This document shows, one piece after another, positions 1-50,058 of a stretch of 50,058 nucleotides of DNA (the first letter of the stretch is position 1; the number at the start of each line of letters is the position of its first letter). The DNA is taken from the NCBI GenBank assembly GCA_030525085.1, contig JAUNFK010000004.1, positions 1-50,058 on the forward strand, given 5' to 3'. The stretch comes from a bacterium (GTDB lineage Bacteria; Bacillota_I; Bacilli_A; RF39; UBA660). The notes beneath the pieces were generated by a model. The model made no database searches, was not told the DNA's origin, and saw only the letters and a list, made by a program, of their open reading frames with translations. The position numbers and the translations under genes are program-made.

Positions 1-31
1 TACATTTTTTAAGACTTTTGATATACATTTT

Positions 32-2566
32 TTAAGATTTTCTAGATATTTCTTTTAGCTCATTTAGTTTTATTAATGCTTCAATTGGTGTTAGTTTAAG
101 TGGGTCAACATCTTTTAGATAATCTTTTAGTTCATTTTTATCTTCAGTTAAATTGAAAGCGATTTGCTCTGCATGTTCTATCTTAGGAGAAGTTTCATTA
201 TTTTCATATTTGCTTAAAATTAAATTAGCTTCATTAATTATCTCTTCTGGCATTCCAGCAAGTGCTGCTACGTGGACACCATAACTTTTGTCTGCTGGTC
301 CTTCTTTAATCTTATGTAAGAATACAAGTTTACCATCATCTTCTTCAGCACTAACATGAATGTTTCTAATGCTTGGAATGGTTTCTTCTAAGCTTGTTAG
401 TTCGTGATAGTGAGTACTAAATAATGTCTTACATTTAATATGTTTGGTTGCATACTTTAAAATTGCTGCAGCTAAGCTCATACCATCAAATGTTGCAGTT
501 CCTCTGCCAAGCTCGTCAAATAAGATAAGTGAGTCTTCTGTTGCATTGGTAATCGCATTATTAGCTTCTTTCATTTCAACCATAAATGTTGACTCACCAC
601 TAACTAAATCATCACTAGCTCCAATTCTTGTATAGATTGCATCAAATAAAGGAAGATTTGCGAAACTTGCTGGAACGTATGAACCAATTTGGGCAAGGAT
701 TATAATAATAGCAAGCTGACGCATATAAGTACTTTTACCGCTCATGTTAGGTCCAGTAATTAAAAGGGTTGTTGTATTTTCATCCATCGTGCAGCCATTT
801 TTAACATAATTTTTTTCATTAAGTGCATTTATTACTGGATGGAAACCATCTTTAATATCTATAATATGTTTACTATTAAATACTGGTCTTACAAATTTTT
901 GTTCTTCGCCAACAATACTAAGTGATGCTAGAGCGTCGATTATACCAATACCATTGGCTGTTTTTTGCATTTGTGGTACTTCTTTTTTTATTGCTTCTTT
1001 TACTTCCATAAATAGGTTGTATTCTAAATCAATTATTCTTTCTTCGGCGTTAAGTACTAGAGCTTCTTTTTCTTTTAGTAGTGGCGAGATATATCTTTCA
1101 CCAGTTGTTAGAGTTTGTTTTCTTACCCAGCCAAATTCATCTTTTACTTTACTAGCATTGCCTTTAGATACTTCGATATAGTAGCCAAATACTTTATTGT
1201 AACCAACTTTTAAATTAGATATACCAGACTGCTCTTTTAGTTCTTGTTCCATACCAGCGATAAATGATTTACCACCACTTCTTATTTCTTTTAGTTCATC
1301 TAGTTCTTTGTTATAGCCTTCTTTAATTAGATAACCATCTTTTAAAGTTATAGGTGGCTCTTCATAAAGAGATTCTTCTAGAAGATGGTAAAGATCTTCA
1401 TGGGTATTTATTTCTATATTTAAACCTATTTCACTTACAAGAGTTTTAACATATGGAAGATGTTCTAGGCTCTTCTTAATTTGAAGAGCATCTCTAGCGT
1501 TAAAGGTTCCACATATTGCTTTACCGCACAATCTTTCTAAATCATATATCTCATATAAATGTTTAACAAGCTCACTTCTTTTAATGAATTCACTATTTAG
1601 TTTATCTATTGCATCTAGTCTATCATTTATTCTTTTTTCATCTCTAAGAGGGTTCATTAGCCAGCTTTTTAGGGTTCTTGATCCCATTGATGTTTTACAT
1701 TTATCTATTAACCATATAAGACTATACTGTCTTTCTTTAAGTCTTAAGGTTTCAAATATTTCTAGGTTTCTTACTGAGTGAACGTCCATTCTAAGACGAG
1801 CATTGTTATCAATAATAATGACATTGCTCAAGTGAGTTATGTCTTTAAGTTCACGAACAATTAGATAATATAGTAAGTGATTTACGCCATTACGAACTCT
1901 TTCGTCTGTGATATTATCAGTTAGTTTAGTTTTTTCTTCATAAAATTTATCTGAAATACTTATGCTTAGGTTATAATTGTTTTTTAAAGTGTTTAGTAGT
2001 TCTAAGTCAAAAGTATTTGTTAGAATGATTTCTTTTAAGTTTAGATTTAGAATTCTACTTATAAGGGTGTTTTTGTCATGGGTAGTTAGCTCACTATAGA
2101 TGTTTCCCGTACTAATGTCAGCATATGTTATTAGGTATGCATAATCTAAGTCTAGAATGCTTCCAATGAAGTTGAAATCATAAGCTGATAGGAAGTCTAA
2201 GTCTACTAGGGTACCTTTTGATACTACATTTATAACTTCTCTTTTTACCATACCTTTGGTAAATCTAGGATCTTCTACTTGTTCACATACTGCTACTTTA
2301 TATCCTAGATTAACTGCTTTTTCTATATAACTTTTTGACGCATGATGAGGAACACCACACATTGGTACTCTTTCCTTTAATCCCGCGTTTTTACCTGTTA
2401 GAGTAAGCTCTAGAGCATGTGATGCTTCTAGGGCATCTTCAAAAAATAATTCATAAAAGTCACCGATTCGGTAGAAAAGTAATTCATCTTCATGATCTTT
2501 TTTAATGTCCATATATTGTTTCATCATTGGAGATAATTCGTTATAGTCTACGTCGTTTCTTTTCAT
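32..2566 (-). CDS. mutS: DNA mismatch repair protein MutS
   Basis: 844 aa; N-terminal SPMMKQY/FYRIGDFYELF, Walker A GPNMSGKS, STFMVEM, DELGRGT, SYGVHVA motifs. Confidence 0.98.
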   Translation of the reverse strand: MKRNDVDYNELSPMMKQYMDIKKDHEDELLFYRIGDFYELFFEDALEASHALELTLTGKNAGLKERVPMCGVPHHASKSYIEKAVNLGYKVAVCEQVEDPRFTKGMVKREVINVVSKGTLVDLDFLSAYDFNFIGSILDLDYAYLITYADISTGNIYSELTTHDKNTLISRILNLNLKEIILTNTFDLELLNTLKNNYNLSISISDKFYEEKTKLTDNITDERVRNGVNHLLYYLIVRELKDITHLSNVIIIDNNARLRMDVHSVRNLEIFETLRLKERQYSLIWLIDKCKTSMGSRTLKSWLMNPLRDEKRINDRLDAIDKLNSEFIKRSELVKHLYEIYDLERLCGKAICGTFNARDALQIKKSLEHLPYVKTLVSEIGLNIEINTHEDLYHLLEESLYEEPPITLKDGYLIKEGYNKELDELKEIRSGGKSFIAGMEQELKEQSGISNLKVGYNKVFGYYIEVSKGNASKVKDEFGWVRKQTLTTGERYISPLLKEKEALVLNAEERIIDLEYNLFMEVKEAIKKEVPQMQKTANGIGIIDALASLSIVGEEQKFVRPVFNSKHIIDIKDGFHPVINALNEKNYVKNGCTMDENTTTLLITGPNMSGKSTYMRQLAIIIILAQIGSYVPASFANLPLFDAIYTRIGASDDLVSGESTFMVEMKEANNAITNATEDSLILFDELGRGTATFDGMSLAAAILKYATKHIKCKTLFSTHYHELTSLEETIPSIRNIHVSAEEDDGKLVFLHKIKEGPADKSYGVHVAALAGMPEEIINEANLILSKYENNETSPKIEHAEQIAFNLTEDKNELKDYLKDVDPLKLTPIEALIKLNELKEISRKS

Positions 2567-2621
2567 ACAAAATCACCATTACATATTTTATCATAAATAA
2601 TGGTGATTTGCTTCATTTATT

Positions 2622-3815
2622 TTAGATATTTTCTATCTTTTCACTATGTTTTATTTCGTCCCATGCTATTTCTTTTTTAAAGAGAATAATGATGTTTAAG
2701 TATTGCCATGTTAAAAGGAATATTGGGAACATTAAAATGCCAGATAAGAATTCTTTGATGTTTTTCTTATTTTTAATACATACAAAAAGTGCGCATAAAG
2801 ATATTGATATATAGCTTATTATTAGGCTTGGAATAGTTATTTTTAAGAATAGTGGTAGTGGTACTATTAAAAGGTTTATGATAAGCGAAATTATGCTTGT
2901 GATGAGGATTATTGGTGTACTATAAATAAGCAAGCAGTCTAGGCTTTCAATTGTATGGTATTTTATTAAATGCTTAGCAAGCTTATTAATATAAAGCATG
3001 AAGCCTTCATAGATACCTTTAGTCCATCTTCTTCTTTGTAACATACTGACTTTAAAGTTAGATGGATGTTCTGCATAGCAAATGGCATTTTCAACATAAG
3101 TTATTTTAACATTATTTAAAGCACATAATGTCATAAATTCTAAATCTTCAGTTATTGTTTTAACATTAAACCCATATTTATCAATAATTTCTTTTTTGAT
3201 CATAATGCCGGTTCCGTTTATAGCACTTGATACACCTATGTTATTTCTTGGCTTACTAAATAAGATACTTTGAATGAAAAAGTATATTGCATATGATGAA
3301 GATACCCATGTGTTTTGTTTAGCTTTGATGTCCATATTTGATTTAGCAACTAGAGCGCCTTTATTTATACTTTTATTCATTTCACTTAGAAATTCATCGT
3401 TAACGATGTTATCAGCATCCATAATTATATAGGCATCTGTTTCTTTATTTTTTAATTTATCAAAGGCTTCTTTTAGAGCATCACCTTTGTTTTTTATTTT
3501 TCTTTCACATAAGAGGATGCTAGCACCACTTGATTTACTTACGCCTTCTGTGTTATCTAAAGTATTATTTATTACAACGATTACTTCATATTTGTCTTTA
3601 GGATATTTTTGTTTGTTGAAACTTTCAATAACGTCTTTGATGACATTTTCTTCATTTCTTGCGGGTATTAGGATTGTAAAGTGATTTTGGTTTTCACTTA
3701 GCACCTCGGTTTCTTTTTTCTTTTTAAATAAGAATAACGCGGTTACAACAAAGTATGTGCTATAGATTGTTAAACCTAACATAATAATTATATTAATTAT
3801 TTCCAATGTTTTCAT
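2622..3815 (-). CDS. Processive-type glycosyltransferase family 2, membrane-bound
   Basis: ILIPARNEE, DAD, TED and QRRRW motifs; N-terminal and C-terminal hydrophobic helices. Confidence 0.9.
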   Translation of the reverse strand: MKTLEIINIIIMLGLTIYSTYFVVTALFLFKKKKETEVLSENQNHFTILIPARNEENVIKDVIESFNKQKYPKDKYEVIVVINNTLDNTEGVSKSSGASILLCERKIKNKGDALKEAFDKLKNKETDAYIIMDADNIVNDEFLSEMNKSINKGALVAKSNMDIKAKQNTWVSSSYAIYFFIQSILFSKPRNNIGVSSAINGTGIMIKKEIIDKYGFNVKTITEDLEFMTLCALNNVKITYVENAICYAEHPSNFKVSMLQRRRWTKGIYEGFMLYINKLAKHLIKYHTIESLDCLLIYSTPIILITSIISLIINLLIVPLPLFLKITIPSLIISYISISLCALFVCIKNKKNIKEFLSGILMFPIFLLTWQYLNIIILFKKEIAWDEIKHSEKIENI

Positions 3816-3910
3816 TTTGTACCTCTAAGAAAAGTTTACCATATTTTTATATTGTGTCTATCTTTTTTTGGGTGCTTTTTGTTAATTTTAGGTTTCTTTA
3901 CAGAAAAAAA

Positions 3911-4999
3911 CTATATCGTTTTTGGTATAGTTTTTTGAACTGGTATTTTTTCAACATATAGAGGCTCTTTTCCAGCTGGATATTCTGATAGTTCCTTGAT
4001 GTTTGCTTTGATTAGTGCGATACCAGCAGGGCCTCCTAAGATATACTCTATATTTTCTTTAGTTAGAGCCTCTTCTAGTCCTAATCTGCTACATAGTTTA
4101 AGATATTCTTTTGAGGGAGCAAGTTCTAGGACGTCATCGTAAGGTGAGTCTGTATATATTCTTTCTAAAACAGTTTTTATTTCAGGTGGAACATTATTGT
4201 CTAATAGAATTACTGGGTGATTCTTTTTATCGATTACTCTATCTAAGTATTCTGCATTATGCATGTTGGTAATTATTTTGTGAGATAGCTTAAAGATTGT
4301 TTCACCACTATCAGTCATGTTTACTGGTTCTAGTTCACATACTTCCCCGTTTTCTAGAAAAGCTGGTACGCCTTCTACTGGGTTATAGGTAAATGTTAGG
4401 ATAATTTTTCTTGCTTTATTATAAGGCGTATTTTTAGGATTAATGATAGTTCTAGGAATATCAATGGCATCAGTTAGAGTTCTTTTTTCTAGTCTATTTA
4501 TACGCTGAGTATAGACGTCAATAAAGGATTCTAAGTCAGTAAGCGTTAGTCCGTTTTTTTGAAACTGCTCAATAACGAATCTATCTATTAAATATCCTTC
4601 TTCACAATCTTTATCTTCAGGTTTTACACTGTAAATCATAGGAGAATCATCTGTATAGATTTTGGGAATAAATCTTATAGCTTTTTTTAGGTTTTTAGGA
4701 AGATTCTCTTTAGGTCTTAGGACAAAGTAATCTTTTTTAGTGATAACATATTTATCTCCTTCTGGCTCAATTTCCGTTATCCAGTTTCTTGCTTCTTCTA
4801 AAATAGATTCGTCTTCGGTAAGTAGATAGATGCCTGTTCCTGGTTTTTCTTCTGCAAGATCATGGGGTCTAGATAATATATCTTGCATATCTGTTTTATA
4901 GTAATATGATCCAGCGTCATGAAGATTTATTATACGATATTTATCTCCTTTTATTTTTCTTAATACACTACTTAATGCATCTGGTTCAATTAGTTTCAT
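3911..4999 (-). CDS. Hypothetical protein (362 aa, soluble)
   Basis: Long ORF in AT-rich DNA, GGAGG-type SD upstream, overlaps the end of the ylbL-like gene; no motif recognised. Confidence 0.75.
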   Translation of the reverse strand: MKLIEPDALSSVLRKIKGDKYRIINLHDAGSYYYKTDMQDILSRPHDLAEEKPGTGIYLLTEDESILEEARNWITEIEPEGDKYVITKKDYFVLRPKENLPKNLKKAIRFIPKIYTDDSPMIYSVKPEDKDCEEGYLIDRFVIEQFQKNGLTLTDLESFIDVYTQRINRLEKRTLTDAIDIPRTIINPKNTPYNKARKIILTFTYNPVEGVPAFLENGEVCELEPVNMTDSGETIFKLSHKIITNMHNAEYLDRVIDKKNHPVILLDNNVPPEIKTVLERIYTDSPYDDVLELAPSKEYLKLCSRLGLEEALTKENIEYILGGPAGIALIKANIKELSEYPAGKEPLYVEKIPVQKTIPKTI

Positions 5000-6014
5000 A
5001 TTTTTCCCCCTCCTCTTTTAGGGTATTTAGTGCTTCTTCAAAAGTACTGACACCTTTAATGGTTATTTTATATTTTTTTTCTTTAGCATAGGTTAATGCT
5101 TCTTCTAGGTTATCTGCTGGGCAAAGGAAGATGTCTGCTTTAGCTTTGACGGCTGAGGCTAGTTTATAGGTAACACTACCTATTTTACCAACGTTACCTT
5201 CTTCATCTATTGTTCCAGTACCTACTATTTTCATACCATATGTTATGTCTTCTTTGGTTAGAGCATCATAGATGCTTAAAGCCATTATTAGGCCGCCGCT
5301 TGGGCCTGATTCACTATCTTTAGTTTTGATATCTATATTAGTATCTGATATTATGTCTTTTTCAGAGATGATGACTAGGCCAGCGTATAAGCTATTTTCT
5401 TCTTTATAAAGTGTTAGCTCGGTTGTACGTTCTTTGTCTTCTCTTTTATAGGTTATTTTTATTTTATCATTTTCGTTTTTGGTACTTATGTAATTTTTAA
5501 AATCATCGGTACTTGTTATTTTGATGTCATCATATGATACTAGTTCATCACCTACTTTTAAATCGCTTTTACTTTCTTCAGTTATGTAATTTACATAGAA
5601 GTGAGTTTCACTTATGGTGAATGGTGTGTTTGAGTATTTATATGCGACAATTTTGGCATTTTTTGATGCACTTAGATAGTCTAGATGGTCTCTAGTGTTA
5701 GCGTCTTCAATTGTTTCATTTGTTTCTTTTAAGCTTGTATTTTTAACTAATTCCCATGATGGATTTATTTTACCGATAAGATAAAATGGCAATTTACCTT
5801 TCATGTAACCAACATATGCCATATTAAATGATCCTTCACTTTTGTATTCAGATGTGATTCTTTTATCCATGTTGATTACACCACCTGGTTTATAAATACT
5901 ATAACCTGTATCTATATTAAAAAAAGTTATTATTAGGATTACACTTATTAGAAATCGATAATTTTCTTTGATATAATTTTTAATTTTTGCATAAATTTTA
6001 TTAGCCATAATCAT
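4986..6014 (-). CDS. PDZ-domain Lon-like (S16) serine protease, YlbL/SepM family
   Basis: N-terminal TM, PDZ-like LKVGDELVSYD, catalytic SGPSGGL, GTGTIDEEGNVGKIG and downstream Lys; divergent from ylbJ-like gene. Confidence 0.9.
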   Translation of the reverse strand: MIMANKIYAKIKNYIKENYRFLISVILIITFFNIDTGYSIYKPGGVINMDKRITSEYKSEGSFNMAYVGYMKGKLPFYLIGKINPSWELVKNTSLKETNETIEDANTRDHLDYLSASKNAKIVAYKYSNTPFTISETHFYVNYITEESKSDLKVGDELVSYDDIKITSTDDFKNYISTKNENDKIKITYKREDKERTTELTLYKEENSLYAGLVIISEKDIISDTNIDIKTKDSESGPSGGLIMALSIYDALTKEDITYGMKIVGTGTIDEEGNVGKIGSVTYKLASAVKAKADIFLCPADNLEEALTYAKEKKYKITIKGVSTFEEALNTLKEEGEKYETN

Positions 6015-6052
6015 TCCTCTTTATTAAATTATAGCAGACTATAGGTGAATTT

Positions 6053-6919
6053 ATGAAGAATATTTTAAAAAATACATTATTTTTACTATTACTTTTTTTA
6101 TGTTTAGTTAGAAGGCCAGATTTGATTGATGGGGTTATATCAGGAATTAACTTATGGCAAAAGTGTTTATTTCCTTCAATCTTCCCTCTTTTAATATTAA
6201 GCGATTTTGCATTATCTACGGGAGTTATTGAATTACTTAGTAATAGTATAGGTATATTTTTTAAGAAGATATTTAATGTTCCTAAAGAAGCTATTTATGT
6301 TATATTTATGTCTTTTTTTACGGGATGCCCGAGTAATGCTAAATATATTAAGGATTTACTTGATAATGAGATAATTGATGAAGCTGGAGCTATTAAGATA
6401 CTTTCAATGGCTCAGCTTTATAATCCAAATTTAATTTTTACGATAACGCCTTTTTTAAATTTGGAGTGCAAATTATTTATAATTATAGGTAATTTATGTA
6501 TTAACTTAATTATCGGATTATTTAACAGAAAGTTTCCAGTAGTTTATAGTGATAAGAAAAAAAGGAAAATAAGTTTTTCACTTACTAATAGCATGAGTAA
6601 TGCCGTTTATACTTTACTTGGAATATTAGGCTCTATTGTTACTTTTAGTGCAATAGCTGCTATTTTAAAGATTAACCATCCACTTTTTATTGGCATTTTA
6701 GAAATTACTAATGGAATAAATAAAATTAGTGATTCAGTGGCTGCTTCTTTATTTATGATAGCAATATTACTTAGTTTTGGTGGACTCTCTATTTTGTATC
6801 AAATAAAGGGCATATTAAAAGAGTATAAGCTTGATTATACCCTTTATTATAAGTCACGTATTATTCATTTAGTTTTATTTTTAATTTTTACGTTAATTTT
6901 TGTTAGATACTTTTTATGA
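6053..6919 (+). CDS. ylbJ: Sporulation integral membrane protein YlbJ-like
   Basis: GINLW..CLFPSIFP, GCPSNAK, GILEITNG and FGGLSILYQ motifs; multi-TM; neighbour of ylbL-like gene. Confidence 0.8.
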   Translation: MKNILKNTLFLLLLFLCLVRRPDLIDGVISGINLWQKCLFPSIFPLLILSDFALSTGVIELLSNSIGIFFKKIFNVPKEAIYVIFMSFFTGCPSNAKYIKDLLDNEIIDEAGAIKILSMAQLYNPNLIFTITPFLNLECKLFIIIGNLCINLIIGLFNRKFPVVYSDKKKRKISFSLTNSMSNAVYTLLGILGSIVTFSAIAAILKINHPLFIGILEITNGINKISDSVAASLFMIAILLSFGGLSILYQIKGILKEYKLDYTLYYKSRIIHLVLFLIFTLIFVRYFL

Positions 6920-8051
6920 TTTTTTTAGTTGCTTCAGCTTTAGATTCGATTACTACTCTTTCACAGACAAATAGCATCATAATTAAACATAGATAGTATG
7001 AGCCACCGTATGATAAGAATGGCACTGGAACTCCAGTAAGTGGGATAAGTGCAAGAATACCCATGAAGTTAACTAGTAGATGCAGTAAAATGTATGCAAA
7101 TGTTCCTAGAGCAATGATATAACCTTTAACTGTTCCTGCTTTACGAGCTATTTGAAGTAGTCTTATTAGAAGTACTAAGTATAGCAATATGATTATCGCA
7201 CCAGTGACAGCGCCTAATTCTTCACATACTATTGGGAAAATAAAGTCTGTATGTGCTTCTGGTAAGTATAAGTATTTTTGGGTTGAGTTACCTAGACCAA
7301 CACCAAATAGCCCACCATTTGAGATGGCGATCATTCCATTACATACTTGGTAACCTGTCTTTTCCGTATATCTGGTGCATGGTGCTGAGAATGTAAGACG
7401 GCTTGTTTGTTCTCCATTTAGGGAATATGTAAAAATTAAAATGAGTCCAATGACTGCTGCTATTGCACAACCAATTTTTATTTTTTTCATTTGTTTAGTA
7501 TTTATTGGTAGGTACATAAAGACGATGCCTGCAATGCCAGCAATGATAAGTGCTGTTCCTAAGTCAGGCTGCAAAGCAGTTAAAATGAAACATGCACCAA
7601 TTAAGATAAATGGAATAAAGATTAAAAATATATTGTAGTTTTTCTTTTTTAGGAGTTTATCAAAATATACGCCTAAGTAAACTATCATAACAGGTTTTAG
7701 AAACTCTGATGGCTGAATGCTGGCAAAACCAAGGTCAAACCAACTCTTTGAACCGTTTGTAATGGTACCATATGAGAATACTAAGATAAGTGAGATTAGG
7801 ATTGCTATCATGCCTGCGGGAGCAAGAAGTTCGTAACTTTTGGTTTTTAGTTTTAAAACTATACTAAATCCAATAATCCACGATGCTATAACAACAATTA
7901 ATTGTTTTCTGAAATAGTAAGATTCTGAAGCACCATTATAAAGTACGGCAGTAATTGATGAGGCACTAAAAATCATTACTAGGCCAAATATGGTAAACAC
8001 TAGCATTAGTAATAATAATAATTTATCCATTTTTTTAAATGTGCTTCTCAT
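6903..8051 (-). CDS. SEDS family peptidoglycan polymerase (FtsW/RodA/SpoVE)
   Basis: GSKSWFDLGFASIQPSEF, LQPDLGT, YLPEAHTDFIF, PFLSYGGS; start moved to ATG 8051 behind AGGTGA SD. Confidence 0.95.
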   Translation of the reverse strand: MRSTFKKMDKLLLLLMLVFTIFGLVMIFSASSITAVLYNGASESYYFRKQLIVVIASWIIGFSIVLKLKTKSYELLAPAGMIAILISLILVFSYGTITNGSKSWFDLGFASIQPSEFLKPVMIVYLGVYFDKLLKKKNYNIFLIFIPFILIGACFILTALQPDLGTALIIAGIAGIVFMYLPINTKQMKKIKIGCAIAAVIGLILIFTYSLNGEQTSRLTFSAPCTRYTEKTGYQVCNGMIAISNGGLFGVGLGNSTQKYLYLPEAHTDFIFPIVCEELGAVTGAIIILLYLVLLIRLLQIARKAGTVKGYIIALGTFAYILLHLLVNFMGILALIPLTGVPVPFLSYGGSYYLCLIMMLFVCERVVIESKAEATKKIIKSI

Positions 8052-8114
8052 TACTTTCACCTACTATAAAGTATAGCATGAAAAAAACATATACGCAAAA
8101 TATATGTTTTAATT

Positions 8115-8810
8115 TTACATACCAATTAACTCAATAATAAGTGGTGATAGGATTATAAGAAGAATTATTGGAATAAATAATAATACGCTTACAATGCTTA
8201 TCTTGATTGGCATTTTATTTATTTGTTCTCTAACGCTTAGAATTAGTTTATTATTTAGATAATCAATTTGCGTATTTAAACTTTTAATCATATCGCTTCC
8301 ATAGACGCTAGACTCAGTAAGATTTAAGATAATATTACTAATGACCTCACTTGGGATTCTTTTTTCTAAGTCAAGTAAGCTTTCATTCATCGTACTACCC
8401 ATTTTAATGTCGCTTAAGGCTTTTTTAAATTCGTCTGATAATTCATTAGAAACGCTTGATGTTGTCAGTTCGATTGCACCTTTTAAATTGTTACCTGATT
8501 CTAAGGTTAAGCTTAATATTTGAAAGAAAAATAATGCTTGTTTATTTAATAATGCTTTTCTTTTAGCTAGTCTTAAATCATAGTATAGATATTCAAAGAT
8601 GAGTGCTGATGCTACTGGAAGAACTATTATAAGATAGAATCTGTGATAACAAAGGATGATGCTTATTACTAATGTTGTTATGATAACTAGTAGATAAAGT
8701 GATAGGTCATCTAAATATGTTGTTTTGTTTTTGATACCTAGGAGAGTATTTTTCTTTTTGAATCTTTCAATTGTTTTATGACTGAAAAGTCTTTTTACCA
8801 TGTTTTTCAT
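8115..8810 (-). CDS. tadC: Tad pilus inner-membrane platform protein TadC (T2SS F domain)
   Basis: LESGNNL...ELSDEF...IKMG...ESSVYG pattern with C-terminal TM; follows tadB-like gene. Confidence 0.8.
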   Translation of the reverse strand: MKNMVKRLFSHKTIERFKKKNTLLGIKNKTTYLDDLSLYLLVIITTLVISIILCYHRFYLIIVLPVASALIFEYLYYDLRLAKRKALLNKQALFFFQILSLTLESGNNLKGAIELTTSSVSNELSDEFKKALSDIKMGSTMNESLLDLEKRIPSEVISNIILNLTESSVYGSDMIKSLNTQIDYLNNKLILSVREQINKMPIKISIVSVLLFIPIILLIILSPLIIELIGM

Positions 8811-9805
8811 ACTTCCACCTTAAGAATCTTTCTAATTATTATAATATATATTGTATATAGGATAAGTGCTAGAATAATTGCACAAATACCTAAAACATTA
8901 CTAAATAGTGGATTAAAGTATTCTCTATTTAACATTAAAATAATAAATATTAATACAAAAGGCATAAATGTTAGAACTCTATAGACAAGAAGGCTTGATG
9001 CAGTCATTGCTTTTAATTCATCTTTAAGTTTTTTCTTGTTTGTTAAAGCTTCTTCGATATTTGAGAAGATGTAAGTGATGTTACCACCAGTTACATTTAA
9101 AATGCTTAGACTACTTGTAATATACTGAGCGTCATCTAATTTTACTCTTTTGTAGAATCTATTAAAGGCTTCTGATGTGTCTATTCCACTTGATAAGTCT
9201 TTTTTTATTAAGATAAATTCATCTCTTACTGGGCCTTGAAGATCAGTTGTAACTACATCTAAGGCATTTGAAATATTTAGCCCTGATTTAAAGGCATTAT
9301 TCATTATGATTATGGCTTTTAGTAAATCGCCTTCAATGTTTTTAATTCTAATTTGATTGGATATTTCTAGATAGATGTCTGTTAAGAAATAACCTAAAAT
9401 CAGAAAGATTAATCCTAGAGGAAACTCAAAATTGTGATTAAGAATAGATGTTACTGTATATATTAAGAAGATAAGAATGCTCACTAGGATTTTGATACTG
9501 TAAATGTCGTATTTGTAATTTTCATTTTTCTTTAAAGCACCATATTTTTCATATTTTTGGGCTTGCTTATTGATGTACGCACTTTTTGATAAAATATTAC
9601 TTAGTTTGTTTATAATTTTATTGATGTTACCAATTAAATCGTCGCCAATTGTTGGTTCGTTTTTTGCAGGCGTTTTAAGTGTGAATCTATCAATTCTATT
9701 TGCTATTTTTATGGTTTTTCTTATTTTTAAAAATTCATATATTACAATTACTAGTAGTAAAGTAATTACGCTTATAAAAACCGCTAATTCTAATACTTTA
9801 TTCAT
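8807..9805 (-). CDS. tadB: Tad pilus inner-membrane platform protein TadB (T2SS F domain)
   Basis: AFKSGLNI, GPVRDEF, TGGNI, ELKAMTAS, YFNPLF motifs; directly after tadA. Confidence 0.82.
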   Translation of the reverse strand: MNKVLELAVFISVITLLLVIVIYEFLKIRKTIKIANRIDRFTLKTPAKNEPTIGDDLIGNINKIINKLSNILSKSAYINKQAQKYEKYGALKKNENYKYDIYSIKILVSILIFLIYTVTSILNHNFEFPLGLIFLILGYFLTDIYLEISNQIRIKNIEGDLLKAIIIMNNAFKSGLNISNALDVVTTDLQGPVRDEFILIKKDLSSGIDTSEAFNRFYKRVKLDDAQYITSSLSILNVTGGNITYIFSNIEEALTNKKKLKDELKAMTASSLLVYRVLTFMPFVLIFIILMLNREYFNPLFSNVLGICAIILALILYTIYIIIIRKILKVEV

Positions 9806-9820
9806 GGTGCGTACTCCTTT

Positions 9821-11140
9821 CTATTTAAGCATATCTAATTTAACTCCCCTTGATTTTAATAATTCAGCAACTTTTGGTTTATGAGTTTTACAAGTAAACT
9901 CTCCTCTTTCTTCACCAGTTTCAGTTAAACCTTTTTGGACAAATTCGAAGATTGGGGTTAGTTTAATCATATCTTTTTCAAAACCATCTACTTCACATAT
10001 TGATGTAATTTTTCTTTTACCGTCGTGCATTCTTTGAATGTTTACGACAAGGTTAATAGCATTTTCAATATATTCACGAACAGCTTTTATGGGAATATCA
10101 ATACCGCTCATTAAAACTAGTGTTTCAAGTCTGTTTAGAGCGTCTTCTGGACTGTTTGCATGTAAGGTTGTAAGTGAGCCATCATGTCCTGTATTCATGG
10201 CTTGTAACATATCGAATGCTTCTTTCCCACGACATTCTCCAACGATAATTCTGTCTGGTCTCATACGTAAGGCATTAATAACTAAATCTCTTACGGTTAT
10301 AACTGCTCCACGGCTATAGTTTGCTGTTCTAGTTTCTAGAGAGATAACATGTTCTTGTTCTAGTTTTAGTTCGGCTGCATCCTCAATTGTAATAATACGT
10401 TCATCATTACCAATGAAACCACTAATTATATTTAGTAGAGTTGTTTTACCTGAGCCAGTGCCTCCGCAAACAATGATGTTTAGTTTTCCTTTAACAGCTG
10501 CTTCAAGAAATTCGGCCATATCTGTAGTCATTGTCCCGACTCTTAATAGGTCTTCAACAGTCGTCATGTTTCTTTTGAATTTACGGATTGTTATGACTGG
10601 CCCGTTTACGCTTAGTGGCGGAAGAACAGCATTAATTCTTGACCCGTCTTTTAATCTTGAGTCAACCATTGGACTTGAACTATCGATTGTTCTTCCTAGT
10701 GGCTGAATAAGTCTTTGGATAGTACGCTCGATGTGACTGTCATTTATGAATGATACACTAGTATCTTTAATTATTTTCCCATCTATTTCAACGTATACTT
10801 CACTTGGACCATTTACCATGATTTCGGTAACATTTGGATCATTTAATAATTCAGTTATAGGTCCATAACCATTTATTTCAGCTTCAATTAAGTTGAAGAT
10901 ATGATTTCTTTCAAGATTAGTTAGGTCATATCCTTCTAAACATTTATCTATTTCTTCATTTACAAAGTCATTAAGTTCTTTAGTTGCGGGTATTTCTTTA
11001 TCAACTAGATCTTCAATTATTTTTTTTCTTAATTCGTCTAAAAGTTTTTTGTCTTTAAATACTTCGTAGTCAGTTACGATGCTATCTTCAGCGTTATATT
11101 TTGGTTTAAAATCAAAACTTTCGGTTAAACTCTTACTCAT
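9821..11140 (-). CDS. cpaF: Tad/Flp pilus assembly ATPase CpaF/TadA
   Basis: GYGPITELL, Walker A GGTGSGKTT, TIEDAAEL, LRMRPDRIIVGECRG, AMNTGHDGS. Confidence 0.95.
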   Translation of the reverse strand: MSKSLTESFDFKPKYNAEDSIVTDYEVFKDKKLLDELRKKIIEDLVDKEIPATKELNDFVNEEIDKCLEGYDLTNLERNHIFNLIEAEINGYGPITELLNDPNVTEIMVNGPSEVYVEIDGKIIKDTSVSFINDSHIERTIQRLIQPLGRTIDSSSPMVDSRLKDGSRINAVLPPLSVNGPVITIRKFKRNMTTVEDLLRVGTMTTDMAEFLEAAVKGKLNIIVCGGTGSGKTTLLNIISGFIGNDERIITIEDAAELKLEQEHVISLETRTANYSRGAVITVRDLVINALRMRPDRIIVGECRGKEAFDMLQAMNTGHDGSLTTLHANSPEDALNRLETLVLMSGIDIPIKAVREYIENAINLVVNIQRMHDGKRKITSICEVDGFEKDMIKLTPIFEFVQKGLTETGEERGEFTCKTHKPKVAELLKSRGVKLDMLK

Positions 11141-11876
11141 CTTTACCTCCTAAGTCTTTAATAATTAGGTTAAAGACATTTTCATCAGGATACTTTTTAT
11201 TTTCTAAGGTAAATATTTTACCGTCAAAAACATATGCATCCATATTTGGTACGTAAAATTTATTACTTAGGATATAGTCGATGTTATTATCAATAATTAC
11301 TTTTAAGTCATAAAGAGAAAAGTAATCACGGTTGTTTGCAACTGAATCATTTAAGATAATTTTATATTTGTTAATGCCACTTTCTTTAAATAAGTTTAAA
11401 ACTGTTTTTAGATTTTTAAGATCTAGTGGATCGTTTGTCGTCATTAAAAGAATTTTATCAACCATATCTAAAATATTAACATTTATTTCATTTAATACAT
11501 GAGACATATCAAAGATGATAAAGTCATATTTGAAGATTGCTTTATCAAGAATAATACTTAAATATTTAGGGTCTATTTTGTTTGCTCTTCTTGGATCAGT
11601 AGGTGCTCCGATGAATGAAATATATTTATTATAGGAAGTTATATAATCTTCAAAGTTTTTGTAGCGATTGTTGCTATAGTCGTCAGCAAAGTTGTAAATG
11701 TCTTTTTTTGTTTGCTTATTAAGAGCGCAATCGATTTGACCTGAGTATAGGTCAGCATCAATTATAAGGCATGTTTTATTTAGTTTAGCCATAGCACCAG
11801 CTAGGTTTAGCGTAAAAATGGTTTTACCTATTCCGCCTTTTGCTCCGTAAACAGCTATGCTTGTTCCTTTTGCCAT
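11133..11876 (-). CDS. CpaE/TadZ-like MinD/ParA-family ATPase (no receiver domain)
   Basis: Deviant Walker A GAKGGIGKT, LIIDAD; immediately upstream of cpaF. Confidence 0.8.
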   Translation of the reverse strand: MAKGTSIAVYGAKGGIGKTIFTLNLAGAMAKLNKTCLIIDADLYSGQIDCALNKQTKKDIYNFADDYSNNRYKNFEDYITSYNKYISFIGAPTDPRRANKIDPKYLSIILDKAIFKYDFIIFDMSHVLNEINVNILDMVDKILLMTTNDPLDLKNLKTVLNLFKESGINKYKIILNDSVANNRDYFSLYDLKVIIDNNIDYILSNKFYVPNMDAYVFDGKIFTLENKKYPDENVFNLIIKDLGGKDE

Positions 11877-12211
11877 TATACTTCCTCCTTTACTTCTTCT
11901 ATTATTCCAGTTGTTTCAATCTCATATGTTTTATTAATTACTGGATATTTTATTTTAGTTTTAATTGTTAAATTTTTATCTGAACGAATAATTTCAATAT
12001 TGTCAGTTATGTTATTTTCTTTCAACAATGCTTTAATTTCATCATCTGATAGGTTTCTAGTTATTGATTCGCTCATAACCATTTCAAGAATGTTTCTGGC
12101 ATTTTCCTTTTGATTTATAAAAATGCTTGTTTGATAAAGAAACGTAACTACAATAAATATTAATGGTATGATAGCAATAAATAGTGCTAAAGATTGACCT
12201 TTTTTATTCAT
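11876..12211 (-). CDS. TadE/TadG-like minor pilin
   Basis: MNKKG|QSLALF prepilin-like cleavage site followed by a hydrophobic helix. Confidence 0.7.
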   Translation of the reverse strand: MNKKGQSLALFIAIIPLIFIVVTFLYQTSIFINQKENARNILEMVMSESITRNLSDDEIKALLKENNITDNIEIIRSDKNLTIKTKIKYPVINKTYEIETTGIIEEVKEEV

Positions 12212-12515
12212 TTTTTAAAACCGTTCTTTCACTTTTTATATAATATGGGTCTTTTAAAATAAGATTTAATCCTGGTGTTTTAGGCGTGTATTTTTCTTTT
12301 ATAGTTATTTTTTCGTATGTATCATTTTGAGTACATGTGGCATCAGATGGACATACACCTTTTTCTTTGTATTCGGTAACTAATTCATTTAATTTGTTAT
12401 CTAATTTGTTTTTTGTGCTGAGAATTAAGGTAAAGTCTACAAGCACTAGTATTAGATAAACCATTACTGGCATGATTAAAATGAATTCAATAAGTGCTTG
12501 TCCTTTCTTGCCCAT
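12204..12515 (-). CDS. TadE-like minor pilin
   Basis: Start reassigned to ATG 12515 (GGGGAGG SD); MGKKG|QALIEFILIMP is a typical TadE N-terminus. Confidence 0.8.
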   Translation of the reverse strand: MGKKGQALIEFILIMPVMVYLILVLVDFTLILSTKNKLDNKLNELVTEYKEKGVCPSDATCTQNDTYEKITIKEKYTPKTPGLNLILKDPYYIKSERTVLKNE

Positions 12516-12561
12516 GCTAGCCTCCCCTATCATATATATTAGTATAACACACCTCTTCATT

Positions 12562-12599
12562 AAAAAAAAGATATTTGATTATTTTATTTCAAATATCTT
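12562..12599 (-). terminator. Intrinsic terminator after pdp
   Basis: 11-bp stem AAGATATTTGA/TCAAATATCTT followed by a run of 8 T on the minus strand. Confidence 0.75.
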
Positions 12600-13802
12600 A
12601 AGGTCTTCTTCTGGAATTTTAATATTTAAATCATTCACGTATAAAAGAGCTAGAACTTGGCCTTTTGTGACTGTTTCATTTTCACTACATAGTAGTTTTA
12701 TGCCGACACTATAATCGATTTTGTCTTCTTTAGTTTTACGGCCTGCTCCTAAAAGTCCTGCTAATTTGCCTACTTTTAGTGCACTTATTTTAGTTATTGT
12801 ACCATTGCGATTACTTTTTAATTTAATTATTTTATCACTTGCTTTTACTTTGGATAAATCACCATGCTGATAGCTAATCCACTTTTCAAACATTTTATAT
12901 GCAGTTTGATTTTCAAGAACTTTAGCACATAATATTTTAGCTTCATTTACTTTGATATTTTTAGCCATACTAACAATATTTGCTGCTACTTCTAAAGAAA
13001 CGTCCCTAAGTTTAGTTTGTTTATTTGTCTCTAGGATTTCTTTTGCTTCTAGAACTTCTAGGGCATTACCAACTGCATTTGATAATGGTTCATCCATGCT
13101 TGTGATTAGGGTTTTTACTTTTCTATTAAAGTGAGTACCAATTTTAATTAGGTATTCAGAAAGTTCTTTAGCATCTTCTTCTGTTTTGATTAGAGCTCCT
13201 TCACCACATTTGATATCAATCACAATATAAGTTGCTCCACAAGCAATTTTCTTACTCATGATTGATGAAGCAATTAAGGGAATGCTTTCTGTTGTGCCTG
13301 TTACATCTCTTAGAGCATAAATTACTTTATCTAAAGGAACTAGGTCTTCTGTTTGAGCACCAACTGCTAGGCCGATATCTTTTATTCCTTTGTGATAATC
13401 TTCTTTAGTTAAGTTGACATTAAAACCAGGAATACTTTCTAGTTTGTCAATGGTTCCACCAGTAATGCCTAGGCCTTTACCACTCATTTTTGCCATTGGT
13501 ACATTTAGAGCAGCTACTATAGGAGCAATTATTAAGGTTACTGTATCGCCTATTCCACCAGTGCTATGTTTATCACAAACTGGTTTATCAAATTTATAAA
13601 CATCACCACTTTTAATGAATATATCTGTTAAGTCTAGTGTTTCTTCATAAGTCATTCCATTTATTGTGATTGCCATAAGTAGAGCACTCATTTGGTAGTC
13701 TTTTACTTCTTTATTTAGATAGCCATTAAAGGCGTATTTTAATTCTTCATAATTTAGTACTTGTTTATTTTTCTTTTTTGTTATTATATCTATAATATTC
13801 AT
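12579..13802 (-). CDS. pdp: Pyrimidine-nucleoside (thymidine) phosphorylase
   Basis: DKHSTGGIGD, KMSGKGLGITGGTIDKLESIPG, SIMSKKIA, LGAGR..KEDKIDYSVG. Confidence 0.96.
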   Translation of the reverse strand: MNIIDIITKKKNKQVLNYEELKYAFNGYLNKEVKDYQMSALLMAITINGMTYEETLDLTDIFIKSGDVYKFDKPVCDKHSTGGIGDTVTLIIAPIVAALNVPMAKMSGKGLGITGGTIDKLESIPGFNVNLTKEDYHKGIKDIGLAVGAQTEDLVPLDKVIYALRDVTGTTESIPLIASSIMSKKIACGATYIVIDIKCGEGALIKTEEDAKELSEYLIKIGTHFNRKVKTLITSMDEPLSNAVGNALEVLEAKEILETNKQTKLRDVSLEVAANIVSMAKNIKVNEAKILCAKVLENQTAYKMFEKWISYQHGDLSKVKASDKIIKLKSNRNGTITKISALKVGKLAGLLGAGRKTKEDKIDYSVGIKLLCSENETVTKGQVLALLYVNDLNIKIPEEDLKIFEIK

Positions 13803-13840
13803 AATTCACCTACTATTAAAGTATAACACATAATAGGCAT

Positions 13841-13869
13841 AAAAAAAAGTTAGGATTTATTCCTAACTT
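13841..13869 (-). terminator. Intrinsic terminator after rplS
   Basis: AAGTTAGGA-ATAAA-TCCTAACTT stem plus T-run on the minus strand. Confidence 0.85.
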
Positions 13870-14206
13870 AGTTTCTTTCTTTAACTTTGTATTCTTTCTT
13901 CATGCCCTTTAAGAAGTTAAGTTTTGCTCTACGTACCATACCTTTTTTAACAACTGTAATTTTGTCAATTTCAGGACTGTTTACAGCAAATACTCTTGAA
14001 ACACCAACGCTTCCACTTTTCTTTCTTACAGTAAATCTTTCAGAAACAGAACCACCTTTTTTAGATACAACTAATCCTTCAAAAGCTTGGATTCTTTCTT
14101 TCTTACCTTCTTTAATCCATACGTCAACTCTTACTGTATCACCAACACGAAATTCTGGAGTGTTTGGCTTAATTTGTTTTTTGTTAATTTTGTCAATAAG
14201 ATTCAT
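13868..14206 (-). CDS. rplS: 50S ribosomal protein L19
   Basis: PEFRVGDTVRV, ERIQAFEG, FTVRK, GVSRVF, VRRAKL; downstream of trmD. Confidence 0.98.
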   Translation of the reverse strand: MNLIDKINKKQIKPNTPEFRVGDTVRVDVWIKEGKKERIQAFEGLVVSKKGGSVSERFTVRKKSGSVGVSRVFAVNSPEIDKITVVKKGMVRRAKLNFLKGMKKEYKVKERN

Positions 14207-14237
14207 AATTAATTTCCTTTCTATAAACTATTTTTTA

Positions 14238-14270
14238 TTATAATCTTCATAATTTTTGAGCGGATTATAA
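14238..14270 (-). promoter_or_regulatory. Probable L19-leader-like RNA hairpin in the rplS 5' UTR
   Basis: Minus strand TTATAATC-CGCT-CAAAAATT-ATGAA-GATTATAA: 8-bp stem enclosing CGCU and AUGA, resembling the Firmicute L19 leader as recalled; no covariance model run. Confidence 0.45.
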
Positions 14271-14293
14271 CACTTTTTTTCAAAAGCACATTT

Positions 14294-14322
14294 ATTATAG
14301 CATTTAGATAGCGTAAAATCAA
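14294..14322 (-). promoter_or_regulatory. Sigma-A promoter of rplS
   Basis: TTGATT-17 bp-TATAAT with extended -10 TG. Confidence 0.75.
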
Positions 14323-14328
14323 GCGTTT

Positions 14329-14706
14329 TTAACGGCTTCGTGATGTTGTTATTTCTTTTTTATATGTCAGTAGTGATAATTCTGTTTTTAAAATATTTAT
14401 TTGTCTTAAATATTTTTTTATAATTTTAGGATTTAAGTATTTTTCGTATTTGTGATAGAACACCATTCTTATTTCTTCTAGTAATTGGAGAAGCTCAGCT
14501 GGATCACCATCGGATTCGTCATTTAAAAACTCTAAAATCCGAGCTACTAGTTTATGATATTCTGGTTCGAAATCATCAGAGACTATTTTTTCTAGCCAAG
14601 GCTCGTAAAAGACTTGAATGCTATTTTTTTTAATTTTCATTTTATAACCTTCTAAATTATAAATGAATGCTGTATATTTTTCTTTACTAGGACTAAGTTT
14701 AAACAT
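14329..14706 (-). CDS. Hypothetical protein (125 aa)
   Basis: ORF starts 2 nt after the trmD stop; helical charged sequence; no motif recognised. Confidence 0.7.
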   Translation of the reverse strand: MFKLSPSKEKYTAFIYNLEGYKMKIKKNSIQVFYEPWLEKIVSDDFEPEYHKLVARILEFLNDESDGDPAELLQLLEEIRMVFYHKYEKYLNPKIIKKYLRQINILKTELSLLTYKKEITTSRSR

Positions 14707-14707
14707 A

Positions 14708-15370
14708 TTACTTAAGTAAGTCAGGCCTTTTTTCTTTAGTTAGCCTTATCCTTTCTGCTTGTCTATATTCATCTATTTTTTTATGGTCACCTGATGTTAG
14801 AATTTCTGGCACATCTAAGCCTCTATAAGATGCTGGTTTGGTATATACCGGGTAGTCTAAAAGATTTTCGTCAAAGCTTTCAGAATTTAAGCTATCCTCT
14901 GTTATTACATCTGGTAATAGTCTTATTACAGAATCAGCAATAATCATTGCTGGAAGCTCGCCACCAGTTAGAATAAAGTCACCTACGGAAATTATTTCAT
15001 CTGCTAGAGATTTGATTCTTTCATCAAAACCTTCATAGTGACCACAGATTAAAATAATATCTTCGTATTTAGTTAATTCTTTTGCTTTTTTCTCATTATA
15101 AACTTTGCCTTCTGGGCTTAATATAATGATATGAGAGTTTGGTGTTTTTATATCATCAATACATCTGAATATTGGATCACACATTAAGACCATACCAGCA
15201 CCTCCACCGTATGGAGTATCATCAACTTGTTTGTTATTATAGACTGAATAGTCTCTAAAATTAATTATTTTTACTTCTACTTTTTGATTTTGAATTGCTC
15301 TTTTGATAATTGATTCGGTTAAAAAGCCATCAAACATATTTGGAAATAGTGATAAAATTGTTATTTTCAT
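14708..15370 (-). CDS. trmD: tRNA (guanine37-N1)-methyltransferase
   Basis: VDDTPYGGGAGMV, ICGHYEGFDER, ISVGDFILTGGE, PVYTKP. Confidence 0.98.
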   Translation of the reverse strand: MKITILSLFPNMFDGFLTESIIKRAIQNQKVEVKIINFRDYSVYNNKQVDDTPYGGGAGMVLMCDPIFRCIDDIKTPNSHIIILSPEGKVYNEKKAKELTKYEDIILICGHYEGFDERIKSLADEIISVGDFILTGGELPAMIIADSVIRLLPDVITEDSLNSESFDENLLDYPVYTKPASYRGLDVPEILTSGDHKKIDEYRQAERIRLTKEKRPDLLK

Positions 15371-15371
15371 A

Positions 15372-15854
15372 TTAAACCTCTTTTATTAATTCATCTATAT
15401 TTTGACATTTGATTGTTTTTTCTTTGGAGTTTACTTCTTTAATAAAGTTTTTGTTAATTGGTATTAGGTGACCATTTACTTTGATAAGAGGATTTACTTT
15501 ATTGATTGTTACTTCTTCTACACTACCAATTAGCTTATCTTCGTTATATACGCTATAGCCATAAAGTTCACACATAAGGTATTCATTATCATTTAATTTT
15601 AATTCGTCCTTATTAATAGATATTTTATTGCCAATTAGATGGGTTACTTCGTTAATATCTTTAATGTTGTTTACTTCTATTAGGTAGTTATGATGGTGGA
15701 ATCTAGAGTTAGTAATTGTGTATGTTTGATTTTTGATTTCTATTTTGTTTCCTTTTTTGAATGCACGGTCAGCCATTTCAAAGTCACTTACAACTTTTAG
15801 CTCACCTTTAATACCAAATGTATTTACAATTTTACCAATTATTATATTATTCAT
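15372..15854 (-). CDS. rimM: Ribosome maturation factor RimM
   Basis: IGKIVNTFGIKGELKV; PRC-barrel LIP..KNFIKEV; position before trmD. Confidence 0.95.
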   Translation of the reverse strand: MNNIIIGKIVNTFGIKGELKVVSDFEMADRAFKKGNKIEIKNQTYTITNSRFHHHNYLIEVNNIKDINEVTHLIGNKISINKDELKLNDNEYLMCELYGYSVYNEDKLIGSVEEVTINKVNPLIKVNGHLIPINKNFIKEVNSKEKTIKCQNIDELIKEV

Positions 15855-16509
15855 CAGTTCCTCCTTTTATTATTAGACTATCAAAGAATTCTTTGTTTGC
15901 TAGGTTTTCATCTTCTTGGTAGCCCATAATTATTTGACCACTTTTTCTTATGTTAAATATATCTTTTGAATCGAAGTATTTGATATTTACACTTTTGAAT
16001 GTTGTTTTAATCATAAAGTGAAATAGTTCTTTGGGTTTATCTTTGGTAAGAATTTCCCCGACTGGTAGATTTTTATTGGTTTTATTTATGCCATATATTA
16101 TTTTAGAACTATTTGAGACAAAACCAACATCACCTGGATAATTTTTTAATTTTGCAAGTATCAAATTAATGATTTTTTTATTTTCGTTTGTACCTATTTT
16201 GATGATTATTGGTACTTTGCCATTTATTATGCTTAACGCCTTATCTAGTGTCATTATTTGATGAAAACTTAAGTAATTTATTTCATCATAGGTAAGCGAT
16301 TTTTGTGGGTTTTTAATTTTTAAGTTTCTTTCTAGAGCGCTTTCTTCGTATACAATAATGTTGTTATCTTTAGATAGTAAAACACCAAAGTAGATTCCAC
16401 AGTTTGCGTTTATAGCTTTTTGAAAGGCTTCTTTGGTATTAGGAAAAATGCTTTTATTATTGTATATACCGCCAGAAATGAAAATTTTATTTTTTAAAAA
16501 CTTCTCCAT
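15847..16509 (-). CDS. Glycerophosphodiester phosphodiesterase-like protein, degenerate active site
   Basis: PNTKEAFQKAI, LSKD..IIV, LTYDEI, TLDKAL..INGKVPIIIKI follow the GDPD pattern, but HRG and E.D are absent. Confidence 0.6.
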   Translation of the reverse strand: MEKFLKNKIFISGGIYNNKSIFPNTKEAFQKAINANCGIYFGVLLSKDNNIIVYEESALERNLKIKNPQKSLTYDEINYLSFHQIMTLDKALSIINGKVPIIIKIGTNENKKIINLILAKLKNYPGDVGFVSNSSKIIYGINKTNKNLPVGEILTKDKPKELFHFMIKTTFKSVNIKYFDSKDIFNIRKSGQIIMGYQEDENLANKEFFDSLIIKGGTDE

Positions 16510-16517
16510 AATAGTAC

Positions 16518-17231
16518 CTACATTTGAGTATACATTAAAATACTAGCAGATACTCCGGCGTTTAAACTTTCACATTTATTATTCATTGGAATATAGAATA
16601 GTTCGTCACATAAAGATTTTAATGATTCATCCATTCCTTTAGCTTCTGAACCAATGATAAGAGCATGATTTTGATTTAATTTATATGGATGTTTTCCATC
16701 TTTGACATCTGTTCCAATTATTTTATAACCATTACTTTTTAATTCTGGGATAATTTCGCTTTCATCTTTAATTATTATATTGATTTTAAATAGCATTCCT
16801 TCTGTTGCTCTTACTGTTTTTATATTGTAAACATCAGCACAATTTGGACTTAGTATAACTGTGTCATAATTAAAAGCAACTGCGCTACGGATGATAGTTC
16901 CAATGTTTCCTGGATCTTTTAAATTATTTAGAATGATTGCGTTTCCAATCACTTTTTGAGTAATGTTCTTTTTTACAATTGCAAGAACTTTAGGAGCATT
17001 TTCTAATCCTGAAAGTTTTTTCATTACTGATTCTTTTAGATATGTTACATTTCCGTAGGTATTTTCTTCACCTTCTAAAAGAAAAATTTCTTTAACTAAA
17101 TTTAATGATAGTGCTTCTCTAACAAGGTGCTCTCCAGGAGCAATGAATAAGCTTTCTTGCTCGCGATATTTTTTATTTTGTAACTTAGTATAAAATTTAA
17201 TTTTTTCATTATTTAAAGATTCGATGATCAT
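16518..17231 (-). CDS. TrmH/SpoU family RNA 2'-O-methyltransferase
   Basis: IESLNN..IK, DPGNIGTIIRSA, IIGSEAKG, ESLNAGVSASI. Confidence 0.95.
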   Translation of the reverse strand: MIIESLNNEKIKFYTKLQNKKYREQESLFIAPGEHLVREALSLNLVKEIFLLEGEENTYGNVTYLKESVMKKLSGLENAPKVLAIVKKNITQKVIGNAIILNNLKDPGNIGTIIRSAVAFNYDTVILSPNCADVYNIKTVRATEGMLFKINIIIKDESEIIPELKSNGYKIIGTDVKDGKHPYKLNQNHALIIGSEAKGMDESLKSLCDELFYIPMNNKCESLNAGVSASILMYTQM

Positions 17232-17863
17232 TGGTTTAGCTCCTTTCTTGCATTTTTATAATTAGGATAATGCTTTGCTACTTCTTCCCAAAAGGCAGCA
17301 CTATGATTCATGTGTTTAAAATGAGATAATTCATGAACTATTACGTAGTCTATTAAATACGGCTTTTTAGTTATTAATGTTTGATTTAGCGTGACTGTCA
17401 TACTGCCTGTATTGCACACTCCCCATTTGGTTTTCATTAATCTTGATTTGACCTTGAAGTTTGGGAGATTGTTAAAATTTTGTTTTAGGGCATTTACTCT
17501 TTCTTCAAAGTATGAAATGCTTTCTTTATAAAGATAATTTAAGGCATCTTCCTTACTTTTAGCGTATATAACATCATCATATAATGCAGGTTTTGTGTTA
17601 GTTATTATCAAATTGATTGGGCTACCAAGATATGTTAAAGGTTTATCTTTTTTACATTCAATTTTTTGCTTAAGTTTTAAGATACTTTCTTGGTTTTGGT
17701 TTAATAATCTTTCAATATTTTTTTCAGCACTTTTTGGCCCAGATATGTAAAGAATGCCATCTTCTTTGAATCTGAAGTAGATATTTTTATTTCTTTTAGC
17801 AACATATATATAAGTTATTTCTGAACCACTAATTATAATTTTATTTGCCACTAAAGATTTCAT
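17228..17863 (-). CDS. YgjP/DUF45-like zinc metallopeptidase
   Basis: MKTKWGVCN, IDYVIVHELSH, MNHSAAFW; start uncertain (ATG 17863 or GTG 17851). Confidence 0.88.
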   Translation of the reverse strand: MKSLVANKIIISGSEITYIYVAKRNKNIYFRFKEDGILYISGPKSAEKNIERLLNQNQESILKLKQKIECKKDKPLTYLGSPINLIITNTKPALYDDVIYAKSKEDALNYLYKESISYFEERVNALKQNFNNLPNFKVKSRLMKTKWGVCNTGSMTVTLNQTLITKKPYLIDYVIVHELSHFKHMNHSAAFWEEVAKHYPNYKNARKELNQ

Positions 17864-18764
17864 ACCATTCTTTAACTTTAGCTCCACCACTTTTAGCTAG
17901 GGAGCTGATTACATCCCAAGTAAGGTTTAAGCTTTCTTTTAGAAGACCAAAATCATCTTTTGCACTTTGACAAACTGAGTCGTTATTTTTACAAAACTCT
18001 GTAGTAAGGTTTAAATAAAGAGTAATTAAACTGTCTTTAGCTTTCTTGTAACTAGAGCTTAGTTCTTCTTTATATCCTGGGAAGTGTTTATCAATTATAC
18101 TATCAAGTTTAAGTGCTAGAGAAATAACTTTTAGTTTGGCTGATGATGTTAAATCTTTAAAGTAATAACCGTTTATGTCTTTATCATAAAAGATAAAGTC
18201 TACAATTTTTATGAAAGTGCTTTTTAATGATGCTTTTGATTTATTATCAGCAGTATTAATTTCAGCATTAAAGAACGCAATTACTTCATCGTCTGCATTC
18301 TTTTTAGACGGTGCAGTTGTTGTTGTAGTTCTAGTAGTTGTAGTAGTCTCTGTTTTTTTACTATTGTTATTTTTAATAACTGATTCTGTAGTAGTTTTAG
18401 TTGTAGTTTCTGGTATATTTGTAGCTTCCTCTTCTTTATCCAGTTCAGATATTTTGTTTGTTTGAAGGATTTCGTAAGATTCTACTTCTGCTTCTGGAGG
18501 ATATAATTCTTTAATATCTTTAACTTTAAGTTTGATTATGTCCCCTACTTTTAGGTTCTTAATTGAGACGCTTATTACTTCATAAGGAACACTTTCATCA
18601 AGTGGTTTAATAAGAGCATATCCTGCATAGCTTTCATTAACTACTGCATAAAATTCGTCATCAGTCATAGTTTTTGGAGTTTCTTTTCTTAATGTAAAAA
18701 TAAGAAAAGCTGCTAGTAAAATAATTAATGAAGTGATAATTATAAATACGTATTTCTTTTTCAT
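17841..18764 (-). CDS. Membrane-anchored surface protein with Thr-rich linker
   Basis: N-terminal TM/signal, small beta domain (KVGDII...IKELYPP), ETTTKTTT/TTTTTRTTTTT linker, helical C-terminal domain. Confidence 0.75.
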   Translation of the reverse strand: MKKKYVFIIITSLIILLAAFLIFTLRKETPKTMTDDEFYAVVNESYAGYALIKPLDESVPYEVISVSIKNLKVGDIIKLKVKDIKELYPPEAEVESYEILQTNKISELDKEEEATNIPETTTKTTTESVIKNNNSKKTETTTTTRTTTTTAPSKKNADDEVIAFFNAEINTADNKSKASLKSTFIKIVDFIFYDKDINGYYFKDLTSSAKLKVISLALKLDSIIDKHFPGYKEELSSSYKKAKDSLITLYLNLTTEFCKNNDSVCQSAKDDFGLLKESLNLTWDVISSLAKSGGAKVKEWYEIFSGK

Positions 18765-20074
18765 TCTTTATCACCTTTATTTGTAAATTTAAGAATTATT
18801 GGTGTTCCAGTTAAATCGATGTTGTTTCTTATTTGATTTTCTAGGTACCTTTCGTAGCTAAAGTGAAGTAATCCTTTATTGTTAACTTGAAATTCAAATT
18901 TTGGAGGTCTTGTATCACACTGATTAACAAAGTATATTTTAAGGCGTTTGCCTTTGTAACTTGGTGGTTCGTGCATAGCTACTGCTTCTCTGATAATATC
19001 ATTTAATACGCTTGTTTTGATTTCTTTTGTAGCACTTTCATAAGCTTTAATGATTTCAGGCATCAATGTATGAATTCTTGATTTTGTTTTTGCAGATAAA
19101 AAGACAATATTAACGTATGGGATAAACTGAAAGTTAGCTCTGATATTGGCAATCCATTTTTTCGTTGCTTCGTCTTTATTTTCAATAACATCCCATTTAT
19201 TTACAACGATTACCATAGCTTTACCAGCATCTAATGCGTATGATGCGATGTGTTTGTCGTGCTCAATAATTCCTTCTTCAGCATTGATTACTAAAACGCA
19301 TACGTCAGATCTGTCGATTGCTTTCATGCTTCTTATAAGGCTGTATTTTTCAATATTTTCATATATACGTCCTTTTTTACGCATACCAGCTGTGTCAATA
19401 ACGATATAATCTTTCTTTTCATATGTGAATTTAGTATCGATAGCATCTCTTGTTGTTCCAGCTATATTTGATACGATTGCTCTTTCTTCATTTAAAATGG
19501 CATTTATAAGTGAGCTTTTTCCTACATTAGGTCTACCAATGATTGAAAATTTTAAAGTGGCATCTTCTTCTTCAGTTGTGTAGTCAGGAAAATCTTTAGT
19601 AATTTCATCTAATAAAGCAGTTATTCCTTTGTTATGTTCTGCACTGATTGGCATATATGTATCAAATCCCAATTCAAAGAAGTTGTACATTAGATTGTTT
19701 TGATGAGTTTCGTCTAGTTTATTTATTGCAACTATAACTTTTTTATTTGATCTTTTTAAATTTTCACTAATTAATAGGTCGTTACTTGTTAAGTCAGTTT
19801 TTCCATCAATTACAAAAACAATAACGTCACTTTCGTCGATTGCTAATTCGGCTTGCATTTTAATATTGTGATTAAAATCTTCTTTTGCTAAATCTATTCC
19901 ACCTGTATCAATTAATTGGAAACTTTTACTTTTGTAGTTAACAATACCATAGATACGATCTCTAGTTACTCCTGGAGCGTCATCGATAATAGATTTTTTT
20001 TCATTTATAAGACGATTAAATAAAGTAGACTTTCCTGTATTTGGTCTACCTATTAAACATACGGTTTTTCTCAT
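18761..20074 (-). CDS. der: Ribosome biogenesis GTPase Der (EngA)
   Basis: Two G domains (GRPNTGKS; GRPNVGKSS), DTGG/DTAG, NKLD/NKWD; start at ATG 20074 behind AGAGGTG. Confidence 0.98.
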   Translation of the reverse strand: MRKTVCLIGRPNTGKSTLFNRLINEKKSIIDDAPGVTRDRIYGIVNYKSKSFQLIDTGGIDLAKEDFNHNIKMQAELAIDESDVIVFVIDGKTDLTSNDLLISENLKRSNKKVIVAINKLDETHQNNLMYNFFELGFDTYMPISAEHNKGITALLDEITKDFPDYTTEEEDATLKFSIIGRPNVGKSSLINAILNEERAIVSNIAGTTRDAIDTKFTYEKKDYIVIDTAGMRKKGRIYENIEKYSLIRSMKAIDRSDVCVLVINAEEGIIEHDKHIASYALDAGKAMVIVVNKWDVIENKDEATKKWIANIRANFQFIPYVNIVFLSAKTKSRIHTLMPEIIKAYESATKEIKTSVLNDIIREAVAMHEPPSYKGKRLKIYFVNQCDTRPPKFEFQVNNKGLLHFSYERYLENQIRNNIDLTGTPIILKFTNKGDKE

Positions 20075-20124
20075 AATAAACACCTCTTTTTTTCTTTACT
20101 ATTTTATCATAAAAGTGCAAAAAT

Positions 20125-20150
20125 AAAAACCCATAGATTAGGGCTTTTTT
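20125..20150 (-). terminator. Intrinsic terminator after the pilin gene
   Basis: AAAAGCCC-TAATCTAT-GGGTTTTT on the minus strand. Confidence 0.65.
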
Positions 20151-20151
20151 C

Positions 20152-20589
20152 TTAATTTTCACCAATTAATGATGGATCTTCTAGTTTGCTAGTTACTTTT
20201 CCTGTATTTTTAGAATATGAAATAAGAATTACTTCATCATTTAAGTTAGCTTTTTTCTTTGTTGGATCAGTAATTAGATTGTTTTCTTCATCATCATATT
20301 TTATATAACCTGCTTGGGCTAAGTCATTAAATGTTAGGGAACATGTAATGTCATCTTCACCAGTACAGTTTTTTAATGGGCCTTTATTTGAAGTTAGAAA
20401 GTAATTTAAGTTATCTTGTCCCCAGATTACAGCTTCATCAACAATAAGGTTAACTTTTGTTTTTAAAATTGCTTCTTTTGCGGTAGCGCTATTTTTAGTA
20501 ATTGCTGGTATTGCGATAATCATAACTAAACTAAGAACTACGATTACTGCTAGTAATTCAACTAGTGTAAAACCTTTTTTATTCTTCAT
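20152..20589 (-). CDS. Type IV pilin / prepilin-type N-terminal cleavage-methylation protein
   Basis: MKNKKG|FTLVELLAVIVVL class III signal peptide with Glu+5; two Cys in the globular part. Confidence 0.92.
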   Translation of the reverse strand: MKNKKGFTLVELLAVIVVLSLVMIIAIPAITKNSATAKEAILKTKVNLIVDEAVIWGQDNLNYFLTSNKGPLKNCTGEDDITCSLTFNDLAQAGYIKYDDEENNLITDPTKKKANLNDEVILISYSKNTGKVTSKLEDPSLIGEN

Positions 20590-21169
20590 CTAGGGCCTCT
20601 TTAATAATGTTTAGAACTTCGTCTCTACCCTTTTTAGTAACTGAAGAGAATGCTACAACTTTATCTTCTTCAGTTAGATTAAGAGTGCTTGCAATATTTT
20701 TGATATTTTTATCTCTGTCTTTAGCTTTTAATTTATCGTATTTTGTTGCTACTATTGTTGTTTTAATATTAAAGTATTTTAGATAATTATACATTAAAAC
20801 ATCGTTTTCTGTTGGCTTGATTCTACCATCTACTAGCATGAAGACACGAACTAAATTTTCTCTTGTCTTTAGATATTCTTCAATCATAAGGCCAAACTTT
20901 TTTTGAGTAACTTTATCTCTTTGAGCATAGCCATATCCTGGCACATCTACAAGATAAAATTCGTCGTTACATATATAAAAGTTAAGCGTTTGGGTTTTTC
21001 CTGGCGTACTACTTGTTTTGGCATAGTTTTTGCGGCCTAATAAGGTATTGATAAAACTACTTTTTCCAACGTTACTACGACCTACAAGTAAGAACTCTTT
21101 TTTGCCATCGTCTGGATACTGACTAGTTCTAACAGCAATTACATTTAAATTTGAATTTTCTATTTTCAT
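20579..21169 (-). CDS. engB: Ribosome biogenesis GTP-binding protein EngB (YihA/YsxC)
   Basis: GRSNVGKSS, STPGKTQTLNF, DVPGYGYA, TKYDK. Confidence 0.97.
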   Translation of the reverse strand: MKIENSNLNVIAVRTSQYPDDGKKEFLLVGRSNVGKSSFINTLLGRKNYAKTSSTPGKTQTLNFYICNDEFYLVDVPGYGYAQRDKVTQKKFGLMIEEYLKTRENLVRVFMLVDGRIKPTENDVLMYNYLKYFNIKTTIVATKYDKLKAKDRDKNIKNIASTLNLTEEDKVVAFSSVTKKGRDEVLNIIKEALDEE

Positions 21170-21290
21170 ATATAAGCTCCTTTAAAATATTTGCATCTTT
21201 ATTATATAAAATAGTGTAAAAAAATGCAAATTATATGAGTATTTATAGAAATTGTCAAATTTTTTAAGTATAATTGTATTGGTGGTTATA

Positions 21291-21857
21291 ATGCTCTATC
21301 CAGGGAAAGCCAAGAAGGCTTATCAAAAACCAGTAAATTACGCTAGGCGTGGTATGGATTTAGAAAATCTTATAAATGAAGCTAATAGATATTATTTAGA
21401 TAATGATATGGCGGTTATTTATAAGAAGCCTACTCCCGTAGAAATTAAAAAGGTTACTTATAAGGGTAAAACAGAGTATATTGAAGGCGTGCTTAGAGAA
21501 AAGTCAACTCTTGATTATACAGGCGTTTATAAAGGTTATTATTTAGATTTTGATGCAAAGAGTTCTAAAAGTAAGACGAGCTTTCCACTAGCAAATATTC
21601 ACAAACATCAATTTTTACATATTGAAAGAGTCTTGAGACATAACGGAATTAGTTTTCTGATTTTGCAAATGAATGATAGATTTTTTATTTTAGAAGGAAA
21701 TGTTTTAATGAATTTTGTAAATAATAATGAAAGGAAAAGTATTCCATTTGAATTTATAGAAAGTAACTGTTTAGAGATTAAACCTAAGTTTAGCCCTACC
21801 CTAGATTATTTAAATGTATTAGATAAACTTATTAGCAAAAAGGAGGAAATTTTATGA
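21291..21857 (+). CDS. recU: Holliday junction resolvase RecU
   Basis: YARRGMDLE, KKPTP, STLDYTGVYKG..LDFDAK, FPLANIHKHQ; upstream of ponA; start likely ATG 21291. Confidence 0.95.
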   Translation: MLYPGKAKKAYQKPVNYARRGMDLENLINEANRYYLDNDMAVIYKKPTPVEIKKVTYKGKTEYIEGVLREKSTLDYTGVYKGYYLDFDAKSSKSKTSFPLANIHKHQFLHIERVLRHNGISFLILQMNDRFFILEGNVLMNFVNNNERKSIPFEFIESNCLEIKPKFSPTLDYLNVLDKLISKKEEIL

Positions 21858-24619
21858 AAAAGATTAAACTTAAAAAAAGAGTTAATAAGGCAAAAAAAGA
21901 AAATAAAACAACTAGTCAGTTTAAGAAAAGCTGGCAGAAAGGAAATGTGTTTGAAAAGATACTTATAGTTATTATGCTTCTACTTGTTGGTGGATTTGCT
22001 TGTGGACTTGCATTTTTTACTTATGTAGTTATTGCAGCACCAAAGTTTGATCCTCAAAGTTTATATACTAAAGAAGCATCCATCCTTTTTGATAGTAAGG
22101 GTGATGAACTTGCAAGACTTGGTACTGAAAATAGACAAAAAGTCACTTATGATGAACTTCCTGAGGTATTTATTGATGCTTTGGTTGCGACTGAAGACTC
22201 AAGATATTTTCAACATAGTGGCGTAGATATGGCAAGATTTTTAAAAGCAACTATTGGTCAGGTATTTGGTCAAAGTGGTGCCGGTGGAGCTTCTACTTTA
22301 ACAATGCAAGTTGCTAAGCAAAGACTTACAAATAGTGAAGCTTCTGGTATTAAAGGTATTATTCGTAAGTTTACTGATGTTTACCTATCAGTATTCGTAT
22401 TAGAAAAAAAATACTCTAAGGAACAATTAATTGAGTTTTATGTAAATATTCCTTATTTAGGTAGTGGCTCTTATGGTATAGAGCAAGCTAGTCAAGTGTA
22501 TTTTGGTAAGAGTGCTAGTGAGTTATCTTTACCAGAAGCTGCTACAATAGCTGGTTTATTCCAAGCTCCAGTTGCTTATGACCCATTTGATTATCCTGAA
22601 AAAGCTGAAGCTAGAAGAAATCAAGTGCTTAACTTAATGAAAAGACATGGTTATATTAGTGATGAAGAATGTGAGATAGCAAAATCTATTCCACTTAAGA
22701 GTTTACTTGTAGAAAGTGAAAGCACAACTAATCAATATCAGGGATTTATTGATACTGTTGTTGAAGAAGTAATTGATAGAACTGGAAAGAATCCTTATGA
22801 AACACCAATGTCTATTAAGACGACAATGGTTAAAGAAAAACAAGATGCTATTAATGATATATATAATGGTACAACTTATAAATGGAAAAATGATACTATA
22901 CAAGCTGGTATTGCAGTAGTTGATAATGACAATGGTTCACTAATTGCTGTTGGTGCCGGAAGAAATAGAAAAAGATTAAGAGAATATAATTATGCAACTA
23001 TGATTAAAAGACATCCTGGTTCAACTGCTAAACCTATATTTGATTACGGTCCTGCTATAGAATATTTGAATTGGTCAACTGGTAAGATGATTATTGATGA
23101 TCAGTATACTTATTCTGGTGGCGGTTATTTAAAGAACTGGGATAATCAATATAAAGGTATTATGACAATTGATACCGCTTTAGGTTCATCAAGAAATATT
23201 CCTGCTTTGCAAGCATTCCAAGCTTTAACGCAAACACAAATTAAGACATTTGTTACAAATTTAGGCATTACTCCTGAATATGAAAACGGATATATAAATG
23301 AAGCTCATAGTATTGGTGGATTTAGTGGTACTAATCCATTAGAAATGGCTGCTGCTTATGCTACATTTGCTAGAGGTGGCGTTTATATTGAGCCTTATTC
23401 ATTTACTAGTGCTGAATTCTTAGATACTGGTGAAGTTTATACTGTTACTCCTGAAAAACGTACAGTAATGAGTGAAGCTACTGCTTACATGATTAATATG
23501 ATTTTAAAAAATGCAGTTGTAAATAATTACGTTTCTGCAGGCTCTAAATCTGGAACAGATATTGCAAGTAAAACTGGTACATCAACAGTAGATGCTAATT
23601 ACTTAAAGAGTCAAGGAATTACTGGTAATGTTGTTGGTGATTCATGGCAGATGGTTTACTCTCCTGATTATACTATTGGATTATGGATTGGTTATAAAGA
23701 AACAACAAAAGAAACTTACTTATTGAATGCTGATGCAGGTGCGATTAAAAAACCATTAGTAAAACAATTAATTAAAGATATATTTGAAACTAATTCTAGA
23801 TGGAGTCAACCCTCTAGTGTTGTTACTGCTGAAGTAGAACTTGGAACTGAGCCACTTGCTCTTGCTAGTGCTGCTACTCCTTCTAATTTAAGAACTACTG
23901 CATATTTTAAAAAAGGTACTGTTCCTAGTGAAGAATCTTATCGTTTTAGTCAGTTAGATAATCCTACTAATTTAAAAGCAAATTATGCACTTGGTGTTGT
24001 TGAACTTTCTTGGGACGATATTGCTACTCCTAAAGCTATTGATGAATCATTCTTAAAGAGTTATTTTGATGAAGGATATAAACCTTGGAGCGAAAAATAT
24101 TATGAAGAAAGACTTGCTTACAATGCTACATATATTGGAACAAATGGATATCACGTTTATATTACAGTAAATGGTCATACTACTGATTTAGGATTTACTA
24201 CAAATAACAAATTTACTTATACTGGATTGTTAAGCGAAAATGCTACATTTACTGTTAAATCTGCTTATTCTAAATTTAAAAATAATATGAGTAGTGGCAC
24301 ATCTGTGACAGTTAATCTTGGAGGAAGTACAAATCCTTCTGATGATTTTGATGTAACTTTAAATGGTAGTATTTCAATGACAGTTTCTGCTTATTATAAT
24401 TTAATAAATGAAAATAGATATAAGAGTCCAGTTAAAGTTACAAGTGGCGGTGCTGATGTAACTAGCCAAGCTGTTGTGAAGAATACATGTACCGATAGTA
24501 ATGGTAATGATGTAGACTGCACACAATTAAGTTGCAATGAGTCTTATACAATAATTCATAATGTTACATATAATGGCAAAACAAAAAATAAGACCAGAAC
24601 ATTAACAAGTGGATGTTAA
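21854..24619 (+). CDS. ponA: Class A penicillin-binding protein PBP1A with C-terminal FN3/Ig-like domains
   Basis: Transglycosylase EDSRY, GASTLTMQ, RK; transpeptidase STAK, SRN, KTG; recU-ponA synteny. Confidence 0.95.
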   Translation: MKKIKLKKRVNKAKKENKTTSQFKKSWQKGNVFEKILIVIMLLLVGGFACGLAFFTYVVIAAPKFDPQSLYTKEASILFDSKGDELARLGTENRQKVTYDELPEVFIDALVATEDSRYFQHSGVDMARFLKATIGQVFGQSGAGGASTLTMQVAKQRLTNSEASGIKGIIRKFTDVYLSVFVLEKKYSKEQLIEFYVNIPYLGSGSYGIEQASQVYFGKSASELSLPEAATIAGLFQAPVAYDPFDYPEKAEARRNQVLNLMKRHGYISDEECEIAKSIPLKSLLVESESTTNQYQGFIDTVVEEVIDRTGKNPYETPMSIKTTMVKEKQDAINDIYNGTTYKWKNDTIQAGIAVVDNDNGSLIAVGAGRNRKRLREYNYATMIKRHPGSTAKPIFDYGPAIEYLNWSTGKMIIDDQYTYSGGGYLKNWDNQYKGIMTIDTALGSSRNIPALQAFQALTQTQIKTFVTNLGITPEYENGYINEAHSIGGFSGTNPLEMAAAYATFARGGVYIEPYSFTSAEFLDTGEVYTVTPEKRTVMSEATAYMINMILKNAVVNNYVSAGSKSGTDIASKTGTSTVDANYLKSQGITGNVVGDSWQMVYSPDYTIGLWIGYKETTKETYLLNADAGAIKKPLVKQLIKDIFETNSRWSQPSSVVTAEVELGTEPLALASAATPSNLRTTAYFKKGTVPSEESYRFSQLDNPTNLKANYALGVVELSWDDIATPKAIDESFLKSYFDEGYKPWSEKYYEERLAYNATYIGTNGYHVYITVNGHTTDLGFTTNNKFTYTGLLSENATFTVKSAYSKFKNNMSSGTSVTVNLGGSTNPSDDFDVTLNGSISMTVSAYYNLINENRYKSPVKVTSGGADVTSQAVVKNTCTDSNGNDVDCTQLSCNESYTIIHNVTYNGKTKNKTRTLTSGC

Positions 24620-24647
24620 AAAAGAACTAATTAATTTAGTTCTTTTT
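24619..24647. terminator. Bidirectional intrinsic terminator between ponA and nth
   Basis: AAAAAGAACTAA-TTAAT-TTAGTTCTTTTT perfect 12-bp stem between convergent genes. Confidence 0.85.
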
Positions 24648-25242
24648 ATATTATATCTTTGAATAAACAATTATCACATTTAGGATTTATCGCAGTGCAG
24701 TAATATCTACCAAAAAGAAGTATTTGCTCACTTACCCTATTCCATTTATTGATTGGTATTTCTTCTTTTAAAATGGCTTCTATTTTTTGCGGTGAGCTTT
24801 CTGCAGGCGCTATTCCTAGTCTCATTGTTACTCTTTGAACATGGGTATCAACAGGAATCGCCGGTTCATTATAAATATTTTTTAAAACAACACTACAGGT
24901 TTTAGGCCCTACTCCTGGAAAAGATTCTAATACTTCTCTACTATTTGGTACTTTGCCATCATATTCATTTAAAAGAATAGTTGCTATTTTTTGAATATAA
25001 ACGGCTTTTTTACTGTAAGAACCACAACTCTTAATTATAGTCTCTATTTGTTTAATATCCATTTGAGAAATTTCTTTTAAAGAATATTTAAATAGTGTCT
25101 TAGTAACTTCATTAACTCTTTTATCTGTACACTGAGCACTTAAAACAGTTGCAATTAAAAGTTCATAATCTTTGCTATAGTTTAATTCACACTTTGGATT
25201 TGGTATATAATAATCTAAATATTTATAAAAATTATTCGTCAT
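24646..25242 (-). CDS. nth: Endonuclease III
   Basis: LSAQCTD, HhH motif LESFPGVGPKT, PVDTHV, Fe-S loop with three Cys; dnaD-nth synteny. Confidence 0.93.
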   Translation of the reverse strand: MTNNFYKYLDYYIPNPKCELNYSKDYELLIATVLSAQCTDKRVNEVTKTLFKYSLKEISQMDIKQIETIIKSCGSYSKKAVYIQKIATILLNEYDGKVPNSREVLESFPGVGPKTCSVVLKNIYNEPAIPVDTHVQRVTMRLGIAPAESSPQKIEAILKEEIPINKWNRVSEQILLFGRYYCTAINPKCDNCLFKDII

Positions 25243-25873
25243 CTTCTAACCAGTTATAATCAAACAATTCTTGTTTAGGATTATTTACTTCTTTCTTCTT
25301 TAGGTATGAATTAACATCTTCTACAGATTTAAAGCCTTTCTTTTCCCATTCAGATAATATTTTATCAATATATCTTAGATTTCTAACGTTATTAAAAACC
25401 GCTTCTTTTAGAGCCCCTAATATAAGGTTTTCATTAATGCCACTTGAAACCCAGGCTTTTATTATTTCATATTCTACTGGACTCAATGGTCTACCAAATT
25501 CTTTTTCGAATGAACTGTATATATTTGTTTCAGTATTCTTTTTAATATTTATATTGATGTCACTTACCATAGCTCGGTATGTATTAGTTATATCGATAGC
25601 CTCGCTTATTTTTCCATCTTCCTTTGTTGTTTTAATAGCGATTAATCCTTTTGACGTTAAGGAAGAAAATGCTGACATAATTTTTTTATTATCTAAATAT
25701 GTTATTAGCGATATCTTTTTTATATCGAAAACAGGCTTTTCTTGGTTCATAAAATATATTAGTAATAGTAAGTCTTCAAGTGTTAAGTTAAAATCATTAA
25801 TTAACTTAAAAAGTAATTTTTTAAAAGTATAATCTTTTTCTTTAATTAAACCTTCTAAAATACTATTACTCAT
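25232..25873 (-). CDS. dnaD: DNA replication/primosome protein DnaD
   Basis: FEKEFGRPLSP.E, EAV.NNVRNLRYIDKILSEW, YNWLE; start likely ATG 25873. Confidence 0.92.
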   Translation of the reverse strand: MSNSILEGLIKEKDYTFKKLLFKLINDFNLTLEDLLLLIYFMNQEKPVFDIKKISLITYLDNKKIMSAFSSLTSKGLIAIKTTKEDGKISEAIDITNTYRAMVSDININIKKNTETNIYSSFEKEFGRPLSPVEYEIIKAWVSSGINENLILGALKEAVFNNVRNLRYIDKILSEWEKKGFKSVEDVNSYLKKKEVNNPKQELFDYNWLEDDE

Positions 25874-25874
25874 T

Positions 25875-26960
25875 TTAATCACTCCAATTTTTTATTATAT
25901 ATTCCTTTAGTTTACGATAATTATTTGGAAGAACATTATTTACAACTTTAAGTAAAACATCATTATATATAACCCTTACTCTGTTAGATGGTGCAATATT
26001 TAAAATTTTAATAATGTCTTCTTGTCTTATTTTAAGATCGTTTTTACTATGAATCTTTAATGAGTTATTAATTTTACATACTTCTTTTTTAGTAATACCG
26101 AGAATTTCTGCACTTACTAAAACAGTATATAGCTCATAATTAAATAACGTTTCATTATTAATAACTTTTTGATCAACAATCTTTCTTATATCATTTATTA
26201 CTTTAAGATTAGCTTTAGTGAATTGATAGTTACTTGAGAAATCAATTTGAGCCCACATTCCAAGCAAATCTTTAATCGGTACTATTTTATCATATTTTAT
26301 ACCAAGTAATTCACAAAAATGATGATTTTTTAAATATTTTAGTCCTTCTTCTGCTTTTTTTGAAACTAGTATTTTTTCTAGTTCTTCTTTTTTTCTTGTA
26401 TAAGATAAACTACTAATTATGTCTCTGTTATTCGCAATAAAATCTTCAATTTCATTATCTAATTTAAAATCTAAAATAATTGAGAATCTTATTGCTCTTA
26501 ATATTCTTAGTGGATCTTCAGTTAATTTAGTTTTCGTATCGCCAATAACCCTTATTATTTTATTATTAACGTCTTCTCTTCCACCTAATAAATCAATAAT
26601 AGTTCCGTCACTATTCATACATAAGGCATTAATAGTAAAATCTCTTCTTTTTATATCATCTATTAAATTATTTACGTATGTTATAGTTTCTGGTTTCCTA
26701 TTTTTATAATTTTCTTCTTTTCTATAAGTAGTTATATCATAATTATATTTTTTAGTAGTTAGTTTTATTGAACCATACATTGGATTTTCTTTTTTGATAT
26801 CAAATATACGCAAAATATCTTTAGGTAAAGCGTTAGTGCATATATCGACATCTGTTGTTGGTTTATGTAATAGAAAATCTCTTACAAAACCACCTACAAT
26901 GTAAGCTTCATAACCATTACTTTCAATTTTTTTAAGGATTTTTTTTATTTCTTTATCCAT
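25875..26960 (-). CDS. cca: CCA-adding tRNA nucleotidyltransferase
   Basis: AYIVGGFVRD, DVDICT, RRDFTINAL, EDPLRILRAIRF. Confidence 0.93.
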   Translation of the reverse strand: MDKEIKKILKKIESNGYEAYIVGGFVRDFLLHKPTTDVDICTNALPKDILRIFDIKKENPMYGSIKLTTKKYNYDITTYRKEENYKNRKPETITYVNNLIDDIKRRDFTINALCMNSDGTIIDLLGGREDVNNKIIRVIGDTKTKLTEDPLRILRAIRFSIILDFKLDNEIEDFIANNRDIISSLSYTRKKEELEKILVSKKAEEGLKYLKNHHFCELLGIKYDKIVPIKDLLGMWAQIDFSSNYQFTKANLKVINDIRKIVDQKVINNETLFNYELYTVLVSAEILGITKKEVCKINNSLKIHSKNDLKIRQEDIIKILNIAPSNRVRVIYNDVLLKVVNNVLPNNYRKLKEYIIKNWSD

Positions 26961-27003
26961 ATAGCACCCAATATAATTATATCAAATTTATATGTATTTG
27001 TAA

Positions 27004-27150
27004 CTAGCAACTTGTCTTTGTTTTAATCATTTTAAATGATGTGCCGATAGATTTTCCGATGTTAAAAATTACATTAATTATTCTTGCTAATGAATTTAAA
27101 AATGTTGTTGAAATTCCACCAGCAATCATGTATAATTCATTATCTTTCAT
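27004..27150 (-). CDS. Double-glycine-leader peptide B (48 aa), class IIb bacteriocin-like; missed by the ORF track
   Basis: MKDNELYMIAGG|ISTTFLNSLARIINVIFNIGKSIGTSFKMIKTKTSC*; ATG overlaps the peptide A stop (TAATG). Confidence 0.85.
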   Translation of the reverse strand: MKDNELYMIAGGISTTFLNSLARIINVIFNIGKSIGTSFKMIKTKTSC

Positions 27151-27281
27151 TAGTTACATTTAGGTCTAAGATAACCATCAAGTACTCCAGCTAGAAAAGC
27201 TCCAAGAGCACCAATAATAAGCCCAATAGTCCATTTTATGGCACCACCTGAAATCATACTTAATTCTTCATTGTTTAGCAT
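27150..27281 (-). CDS. Double-glycine-leader peptide A (43 aa), class IIb bacteriocin-like; missed by the ORF track
   Basis: MLNNEELSMISGG|AIKWTIGLIIGALGAFLAGVLDGYLRPKCN*; AAGGAG SD; start overlaps the exporter's last codons. Confidence 0.88.
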   Translation of the reverse strand: MLNNEELSMISGGAIKWTIGLIIGALGAFLAGVLDGYLRPKCN

Positions 27282-29272
27282 AAACCTTTCTCCTTTCTAG
27301 TAGTTAAGAAAAGTATTTTATCAAACTTATAATATTCTTTGTTATGACTAACGATAATTATAGTTTTGTCTTTATAATATTTGCAGATTCTGTGTATTAT
27401 TCTTTTTCTTTCGGCAGGTTCAATTTCTGATAATGCTTCATCTAATAGTAATATATCAAAGTCTTTATATAGTGATCTAGCTAAAATAATTTTTTGAATT
27501 TCACCCCCGCTAAAATTATCTTTGATTAGTGAATTAATTCCATTATATTTAGTTTTATAGATTTTATCTAAGTTTAGAAGTCTTTCTATTGTTTTAAATC
27601 TCTCCTCCTCAATAATATTATCTAAAACAATATTTTCTTTTATAGTTCCAGGAAGGATCTTTTGGCTTTGATTGACATATGATATTTTACTTCTTAATGA
27701 ATCTAAATTAATATCTTTCAAATCCGTTTTATTAATAGTTACTCTTCCATTATAGTCAGTAACTGCTTGAAATAAAATATTTAACAAAGTTGATTTACCA
27801 CTGCCATTTTCTCCTTTTATTAAGATCTTTTCACCTTCGTTTATTTCATAAGAGAAATTATCAAATATTTTATTTAATCCGATTTTATATGTTAGTGCAC
27901 TTATTTTGATGCTTCCATTTCGAAAGTTAAAACTTCTATTTTTTTCTCTTTCTAAATAATAAATACTATTAATTCTTCTGTAGGCACTTCTAAAAAATAA
28001 TATATTGGGCATTATTGTAAGAAAGTAACTTACCGATGATATAAAATAATTATTAATAAAGATAAATGTTAAAATATCACTTGTTTCTTTAGATAAGATG
28101 ATGCTGTAAATAATTATTATAATTAATGCACTTTCATTGTAGGAACTTATAAGTAAATCATTAAAAGCAATTTTTTTATTTAATTTATAATTTAATTTAT
28201 TATTATCTGTAATTATTCCTTTAATCTTTTTTAAATAATATTCTGTTTTATTTATAATTTTGATAGTCCAAGAATTAGATAGAATGCTGATTAAAGTATC
28301 TACTAAATTTGTGTTACTATCTATTGTGATTTCTAAGGTTTGATACAGTTTTTTATTATAAAAGTACACTATGATTGTTATAATTAATGTTATTATAATA
28401 ATCTTTTTAAATATTTCCTTATCAATAATTACTAGAATAGAACTTGTACATATTATTAATATTAAATTAATAATGCCTTCTATTATAGTTATAGTGACAT
28501 TTTCTTTTATCGTGTTTATATCTTCAAACCTGCTTATTAAATCGCCTTCTTTTCTTAACTGCAAATATTTAAAAGGGAGATATAAAACTTGCTTGATGTA
28601 ATCTGAACAAAGGATACTGCCAATATTATTGTTTGCTTTATATATTAATGTATTTTTAAAGTATGTTATTAAACTTTTGCTTAATAATAATATAAATATT
28701 AATATTATTAATTTAGTGTCTTTTTCTGATATGGAATCATTTAAGATAATAGTGTTTAGTAATAAAATTGAACAAATAAATATTGTTAGAATAAGAATCT
28801 TTATAAATAATATTCTATTTTCTTTTAAGGTGTTTTTTAGTAAGTTTAAAAACATTGACTTTGGTTTATAGTTAACAATGTTTTTTATTGGTGTAAGTTT
28901 CAGAATATATCCAGTAAAAACATTATTAAAGTCGGATTTATTTATTTTTCTTTTGCCAATTGCCGGATCCATAATCCAAACGAAGGATTCACTGACATCA
29001 TAAATTACAACAAAGTGTAATAAGTTATTTTGATTTATCTGAGCAATAACTGGTGAGGTATATTTAAATAAATCTTCTTTTTTGCCTATAACTTCAAAAC
29101 CGTATTTTTCGGCAGCTTCTTTTAAATTATAAAAATTAGTTCCGTCCTTAGTTGTTAAGGTGTCTACTTTTACTAACTCCACCGGAATATTTCCATTATA
29201 ATATTTTATTATAGATAGCAAACAACATGCACCGCAGTCCGCTTCGTCTTCTTGCTTTACAACAGTAATCAT
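27275..29272 (-). CDS. Peptidase-containing ABC transporter (C39 + TMD + NBD), double-glycine peptide exporter
   Basis: QEDEADCGACCL (Cys), HFVVIYD (His/Asp), Walker A GENGSGKS, FSGGE, LLLDEA; start ATG 29272. Confidence 0.93.
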   Translation of the reverse strand: MITVVKQEDEADCGACCLLSIIKYYNGNIPVELVKVDTLTTKDGTNFYNLKEAAEKYGFEVIGKKEDLFKYTSPVIAQINQNNLLHFVVIYDVSESFVWIMDPAIGKRKINKSDFNNVFTGYILKLTPIKNIVNYKPKSMFLNLLKNTLKENRILFIKILILTIFICSILLLNTIILNDSISEKDTKLIILIFILLLSKSLITYFKNTLIYKANNNIGSILCSDYIKQVLYLPFKYLQLRKEGDLISRFEDINTIKENVTITIIEGIINLILIICTSSILVIIDKEIFKKIIIITLIITIIVYFYNKKLYQTLEITIDSNTNLVDTLISILSNSWTIKIINKTEYYLKKIKGIITDNNKLNYKLNKKIAFNDLLISSYNESALIIIIIYSIILSKETSDILTFIFINNYFISSVSYFLTIMPNILFFRSAYRRINSIYYLEREKNRSFNFRNGSIKISALTYKIGLNKIFDNFSYEINEGEKILIKGENGSGKSTLLNILFQAVTDYNGRVTINKTDLKDINLDSLRSKISYVNQSQKILPGTIKENIVLDNIIEEERFKTIERLLNLDKIYKTKYNGINSLIKDNFSGGEIQKIILARSLYKDFDILLLDEALSEIEPAERKRIIHRICKYYKDKTIIIVSHNKEYYKFDKILFLTTRKEKGLC

Positions 29273-29276
29273 TTTT

Positions 29277-29325
29277 CCTCCCTTCATTAGTTATTGTTGT
29301 AACTAATTAACTCATTTCCTTTTTT
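29277..29325 (-). repeat. Left copy of a perfect 49-bp inverted repeat (contains the exporter SD)
   Basis: Reverse complement AAAAAAGGAAATGAGTTAATTAGTTACAACAATAACTAATGAAGGGAGG is identical to 30089-30137. Confidence 0.97.
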
Positions 29326-29330
29326 ATTTT

Positions 29331-29363
29331 AAAAAAACTAGTTAATTATTTTAACTAGTTTTT
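29331..29363 (-). terminator. Intrinsic terminator of the cassette membrane-protein gene
   Basis: AAAAACTAGTTAA-5 nt-TTAACTAGTTTTT 13-bp stem overlapping the stop codon. Confidence 0.85.
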
Positions 29364-30035
29364 ATCTTTATTTTTTAGTTTTTTAAGTTTATCTAAGAGT
29401 TTTGTGTTTCTTTTTACTAAGTATGGGTATGCTTCAATTAATCTTGTTTTTATTTTTTGACCTAATGCTTTTTTCTTTTCGTATTCTTCGATTAATTTAT
29501 CTAAATGGCTTGCTACGCTACTTACTTTTAATGCTTCAAAGAAACTGATTAAAAAGTCCGTTAGCATAATAATAAATATTATTATAGAAATCCACATCAC
29601 AGTTGTAGTACTCATAACATGATATAGTTTATTAAATAATGGGTTAAATAGATAAATTATTGCAACCGATCCTACTCCAAATAAAACAGAGTTTTGCAAG
29701 CATACCCTACCGTTTAGATTATACTTCTTTTCTGAATAATCCCACCACCTATTATGAAATACTTTTTCCATTACATAACTTGTTGTATATTCAAGAAGTG
29801 AACATAATACTAATCCAAAAAGGAAGATGATAAATGAATCTTTTTTGATGTGCATGCTGGTTATAGCAAAACTAACTAACATTGCCCCGTTACCATAAAT
29901 AGGAATATATGGGCCGTGCATAAAGCCTCTATTAACCCATTTTTTATCTCCTAAATAGACATAAAATACTTCACATATGTATCCAATAACTGAATAAAAA
30001 ACAAAATATAAAAATATATAAAATAGTTTTTCCAT
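29355..30035 (-). CDS. Putative ABC transporter permease (CmpB/TMEM229-like membrane protein)
   Basis: GYICEV, NRGFMHGPYIPIYG, LEYTTS..MEK.F..RWWDYS, NLNGRVCL motifs; GAGGAG SD. Confidence 0.85.
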   Translation of the reverse strand: MEKLFYIFLYFVFYSVIGYICEVFYVYLGDKKWVNRGFMHGPYIPIYGNGAMLVSFAITSMHIKKDSFIIFLFGLVLCSLLEYTTSYVMEKVFHNRWWDYSEKKYNLNGRVCLQNSVLFGVGSVAIIYLFNPLFNKLYHVMSTTTVMWISIIIFIIMLTDFLISFFEALKVSSVASHLDKLIEEYEKKKALGQKIKTRLIEAYPYLVKRNTKLLDKLKKLKNKDKN

Positions 30036-30055
30036 TACTACTCTCCTCTAAAATA

Positions 30056-30084
30056 ATTTTATCTAATTATTAATTATTTTACAA
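30056..30084 (-). promoter_or_regulatory. Sigma-A-like promoter of the cassette gene
   Basis: Minus strand TTGTAA-17 bp-TAAAAT, lying just inside the right repeat. Confidence 0.6.
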
Positions 30085-30088
30085 GATA

Positions 30089-30137
30089 AAAAAAGGAAAT
30101 GAGTTAATTAGTTACAACAATAACTAATGAAGGGAGG
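30089..30137 (+). repeat. Right copy of the perfect 49-bp inverted repeat
   Basis: AAAAAAGGAAATGAGTTAATTAGTTACAACAATAACTAATGAAGGGAGG; ends in a GGGAGG SD 8 nt before ATG 30146. Confidence 0.97.
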
Positions 30138-30145
30138 TATTTGAT

Positions 30146-30202
30146 ATGTTATTTAGATTTTTATTTAGAGCATTATATTTAACTTTTAGAATGTTTTTAT
30201 AG
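30146..30202 (+). CDS. Putative small hydrophobic peptide (18 aa)
   Basis: MLFRFLFRALYLTFRMFL*; strong SD at optimal spacing; translation unproven. Confidence 0.45.
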   Translation: MLFRFLFRALYLTFRMFL

Positions 30203-30251
30203 AATAATTTATTTATAGTTAAATATAATTTACTAGCGAAAGGAATGGAAT

Positions 30252-30746
30252 ATGATTAATAAACAAAAATTATGGTTCTTAACTTTATTTAGTATTATTT
30301 TGGTACTTAGTGTTTATTATGTATCAATGCCTACGGAAAATTTATCTAATTTAATTAGATCTAATGATACTAGCAGTGATAAAACAACAGTTAAAACAAA
30401 TACTGAAGATAATTTAGCAGCTCTTAGAGTTAGTAATGATGAAGAGGTACTTGCGGAGATGAATAAACTTCAAGAGACTTTACTTGATACAACTGCATCA
30501 TCCGAAGATAAAAATAATGCTTATGAAAAGTTACTTTCTATTAATCTTAATAAAGGAAAAGAAACTTCACTTGAGGAACTTATTTTAAACGAATTTAAGA
30601 TTAAAACTTTTATAAAAATTAATGGAGATAAGATAAGCGTTACAATACCAACCAAAGATGGAAGTTATGAAAAAGCTAATCAGATTATGAGAACTATTCA
30701 GAAAGAATTTGATAAGAAACAGTATATTACCGTAAAATATCAATAG
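30252..30746 (+). CDS. SpoIIIAH-like family protein
   Basis: KQKLWFLTLFSIILVLSVYY N-terminus; helical middle (EKLLSIN..KETSLEELI) and C-terminal beta-alpha-beta. Confidence 0.82.
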   Translation: MINKQKLWFLTLFSIILVLSVYYVSMPTENLSNLIRSNDTSSDKTTVKTNTEDNLAALRVSNDEEVLAEMNKLQETLLDTTASSEDKNNAYEKLLSINLNKGKETSLEELILNEFKIKTFIKINGDKISVTIPTKDGSYEKANQIMRTIQKEFDKKQYITVKYQ

Positions 30747-30754
30747 TCAATATT

Positions 30755-30783
30755 CACTCTCTTTTTATATGTTTCATAAAATA
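30755..30783 (+). promoter_or_regulatory. Candidate sigma-K (mother-cell) promoter of gerE
   Basis: CACT-16 bp-CATAAAATA fits the B. subtilis sigma-K consensus (mACm ... CATA---TA), with one mismatch at -35. Confidence 0.5.
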
Positions 30784-30809
30784 AGGTAGTAGTTGAAAGA
30801 GAGGGAAAT

Positions 30810-31016
30810 ATGTCAAAGAGTATATTAACAGCACGTGAACGAGAAGTTTTTGAACTTTTAGTGTTAAACAAATCGACTAAAGAAATTAGCAGTTATTTAG
30901 GCATCAGTGAAAAAACTGTAAGGAATCATATATCAAATGTTATGCAAAAAATGAATGTTAAGGGCCGTAGTGGTGCAATCGTAGAACTTTTAAAGCTAGG
31001 TGAAATCAATTTATAA
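30810..31016 (+). CDS. gerE: GerE-like stand-alone LuxR-type HTH regulator
   Basis: 68 aa; ILTAREREVFELLV..KSTKEI...LGISEKTVRNHISNVMQK..VKGRS.AIVELLKLGE closely follows B. subtilis GerE. Confidence 0.88.
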   Translation: MSKSILTAREREVFELLVLNKSTKEISSYLGISEKTVRNHISNVMQKMNVKGRSGAIVELLKLGEINL

Positions 31017-31042
31017 AAGTCGTAATTAAACGACTTTTTTTA
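31015..31042 (+). terminator. Intrinsic terminator after gerE
   Basis: AAAAGTCGT-AATTAA-ACGACTTTT plus T-run. Confidence 0.85.
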
Positions 31043-31075
31043 TTTTAATTAGAATATATTTAAATGAGGTGCATT

Positions 31076-32002
31076 ATGCTAATAAGAATGGTTAAGAAAA
31101 GAACATTTTTAATCTTATCTAGTTTATTGATTTTATTAATAGTTTATTTATTTCCGACAAAAAGTGATGATAAAATTGAGGCCAAAATCGAGAATAAAGA
31201 TTTTAGTATAGTTTATTTGTTAAATGAAAATAACTTACTTTCAAGGGTTTCTGTTGTTACAAATAATATAGATATTAATACTAAGGTAAAAGAGATTACT
31301 GATTATTTAACTATTTCGTCAGATAAAAGCGATTATTTACTAGATGGATTTACACCAATTATTCCTAAGGGTACTAAACTTCTTTATTTTAAAATTGATA
31401 ACGATTTGTTGACTTTGAATTTTTCAAAAAGTCTTTTGAATATAAGTGCAGAAAATGAAAAAAGACTAATTAGTGCATTAGTCTATTCTTATACTAGTAT
31501 TAGTGAAATTAAAGCAATTAGTATATATGTTGACGGGAATTTGCTAGAGAAACTTCCCCACTCTAATGAGAAATTACCCCAAATCATTGATAGAAGTTAT
31601 GGGATTAATCAAATTTATAATATAGATGATATTGTCGGGACTACCAAAACTACTATTTATTATCTATCCAAATATAATGATTATTATTACTATGTACCAG
31701 TTACTTTAGTTAATAATGACAAAAGTGATAAGATCAAAATAATATTATCTGAACTAGCTAGTAAAACTGTTTATGAAACAAATTTGATTAGTTATCTAAG
31801 AGATGTTAGACAAATAAATTATGAAATAGAAAATGATTTTATTACCGTTAATATGAGTCAAAAATTATTTAATGATTTGTATGAATCTAATTTAATTGAA
31901 AAAGTTATTTATACGTTAAATTTATCTATTTCTAATAATTATGAACATGCTAAGGTTGTATATTATGTAAATGATAGTATGTATGAAACTTACACCTTTT
32001 AA
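31076..32002 (+). CDS. GerMN-domain spore germination protein (GerM-like)
   Basis: N-terminal TM; IPKGTKLL..KID..LLTLNFSK..E.RLI.ALVYSYTSI.EI..I.IYVDG; INQ...TTIYY...YYVPVT; near gerE as in Bacillus; start likely ATG 31076. Confidence 0.8.
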   Translation: MLIRMVKKRTFLILSSLLILLIVYLFPTKSDDKIEAKIENKDFSIVYLLNENNLLSRVSVVTNNIDINTKVKEITDYLTISSDKSDYLLDGFTPIIPKGTKLLYFKIDNDLLTLNFSKSLLNISAENEKRLISALVYSYTSISEIKAISIYVDGNLLEKLPHSNEKLPQIIDRSYGINQIYNIDDIVGTTKTTIYYLSKYNDYYYYVPVTLVNNDKSDKIKIILSELASKTVYETNLISYLRDVRQINYEIENDFITVNMSQKLFNDLYESNLIEKVIYTLNLSISNNYEHAKVVYYVNDSMYETYTF

Positions 32003-32338
32003 TTAGCCCAATTTATCACCATTTTGGGCTGGTTTGTCTGGGATTATTAGAATAACTCCTCCTTCACTATATGTGCCTAATACAAGCACTTCTGACATGA
32101 AATCAGCTATTTGTCTTGGTGGGAAGTTTGTAACTGCAAGTATTTGTTTGCCAATTAAGCTTTCTGTGGTATATTTTTCTGTAATCTGAGCAGATGATTT
32201 CTTTATTCCAAGACTACCAAAGTCTATTAATAATTGGTATGCAGGTCTTCTAGCTTTTTCAAATACTTTTGCTTCGATAATAGTTCCTACCCTTATATCT
32301 AATTTTATAAAATCATTAATTGTTGCTATGTTTTCCAT
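32003..32338 (-). CDS. csaA: tRNA-binding/export chaperone CsaA
   Basis: DFIKLDIRVGTI, SSAQIT..YT.E.LIGKQ..AVTNFPPRQI..FMSEVLVLG. Confidence 0.93.
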   Translation of the reverse strand: MENIATINDFIKLDIRVGTIIEAKVFEKARRPAYQLLIDFGSLGIKKSSAQITEKYTTESLIGKQILAVTNFPPRQIADFMSEVLVLGTYSEGGVILIIPDKPAQNGDKLG

Positions 32339-32843
32339 ATAAGTCCTCCTTTTTTATATAATTATTTATAAACGGATTAGCTATTTTAAATAAAAAGTAT
32401 CCAATTATTCCACCAATAGTATTTGTAAATATATCTGTAATGTCAGAGCTTCTCGAACTTATTATTGGTTGTAAAATTTCAATTGTAAGACTAAATAATA
32501 ATGTATAGCCTGCTGTTTTTAAAAAGCTATTTTTTGTAGTTTTAAAGTTAATTAAAAATCCAAATGGTATTGTCATAATAATATTTAAAATTATTTGCCT
32601 TAAGTAGTCTCCTCTTCCATTAATTAAATCTTCAAATAAATTAAGATTCATTTTTGCTGATGAATGGTGAAAAATTTGAGGTATTGATGTGATAATCGGC
32701 ATTAATGTAAAGTATAGTACCGCTGAAATATAAATATATATGAGGGTATTTATAGTAAAAATCCAAATGCCCTTTTTCTGCCACTTTTTAAAGAAAAATA
32801 GTAGATATACAATTACTATTACTATTATATCCAGAGTTTTCAT
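32316..32843 (-). CDS. VanZ family membrane protein
   Basis: NLNLF, QIILNIIMTIPFG, LTIEILQ, DITDIFTNTIGG. Confidence 0.88.
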   Translation of the reverse strand: MKTLDIIVIVIVYLLFFFKKWQKKGIWIFTINTLIYIYISAVLYFTLMPIITSIPQIFHHSSAKMNLNLFEDLINGRGDYLRQIILNIIMTIPFGFLINFKTTKNSFLKTAGYTLLFSLTIEILQPIISSRSSDITDIFTNTIGGIIGYFLFKIANPFINNYIKKEDLYGKHSNN

Positions 32844-32863
32844 ATTCTAAATTCCTAATAATT

Positions 32864-33259
32864 TTAATTTTCTTTATCATTAGCTTTTGCATTAATGCTT
32901 AGATAGTTACTAATGTTTCCTTCTTCATCTTTTATCCAAATATAATATTTTTTATATTCGAAGATAGAAATAGTTGCAGTGTTATTTTCAACCTTGTTCC
33001 AGCATACTGCATTTTCACTTGGTTTTGTTCTTGTAGTTTTAACGCAAAACTCGATTGGATCTCCAGAGGTTTCAATGTAGAGTTTGCCATCAGCGATATT
33101 AATTGATTCTATTTTTGCACTCATATCATCTCCTACTTTTACAAAGTAAGAATTACTTTCATGATTTGGTAGTAAGTTTGTTGCAATTACTACGCCAAAA
33201 ATAATTATGATAACTATTCCTGTGATAATTATAAATGATGTTTTTTTATTTGCTTCCAT
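32864..33259 (-). CDS. Hypothetical membrane-anchored protein with small beta domain
   Basis: Start reassigned to ATG 33259 (AAAGGA SD); single TM; C-terminal YYIWIKDEEGNIS. Confidence 0.75.
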   Translation of the reverse strand: MEANKKTSFIIITGIVIIIIFGVVIATNLLPNHESNSYFVKVGDDMSAKIESINIADGKLYIETSGDPIEFCVKTTRTKPSENAVCWNKVENNTATISIFEYKKYYIWIKDEEGNISNYLSINAKANDKEN

Positions 33260-33275
33260 TTTAAATTTATCCTTT

Positions 33276-35891
33276 CTATTTGCTAACTTTATAATCTTTA
33301 AATAGTTTATTATAAACTGGTTTAAACATTTCCCCAATTATAAATGTTATAAGTAATACACCAAGAGTTATAAGTAGATTGGTTAAGCTTATGCCTTTTA
33401 CAATAAAGAATTTTGATAAACCTGTTGTTAGTACAATTATTTGAATTAATACTATAGCACCTACTCCTAAGCTTAGTCTTGTGTTATCAAAGAAGTGTTT
33501 ATTTATTACGGATTTTTTTAAGCTTCTGCATGAGAATGAGTATAGTAATTCGTTACCTATTAGGAAAATAAATAAAAGAGAACTAGCAACGTTTATGTTT
33601 GCTGTTTTTGCAAAGTATACATAAAGGCACATCATTACTATTGATTTAAATATTGCACCGATTACTATTTTTGCGGTTAAAAGCGGTGTGAAGAAGCTTT
33701 CTGACGATTTATTTGCTGGACTATTTTCCATGACATCATTTTCAGCTTTTTCAAATGCAAGCATTATTGCTGGGATAGAGTCAGTTACTAGGTTTAGCCA
33801 TAATAACTGAAGTGTGTTAAACATTTCCATATTCATAAGCATTGATGCAAATACTAAAATTACTTCAACTATGTTACCTGCTAGTAGGTATAAAATGACT
33901 TTTTTAATGTTAGCAGTAATTCTTCTTCCCTCTTCTACTCCGTCTACGATAGTTGAGAAACTATCATCTACTAAGATACAATCAGCTACTTTTTTAACTA
34001 CTTCGGTTCCGGTAATTCCCATTCCAATACCAATGTCGGCTTTTTGAATTGCTGGAGCGTCGTTTACTCCATCTCCTGTCATTGCTACAATATGACCTTG
34101 ACTTTGAAGAGCTTCGACTATTCTTAATTTAGCACTTGGAGATATTCTAGCGTATACTTGATAATATTCGACAGCTTTTTTTAGTTCATTATCTGTCATT
34201 TTATCAATGTCTTTGCCTTCAATAGCTTTGTCATCATTATCAATAATATTTACTTCTTTTGCTATTGCAATTGCTGTATTTATGGAGTCACCTGTAATCA
34301 TTATTGGTTTTAATCCCGCTTTGTTACATATTTGAATTGCGGATGTAACTGTTTCTCTAGGAGGGTCCATCATACCTATTAGACCAATAAAAGTCATGCT
34401 TTCTTCTGGATGCTCAATCATTTCATCTTTATAAGCAAAAGCTAATAGTCTAAGTGATTTTGCTGATAGTTGTTTTTCAATTTGAAATATTTTTTCTTTA
34501 TATTCTGGAGTTATTAACTCTACATTTCCATTTACTACATAGTGACTACATCTATTAATTACTGAATCTAAACTTCCTTTGGTAAAGGAATAGTTTTTTC
34601 CGTCTATGCTATTTATTGTACTCATCATTTTACGGTCTGAATCAAATGGGAATTCTTTGAGTCTTTCAATTTTTTTGCTTGCCAGGAAGTCGTTATTTTC
34701 CAAGTACTTATAGATTGATACTTCGGTTTCATCTCCCATATAATTATCATTATTTTTTTGAACATTATGGCAGCATCCTGCGCAAAGCGTTAGCAGTTCA
34801 CTATTTGTGATACTTTCGTGATCATTATATAAATGATCGTTTACATAAACGGCTTTTACTAACATTTTATTTTGAGTTATTGTGCCGGTTTTATCAGAAC
34901 AGATTATATCTGTTGAACCAAGAGTTTCTACGGATGCCATTTTTCTTATTATTACATTTCGTTTGGCCATTGCAGTCATTCCGAGGGAAAGAATTATTGT
35001 AATTATCGAAGATAGCCCTTCAGGAATTGCTGCTACTGCTAGGGATATTGATAGCATTAGAACATCGAAAAAGTCGTTTTTCATAAGTAATCCAGCAATA
35101 ATCATAACTACAATTATAGCTAGAATAATATACGTTAGAGTTTTACTTATGTGGTTTACTTTTTTTTGAAGTGGTGTTAGGTCACTTTTTTTATCTATAA
35201 GGCTTGTTGCTATTTTCCCAAGTTCTGTATTCATTCCTGTTGCACATACTAGGACAAATGCATGCCCATTTGTAACGTTACATCCTGCATAAACCATATT
35301 TTTTCTTTCATATAATTCTTTTTCAGTAGTTATATTTTCATTATCTTTTTTAATTGATTTTGATTCTCCAGTAAGTGTAGACTCATTAACTTCTAGGCCT
35401 TCTGATGTAATTACTCTGGCATCTGCTGATACATAGTCACCAGCTTCGAGTTCGATGATATCTCCTACTACTACATTTTTTACGTCTATAAGTTCTTTTA
35501 CACCGTTTCTTATAACGTAATTATTGGTTATAAACATTTTATTAAGCTCTTCAATGGCTGCATCCGCTTTCTTTTCTTGGATAAAGCTTAAAATAGCATT
35601 TATAACAACTATGACGATAATGATAATTGAGTCTACATAAGATTCATTTCGAATGTAAGAGACAATTGCTGAAAATATGGAAGCAACAATCAAAAGAATA
35701 ATCATAAAGTCATTAAACTGCTCTATAAAGAGTAATAAATTTGATTTTTTCTTTCTTTCTGTAAGCTTGTTTTCACCGTTTTTTAAAAGTCTTCTTTGAG
35801 CTTCTTCGTTAGTTAATCCTGTTTTAGGTGTTCCCATTTTTATGTAAAGATCTTCAACTGTTTCATTATAATAATTATTGTTGTTTTTCAT
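33276..35891 (-). CDS. P-type ATPase, Ca2+-transporting (P2A) type
   Basis: TGES, PEGL, DKTGT, DPPR, TGD, GDGVND, WLNLVTD. Confidence 0.95.
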   Translation of the reverse strand: MKNNNNYYNETVEDLYIKMGTPKTGLTNEEAQRRLLKNGENKLTERKKKSNLLLFIEQFNDFMIILLIVASIFSAIVSYIRNESYVDSIIIIVIVVINAILSFIQEKKADAAIEELNKMFITNNYVIRNGVKELIDVKNVVVGDIIELEAGDYVSADARVITSEGLEVNESTLTGESKSIKKDNENITTEKELYERKNMVYAGCNVTNGHAFVLVCATGMNTELGKIATSLIDKKSDLTPLQKKVNHISKTLTYIILAIIVVMIIAGLLMKNDFFDVLMLSISLAVAAIPEGLSSIITIILSLGMTAMAKRNVIIRKMASVETLGSTDIICSDKTGTITQNKMLVKAVYVNDHLYNDHESITNSELLTLCAGCCHNVQKNNDNYMGDETEVSIYKYLENNDFLASKKIERLKEFPFDSDRKMMSTINSIDGKNYSFTKGSLDSVINRCSHYVVNGNVELITPEYKEKIFQIEKQLSAKSLRLLAFAYKDEMIEHPEESMTFIGLIGMMDPPRETVTSAIQICNKAGLKPIMITGDSINTAIAIAKEVNIIDNDDKAIEGKDIDKMTDNELKKAVEYYQVYARISPSAKLRIVEALQSQGHIVAMTGDGVNDAPAIQKADIGIGMGITGTEVVKKVADCILVDDSFSTIVDGVEEGRRITANIKKVILYLLAGNIVEVILVFASMLMNMEMFNTLQLLWLNLVTDSIPAIMLAFEKAENDVMENSPANKSSESFFTPLLTAKIVIGAIFKSIVMMCLYVYFAKTANINVASSLLFIFLIGNELLYSFSCRSLKKSVINKHFFDNTRLSLGVGAIVLIQIIVLTTGLSKFFIVKGISLTNLLITLGVLLITFIIGEMFKPVYNKLFKDYKVSK

Positions 35892-35907
35892 AAATTACTC
35901 CTTTATT

Positions 35908-36087
35908 TTAAAATAAGAGATATGAAGCTACTAAAAGAGCTATAACACCTATTAAGCCGATTACGACTATAGTTATGGCAATATCCATAAATATGTAGTG
36001 AAAACTGCTATATAGCCTGCAACCACAGTTACGACAATAAATATCTTTTTCTTTTATGTTGTTTTTACAATTAATACATTTTTTCAT
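35908..36087 (-). CDS. Small zinc-ribbon membrane protein (59 aa); missed by the ORF track
   Basis: MKKCINCKNNIKEKDIYCRNCGCRLYSSFHYIFMDIAITIVVIGLIGVIALLVASYLLF*; GAGGT SD; CxxC-x10-CxxC plus C-terminal TM. Confidence 0.85.
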   Translation of the reverse strand: MKKCINCKNNIKEKDIYCRNCGCRLYSSFHYIFMDIAITIVVIGLIGVIALLVASYLLF

Positions 36088-36095
36088 AATACCTC

Positions 36096-37259
36096 TTATT
36101 GAAATTTAGCACTGATTGTTTCGATTATTTCAGCGCTAGTGTTTTTCATGTTTTCTCTGTGAAGATAGTAATCATGAACGGCTTCAGCAATCGTTTCATC
36201 AGCAATGATGCGGTCATTTTCATCCTTTACACTTGCATACTCCGAAATTGATTTGGCAAATTCATCTATGCTTTGTGATGTTCCATATTTTTGATTGTAG
36301 TTATTTAAACTTTCGGTTAGTAGATCGTATGAAAAGTCTCCACTATTTACTAAATTTAAAATACTTTCTATTTGCAATTCGTTATCTGGTGTAACAAATG
36401 TAATGTTATCTATGCCATTTTCTTGTAGAAGCAATTTAAATGAAAGGGCGTGGCCTAGTTCATGAGCAATGGTCGACTCCCAGGTAGCGTCATCGACATA
36501 CCAATTATCACCTACTACTGTGCTTAGATTTTTAGATGTCATGGTTTCATTTAAAAAATAGTAACTATTTAATAGAATTTGAGTTTTATTTACTTTGTTA
36601 TATAAATTGATATCAGCGTCTATGTTTACGAATTGGTATAGTGGCTGAAAATAGGCAATATAATCATTATTCTCATCTGCATTTGCAATAGTGATATTAG
36701 TAAGGCTTCCTTTTAAATTTGGAAATAAAGTATACATTTCTTCAATGACGTTGTTAATTTTTAACGCTTCATCGTAGTTTAAATCACAGAAACTTACGCT
36801 TGGTATTTCGTATGTCGTTTTTAGATTATATTCCAGCCTAGATACTTCATCTGAGTTTCCACAAAGCCAGTTTTGCATGCTAAAATCTTTTTCAATAAAT
36901 TCTATGGCACTTTCATAATTATTAATCGTTACTTCTTTATATTTGTTGTCTGTTTTCATTGTGGAAGTTCGGTAACCGTGAACATAATTTGAAATTTCTT
37001 TATTTAAATATATTACCGGTTTAAATAGGTCGTCTCCTCTAATTATGTATATTGTAACAAATAGGATTATGCCGAAACCTAAAAGGCCTAGCAGAACGCC
37101 AAATCTATTATTTTGTTTAGCTGCGCTTCCATTTAAGACTATATCTACGTTTTTTCTTTCTTTTAGAAAATTAAAGCCTTTTGCTGTCCAGTGTCCACAT
37201 TTCCAGCAAAAATTATCATCTTTTTCAATATTTTCTGCACTACAACGCATACATTTCAT
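36096..37259 (-). CDS. Zinc-ribbon, single-TM protein with C-terminal zincin metallopeptidase domain
   Basis: CMRC...CWKC N-terminus, TM GVLLGLLGFGIILFVTIYII, AHELGHAL and distal SEYA...DETIAEA. Confidence 0.8.
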   Translation of the reverse strand: MKCMRCSAENIEKDDNFCWKCGHWTAKGFNFLKERKNVDIVLNGSAAKQNNRFGVLLGLLGFGIILFVTIYIIRGDDLFKPVIYLNKEISNYVHGYRTSTMKTDNKYKEVTINNYESAIEFIEKDFSMQNWLCGNSDEVSRLEYNLKTTYEIPSVSFCDLNYDEALKINNVIEEMYTLFPNLKGSLTNITIANADENNDYIAYFQPLYQFVNIDADINLYNKVNKTQILLNSYYFLNETMTSKNLSTVVGDNWYVDDATWESTIAHELGHALSFKLLLQENGIDNITFVTPDNELQIESILNLVNSGDFSYDLLTESLNNYNQKYGTSQSIDEFAKSISEYASVKDENDRIIADETIAEAVHDYYLHRENMKNTSAEIIETISAKFQ

Positions 37260-37314
37260 TTTACTGCACCTCTTTTGTTTTTCCCTATCATATTCATTAT
37301 ATCATACATTATTA

Positions 37315-37340
37315 AAAAAACTCCATTGTTTGATGAAGTC
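37315..37340 (-). terminator. Probable intrinsic terminator after the 182-aa gene
   Basis: Minus strand GACTTCAT-CAAACA-ATGGAGTT plus T-run (two G-U pairs). Confidence 0.5.
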
Positions 37341-37349
37341 TTTGATTTA

Positions 37350-37898
37350 TTAATTGTAATATTTATTTCCTGATGAATCTGATTTTGTGGTGGTGCCATC
37401 TGAAAACATTTCTTCTCCAGCATAGTTAGTAATGCTATTATTAATGATGTTCCCATCTTTATCTTTATATATTGTGTTTCCAAGGCCATTATTAAATCCG
37501 GAGCCAGCATAATTTCCTTCTACATCTGTAAAGACTGTACTTCCATGACCATTTTCCATAGATGTGCCAATTATATTATCTGATTCATAATAGTATGTTG
37601 TCTTTCCTGAAACATCAGTAAATGATCTTGCTGCTTTTTTGTTTGATGTCTTTTTTGATTCGTTTGATTCTCCTATATTTATTGGATATGCGCCACTACT
37701 ATAGCTTTTTCCAGAATAACTAGAACTACCACTCCAAGCTCTGTAGATAAATAATGCAATTCCGCAGGTTAAAACTGTTGGCACTACAAGTAAGATTGTA
37801 GTCGATGTTTTTATTGGCATACATACTTTTTTAATTAATTTATATGCTCCAAGAGATATTATAATTATTACTAAAATGGTTATAATTGTTCCTTCCAT
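37350..37898 (-). CDS. Hypothetical membrane protein with Gly/Asn/Ser-rich repeats
   Basis: Two N-terminal hydrophobic segments; degenerate ~21-aa repeats (FTDVSG, FTDVEG, YKDKDG). Confidence 0.8.
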   Translation of the reverse strand: MEGTIITILVIIIISLGAYKLIKKVCMPIKTSTTILLVVPTVLTCGIALFIYRAWSGSSSYSGKSYSSGAYPINIGESNESKKTSNKKAARSFTDVSGKTTYYYESDNIIGTSMENGHGSTVFTDVEGNYAGSGFNNGLGNTIYKDKDGNIINNSITNYAGEEMFSDGTTTKSDSSGNKYYN

Positions 37899-37991
37899 TA
37901 TTTCACCTCTATTGTAGATTATAACAAAATTTTTATATTGTTTCTGTATTAATCTTGCCTAGCAATTGTTTCGCACAAAAAAGAGAGTTTT

Positions 37992-40415
37992 TTATTCCTC
38001 TCTTAATGTAGCTTTACATTTACGTTTTAATTCTTTGATGATTGAGTTCATTTTTTCGTTAATTTGTTCAGCAGTCATTGTTGTTTCTTTATTATCTATT
38101 GTAAATTTGAAGCTTATAGATTTTTGACCTTCAGGTATTTGATTTCCGCGATATTCTTCTATAAATGTAATTCCGTCTACTCTATTTTTTATAGTGTTTT
38201 CAATTTCTTTCCAAGTTATTTCTTCAGGTACTAAAACAGAAAGATCTTTTTCGACTGATGGTAATACTGGAATGTGTTTGAAGTTATTGGTTCTAGAGTC
38301 TAATGGTTCTAATTTATCTAAGTTTAATTCTAAAACAGCTACATTAGTACGTTTGATTTTTGCTGCGTTCATGGTTTTGATAGATAATAAACCAATTTCA
38401 CCAATTTTTTTGTTTTTAAGTAGAATATCTAAGTGTACGTTAATATCTGCCCATGAAGGTTTATCTCCTTGCTTTAGGGTAATATCTTCCATGTGAACAT
38501 ATCCGGCCATCATTTCAAGTACGCCTTTTAGTTCATAGAATATCTTTTGTGGCTCTTTACCAGTTATCGTTGCAATTAAATGCTTTTCTTGAATTGGTAG
38601 AGTTTCTTCTTCAGTTGATGGATGATATTCTCCTTTTTTAAATACTTCGGCAATTTCAAACATTTTAAATTCATTAAAGTAACGCAAATTGTTAGTAATA
38701 GCTTCTAATGAACCCGGCAATAATGATGTACGTAAGTATTTTTCACTTGGTGATGGAGGTGCTACTAGAGTTATATTTTCTTCTTTGTTTGCTCCAGATG
38801 CATCAATATATTTTTCATCTATCCATGGATATGTAAATATTTCATTAAAGCCACATCTTAATGCTAGATATTCTTTAATTCTTCTTTCTAGTGTATAGTC
38901 TCTTTGAAGTACAGCGTGATCAACACACATTGTAATTGGTACTGGTTCAAAGCTTTCAAAACTTAATAATCTTGCTATATCGCCCATTACGTCATCTTTA
39001 AGATATACATCACCCGTTGATCTCCATACAGGAACTGTTACATGATAATTGCCTTTGGCATATTCTACCTTATAACCTAAGTCAGTTAATACTCTTTCAA
39101 TTGTTTCTTTTGGTAGAATTTTACCTAGTCTAGTATTTAAAAATTCTTCTGGCACATCTATTATTTCATTTTCTGTTTTTATTGGATAGTTGTCTACAAA
39201 GGCAGTTATTTTACTTTCAGGGAAAATTTCTTTGAATAGTTCTAGCGCTAAGCTCAGACCATCGTCTACTCTTTGGGTATCAATATTTTTTTCATATCTA
39301 ATTGAAGCGTCTGTTTTTTCGTCAAATCTTTTACCAGTTTTTCTAATGCCTTTGGCAGTAAAGTTTGCTACTTCTAATACTACACTTGTTGTTTCAGGCA
39401 AAATTGAATCTTTGATACCGCCACGAATTCCTGCTAGAGCCATCGGTTCTTTTGTATCGCAGATTACTAGGTCGTCTTCTGTTAGTTCAATATAATTCTT
39501 ATCTAATAGTTCTAGTTTTTCTCCTTTTTGAGCATTTCTAACAACTATTTTATCACCTTCAACGTGAGTTTTATCAAAGGCATGTTCAGGTTGACCTGTT
39601 GCTATCATAACAAAGTTTGTGATATCTACGATAGCGTTTATTGGTCTACTACCAGTATTTATTAAAATAGCTTGCATCCATAGTGGTGATTGTTTAACAT
39701 CAACATTATCTATTTCTACAGCTGCATATCTTTGACATTTTTGAGATTCTTTGATTTCTACTTCATATTTTTTAATACCATCAGGCACTTTAAATTTTGG
39801 TAAAGGCTTTAAAGGAAGATGGTAAATAGCAGAAAGTTCTCTTGCTATTCCATAGTGTCCCCATAGGTCAGGTCTATTAGTTAGAGATTTATTATCTATT
39901 TCTAAGATGGTATCAGCAAGTTCTAAAACATCAGCGATATTTTGCCCTGGCTTACAGTCTATTCCTTTTAGATCTACTATTTCACGCTCGTCTTTTGGTG
40001 GGAACATGTCTTTTAGGAATATTTCAGTAGCACCACAAATCATTCCGAATGATGATTCTCCTCTTAGGTTTGATTTTTTTATTTTGACAAGTTCTCCTTC
40101 CCCATGCCAGTAAACTTCTGCTCCTGGTTTAGAGACAATTACTAATTCACCTTCATAAAGATTTGATCCACCGCAAACGATTTGTACTGGTTCTTCTTCA
40201 CCAATGTCAGTTATGCATAGTTTTAAGCTATCCGCATTTGGATGTTTTTTTATTTCTAGGATTTTACCTACGATGATATCATGAAATTTTTCGCTGGTAT
40301 TTTCTACGCTTTCTACTTCTACTGTTCTTAATGTTAAATCATAAGCTATTTGTTTATACGTTAATTCTTTTGGTAAATCTATATATTTTTTTACTAAATT
40401 TAGTGATACTCTCAT
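37992..40415 (-). CDS. pheT: Phenylalanine--tRNA ligase beta subunit (divergent)
   Basis: IKKHPNADSL, QIVCGGSN, LTNRPDLWGHYGIARE, DASIRYEK, LRTSLLPG, C-terminal anticodon-binding domain. Confidence 0.95.
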   Translation of the reverse strand: MRVSLNLVKKYIDLPKELTYKQIAYDLTLRTVEVESVENTSEKFHDIIVGKILEIKKHPNADSLKLCITDIGEEEPVQIVCGGSNLYEGELVIVSKPGAEVYWHGEGELVKIKKSNLRGESSFGMICGATEIFLKDMFPPKDEREIVDLKGIDCKPGQNIADVLELADTILEIDNKSLTNRPDLWGHYGIARELSAIYHLPLKPLPKFKVPDGIKKYEVEIKESQKCQRYAAVEIDNVDVKQSPLWMQAILINTGSRPINAIVDITNFVMIATGQPEHAFDKTHVEGDKIVVRNAQKGEKLELLDKNYIELTEDDLVICDTKEPMALAGIRGGIKDSILPETTSVVLEVANFTAKGIRKTGKRFDEKTDASIRYEKNIDTQRVDDGLSLALELFKEIFPESKITAFVDNYPIKTENEIIDVPEEFLNTRLGKILPKETIERVLTDLGYKVEYAKGNYHVTVPVWRSTGDVYLKDDVMGDIARLLSFESFEPVPITMCVDHAVLQRDYTLERRIKEYLALRCGFNEIFTYPWIDEKYIDASGANKEENITLVAPPSPSEKYLRTSLLPGSLEAITNNLRYFNEFKMFEIAEVFKKGEYHPSTEEETLPIQEKHLIATITGKEPQKIFYELKGVLEMMAGYVHMEDITLKQGDKPSWADINVHLDILLKNKKIGEIGLLSIKTMNAAKIKRTNVAVLELNLDKLEPLDSRTNNFKHIPVLPSVEKDLSVLVPEEITWKEIENTIKNRVDGITFIEEYRGNQIPEGQKSISFKFTIDNKETTMTAEQINEKMNSIIKELKRKCKATLREE

Positions 40416-40425
40416 TTTTATCCTC

Positions 40426-41463
40426 CTATTTAAATTGATTTAAGAATCTTAAATCTGCACTGTGGAATAGTCTTACGTCATCTACTCCATAACGCATCAT
40501 TACTAATCTATCTAGTCCAATGTTAATGTAAAATCCTGTCCATACGTCTGGGTCTAGATTTGCAGATTTTAGAACGTTAGGATGAATTACACCGCCTGGC
40601 ATAACTTCAATCCATCCATTGTGATTACATACTTTACAACCTTTGCCACCGCATACTAGGCATTCCATATCTATCTCGTATCCTGGTTCTGTAAATGGGA
40701 AGAAGCCTTCACGCATGCGGACATTTACTTTGCGGCCAAATACTTTTTCAAGAATTGTTTGAATCATGACCATTCCTGATGAGAATGAAATATTTTTATC
40801 TACAATAAGGGCTTCATATTGGAAGAAAGCTCTTTCATGTCTAGCATCAGTATTTTCGTTACGATAAACTCTTCCTGGATAAACGAATCTAGCTGGTGCA
40901 CCGTGTTTTAGAAGATATCTTACTGAGCCTCCAGTTAAATGTGGTCTTAGGCATAATCTTTCGTTGCCACTTTTTTCTTCAGTGCCCTCTAACCAGAATG
41001 TATCCATTGATTGTCTTGCTGGATGATCTTCTGGGAAGTTTAGATTGTCAAATGCAAATTTTTCACTACTGATGTCATCTTCACTGTAAACTTCAAAACC
41101 AAGTGATAAGAAAGCATCGTTAAGATCGTAGCACATTTGAGTAATTGGATGCATTGTTCCACCAAGTACTTTTGTTCCTGGAATAGTTAGGTCAAAGTTT
41201 TCGCTTACGACGCTTTTTGATTCAATTATTTCTTCTTCTTTTGTTTTTAGGGCGTCAGCAAATGAGGTTTTAGCGTCTGTAGCTAAGATACCTATTTCTT
41301 TTCTTTCGTCACCAGTTAAACTTCCTAGTGATTTTAAAACTTCGGCTAAAGCACTTTTTTTTCCGGTTAATTCTTTGCTTATTTCTTGCAATTCTTCTAA
41401 GGTTTTTGCATTATTAATTTTTTGTAAACCTTCGTCTTTTATTTGAGTTATTTTTTCTTTCAT
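40426..41463 (-). CDS. pheS: Phenylalanine--tRNA ligase alpha subunit (divergent)
   Basis: LNFPEDHPARQSMDTF, FPFTEP, C..C.G.GC..C Zn insert, GLDRL, DLRFLNQF; Phe T-box upstream. Confidence 0.95.
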   Translation of the reverse strand: MKEKITQIKDEGLQKINNAKTLEELQEISKELTGKKSALAEVLKSLGSLTGDERKEIGILATDAKTSFADALKTKEEEIIESKSVVSENFDLTIPGTKVLGGTMHPITQMCYDLNDAFLSLGFEVYSEDDISSEKFAFDNLNFPEDHPARQSMDTFWLEGTEEKSGNERLCLRPHLTGGSVRYLLKHGAPARFVYPGRVYRNENTDARHERAFFQYEALIVDKNISFSSGMVMIQTILEKVFGRKVNVRMREGFFPFTEPGYEIDMECLVCGGKGCKVCNHNGWIEVMPGGVIHPNVLKSANLDPDVWTGFYINIGLDRLVMMRYGVDDVRLFHSADLRFLNQFK

Positions 41464-41486
41464 TTCTTTTCATTCCTTTCTTAATT

Positions 41487-41705
41487 AAAAAAATAGTGAC
41501 CATCCATAAAGGACGAATCACTATTAATCCGCGGTACCACCTTTGTTCTAATAATTAGCACTCAATAGAATAACGCTCTTCACGATTTGGCTCCATTACT
41601 GAATTTCATTAACTGCCTTTCTATTGTAGCTTTCAGCCGGTGGCTACAAATTTCTTTTTGTAGAGTTTCAGTTAACTACTTGGATAACTTCTTTGCCAAT
41701 TAATT
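41487..41705 (-). ncRNA. T-box riboswitch leader with Phe (UUC) specifier
   Basis: Minus strand: GCTGAAAG stem I loop, specifier GAAA-TTC-A (TTC at 41601-41603), GCGTTA, T-box AAAGGTGGTACCGCG (41530-41544), terminator AATAGTGA/TCACTATT plus T-run. Confidence 0.93.
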
Positions 41706-41711
41706 AATGAT

Positions 41712-41740
41712 ATTATATAGCGTTTTTCTATCTTTGTCAA
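41712..41740 (-). promoter_or_regulatory. Consensus sigma-A promoter of pheST
   Basis: TTGACA-17 bp-TATAAT. Confidence 0.9.
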
Positions 41741-41783
41741 ACGGTAATTCATTTTTCAGAATTTAGAGATTACACCAAATATA

Positions 41784-42299
41784 TTAAATATACTTTAATA
41801 GTTTTTCTATAGTTTCATCTTTTGGTCTGCGATAACTTCGCTGAATAATATCCTTTTGTTTTTTATTTAAGAAAAAATCCAATAATAAATAATTTTTAGG
41901 TATAGACCTCATTTTCATTACTTTATTCTCAATATAATCACACATAAATAATTTACAAGATATATTAGGGTTAGTACATTTTTTATTTTTAAATAGGTTG
42001 CAAAATCCTTCGTTTCTAAAATAACAACAACCATTATTAGCGTGTACAGATTTACCAAGTCGATTAGCAATGCAGCGATCGCTCTTGAAATCACATAAAA
42101 CACAAACATTATTATCCAAATAGTCACACATATAATCGTATATTAACTCATATCTCTTTTTTGCATCCTTTGTATTAAAGGCCTCAATAAACACTTTTTC
42201 CTCATCACTAATTGGATTTGAATCTATCATTTCGCTAGTATCTTTAAATTTTTTTAATTTTTTATAATTATTTTTTCGATCTTTTTCACTTATTTTCAC
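41784..42299 (-). CDS. Cys-rich hypothetical protein (putative metal or Fe-S binding)
   Basis: GTG start with GGAGG SD; ten Cys, most clustered as CxxC...C...GCC...C...C...C...C. Confidence 0.75.
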   Translation of the reverse strand: MKISEKDRKNNYKKLKKFKDTSEMIDSNPISDEEKVFIEAFNTKDAKKRYELIYDYMCDYLDNNVCVLCDFKSDRCIANRLGKSVHANNGCCYFRNEGFCNLFKNKKCTNPNISCKLFMCDYIENKVMKMRSIPKNYLLLDFFLNKKQKDIIQRSYRRPKDETIEKLLKYI

Positions 42300-42567
42300 A
42301 CTATACCTCCATCACAAATTATTAGGGATATTATTTTAGAGTCCCCTTTTAACAAAAAAAATTTTAAACTATGTATATTGATATTATATTATAAAAAATT
42401 TTTAAAATCTATCTTACTTAAATATTGAAATGCAATTTATTAAAAGTAAAACCTGCCATATAAAACTTATATTAATATTTCAAAATAACGTATTTAAACA
42501 CCTAAATATTATTTTCATAAAGACAATTCCAATTCTTTAATTCAATTAATAAATTATATCCTAAAAT

Positions 42568-42600
42568 AAAAAAGTCAAGATTATGTTCGGAATCCTGACT
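42568..42600 (-). terminator. Intrinsic terminator after ppdK
   Basis: Minus strand AGTCAGGATT-8 nt-AATCTTGACT plus T-run. Confidence 0.8.
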
Positions 42601-42628
42601 TAATTTTATATTAACTTATTTATTGTTT

Positions 42629-45250
42629 TTACCCTTCATATTTAATTGCGGCTTGTGCTGCAGCTAATCTAGCAATTGGAACTCTGTATGGAGAACAAGA
42701 TACGTAATCTAGTCCAACGTTATTACAGAATTCTACAGATGAAGGATCTCCACCGTGTTCACCACAAATTCCTAAATGAATATTTGGATTAGATTCTCTT
42801 CCTAAGGTAGCTGCCATTTTAACTAGTTTACCTACTCCTTTTTGATCTAATTTAGCAAATGGATCATTTTCGTAGATTTTCTTATCATAGTAAGCACCTA
42901 AGAATTTGCCAGCATCATCTCTTGAGAAACCAAATGTCATTTGTGTTAGGTCGTTTGTACCGAATGAGAAGAAATCTGCTTCTTTAGCTATTTCGTCTGC
43001 AGTTAGTGCTGCTCTTGGAATTTCAATCATTGTACCAACGTGATATTCCATTTCAAAGTTTTCATTTTTTAGAACTTCGTCTGCAGTTTGACAAACAATA
43101 TTCTTTACATATTTAAGTTCTTTTACTTCACCAACTAGTGGGATCATGATTTCAGGAACGATTTTAATATTTCTTCTCTTTGATACTGCAATAGCTGCTT
43201 TGATTACTGCTCTTGTTTGCATCTTAGCAATTTCTGGGAATGTAACTGCTAAACGGCATCCACGATGTCCCATCATTGGGTTAAATTCATGAAGTGATGC
43301 AATTATTGCTTTGATTTGTTCTACTGTTTTTCCTTGAGTTTCAGCTAATAATTTAATGTCTGCTTCTTCTGTTGGAACAAATTCATGTAGAGGTGGGTCT
43401 AAGTATCTAATTGTAACACTATAGTTTTCCATTGCTTCGTATAGTTCTTCAAAGTCCTTTTGCTGCATTGGTTCAATTTTTGCTAAAGCATTTTCTCTTT
43501 CTTCAACAGTGTCAGAGCAAATCATTTCTCTAATTGCTGCAATTCTGTCTTTGTCAAAGAACATATGCTCTGTACGACATAGTCCAATACCTTCTGCTCC
43601 TAGTTCTCTTGCTTTTTTAGCATCTCTTGGAGTATCAGCATTTGTTCTTACTTTTAGTTTTCTATATTTATCTGCCCATTCCATAATTCTGCTAAATTCA
43701 CCAGTAATTGATGCATCTACTTTAGGAATTAGTCCAGCGTAAATTTTACCAGTGCTTCCGTCAATTGAAATTTCATCATATTCTTTAAATGTTTTTCCAC
43801 CTAAAGTGAATGTCTTATTTTCTTCATCCATAATGATGTCTTGGCATCCAGATACACAGCAAGTTCCCATACCACGAGCAACTACAGCTGCATGGCTAGT
43901 CATTCCACCACGAACAGTTAAAATTCCTTCACTTGCTTTCATTCCTTCAATGTCTTCTGGAGATGTTTCAAGTCTTACTAAAACTACTTTTTTTCCATTT
44001 TCTTTTGCTGTTTTTGCATCTTCTGCACTAAATACGATTTGTCCGGCTGCTGCTCCTGGTGAAGCTGCTAAGCCTTTACCGATTTCTTCAGCTTTCTTTA
44101 AAGCTTCTGCGTCAAATGTTGGATGTAGTAATGTATCTAAATTACGTGGGTCAATCATCATAACTGCTTCTTTGTCAGTTATCATGCCTTCATCAACAAG
44201 GTCACATGCAATTTTTAAAGCTGCTTTTGCAGTTCTTTTTCCGTTACGAGTTTGTAACATATAAAGATGTTTGTCTTCGATAGTAAACTCCATGTCTTGC
44301 ATGTCATGGTAATGTTCTTCTAATTTTTTACAAATACCGACAAATTGTTCGTAAACTTCTGGCATTACTTCTTTTAGATGATCAATTGGTTGTGGAGTTC
44401 TTACTCCAGCAACAACATCTTCTCCTTGAGCGTTCATTAAGAATTCACCCATTAAGTGTTTTTCTCCAGTAGCTGGGTCTCTTGTGAAGGCAACACCTGT
44501 TCCTGATGTTTCTCCCATGTTTCCGAAGGCCATCATTTGAACGTTTACTGCTGTTCCCCAAGAATATGGGATGTCATTATCACGACGGTATACGTTAGCT
44601 CTAGGATTGTCCCAAGATCTAAATACAGCTTTAATAGCTCCCATTAATTGTTCAGTTGGATTTGTTGGAAATTCTGCACCAACTTTATTTTTATATTCTG
44701 CTTTGAATTCTTCAGATAGTTCTTTTAAATCCTCTGCAGTTAGTTCTACGTCTAAGGTTACTCCCTTTTTCTCTTTCATTTTGTCAATAAGGGTTTCAAA
44801 GTATTTCTTTCCTACTTCCATTACTACGTCTGAATACATTTGAATAAATCTACGATAGCAGTCCCAAGCCCATCTAGGGTTTCCACTTTTCTTAGCTAGT
44901 ACTTCTACAACATCTTCGTTTAATCCTAGGTTAAGGATTGTATCCATCATTCCTGGCATAGATGCACGAGCACCGCTTCTTACTGAAACTAATAGTGGAT
45001 TTTCTTTATCGCCGAATTTTTTGCCAGTGATTTCTTCCATCTTTGCGATATTTTCAAAAATTTCTTTTTGAATATCTTCACTTATTTTTTCACCATCTTC
45101 GTAGTATTTTGTACATGCTTCTGTTGTAATGGTAAATCCTTGTGGTACTGGTAAGCCTAATTTAGTCATTTCTGCTAAGTTAGCTCCCTTACCTCCAAGT
45201 AAGTTCTTCATATCTTTGTTTCCTTCAGAAAACAAATAAACATATTTCAT
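42629..45250 (-). CDS. ppdK: Pyruvate, phosphate dikinase
   Basis: LLGGKGANLAEM, LLVSVRSGA..SMPGMMDTILNLG, phospho-His motif GGMTSHAAVVARG, CGEHGGDP. Confidence 0.99.
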   Translation of the reverse strand: MKYVYLFSEGNKDMKNLLGGKGANLAEMTKLGLPVPQGFTITTEACTKYYEDGEKISEDIQKEIFENIAKMEEITGKKFGDKENPLLVSVRSGARASMPGMMDTILNLGLNEDVVEVLAKKSGNPRWAWDCYRRFIQMYSDVVMEVGKKYFETLIDKMKEKKGVTLDVELTAEDLKELSEEFKAEYKNKVGAEFPTNPTEQLMGAIKAVFRSWDNPRANVYRRDNDIPYSWGTAVNVQMMAFGNMGETSGTGVAFTRDPATGEKHLMGEFLMNAQGEDVVAGVRTPQPIDHLKEVMPEVYEQFVGICKKLEEHYHDMQDMEFTIEDKHLYMLQTRNGKRTAKAALKIACDLVDEGMITDKEAVMMIDPRNLDTLLHPTFDAEALKKAEEIGKGLAASPGAAAGQIVFSAEDAKTAKENGKKVVLVRLETSPEDIEGMKASEGILTVRGGMTSHAAVVARGMGTCCVSGCQDIIMDEENKTFTLGGKTFKEYDEISIDGSTGKIYAGLIPKVDASITGEFSRIMEWADKYRKLKVRTNADTPRDAKKARELGAEGIGLCRTEHMFFDKDRIAAIREMICSDTVEERENALAKIEPMQQKDFEELYEAMENYSVTIRYLDPPLHEFVPTEEADIKLLAETQGKTVEQIKAIIASLHEFNPMMGHRGCRLAVTFPEIAKMQTRAVIKAAIAVSKRRNIKIVPEIMIPLVGEVKELKYVKNIVCQTADEVLKNENFEMEYHVGTMIEIPRAALTADEIAKEADFFSFGTNDLTQMTFGFSRDDAGKFLGAYYDKKIYENDPFAKLDQKGVGKLVKMAATLGRESNPNIHLGICGEHGGDPSSVEFCNNVGLDYVSCSPYRVPIARLAAAQAAIKYEG

Positions 45251-45265
45251 AAATTTTAACCTCCT

Positions 45266-45916
45266 TTATTTAATCATCATTGAATTTATAAAATATTTAT
45301 TATCACCCTTACTAAGTACTAGAGTACCTTTTAAAGCCACAAGATTTTTATCGTAGTCTAAAATATCTGTTTTGCAGCTTTCAGAGTTATAATCGATCAT
45401 TTCAAAATAAACTGTTTTTTGATTACTTTCATCCTTTTCGTTTACTGTTTTGATGCAGTACTTTGGATCTGCATAGTTTATTTCGTATTTATATAAGCTT
45501 CCGTCGTAATATGATTCGAGGTTTTCTTTTGATAATTCGACACCAAATGTTTCATTTGTGAGTATGTTTAGTTCTTCTAAAGTCAGGCCTTCTTTAGAGT
45601 TTTTTGAGTAGATATATTTAAATATATTTTCTTCATTTTCAAAGATGTTTACGTCTTTATTTGAATAGTCTACTGAATTATTGATACCTCTAAGAAAGTT
45701 TCCATCATTTAGGAGTGTGTTATAGTTGATCTTTTCAGCATCTGTTAGCTTAGTCATTTCCTTATCATTGTATTCTGTTGTTGTCGTCGGAAGTTCATAA
45801 TCATAGTTGTTTACTGATAAAGTATGGCCTATTAAATATAGGAGAATAATAATGCCTATAATTATTAAAACTAAAGCAAATATTTTCCCTAATTTTTTTG
45901 AATTATCATCTATCAT
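45266..45916 (-). CDS. Hypothetical single-TM surface protein
   Basis: N-terminal TM, PTTTTE linker, polar extracellular domain with two Cys. Confidence 0.75.
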   Translation of the reverse strand: MIDDNSKKLGKIFALVLIIIGIIILLYLIGHTLSVNNYDYELPTTTTEYNDKEMTKLTDAEKINYNTLLNDGNFLRGINNSVDYSNKDVNIFENEENIFKYIYSKNSKEGLTLEELNILTNETFGVELSKENLESYYDGSLYKYEINYADPKYCIKTVNEKDESNQKTVYFEMIDYNSESCKTDILDYDKNLVALKGTLVLSKGDNKYFINSMMIK

Positions 45917-45964
45917 ATTACCACCAGCCTACTAGAAAATTATATCAATTTTTTTATAATTAAT

Positions 45965-46855
45965 CTAGTATTTTCCATGCGGATGTGCATTTAAATATGT
46001 TTTTCTAATGGCCTCATTTGTTAAGTGTGTATAGATGCTTGTTGTGTTTAAATTAGCGTGTCCTAGAAGTTCTTGAACACTTCTAATGTCGCATCCTTCA
46101 TTAAGAAGCATAGTTGCAAATGTGTGCCTAAATGTATGCGGTGTTACACGGGTATTAATTGAGCACTTTTTAATAATTCCATCTATGATATATCTGATGC
46201 CTCGCTCTGTTAGTTTACCGCCATTATTATTTATTAATAAATATTCAGAAAACTTTCCTTTAAGAAGAACTGGTCTGCTGTCTTTAAGGTAGAAGTATAA
46301 TTTTTGTTTTGTAGCTTCTCTATAGTAAACGATTCTTTCTTTATTACCTTTACCTAATATTTTAATTTCGTTGTTTTTTAAATCCATGTCTGATATTTTA
46401 ATACTTGATAGTTCACTAACACGTAAACCTGTTGACAAAAGAAGCTCTATTATAAGTGCGTTACGGAGTGTTAAAGGTTTATCGTCTTCTAATGTTTCTA
46501 GCATTTCTTCAAAATCACTATATTTAAAATAATTAGGCAATTTTTTTTCAGTTTTAAGATTATTAATTAGTTCGAACGGGTTGGTTTCAGTTATGTCTTT
46601 TTTAATTAAATAGTTATAAAAACTTCTTTGTGAGCTTAGTGTACGGTTTATTGATGTACTTTTATAGCCACTTTTTTGCATGTCTATGACATATTCACTG
46701 ACAGCATCATATGATAGTTTTAGGTAATTTAATCTATTTTTAGTACAGTATTCTTTTAGATGATATAAATCTATTTCATAGTTTTTTATTGTTTGTTCTG
46801 AATATCTTTTCTCAAATTCCAAATAGTCTAGGAATTGTCTGATAGTATTTTCCAT
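45965..46855 (-). CDS. xerC: Tyrosine recombinase XerC/CodV type
   Basis: 296 aa; TGLRVSE (R), GKGNK (K), HTFRH (HxxR), VQELLGH (H), TSIYTH (Y); core-binding N-domain. Confidence 0.88.
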   Translation of the reverse strand: MENTIRQFLDYLEFEKRYSEQTIKNYEIDLYHLKEYCTKNRLNYLKLSYDAVSEYVIDMQKSGYKSTSINRTLSSQRSFYNYLIKKDITETNPFELINNLKTEKKLPNYFKYSDFEEMLETLEDDKPLTLRNALIIELLLSTGLRVSELSSIKISDMDLKNNEIKILGKGNKERIVYYREATKQKLYFYLKDSRPVLLKGKFSEYLLINNNGGKLTERGIRYIIDGIIKKCSINTRVTPHTFRHTFATMLLNEGCDIRSVQELLGHANLNTTSIYTHLTNEAIRKTYLNAHPHGKY

Positions 46856-46871
46856 GTTACATTATCCTAAC

Positions 46872-48800
46872 TTAATTTATTATATATGGATTTTCACTAG
46901 TGCCTTTTCCTGTTACATTTACTGCTGGTTTTAGTGCTATTACTGGACGCAAAGCGTTTGTATTATTAACTTTACTACTATACTCAATTTTCCCAGTTGC
47001 TAGATAAGCTACATATGCGTACCCATATGAGTAAGTATACGGCGATAAAGTCCAAAATGAATTTGAACCAGTATTTTCTTGTAAATAGTAAGCTGCGTTG
47101 TTACCTGCACTAGATGCTCCAGCAAAGGCCGCTTCATCGGCTGTTAGTAGTCCGATTTTATAAGTAAGAGCTCCATTTCCATTTGTTGTATCTTCTGTAG
47201 TGAATTTTGATAAATTACCTCCATCATTATCAGGCTGACATATTAAGCTTGGTTCTGCTGTTAATTGATTTCCTAATCTATTAAATGCAAAATAGTCTGT
47301 TGAACTTGTACCATAACCGATTCCGTCACTAGAAGTTTTTTTGTCATTACACCATATTACGTCCTCCAGGTAATCTTCATAATTATTTAGATTATTTTTA
47401 TACCATGTTTCTAAATTAGTTAATATTTGACTTTTATTTGTATTTTTATGGGTATTGGCATAACTACTTGATGATGCTGTCCCATACATAAATCCGACAT
47501 AAGCGTTGTCATCATTAGATGAATTAAATGCAGTGTTGTATGTGCTTCCACTATAATGAGCAAAGGCTGCAGTATCGCTATTGTTTGAAGTTGAGCAAGG
47601 GTTAGCATTTTTATTTACATTATCGTTGTGAAGAATTAATTTTATTGCACCATTACCAGTTACTCTTACTATTCTCCAGCACTTATTCGCAAATTCTACA
47701 TAATTGTTATCTACTGAACCTCTGAAATATAAACTTGTTCCATAATCATCTTTTGTGCTAGCCAAAACATCTTCTGTTGAGTTTTTATTTGATGTTATTG
47801 TTTTGTATGTAAAATTTGATGTGGATGTATCTGTTACATAATAAATAGCACTAAGATTGATAGCTTTTTTTGCTGTTGCTGTGCTAGAACTATTACCGTA
47901 TGCAGTTTTAGCAATTAAATATTTACCTTTTAAATTAGAATATGATGAAGAGTATGGATCAGCTGTGACACTTACTCCAGTTAGTTTAAATCCTGACTCA
48001 TCTTGCTCCCAACCTGTTCCGTATGTCCAATAATATTTTTGGTATGTCGTACTTACCGTTGCAGTCGTAGAAACTTTTACATCATCGACTGTATGTGCAC
48101 TTATTTCTTTGCCTGGTACAGTTAATGTTTTTTGAATATGATTATCTTCATCATCACGAATTGAAGCTAAGATTGTACCATCGGCGGCTTCGTCCCATCC
48201 TTCTGGTACTGCGTTCGGCAATGTTGGTGCTACAACTATGACAATTTTGCCTTGCCAAATTTTATTTAGTCCCTCTTCAATTGTTGTATCTTGATCCATC
48301 CAGAGTCTTAAATTGAATGTTAGGGTTTGATTTCCTTTTAGATTCAATGTTTTTAATATGTATCCTTCATCACTGCTGTCTAATTTTGTTGATGTGAGTG
48401 TGCTTAGCTTAGTTGAGATGCTATTTATTACATCGCCTTGTGACAGGTTTGCTTTTATAAAATCATCTTTTAAATAAGTACTTGATGAATCATTTTTGTA
48501 AATGCTTTTTAAGGTTATATATATTTTTACGTATGAATCACAGTTATTTGTTACTGTAAATGTATATGGCGTCAATTTCGTACCTTCGATGTCTGATATT
48601 GGAAATGCGTCTGTCATATTAACTTCTGCTGAATTTTCTGTTAATGATGTGTCCAAACAGTTTCTTGTTGTTATTTCGTTTTGATTTTGTTGAGTCTTAA
48701 ACAGCCTAAAATAAGCATATGTAATACCAATTACTGTTATAACTATTGCAAGTAAGCTTGAATAAACTACTAGTAACTTCTTGTTTTTTTGATTGTTCAT
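46872..48800 (-). CDS. Secreted surface protein with SipW-type signal peptide, TasA/camelysin-like N-domain and DUF6273-like C-domain
   Basis: IGITYAYF signal; YTFTVTN...FNLRLWMD...WQGKIV; C-terminal IGLLTADE...FWTLSP...LRPVIAL..GKGTSENPY. Confidence 0.7.
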   Translation of the reverse strand: MNNQKNKKLLVVYSSLLAIVITVIGITYAYFRLFKTQQNQNEITTRNCLDTSLTENSAEVNMTDAFPISDIEGTKLTPYTFTVTNNCDSYVKIYITLKSIYKNDSSSTYLKDDFIKANLSQGDVINSISTKLSTLTSTKLDSSDEGYILKTLNLKGNQTLTFNLRLWMDQDTTIEEGLNKIWQGKIVIVVAPTLPNAVPEGWDEAADGTILASIRDDEDNHIQKTLTVPGKEISAHTVDDVKVSTTATVSTTYQKYYWTYGTGWEQDESGFKLTGVSVTADPYSSSYSNLKGKYLIAKTAYGNSSSTATAKKAINLSAIYYVTDTSTSNFTYKTITSNKNSTEDVLASTKDDYGTSLYFRGSVDNNYVEFANKCWRIVRVTGNGAIKLILHNDNVNKNANPCSTSNNSDTAAFAHYSGSTYNTAFNSSNDDNAYVGFMYGTASSSSYANTHKNTNKSQILTNLETWYKNNLNNYEDYLEDVIWCNDKKTSSDGIGYGTSSTDYFAFNRLGNQLTAEPSLICQPDNDGGNLSKFTTEDTTNGNGALTYKIGLLTADEAAFAGASSAGNNAAYYLQENTGSNSFWTLSPYTYSYGYAYVAYLATGKIEYSSKVNNTNALRPVIALKPAVNVTGKGTSENPYIIN

Positions 48801-48822
48801 TGTTCCACCTTTATCCTATTAA

Positions 48823-48851
48823 ATTATAGTTTATTTTGTGCATTTAAGCAA
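48823..48851 (-). promoter_or_regulatory. Sigma-A promoter of the 642-aa surface protein gene
   Basis: TTGCTT-17 bp-TATAAT. Confidence 0.65.
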
Positions 48852-48852
48852 T

Positions 48853-48878
48853 AAAAAAAGAAAGATTTAACTCTTTCC
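48853..48878 (-). terminator. Minus-strand intrinsic terminator directly beside the IS end
   Basis: GGAAAGA-GTTAAA-TCTTTCT plus T-run. Confidence 0.55.
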
Positions 48879-48960
48879 CATGAAGTTGTAAAATAAAAGT
48901 AGACACAAAAAAGATGTGTTTACTTTTTCTTTGGTATAATTTAATAAAGGAGATGAAAAA

Positions 48961-49311
48961 ATGCAAGGAAGACCAAAAGGCGGTAAAAATAAATATTATT
49001 CAAAAGAGGAAAAAATTAAAATAGTACAAGAAATGTTAAATGGAAAAACAACAAAAGATATTACTAATGAATATGGTATTAATCATTCTGTTTCAAATAA
49101 ATGGTTACACTTATTTAATGAGTATGGCGAAAAAGGATTAGAAAATCAAAAGAAACCAGGAAATCCTTTATGTAAATATTCAAATAAGAAAAATTTAACA
49201 GATATAGAAAAACTAGAATATGAAAATATGAAATTAAGAATTGAGAATGAACGATTAAAAAAAGGATACCTTGTGAAAGGAGATGGTTCAGTTGTAGTAT
49301 TCAAGAAATAA
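48961..49311 (+). CDS. IS3-family transposase OrfA (HTH)
   Basis: YSKEEKIKIVQEML...ITNEYGI...KW....EYGEKGL; LEYENMKLRIENERLKK zipper; AAAGGAG SD. Confidence 0.9.
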   Translation: MQGRPKGGKNKYYSKEEKIKIVQEMLNGKTTKDITNEYGINHSVSNKWLHLFNEYGEKGLENQKKPGNPLCKYSNKKNLTDIEKLEYENMKLRIENERLKKGYLVKGDGSVVVFKK

Positions 49312-50058
49312 AACAAAAGGAATTTGAAATTATAGAAATATTAAGGAAAGAATATTCAGTTAAATCATTATGTGAAGTAATGAATATTTCTAGAAGCGGC
49401 TATTATAAATGGTTAAAAACAAAGAATATATTAAATCAATATGAAATAAATCGTAGAGATTTAGAACCTTTAATAAGAGATATTCATAAAAGAAAACCAA
49501 GTTATGGTTATCATAGAATAAATTATTTAATTCGTAAAGAAACTGGTTGGGTAGTATCCGATAATTTAGTTCATAAAGTGTGTAAAATATTAAAAATAAG
49601 AAGTAAAGCAAAACACTATTCTACATATAAAAAGCCTGGTGCAGAATCTATTAAATATCCAAATCTTATTAATAATGATTGGAATACTACAAGACCATTA
49701 GAAAAAATAACATCTGATACAACAATGATATGGTTTAAAAGACAAAGATATGATTGGACATACTATGTAGATGCATTTGATGATTCGATAATAGGCTCTG
49801 ATATTAAACCTTTTTATCACGGAGTAAGCATGAAAAATCATAGAGATGCCTTACAAGATATGTTAAATAACAAAATAAAAAGAGGATACAAAAGCCAAGA
49901 GACGATTTTCCACTCTGATCAAGGCGCAATATATTCCTCAATGGCATTTAATAATGCACATAAAGATTATAACATAACTAGGTCAATGTCGAGAATAGGA
50001 ACTCCAACAGATAATCCAATAATTGAATCTAAAAATGGTTGGTTAAAGAAAGAGATGT
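49260..50058 (+). CDS. IS3-family transposase OrfB (DDE), -1 frameshift, 3' truncated
   Basis: Open frame with LCEVMNISRSGYYKW, YGYHRI, YPNLI, SDTT, HSDQG, SMSRIGTPTDNPIIES; absent from the ORF track, probably because no stop lies in the window. Confidence 0.9.

Follow-up and report, generated by a model that had tools for sequence, protein, structure and literature searches.

A C39-peptidase ABC exporter gene and two short double-glycine peptide genes, here named pepA and pepB, form a three-gene operon on the minus strand of the window (the whole stretch of DNA analysed, 50,058 nt from a bacterial genome that is 85% complete), in the order exporter, pepA, pepB. The three are translationally coupled, genuine genes under purifying selection, and the operon starts with a module that the same genome also sets before comEA, radC and spoIIAA-sigF-spoVA. 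Genome comparisons indicate that the cassette is a vertically inherited, near-universal and mostly single-copy set of a family of gut Bacilli with reduced genomes. We read it, with about an even chance of being right, as a class IIb-like membrane-active peptide pair that the cell would release as competence or sporulation sets in, with CibAB as its nearest known counterpart. A two-peptide system with its own exporter in the near-universal core of an uncultured gut family contrasts with the normally patchy, accessory occurrence of bacteriocins.

The exporter and its two peptide genes

The exporter belongs to the PCAT/AMS type by its Pfam matches (Peptidase_C39, 1.6e-30; ABC_membrane, 4.3e-16; ABC_tran, 4e-28) and shows the corresponding layout of an N-terminal C39 peptidase, a six-helix ABC exporter domain and a nucleotide-binding domain. 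The ORF in the program-made list runs from 29287 to 27275 on the minus strand. A start at 29287 is disfavoured because the ATG there falls within the Shine-Dalgarno sequence; the true start is likely the ATG at 29272 (MITVVKQ...), 5 nt past the GGGAGG, which gives a protein of 665 aa (29272..27275). Residues Q7, C13, H86 and D102 are invariant across nine orthologues, as are the Walker A and B motifs (GxNGxGKS, DE), SGGE and the H-loop His. Orthologues with 39-61% identity were found in essentially all genomes of the genus. The best NCBIfam match was NF045998 (Mbov_0121-family cleavage/export ABC transporter) at 276 bits against a cut-off of 500, and TIGR01193 scored 239 bits against a cut-off of 524. 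The exporter falls under the curated cut-off of every NCBIfam PCAT model and is thus a divergent, lineage-specific branch of these transporters.

The exporter stop codon TAA overlaps the start codon of pepA (ATGCTAA), and the pepA stop and pepB start share 1 nt (TAATG). The pepA gene (27281..27150, minus strand) encodes a 43-aa precursor, in which a 13-aa leader ending in GG (MLNNEELSMISGG, 27243-27281) is followed by a mature peptide of 30 aa (AIKWTIGLIIGALGAFLAGVLDGYLRPKCN, 27153-27242). Mature PepA is hydrophobic, is predicted to be essentially a transmembrane helix, carries GxxxG twice (G7xxxG11 and G19xxxG23) and ends in the tail RPKCN. The pepB gene (27150..27004, minus strand) encodes a 48-aa precursor with a 12-aa leader, again ending in GG (MKDNELYMIAGG, 27115-27150), and a mature peptide of 36 aa (ISTTFLNSLARIINVIFNIGKSIGTSFKMIKTKTSC, 27007-27114). 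Mature PepB is cationic and amphipathic, with five basic and no acidic residues, a maximal hydrophobic moment of 0.65 (18-residue window), one GxxxG (G20xxxG24, GKSIG) and a terminal Cys. The AlphaFold2 model of PepB built with the alignment places a leader helix at residues 3-9 and a single long helix at 12-43, with a break at the GG (pLDDT 74). The preliminary description had already given the overlapping codons, the leader lengths and the make-up of both mature peptides, and all of these were found as it had them.

The pair is retained at 48 species-level loci, with dN/dS of 0.13-0.28 between the closest pairs despite dS of ∼0.7-1.4. Together with pepB profile matches in 239/251 genomes of the order, this places the two peptide frames far above chance. 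The 45 PepA orthologues conserve the GG and Cys42 along with an invariant G32xxxG36; the 44 PepB orthologues show no change at the GG, G32xxxG36 or C48 and very little at N19. We also looked for a clear RNA run covering the cassette and found none; one uncertain 'RNA?' run yielded two short contigs, which cover pepA and the 5' end of the exporter gene and are too weak for use.

The search of family models proposed in the preliminary description gave a split answer. PepA scored 30.4 bits against TIGR03949 (class IIb, lactobin A/cerein 7B family), above the NCBIfam cut-off of 21.5, and the same model matched 43/45 pepA orthologues; weak matches to the lactococcin G-beta and G-alpha models lay under their cut-offs. 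PepB has no match to any described family beyond the leader, where only weak matches occurred, in 5/44 members. Eleven PepA relatives, from near-identical down to 68% identity, were present in the protein collection. The pepB family amounts to 483 cluster representatives in public data by profile search, has no curated model and is often skipped by gene callers; an exact-word search for PepB returned one other called protein only, so annotation pipelines miss half of the system. Further copies of pepA or pepB were not found in the 85%-complete genome.

Both leaders have L or M at -12, E at -8, L at -7, I at -4 and a terminal GG, the pattern reported in the preliminary description. Typical double-glycine leaders are longer than the 12-15 aa seen across the family. 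A motif scan of the 85%-complete genome gave no other credible double-glycine substrate. In structure 7S5J, PCAT1 is seen with the CtA leader (ELTDEELMEMTGG), to which the PepA and PepB leaders are similar; the match to CtA is confined to the leader, and no solved structure matching mature PepA or PepB was found. In vitro, a 13-residue leader suffices for the C39 domain LahT150 (PMC6363468). At 12-13 aa, the natural leaders equal the minimal motif for C39 recognition as defined by experiment.

In each of the 48 pairs both members have a C-terminal Cys, and 117/136 mature pepB representatives contain exactly one Cys. The paired terminal cysteines offer a possible case of a covalent two-peptide bacteriocin; in a full-text literature search, no two-peptide bacteriocin with a disulfide between its chains came up. 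The gut lumen is a reducing environment, which makes an extracellular PepA-PepB disulfide uncertain.

Promoter module, neighbouring genes and immunity candidates

The operon promoter and ribosome-binding site lie in a 49-nt module (29277..29325, minus strand), which pairs with a second copy to make a perfect inverted repeat with 49-nt arms. On that strand its sequence reads AAAAAAGGAAAT-GAGTTAATTAG-TTACAACAATAACTAAT-GAAGGGAGG and includes a sigma-H-like -35 box, AAAGGAAAT (29314-29322). The second copy (30089..30137, plus strand) is 100% complementary to 29277-29325, faces outward and stands ahead of an 18-aa ORF and then of spoIIIAH-like, gerE and gerM-like genes (Pfam). Elsewhere in the same genome, copies precede comEA, a radC operon, the spoIIAA-sigF-spoVA operon and a split ORF of 127+118 aa. 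The full module occurs only ∼6 times in this genome, and no housekeeping operon is among its identifiable targets.

Promoter sequences of relatives were compared with the sigma-H consensus (PMC4754846). An RNAGGAWWW box, the sigma-H -35 element, was present 60-67 nt upstream of the exporter match at 34/56 related loci versus 6.5% of background windows. Other genera have a sigma-H-type promoter in the same position with -10 elements GTAGAAT, GTCGAAT or GCAGAAT, several of them textbook; for the genus to which the window belongs, the -10 segment (TTACAACAATAACTAAT) does not agree with the consensus at the canonical 11-12-nt spacing. No sigH above the TIGR02859 cut-off was found in the 85%-complete genome. 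A canonical SigH was set aside as a candidate, as the two sigma-70-family matches found were weak and far under that cut-off.

The tie to competence-type promoters would also suit a pair of peptide pheromones (ComC/BlpC-like), exported by the ABC protein as a density signal for competence or sporulation, and double-glycine leaders with PCAT export serve pheromones too. Several findings run against this idea, which the preliminary description had raised as a signalling pair and which we hold to be very improbable. No histidine kinase or response regulator was found within ∼10 kb on either side; the mature peptides of 30 and 36 aa, a transmembrane GxxxG helix and a long amphipathic helix, are unlike known soluble pheromones; and pheromone models match isolated members only, and weakly (ComC_Streptocco, 1/45 pepA; the EntF induction factor model, 1/44 pepB).

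The cassette is embedded in a housekeeping neighbourhood: one flank has recU, ponA, nth, dnaD and cca, and the opposite flank has the gene for the PF06541 membrane protein together with the spoIIIAH-like, gerE and gerM-like genes (Pfam). Its G+C content is only slightly lower (21-26% versus ∼29%). A mobile-element or horizontal origin was considered and rejected: transposase, integrase and tRNA signals are missing, and the flanks consist of syntenic housekeeping genes.

Reading of the flanking genes bore out the earlier statement that no immunity, accessory or two-component gene adjoins the operon, and the 85%-complete genome, window included, yielded no immunity gene. The preliminary description had named two immunity candidates. 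The first, a 226-aa PF06541 (ABC_trans_CmpB) membrane protein (29355..30035, minus strand; Pfam 7.5e-49), lies between the two module copies. It has its own sigma-A-like promoter (TTGTAA-17-TAAAAT), and an AT-rich hairpin with a T-run lies ahead of the exporter promoter at ∼29331-29363. The gene adjoins the cassette in only 17/80 related loci, and several species of the genus lack it upstream of the exporter. With its own promoter and terminator and this loose adjacency, the PF06541 protein was rejected as an immunity or accessory partner; it is a neighbour by synteny only, not a demonstrable component of the system.

The second candidate, a hydrophobic and cationic ORF of 18 aa (MLFRFLFRALYLTFRMFL; 30146..30202, plus strand), begins 8 nt past the GGGAGG of the outward-facing module. 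It appears to be co-regulated with the exporter operon by virtue of the identical promoter/RBS copy, and it is a weak immunity candidate. The nearest species retain it (MLFRFLLRTLYLAFRIIL and MFFRILRRMLFHIFTFMI, among others), but it was not recovered from more distant members of the genus.

Relatives of the window's genome carry two further genes. A leaderless, membrane-anchored pepB paralogue (C) stands beside pepB in 60/251 related genomes (24%); no C copies were found in the window's 85%-complete genome. The paralogue is a better immunity candidate than either of those proposed before. An accessory gene of ∼140 aa is present in some relatives (48%). Its product has no Pfam match, and its AlphaFold2 model (pLDDT 88) has no significant PDB fold match (best E 0.011, TM-scores <0.4); examined as a mini HlyD/membrane-fusion protein, it gave E ∼0.17-0.19 against AcrA/MexA folds. 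These two genes, like the comEA/radC/spoIIA promoter module and the core distribution, go beyond what the preliminary description contained.

Distribution and possible roles

By profile search, PepB is mostly single copy in the genomes of the order that carry it and spans 110/111 genera. In a class-wide sample PepB was found in 35/35 genomes of the same family versus 1 of ∼265 other Bacilli. Genome sizes in the lineage are 0.6-1.6 Mb. A literature search found no paper tying RF39-type bacteria to the exporter-pepA-pepB cassette. The preliminary description had proposed a new class IIb-like bacteriocin; the architecture is indeed class IIb-like, and the idea of an isolated or sporadic system gives way to one that is core to the family.

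Bacteriocins used in competition are usually accessory, patchy, multi-copy and strain-variable. Near-universal vertical inheritance is atypical for bacteriocins; this weakens the bacteriocin reading and could point to a non-killing cellular role. We consider it unlikely that the cassette encodes an ordinary class IIb competition bacteriocin directed against other taxa, without developmental link, in which the module would be a common strong promoter and a producer lacking the receptor would need no immunity. The TIGR03949 assignment of PepA speaks for such a bacteriocin, as do the classical arrangement of exporter and two peptides with GxxxG in both and the lack of immunity genes in most genomes, which fits a toxin unable to act on its own producer. 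Against it, the full module is rare in the genome, its identifiable targets being competence and sporulation genes plus one split ORF of no assigned function; a canonical sigma-H promoter occupies the same place in other genera; and a single-copy gene in nearly all genera departs from the usual pattern.

A non-toxic, cell-autonomous role is less probable still. The peptides would then stay in the producer envelope as small membrane subunits for DNA uptake, sporulation or envelope remodelling, a role consistent with a lineage-restricted, mostly single-copy core set in a housekeeping neighbourhood, with the promoter common to developmental genes, with a PepA that is essentially a transmembrane helix and, again, with the lack of an immunity gene in most genomes. 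To our knowledge, no structural membrane subunit relies on a double-glycine leader and a C39 exporter for its delivery, which counts against the role; so do the place of PepA within a bacteriocin family, the likeness of the leaderless membrane-anchored paralogue to an immunity or antidote design, and the cationic amphipathic character of PepB, typical of membrane-attacking peptides.

For the class IIb-like pair released at competence or sporulation onset, the following course may be proposed. At entry to competence or sporulation the operon would be turned on by a sigma-H/ComX-like alternative sigma factor. The C39 domain would bind the minimal leaders of 12-13 aa through the hydrophobic residues at -12, -7 and -4 and the E at -8, and cut past the GG during export. 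Mature PepA, as a transmembrane helix, and mature PepB, as a cationic amphipathic helix, might pack in parallel via their GxxxG motifs in the target membrane, possibly locked to each other by a disulfide between the single C-terminal cysteines, and together permeabilise that membrane. Neighbours, whether kin or competitors, would be lysed or made leaky and yield DNA and nutrients, in the manner of CibAB fratricide or Bacillus cannibalism. Retention of the cassette as a core set in genome-reduced gut bacteria would follow from such a gain. A toxin that hits kin is awkward to reconcile with the missing immunity gene here and with a leaderless paralogue in just a quarter or so of related genomes. 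If the peptides do kill or leak neighbours, competence-coupled fratricide would reach beyond streptococci into a large and uncultured lineage of the gut, and a route to DNA and nutrients would be suggested for auxotrophic bacteria with small genomes.

We put forward tentatively, as a possibility that we still regard as doubtful, that the cassette is a lineage-defining developmental effector and not a competition weapon: a Cys-Cys heterodimeric membrane peptide under a sigma-H-type programme, required for the lifestyle of genome-reduced gut Bacilli, probably RF39. Its action would be either the programmed lysis of neighbours for DNA and nutrients or an autocrine part in the membrane during competence or sporulation. 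In that case no earlier two-peptide 'bacteriocin' would match it in forming a core set across >100 genera or in having an obligatory disulfide between its chains.

Comparison with known systems

Peptide toxins made at the onset of sporulation are known from Bacillus subtilis, where Skf and Sdp lyse siblings and free nutrients. The likeness to the cassette is one of functional analogy only: the Skf and Sdp peptides are unrelated, are matured differently, are under Spo0A control instead of a sigma-H-type promoter and always come with immunity genes. On the export side, the cassette shares with PCAT1/LahT-type transporters the order C39-TMD-NBD, the conserved Q/C/H/D and ATPase motifs and CtA-like leaders, and differs in its divergent 665-aa exporter, which scores under all NCBIfam PCAT cut-offs.

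The class IIb features found are adjacent, co-transcribed double-glycine leader genes, a PepA within a curated family and GxxxG in both peptides; a dedicated immunity gene beside the structural genes was not found, nor was class IIb family membership for PepB. Lactococcin G, plantaricin EF/JK, ABP-118 and lactacin F likewise have neighbouring double-glycine peptide genes, a C39 ABC exporter and a GxxxG pair, with one hydrophobic and one cationic amphipathic peptide, both predicted helical. Unlike these classical systems, the cassette has no immunity gene, has leaders of 12-13 aa and carries a single C-terminal Cys in each peptide, whereas the well-studied pairs are non-covalent; it is also chromosomal, core, syntenic and vertically inherited, in contrast to their accessory, strain-variable occurrence.

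Pneumococcal ComX is one of the alternative sigma factors that make up the sigma-H group, and CibAB is exported by ComAB/BlpAB. CibAB is a ComX-dependent two-peptide fratricide bacteriocin transcribed with the DNA-uptake genes (PMC5295010); annotation assigns one Cib peptide to the class IIb family of lactobin A/cerein 7B, and CibABC occurs in every strain of its species (PMC6722419). A cibC immunity gene adjoins cibAB and no exporter gene of the operon is named (PMC5295010), and the cassette is reversed on both counts. It is further set apart by conservation over >100 genera versus one species, by a PepB without detectable described relative and by the conserved C-terminal Cys in both peptides; killing, the work of CibAB, is a prediction for the cassette. 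The two systems agree in having two double-glycine leader peptides per operon, one of them in the lactobin A/cerein 7B family. They agree too in their reach, species-wide for CibABC and in nearly every genome of the family for the cassette. A link of transcription to DNA uptake, which ComX provides in Streptococcus pneumoniae, may hold here through the module common to comEA and radC. By analogy, pneumococcal CibAB appears to be the closest known system.

Operon organization and conservation of the small frames

From the ORF list and sequence, the exporter ORF was placed at 29287..27275 (minus strand); translation probably begins at the ATG at 29272, with a GGGAGG sequence ending 5 nt upstream. 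The protein contains Peptidase_C39, ABC_membrane, and ABC_tran domains, and the C39 residues Q7, C13, H86, and D102 as well as those of the Walker A, signature, Walker B, and H-loop motifs are invariant in an alignment of nine orthologues. Two small double-glycine peptide genes follow directly on the same strand: pepA (27281..27150, 43 aa), whose start overlaps the exporter stop (ATGCTAA), and pepB (27150..27004, 48 aa), whose start overlaps the pepA stop (TAATG). The preliminary description of the peptides agrees with the ORF list and sequence: the leaders are 13 aa in PepA (MLNNEELSMISGG, followed by mature AIKWTIGLIIGALGAFLAGVLDGYLRPKCN) and 12 aa in PepB (MKDNELYMIAGG, followed by mature ISTTFLNSLARIINVIFNIGKSIGTSFKMIKTKTSC), GxxxG motifs are present in both mature peptides, and mature B has five basic and no acidic residues. 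No other GG-leader ORF was found by motif scan of the 85%-complete genome, and the exporter-peptide relation is therefore read as dedicated.

No terminator was found after pepB, so that read-through into cca-dnaD-nth is possible. A promoter-like sequence (GTTACA-17-TATAAT, extended -10 TG; 26976-27004, minus strand) overlaps the pepB stop just upstream of cca. In metagenome protein P0020 (101 aa), pepA and pepB are naturally fused in frame, and the pepB part retains its own GG leader. Two short contigs from a public run of uncertain type (X21, labeled "RNA?") cover 27160-27314 (pepA) and 29058-29270 (exporter 5' end) at ∼97% identity, which hints weakly at transcription of the operon in a gut sample.

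The public protein collection holds 11 proteins that share 68-100% identity with pepA and differ from it mostly in the leader. A word-based search with pepB retrieved one other called protein, which suggests that pepB is often missed by gene callers or shares few words with its relatives. An exporter orthologue (39-61% identity) is present in essentially every genome of the same genus, and in each fetched same-genus locus it is followed directly by pepA and pepB orthologues and then cca. We scanned one genome per species and collected 80 related loci from gut MAGs labeled "uncultured Tenericutes/Bacilli" or Candidatus Coprovivens (hosts: human, rabbit, goat, mouse, chicken, and others); the peptide pair is present in 48 of them. 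The closest pairs already have dS of ∼0.7-1.4 at dN/dS of 0.13-0.28. GG and G32xxxG36 are invariant in the alignments of both pepA (n = 45) and pepB (n = 44); Cys42 of pepA is at least 90% conserved, the last Cys of pepB is invariant, and N19 of pepB is nearly so. The expectation that the small frames are conserved thus held across 48 pairs under low dN/dS, and we concluded from this sequence conservation that pepA and pepB are real genes.

Distribution and family assignment

The pepB profile matches 239 of 251 sampled genomes of the order (238/250 of the high-quality ones; genome size 0.6-1.6 Mb), covering 110 of its 111 genera, mostly in single copy. In a class-wide sample of 300 genomes, pepB was found in 35/35 same-family genomes vs. 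one of ∼265 other Bacilli. Based on these order and class counts, the cassette belongs, as judged from genome sequences, to the vertically inherited core genome of a single family of gut Bacilli with reduced genomes. A sporadic accessory bacteriocin is ruled out by the near-universal, mostly single-copy, family-restricted presence.

The proposed HMM search for class IIb bacteriocin families gave a divided answer. PepA scores 30.4 bits against TIGR03949 (lactobin A/cerein 7B; cut-off 21.5), and 43 of 45 pepA orthologues match the same model; pepB had no family match beyond its leader. Against 1.84 billion cluster representatives, the pepB profile matched 483 proteins at E ≤ 0.001 (266 at E ≤ 1e-10), nearly all of 50-57 aa. 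Among the best 150 of these 483, 136 carry a GxxxG(S/T) core; their leaders are mostly 12-15 aa, exactly one Cys is found in the mature part of 117/136, and a Cys lies at most 16 residues past the core in 130/136. No solved structure matched mature pepA or mature pepB; the only matches were leaders, to the CtA substrate bound in PCAT1 (7S5J). In the AlphaFold2 model of pepB (with alignment; mean pLDDT 74), the leader forms a short helix, helicity is interrupted at GG, and a single long helix spans 12-43; the maximal hydrophobic moment of pepB is 0.65. Mature pepA forms a hydrophobic helix (GRAVY 0.93). A pheromone pair is very improbable, as the peptides are transmembrane-like and no kinase or regulator lies near the operon. 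The cassette is class IIb-like in its architecture and in the family to which one of its peptides belongs; that part of the original proposal stands, but the adjacent immunity gene of class IIb systems is missing from the window's cassette.

Larger cassettes and immunity candidates

Outside the window's genus, the cassette often consists of the exporter, a membrane-anchored protein of ∼140 aa, pepA, pepB, and a leaderless membrane peptide of ∼50 aa (C). The ∼140-aa protein (loci L032-L080, e.g., L032:4522-4932) lies between exporter and pepA in 121/251 order genomes. Its confidently predicted AlphaFold2 model (pLDDT 88) has an N-terminal transmembrane helix and a beta-sandwich, with no Pfam match and no significant PDB fold match; it is classed from sequence as an uncharacterized exporter accessory. 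C immediately follows pepB (loci L038-L072, e.g., L059:5776-5946 and L039:5825-5971) in 60/251 order genomes. Profile-profile comparison identifies it as a paralogue of mature pepB (hhalign probability 92.8%, E 3.8e-7), and both have a G-x3-G-(S/T)-x2-R core. C is a plausible immunity candidate, in which a leaderless, membrane-anchored copy of a toxin subunit would confer protection. Since C is missing in three quarters of the genomes, any immunity that is required usually comes from another source. The cassette of the window's genus is minimal, with no room for the accessory or C, and the C profile matches only pepB itself in the window's genome (E 0.0012). An 18-aa hydrophobic, cationic ORF (MLFRFLFRALYLTFRMFL; 30146-30202, plus strand), whose conservation is confined to the nearest species, may encode an immunity or membrane peptide regulated together with the operon, or may serve as a leader ORF.

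Promoter module and possible role

A perfect 49-nt inverted repeat (29277-29325 and 30089-30137) forms two outward-facing promoter/RBS modules: AAAGGAAA(T/A), ∼14 nt, TTACAAYAWTAANTAAT, then GGAGG. Whole-genome search detected only about six full copies. They precede the exporter operon; the 18-aa ORF, followed by spoIIIAH-like, gerE, and gerM-like genes; comEA; a 150-aa gene followed by radC; and, outside the window, a 408-aa secreted protein, spoIIAA, a sigF-like gene, and spoVAC/D/E (contig C8, ∼42966 on the reverse complement, minus strand) and a split 127+118-aa ORF on contig C4. The two ORFs on C4 (15005-15388 plus the one after it) resemble a single gene that has been split. On C8, spoIIAA and the sigF-like gene are not separated by a spoIIAB, and the genome has none; the same pattern is described for RF39 (PMC10868615), which is probably the order concerned.

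All loci of the genus share a conserved AAAGGAAAT box ahead of the exporter. In the comparison across genera, 34 of 56 loci have an RNAGGAWWW box at 60-67 nt before the exporter match, vs. 6.5% of background 90-nt windows. The full published sigma-H consensus, (A/G)(A/C)AGG(A/G)WWW-N11-12-(A/G)(A/G)(A/C)GAA(A/T) (PMC4754846), is present at several loci, e.g., AAAGGAAAT-N11-GTCGAATAA. The -10 part of the module is non-canonical in the window's genus, and no sigH gene scored above the curated cut-off in the 85%-complete genome.

The leaders keep the -12, -8, -7, -4 pattern, and a 13-residue leader suffices for LahT150 (PMC6363468); on these grounds we infer, with good support, that the C39 domain cuts after GG during export. 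Mature A and B would then pair via GxxxG as parallel helices in the target membrane, and the single C-terminal Cys of each, conserved family-wide in the pair loci and pepB-profile matches, may form an inter-chain disulfide. Released on entry into competence or sporulation, the pair would leave neighbors lysed or leaky. We give this fratricide- or cannibalism-like role about an even chance; confidence is held down by the absence of an immunity gene and of a sigH above the cut-off. An ordinary competition bacteriocin, for which the promoter link would be incidental, is a distinctly weaker possibility, and a developmental function that is autocrine, membrane-based, and non-toxic is less likely still.

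Pneumococcal CibAB offers the nearest precedent; ComX induces this two-peptide bacteriocin together with the late competence genes, and it lyses cells lacking CibC (PMC5295010). Compared with known systems, the window's cassette differs in being core-genome across more than 100 genera, in its sigma-H-type regulatory context, in its minimal leaders, in the paired terminal cysteines of its peptides, and in a second peptide family (pepB) that falls outside every curated model.

Follow-up and report, generated by a model that had tools for sequence, protein, structure and literature searches.

The window, by which we mean the whole stretch of 50,058 nucleotides analysed here, belongs to the draft genome of an uncultured gut MAG (942 kb in 32 contigs, about 29.5% GC, 85% complete). 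In it, the gene for a CmpB/TMEM229-like membrane protein lies between two sequences that are exact reverse complements of each other (49/49 nt, with 763 nt between them). On the left are the genes for a bacteriocin-type exporter and two small peptides, and on the right a very short open reading frame is followed by sporulation-type genes. The features are listed below; the promoter and SD roles of the arms are predicted from the recurrence of the module, an orthologous locus without the inverted repeat and the published consensus.

27150-27281 and 27004-27150, minus strand: genes for two small double-glycine-leader, class IIb bacteriocin-like peptides (TIGR03949 for the 43-aa peptide)
27275-29272, minus strand: C39-peptidase ABC exporter, bacteriocin-type, first gene of the left unit (PF03412, PF00664, PF00005)
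29277-29325, minus strand: left arm, putative leftward SigH-type promoter and SD of the exporter/bacteriocin operon
29322-29314, minus strand: putative -35 of the left arm, AAAGGAAAT
29313-29303, minus strand: 11-nt spacer of the left arm
29302-29296, minus strand: -10-like TTACAAC of the left arm
29282-29277, minus strand: putative SD of the left arm, GGGAGG
29326-29363, minus strand: hairpin (29333-29363) and U-run (29326-29332) 3' of CmpB
29355-30035, minus strand: gene for the CmpB/TMEM229-like membrane protein, 226 aa (PF06541, E 7.5e-49)
30056-30084, minus strand: sigma-70-like promoter of CmpB, TTGTAA-17-TAAAAT (consensus match only)
30089-30137, plus strand: right arm, a rightward-facing module identical to the left arm
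30092-30100, plus strand: putative -35 of the right arm
30101-30111, plus strand: 11-nt spacer of the right arm
30112-30118, plus strand: -10-like TTACAAC of the right arm
30132-30137, plus strand: putative SD of the right arm
30146-30202, plus strand: 18-codon ORF MLFRFLFRALYLTFRMFL, predicted to be served by the right arm
30252-32002, plus strand: SpoIIIAH-like, GerE and GerM genes (Pfam matches)

Dinucleotide shuffles gave no match for an inverted repeat of 49 nt. The 49-mer has no third copy in the 942-kb, 32-contig draft, in which only the two arms were found; a shorter module within it recurs four more times. The outer end of each arm is GGGAGG, which lies close to a start codon: 4 nt 5' of the exporter ATG (29272) on the left and 8 nt 5' of the 18-codon ORF on the right. 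Read outward, each arm consists of AAAGGAAAT, 11 nt, TTACAAC and AATAACTAATGAAGGGAGG, and then the start codon follows. The original prediction had described a perfect 49-bp inverted repeat around a single promoter-gene-terminator unit, with the GGGAGG ends as SD sites of both flanks. This description was accurate: the TTGTAA-17-TAAAAT promoter, CmpB and the terminator were all located between the arms as claimed. It had also claimed that the locus lacks a target-site duplication and an internal transposase, and we likewise found no target-site duplication and no recombinase or transposase between the arms.

The promoter match of CmpB sits 4-5 bp inside (that is, inward of) the right arm, in AT-rich DNA where a generic scan for sigma-70 promoters and terminators gave no overall enrichment over shuffles; its TAAAAT box is kept in relatives. 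The hairpin behind CmpB has 13 pairs and a folding energy of -11.2 kcal/mol (z = -4.4; 0 of 200 shuffles were as good), and it is retained in relatives with a changed stem sequence. Together with the U-run it is likely to form an intrinsic, bidirectional terminator that would insulate CmpB from the exporter promoter. Judged by these elements, CmpB is an independent unit lying between two predicted promoters. A search of 28900-30600 against Rfam at a permissive threshold returned chance-level matches only, and no exact copy of the CmpB protein is on record in public assemblies.

The best NCBIfam matches of the exporter are peptide cleavage/export ABC transporters. Both double-glycine peptides are conserved 3' of the exporter in relatives, and the 43-aa peptide scores 30.4 bits against TIGR03949, for which the cut-off is 21.5. 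CmpB, the C39 ABC exporter and the two double-glycine peptides follow each other in this order at 37 genome loci from several genera. Because the cluster is conserved to this extent, CmpB (PF06541) is a good candidate for an immunity or accessory protein of the bacteriocin system.

On the other side of CmpB, an ORF of 18-19 codons rich in Arg, Leu and Phe occupies the same place in 11 of 11 genomes, with diverged nucleotides. It reads MLFRFLFRALYLTFRMFL in the window, MFFRILRRMLFHIFTFMI and MIYLRILLKTISKILLYFI are examples from elsewhere, and it has a SigH-type promoter in all 11 genomes. The 18-aa product could be a genuine micropeptide, acting on membranes or in signalling. About 25 nt 5' of the spoIIIAH-like start there is a further box (..GAATA-N16-ATATAAT.. 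/ TAATATAATTTA; window 30205-30251), whose ATATAAT is conserved in all relatives, including the genera without the inverted repeat. This box is probably a promoter of its own, of the sporulation-sigma type. Hence spoIIIAH, gerE and gerM would at most be read-through targets of the right arm.

The right intergenic region differs somewhat between genomes. In five of them (G023, G016, G001, G019 and G014; right intergenic regions L005-L009), an AGAGG in the right arm is followed by a complementary CCTCT and forms a hairpin with it, and compensatory changes are seen (TAGAGA/TCTCTA, TAGAGG/CCTCTA, AGAGGTA/TACCTCT). The same five genomes have a separate SD for the small ORF, AAAGGAGG, after the hairpin. 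In the clade of the window this piece is lost and the arm's own SD would serve the small ORF.

A module shared with other genes

The published SigH consensus is (A/G)(A/C)AGG(A/G)(A/T)(A/T)(A/T)-N11-12-(A/G)(A/G)(A/C)GAA(A/T), and in Listeria AAAGGA(A/T)TT boxes lie 5' of comGA, comEA and coiA (PMC4754846). In both arms, AAAGGAAAT is an exact fit to the 9-mer of the -35 consensus. The distance between -35 and -10 is 11 nt in both arms as well as in every other copy of the module, in this genome and in relatives. For the -10 box, TTACAAC agrees with the consensus RRMGAAW at 3 of 7 positions, and its core is CAAC, not GAAT. Genera without the inverted repeat have AAAGGAAAT-N14-GAAT in the spacer between CmpB and the exporter, with GAAT at the spacing seen in the arms, followed by GAGGGAG and ATG; the fuller form of this putative exporter promoter is AAAAAGGAAAT-N14-GAAT(A).

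The module is not restricted to the two arms. The pattern AAGGAAA[TA]-N11-TTACAA[CT] occurs six times in the draft genome, against 0.1 occurrences expected by chance, and four of these six exact copies lie elsewhere. A seventh, weaker copy was found by a position-weight scan. All stand 46-54 nt 5' of a start codon or of a short upstream ORF. The copies outside the arms are found at the following places.

5' of comEA (SLBB+HHH_3), followed by comEC (PF03772)
5' of a gene for a 406-aa secreted protein; STAS/SpoIIAA-like and SigF-like genes come next
5' of a 146-aa gene; behind it stands a RadC-like gene (so named after its N-terminal sequence)
5' of an MvaI/BcnI-type nuclease gene, frameshifted in the draft genome
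Weaker copy: 5' of a 172-aa gene, upstream of a putative ligA (N-terminal sequence)

Judged by N-terminal sequences, SpoVA-like genes come after the SigF-like gene. Between the module and the 146-aa gene (C10, 44348-44450, plus strand), a 7-codon ORF, MIRHFSK, comes first, and similar short ORFs are found in G021 and G018 (MFRHFF.., MIRQ..). The nuclease gene, which has the same SigH-type promoter (C4 of the draft, about 15440-14700, minus strand), is split in two in the window's genome (127 and 118 aa) and intact, with 248 aa, in G021 (L138).

In relatives, exact copies are more numerous still: 12 in G021, 9 in G018 and 7 in G016, compared with 0-2 in the reversed control, and the genes downstream are orthologous. 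Among these targets, comEA-comEC and the spoIIAA/sigF-like operon recur in all three genomes.

Is there a sigma factor that could read such promoters? The sigma factors found in the draft genome are SigE (beside spoIIGA), a probable SigG, SigK and the SigF-like protein. A sigH gene was not found in the draft, and rlmB is missing as well. The absence of sigH is uninformative, because the 85%-complete draft also lacks rpoD, secE and nusG, and none of these absences should be taken as real. Each relative encodes one protein of 197-200 aa that matches SigH models over the full length, with scores below the NCBIfam equivalog cut-offs. In G009 the best NCBIfam matches of this sigma factor are all SigH models, and its gene lies between rlmB and secE-nusG, which is the classical position of sigH. 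A SigH orthologue was found in 5 of the 5 closest relatives.

Orientation and origin of the repeat

The close relatives are deposited as "uncultured Bacilli/Tenericutes" (UMGS1021, UMGS1372 and Hadza MAGs), and Mycoplasma sp. CAG:956 is among the more distant ones. Ten other species of the genus share the arrangement in which exporter and CmpB point left and spoIIIAH, gerE and gerM point right. Only some members of the genus have a recognisable repeat around CmpB: the arms are 77-88% complementary in eight species, more weakly so in two, and other genera have no repeat. At about 27 loci of those other genera, CmpB lies directly upstream of the C39 ABC exporter, often with the two peptides downstream. 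Since CmpB occupies the same position beside the exporter where there is no repeat, it was not inserted as a cassette. From this distribution we conclude that the repeat arose around a CmpB that was already present. The left copy is the ancestral one, as the exporter has AAAGGAAAT-N14-GAAT before it in genera without the repeat.

Not all parts of the arms behave alike. In every species of the genus the arms consist of AAAGGAAAT, exactly 11 variable nucleotides and a conserved block that extends to the SD. From the -10 to the SD, the two arms of a genome are identical at 21-26 of 26 positions in 9 of 11 species, and between species about 15 of 26 positions agree. The comEA promoter matches the arms of its own genome over this block at 26 of 26 positions in G016 and at 19-22 of 26 in four others. 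By this comparison about 38 of the 49 arm positions are fixed by the regulon consensus, so that most of the identity between the arms is regulon-wide. The 11-nt spacer is what is left. It is identical between the arms at 11 of 11 positions in the window, at 9 of 11 in G019, at 8 of 11 in G016 and at 6 of 11 in both G021 and G022, against a background of about 3.5 of 11; all five differences between the spacers in G021 are transitions. These values point to episodic gene conversion or re-duplication between the arms, most recently in the lineage of the window, and such a recent event would be needed for the identical spacer only.

The spacers show further similarities. Most 11-nt spacers of the module end in TTC. 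At unlinked loci of G021 they hardly differ (two loci have TAGGGATGTTC, a third has CTGGGATGTTC), and one arm of G022 has a near-identical spacer, CGGGGATGTTC. The module may spread by copying, or there may be some other constraint on the spacer. In addition, the conservation from the -10 to the SD is rigid at unlinked loci. Both the rigid block and the similar spacers go beyond what a sigma factor alone should impose, and a second regulator, or spread by copying, may be involved.

The original prediction offered two explanations for the layout. According to one of them, the segment is an invertible cassette that redirects read-through or upstream promoter context between the peptide-export operon and the sporulation-gene cluster. 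Recombination between the arms would then flip CmpB and switch transcription, in a phase-variable manner, from one flank to the other. Inverted copies as perfect as these 49-bp arms are what one would look for in such a system, and tyrosine and serine recombinases are encoded elsewhere in the genome. None of them is close: the nearest tyrosine recombinase lies at 45965-46855, and the sole PF00589/PF00239 match in the window (46016-46519) is 16 kb away. The orientation of CmpB is the same in all 10 syntenic species, at about 27 loci of other genera and in 9 of the 10 metagenome contigs with the conserved block. In six metagenome contigs of the G021 type, the arms differ at the same five positions, and each variant stays on its side. 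The exception is L122 (OLWU01003610.1), which at 406-1085 has an inverted-type junction and joins the 5' end of the exporter, via an arm, to the promoter and 5' end of CmpB. This 680-nt piece (27% GC) sits between unrelated pieces of 52% and 57% GC, and the switch point falls into 27 nt that the two arms have in common, where an assembler could wrongly pass from one to the other. We treat L122 as an assembly chimera, a real rare allele being less likely. A search of the metagenome contigs for a junction-spanning pattern gave no match. Even if inversion took place it would have little effect, because the internal promoter points at its own gene, with a terminator behind it, and the outward promoters predicted in the arms would remain unchanged. 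Nor do the closest relatives keep the 11-6-11 palindrome that lies within the arm. All in all, we regard an invertible cassette as highly improbable.

The other explanation was that both flanks are co-regulated by a module that was recently duplicated or homogenised. The shared module stands, and it can now be given a putative name, a SigH-type promoter with its SD, which also heads comEA-comEC and the spoIIAA/sigF-like operon. The homogenising has to be narrowed down to the 11-nt spacer, the rest being regulon consensus. The accompanying remark that no system of this kind is known cannot be upheld, as the locus would consist of two promoters of one regulon that point apart, with an independent gene in the middle.

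Two proposed divergent promoters and the alternatives

We propose that each arm is an outward-facing SigH-type promoter together with an SD, and that the inverted repeat is a by-product of placing two promoters of one rigid regulon back to back. We assign this reading a probability of roughly 0.8. It draws on the sequence and spacing of the arms, their regulon membership, their conservation and fixed orientation, and the SigH orthologues of relatives. Each arm would comprise, in this order, an A-tract, the -35 AAAGGAAAT, the 11-nt spacer, the -10-like TTACAAC, a leader of about 15-19 nt and GGGAGG. Transcripts would start about 6-9 nt 3' of TTACAAC. When SigH is active (in the transition state, competence or early sporulation), both arms would be expected to fire outward. 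Leftward firing would then express the C39 ABC exporter and the two double-glycine peptides, and rightward firing the gene of the 18-aa peptide, possibly on into spoIIIAH, gerE and gerM. Elsewhere in the genome the DNA-uptake genes and the spoIIA-type operon would be co-induced.

One could also argue that the module is not, or not only, a SigH promoter, and that it serves as an operator or leader for a dedicated DNA- or RNA-binding regulator. This would account for the conservation of about 20 nt past the -10 box to the SD, for a block that is near-invariant among unlinked members of one genome and different between species, for the preference of the spacer for a ..TTC end and for a -10 box that departs from GAAT. 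The geometry of a 9-mer, 11 nt and a 7-mer with an exact -35 match fits SigH, however, and the genera without the inverted repeat have the canonical GAAT. Moreover, comEA-comEC and a spoIIA-type operon belong to the classic targets of SigH, the locus has no linked regulator gene, and there is no Rfam match, so that we think a dedicated regulator unlikely. Perfect complementarity might instead suggest that the arms pair in one long RNA, or that they are the ends of a mobile, TIR-bounded (MITE- or MIC-like) cassette that brought CmpB in. Against both stands the position of the CmpB promoter, just inward of the right arm. For RNA pairing, no promoter is placed such that both arms are transcribed on one strand. 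For a mobile cassette, there is no target-site duplication, the 49-mer exists in two copies only, and CmpB is found at the same site beside the exporter in genera that lack the repeat. We find these two ideas barely credible. A somewhat less remote idea, which we still consider rather unlikely, is that the arms continue to recombine. Gene conversion would be accompanied by an occasional crossover that flips CmpB, L122 would be a minority allele, and, more broadly, the cassette would homogenise across the SigH regulon. If this were true, the members of a promoter family would be evolving in concert within a reduced gut genome.

Several more specific candidates were considered and dropped. No transcript can hold both arms of a long-range RNA stem. 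Neither a CsrA-type pair of GGA sites nor a short upstream ORF inside the arm is conserved in relatives. An operator of the LytTR type would consist of direct repeats, which are absent, as is a linked kinase or regulator. A hairpin between the leader TTACAACAA and the first codons of the exporter is present in some relatives and missing in G019. The Xer/dif-like 11-6-11 core depends on the 11-nt spacer of the window's genome, and the arms of G018, G021 and G022 do not have it. The mobile TIR-bounded cassette is contradicted by synteny.

What does this mean for the biology of the lineage? On the proposed reading, a false lead is removed: what looked like a new kind of invertible cassette would be ordinary co-regulation. 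At the same time, a SigH-type regulon emerges for an uncultured gut lineage whose genome measures about 1.1 Mb. One rigid promoter cassette would couple DNA-uptake genes, a spoIIA-type entry into sporulation, the exporter of a two-peptide bacteriocin and a conserved 18-aa peptide. The sequence of the module can also be used to predict the regulon in relatives; this is useful annotation rather than a new principle.

Comparison with known systems

The locus resembles the invertons (fimS, hin, cwpV/flgB of C. difficile and the capsule promoters of Bacteroides) in that a short, promoter-bearing segment is bounded by inverted repeats. Unlike at those loci, no second orientation is seen in relatives and no recombinase is found in the neighbourhood. 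Furthermore, the internal promoter would serve an internal gene that is terminated within the segment, and the repeats themselves can be explained as promoters.

A closer likeness is to the SigH promoters of competence and early sporulation genes in Bacillota, of which spoIIA of B. subtilis, with its SigH-dependent promoter, is an example. The -35 match is exact, the spacer has 11 nt, the module of the arms also precedes comEA-comEC and a spoIIAA/sigF-type operon, and relatives have a SigH orthologue at the rlmB/secE-nusG locus. The module differs from these promoters in the -10 core, which is CAAC or TAAT in the window's genus and not GAAT, and in forming a rigid block, about 50 nt long, that reaches as far as the SD. 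It is also peculiar to this locus that two copies stand back to back around an unrelated gene and in this way make a perfect inverted repeat. SigH systems are also available for comparison from S. aureus (PMC3486894) and L. sakei (PMC3364868).

Finally, the predicted regulon is reminiscent of the com-box regulon of ComX in streptococci, where a sigma factor of the SigH family likewise controls DNA-uptake genes together with a two-peptide bacteriocin. The streptococcal ComX (SigX) com-box promoters include that of cibABC, a two-peptide bacteriocin induced in competence. In our lineage the sequence of the box is different, the organism also carries sporulation genes, and neither ComCDE nor ComRS is present at the locus. 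By analogy, the pairing of competence genes with a bacteriocin suggests a fratricide-like coupling, similar to the competence-linked fratricide of streptococci.
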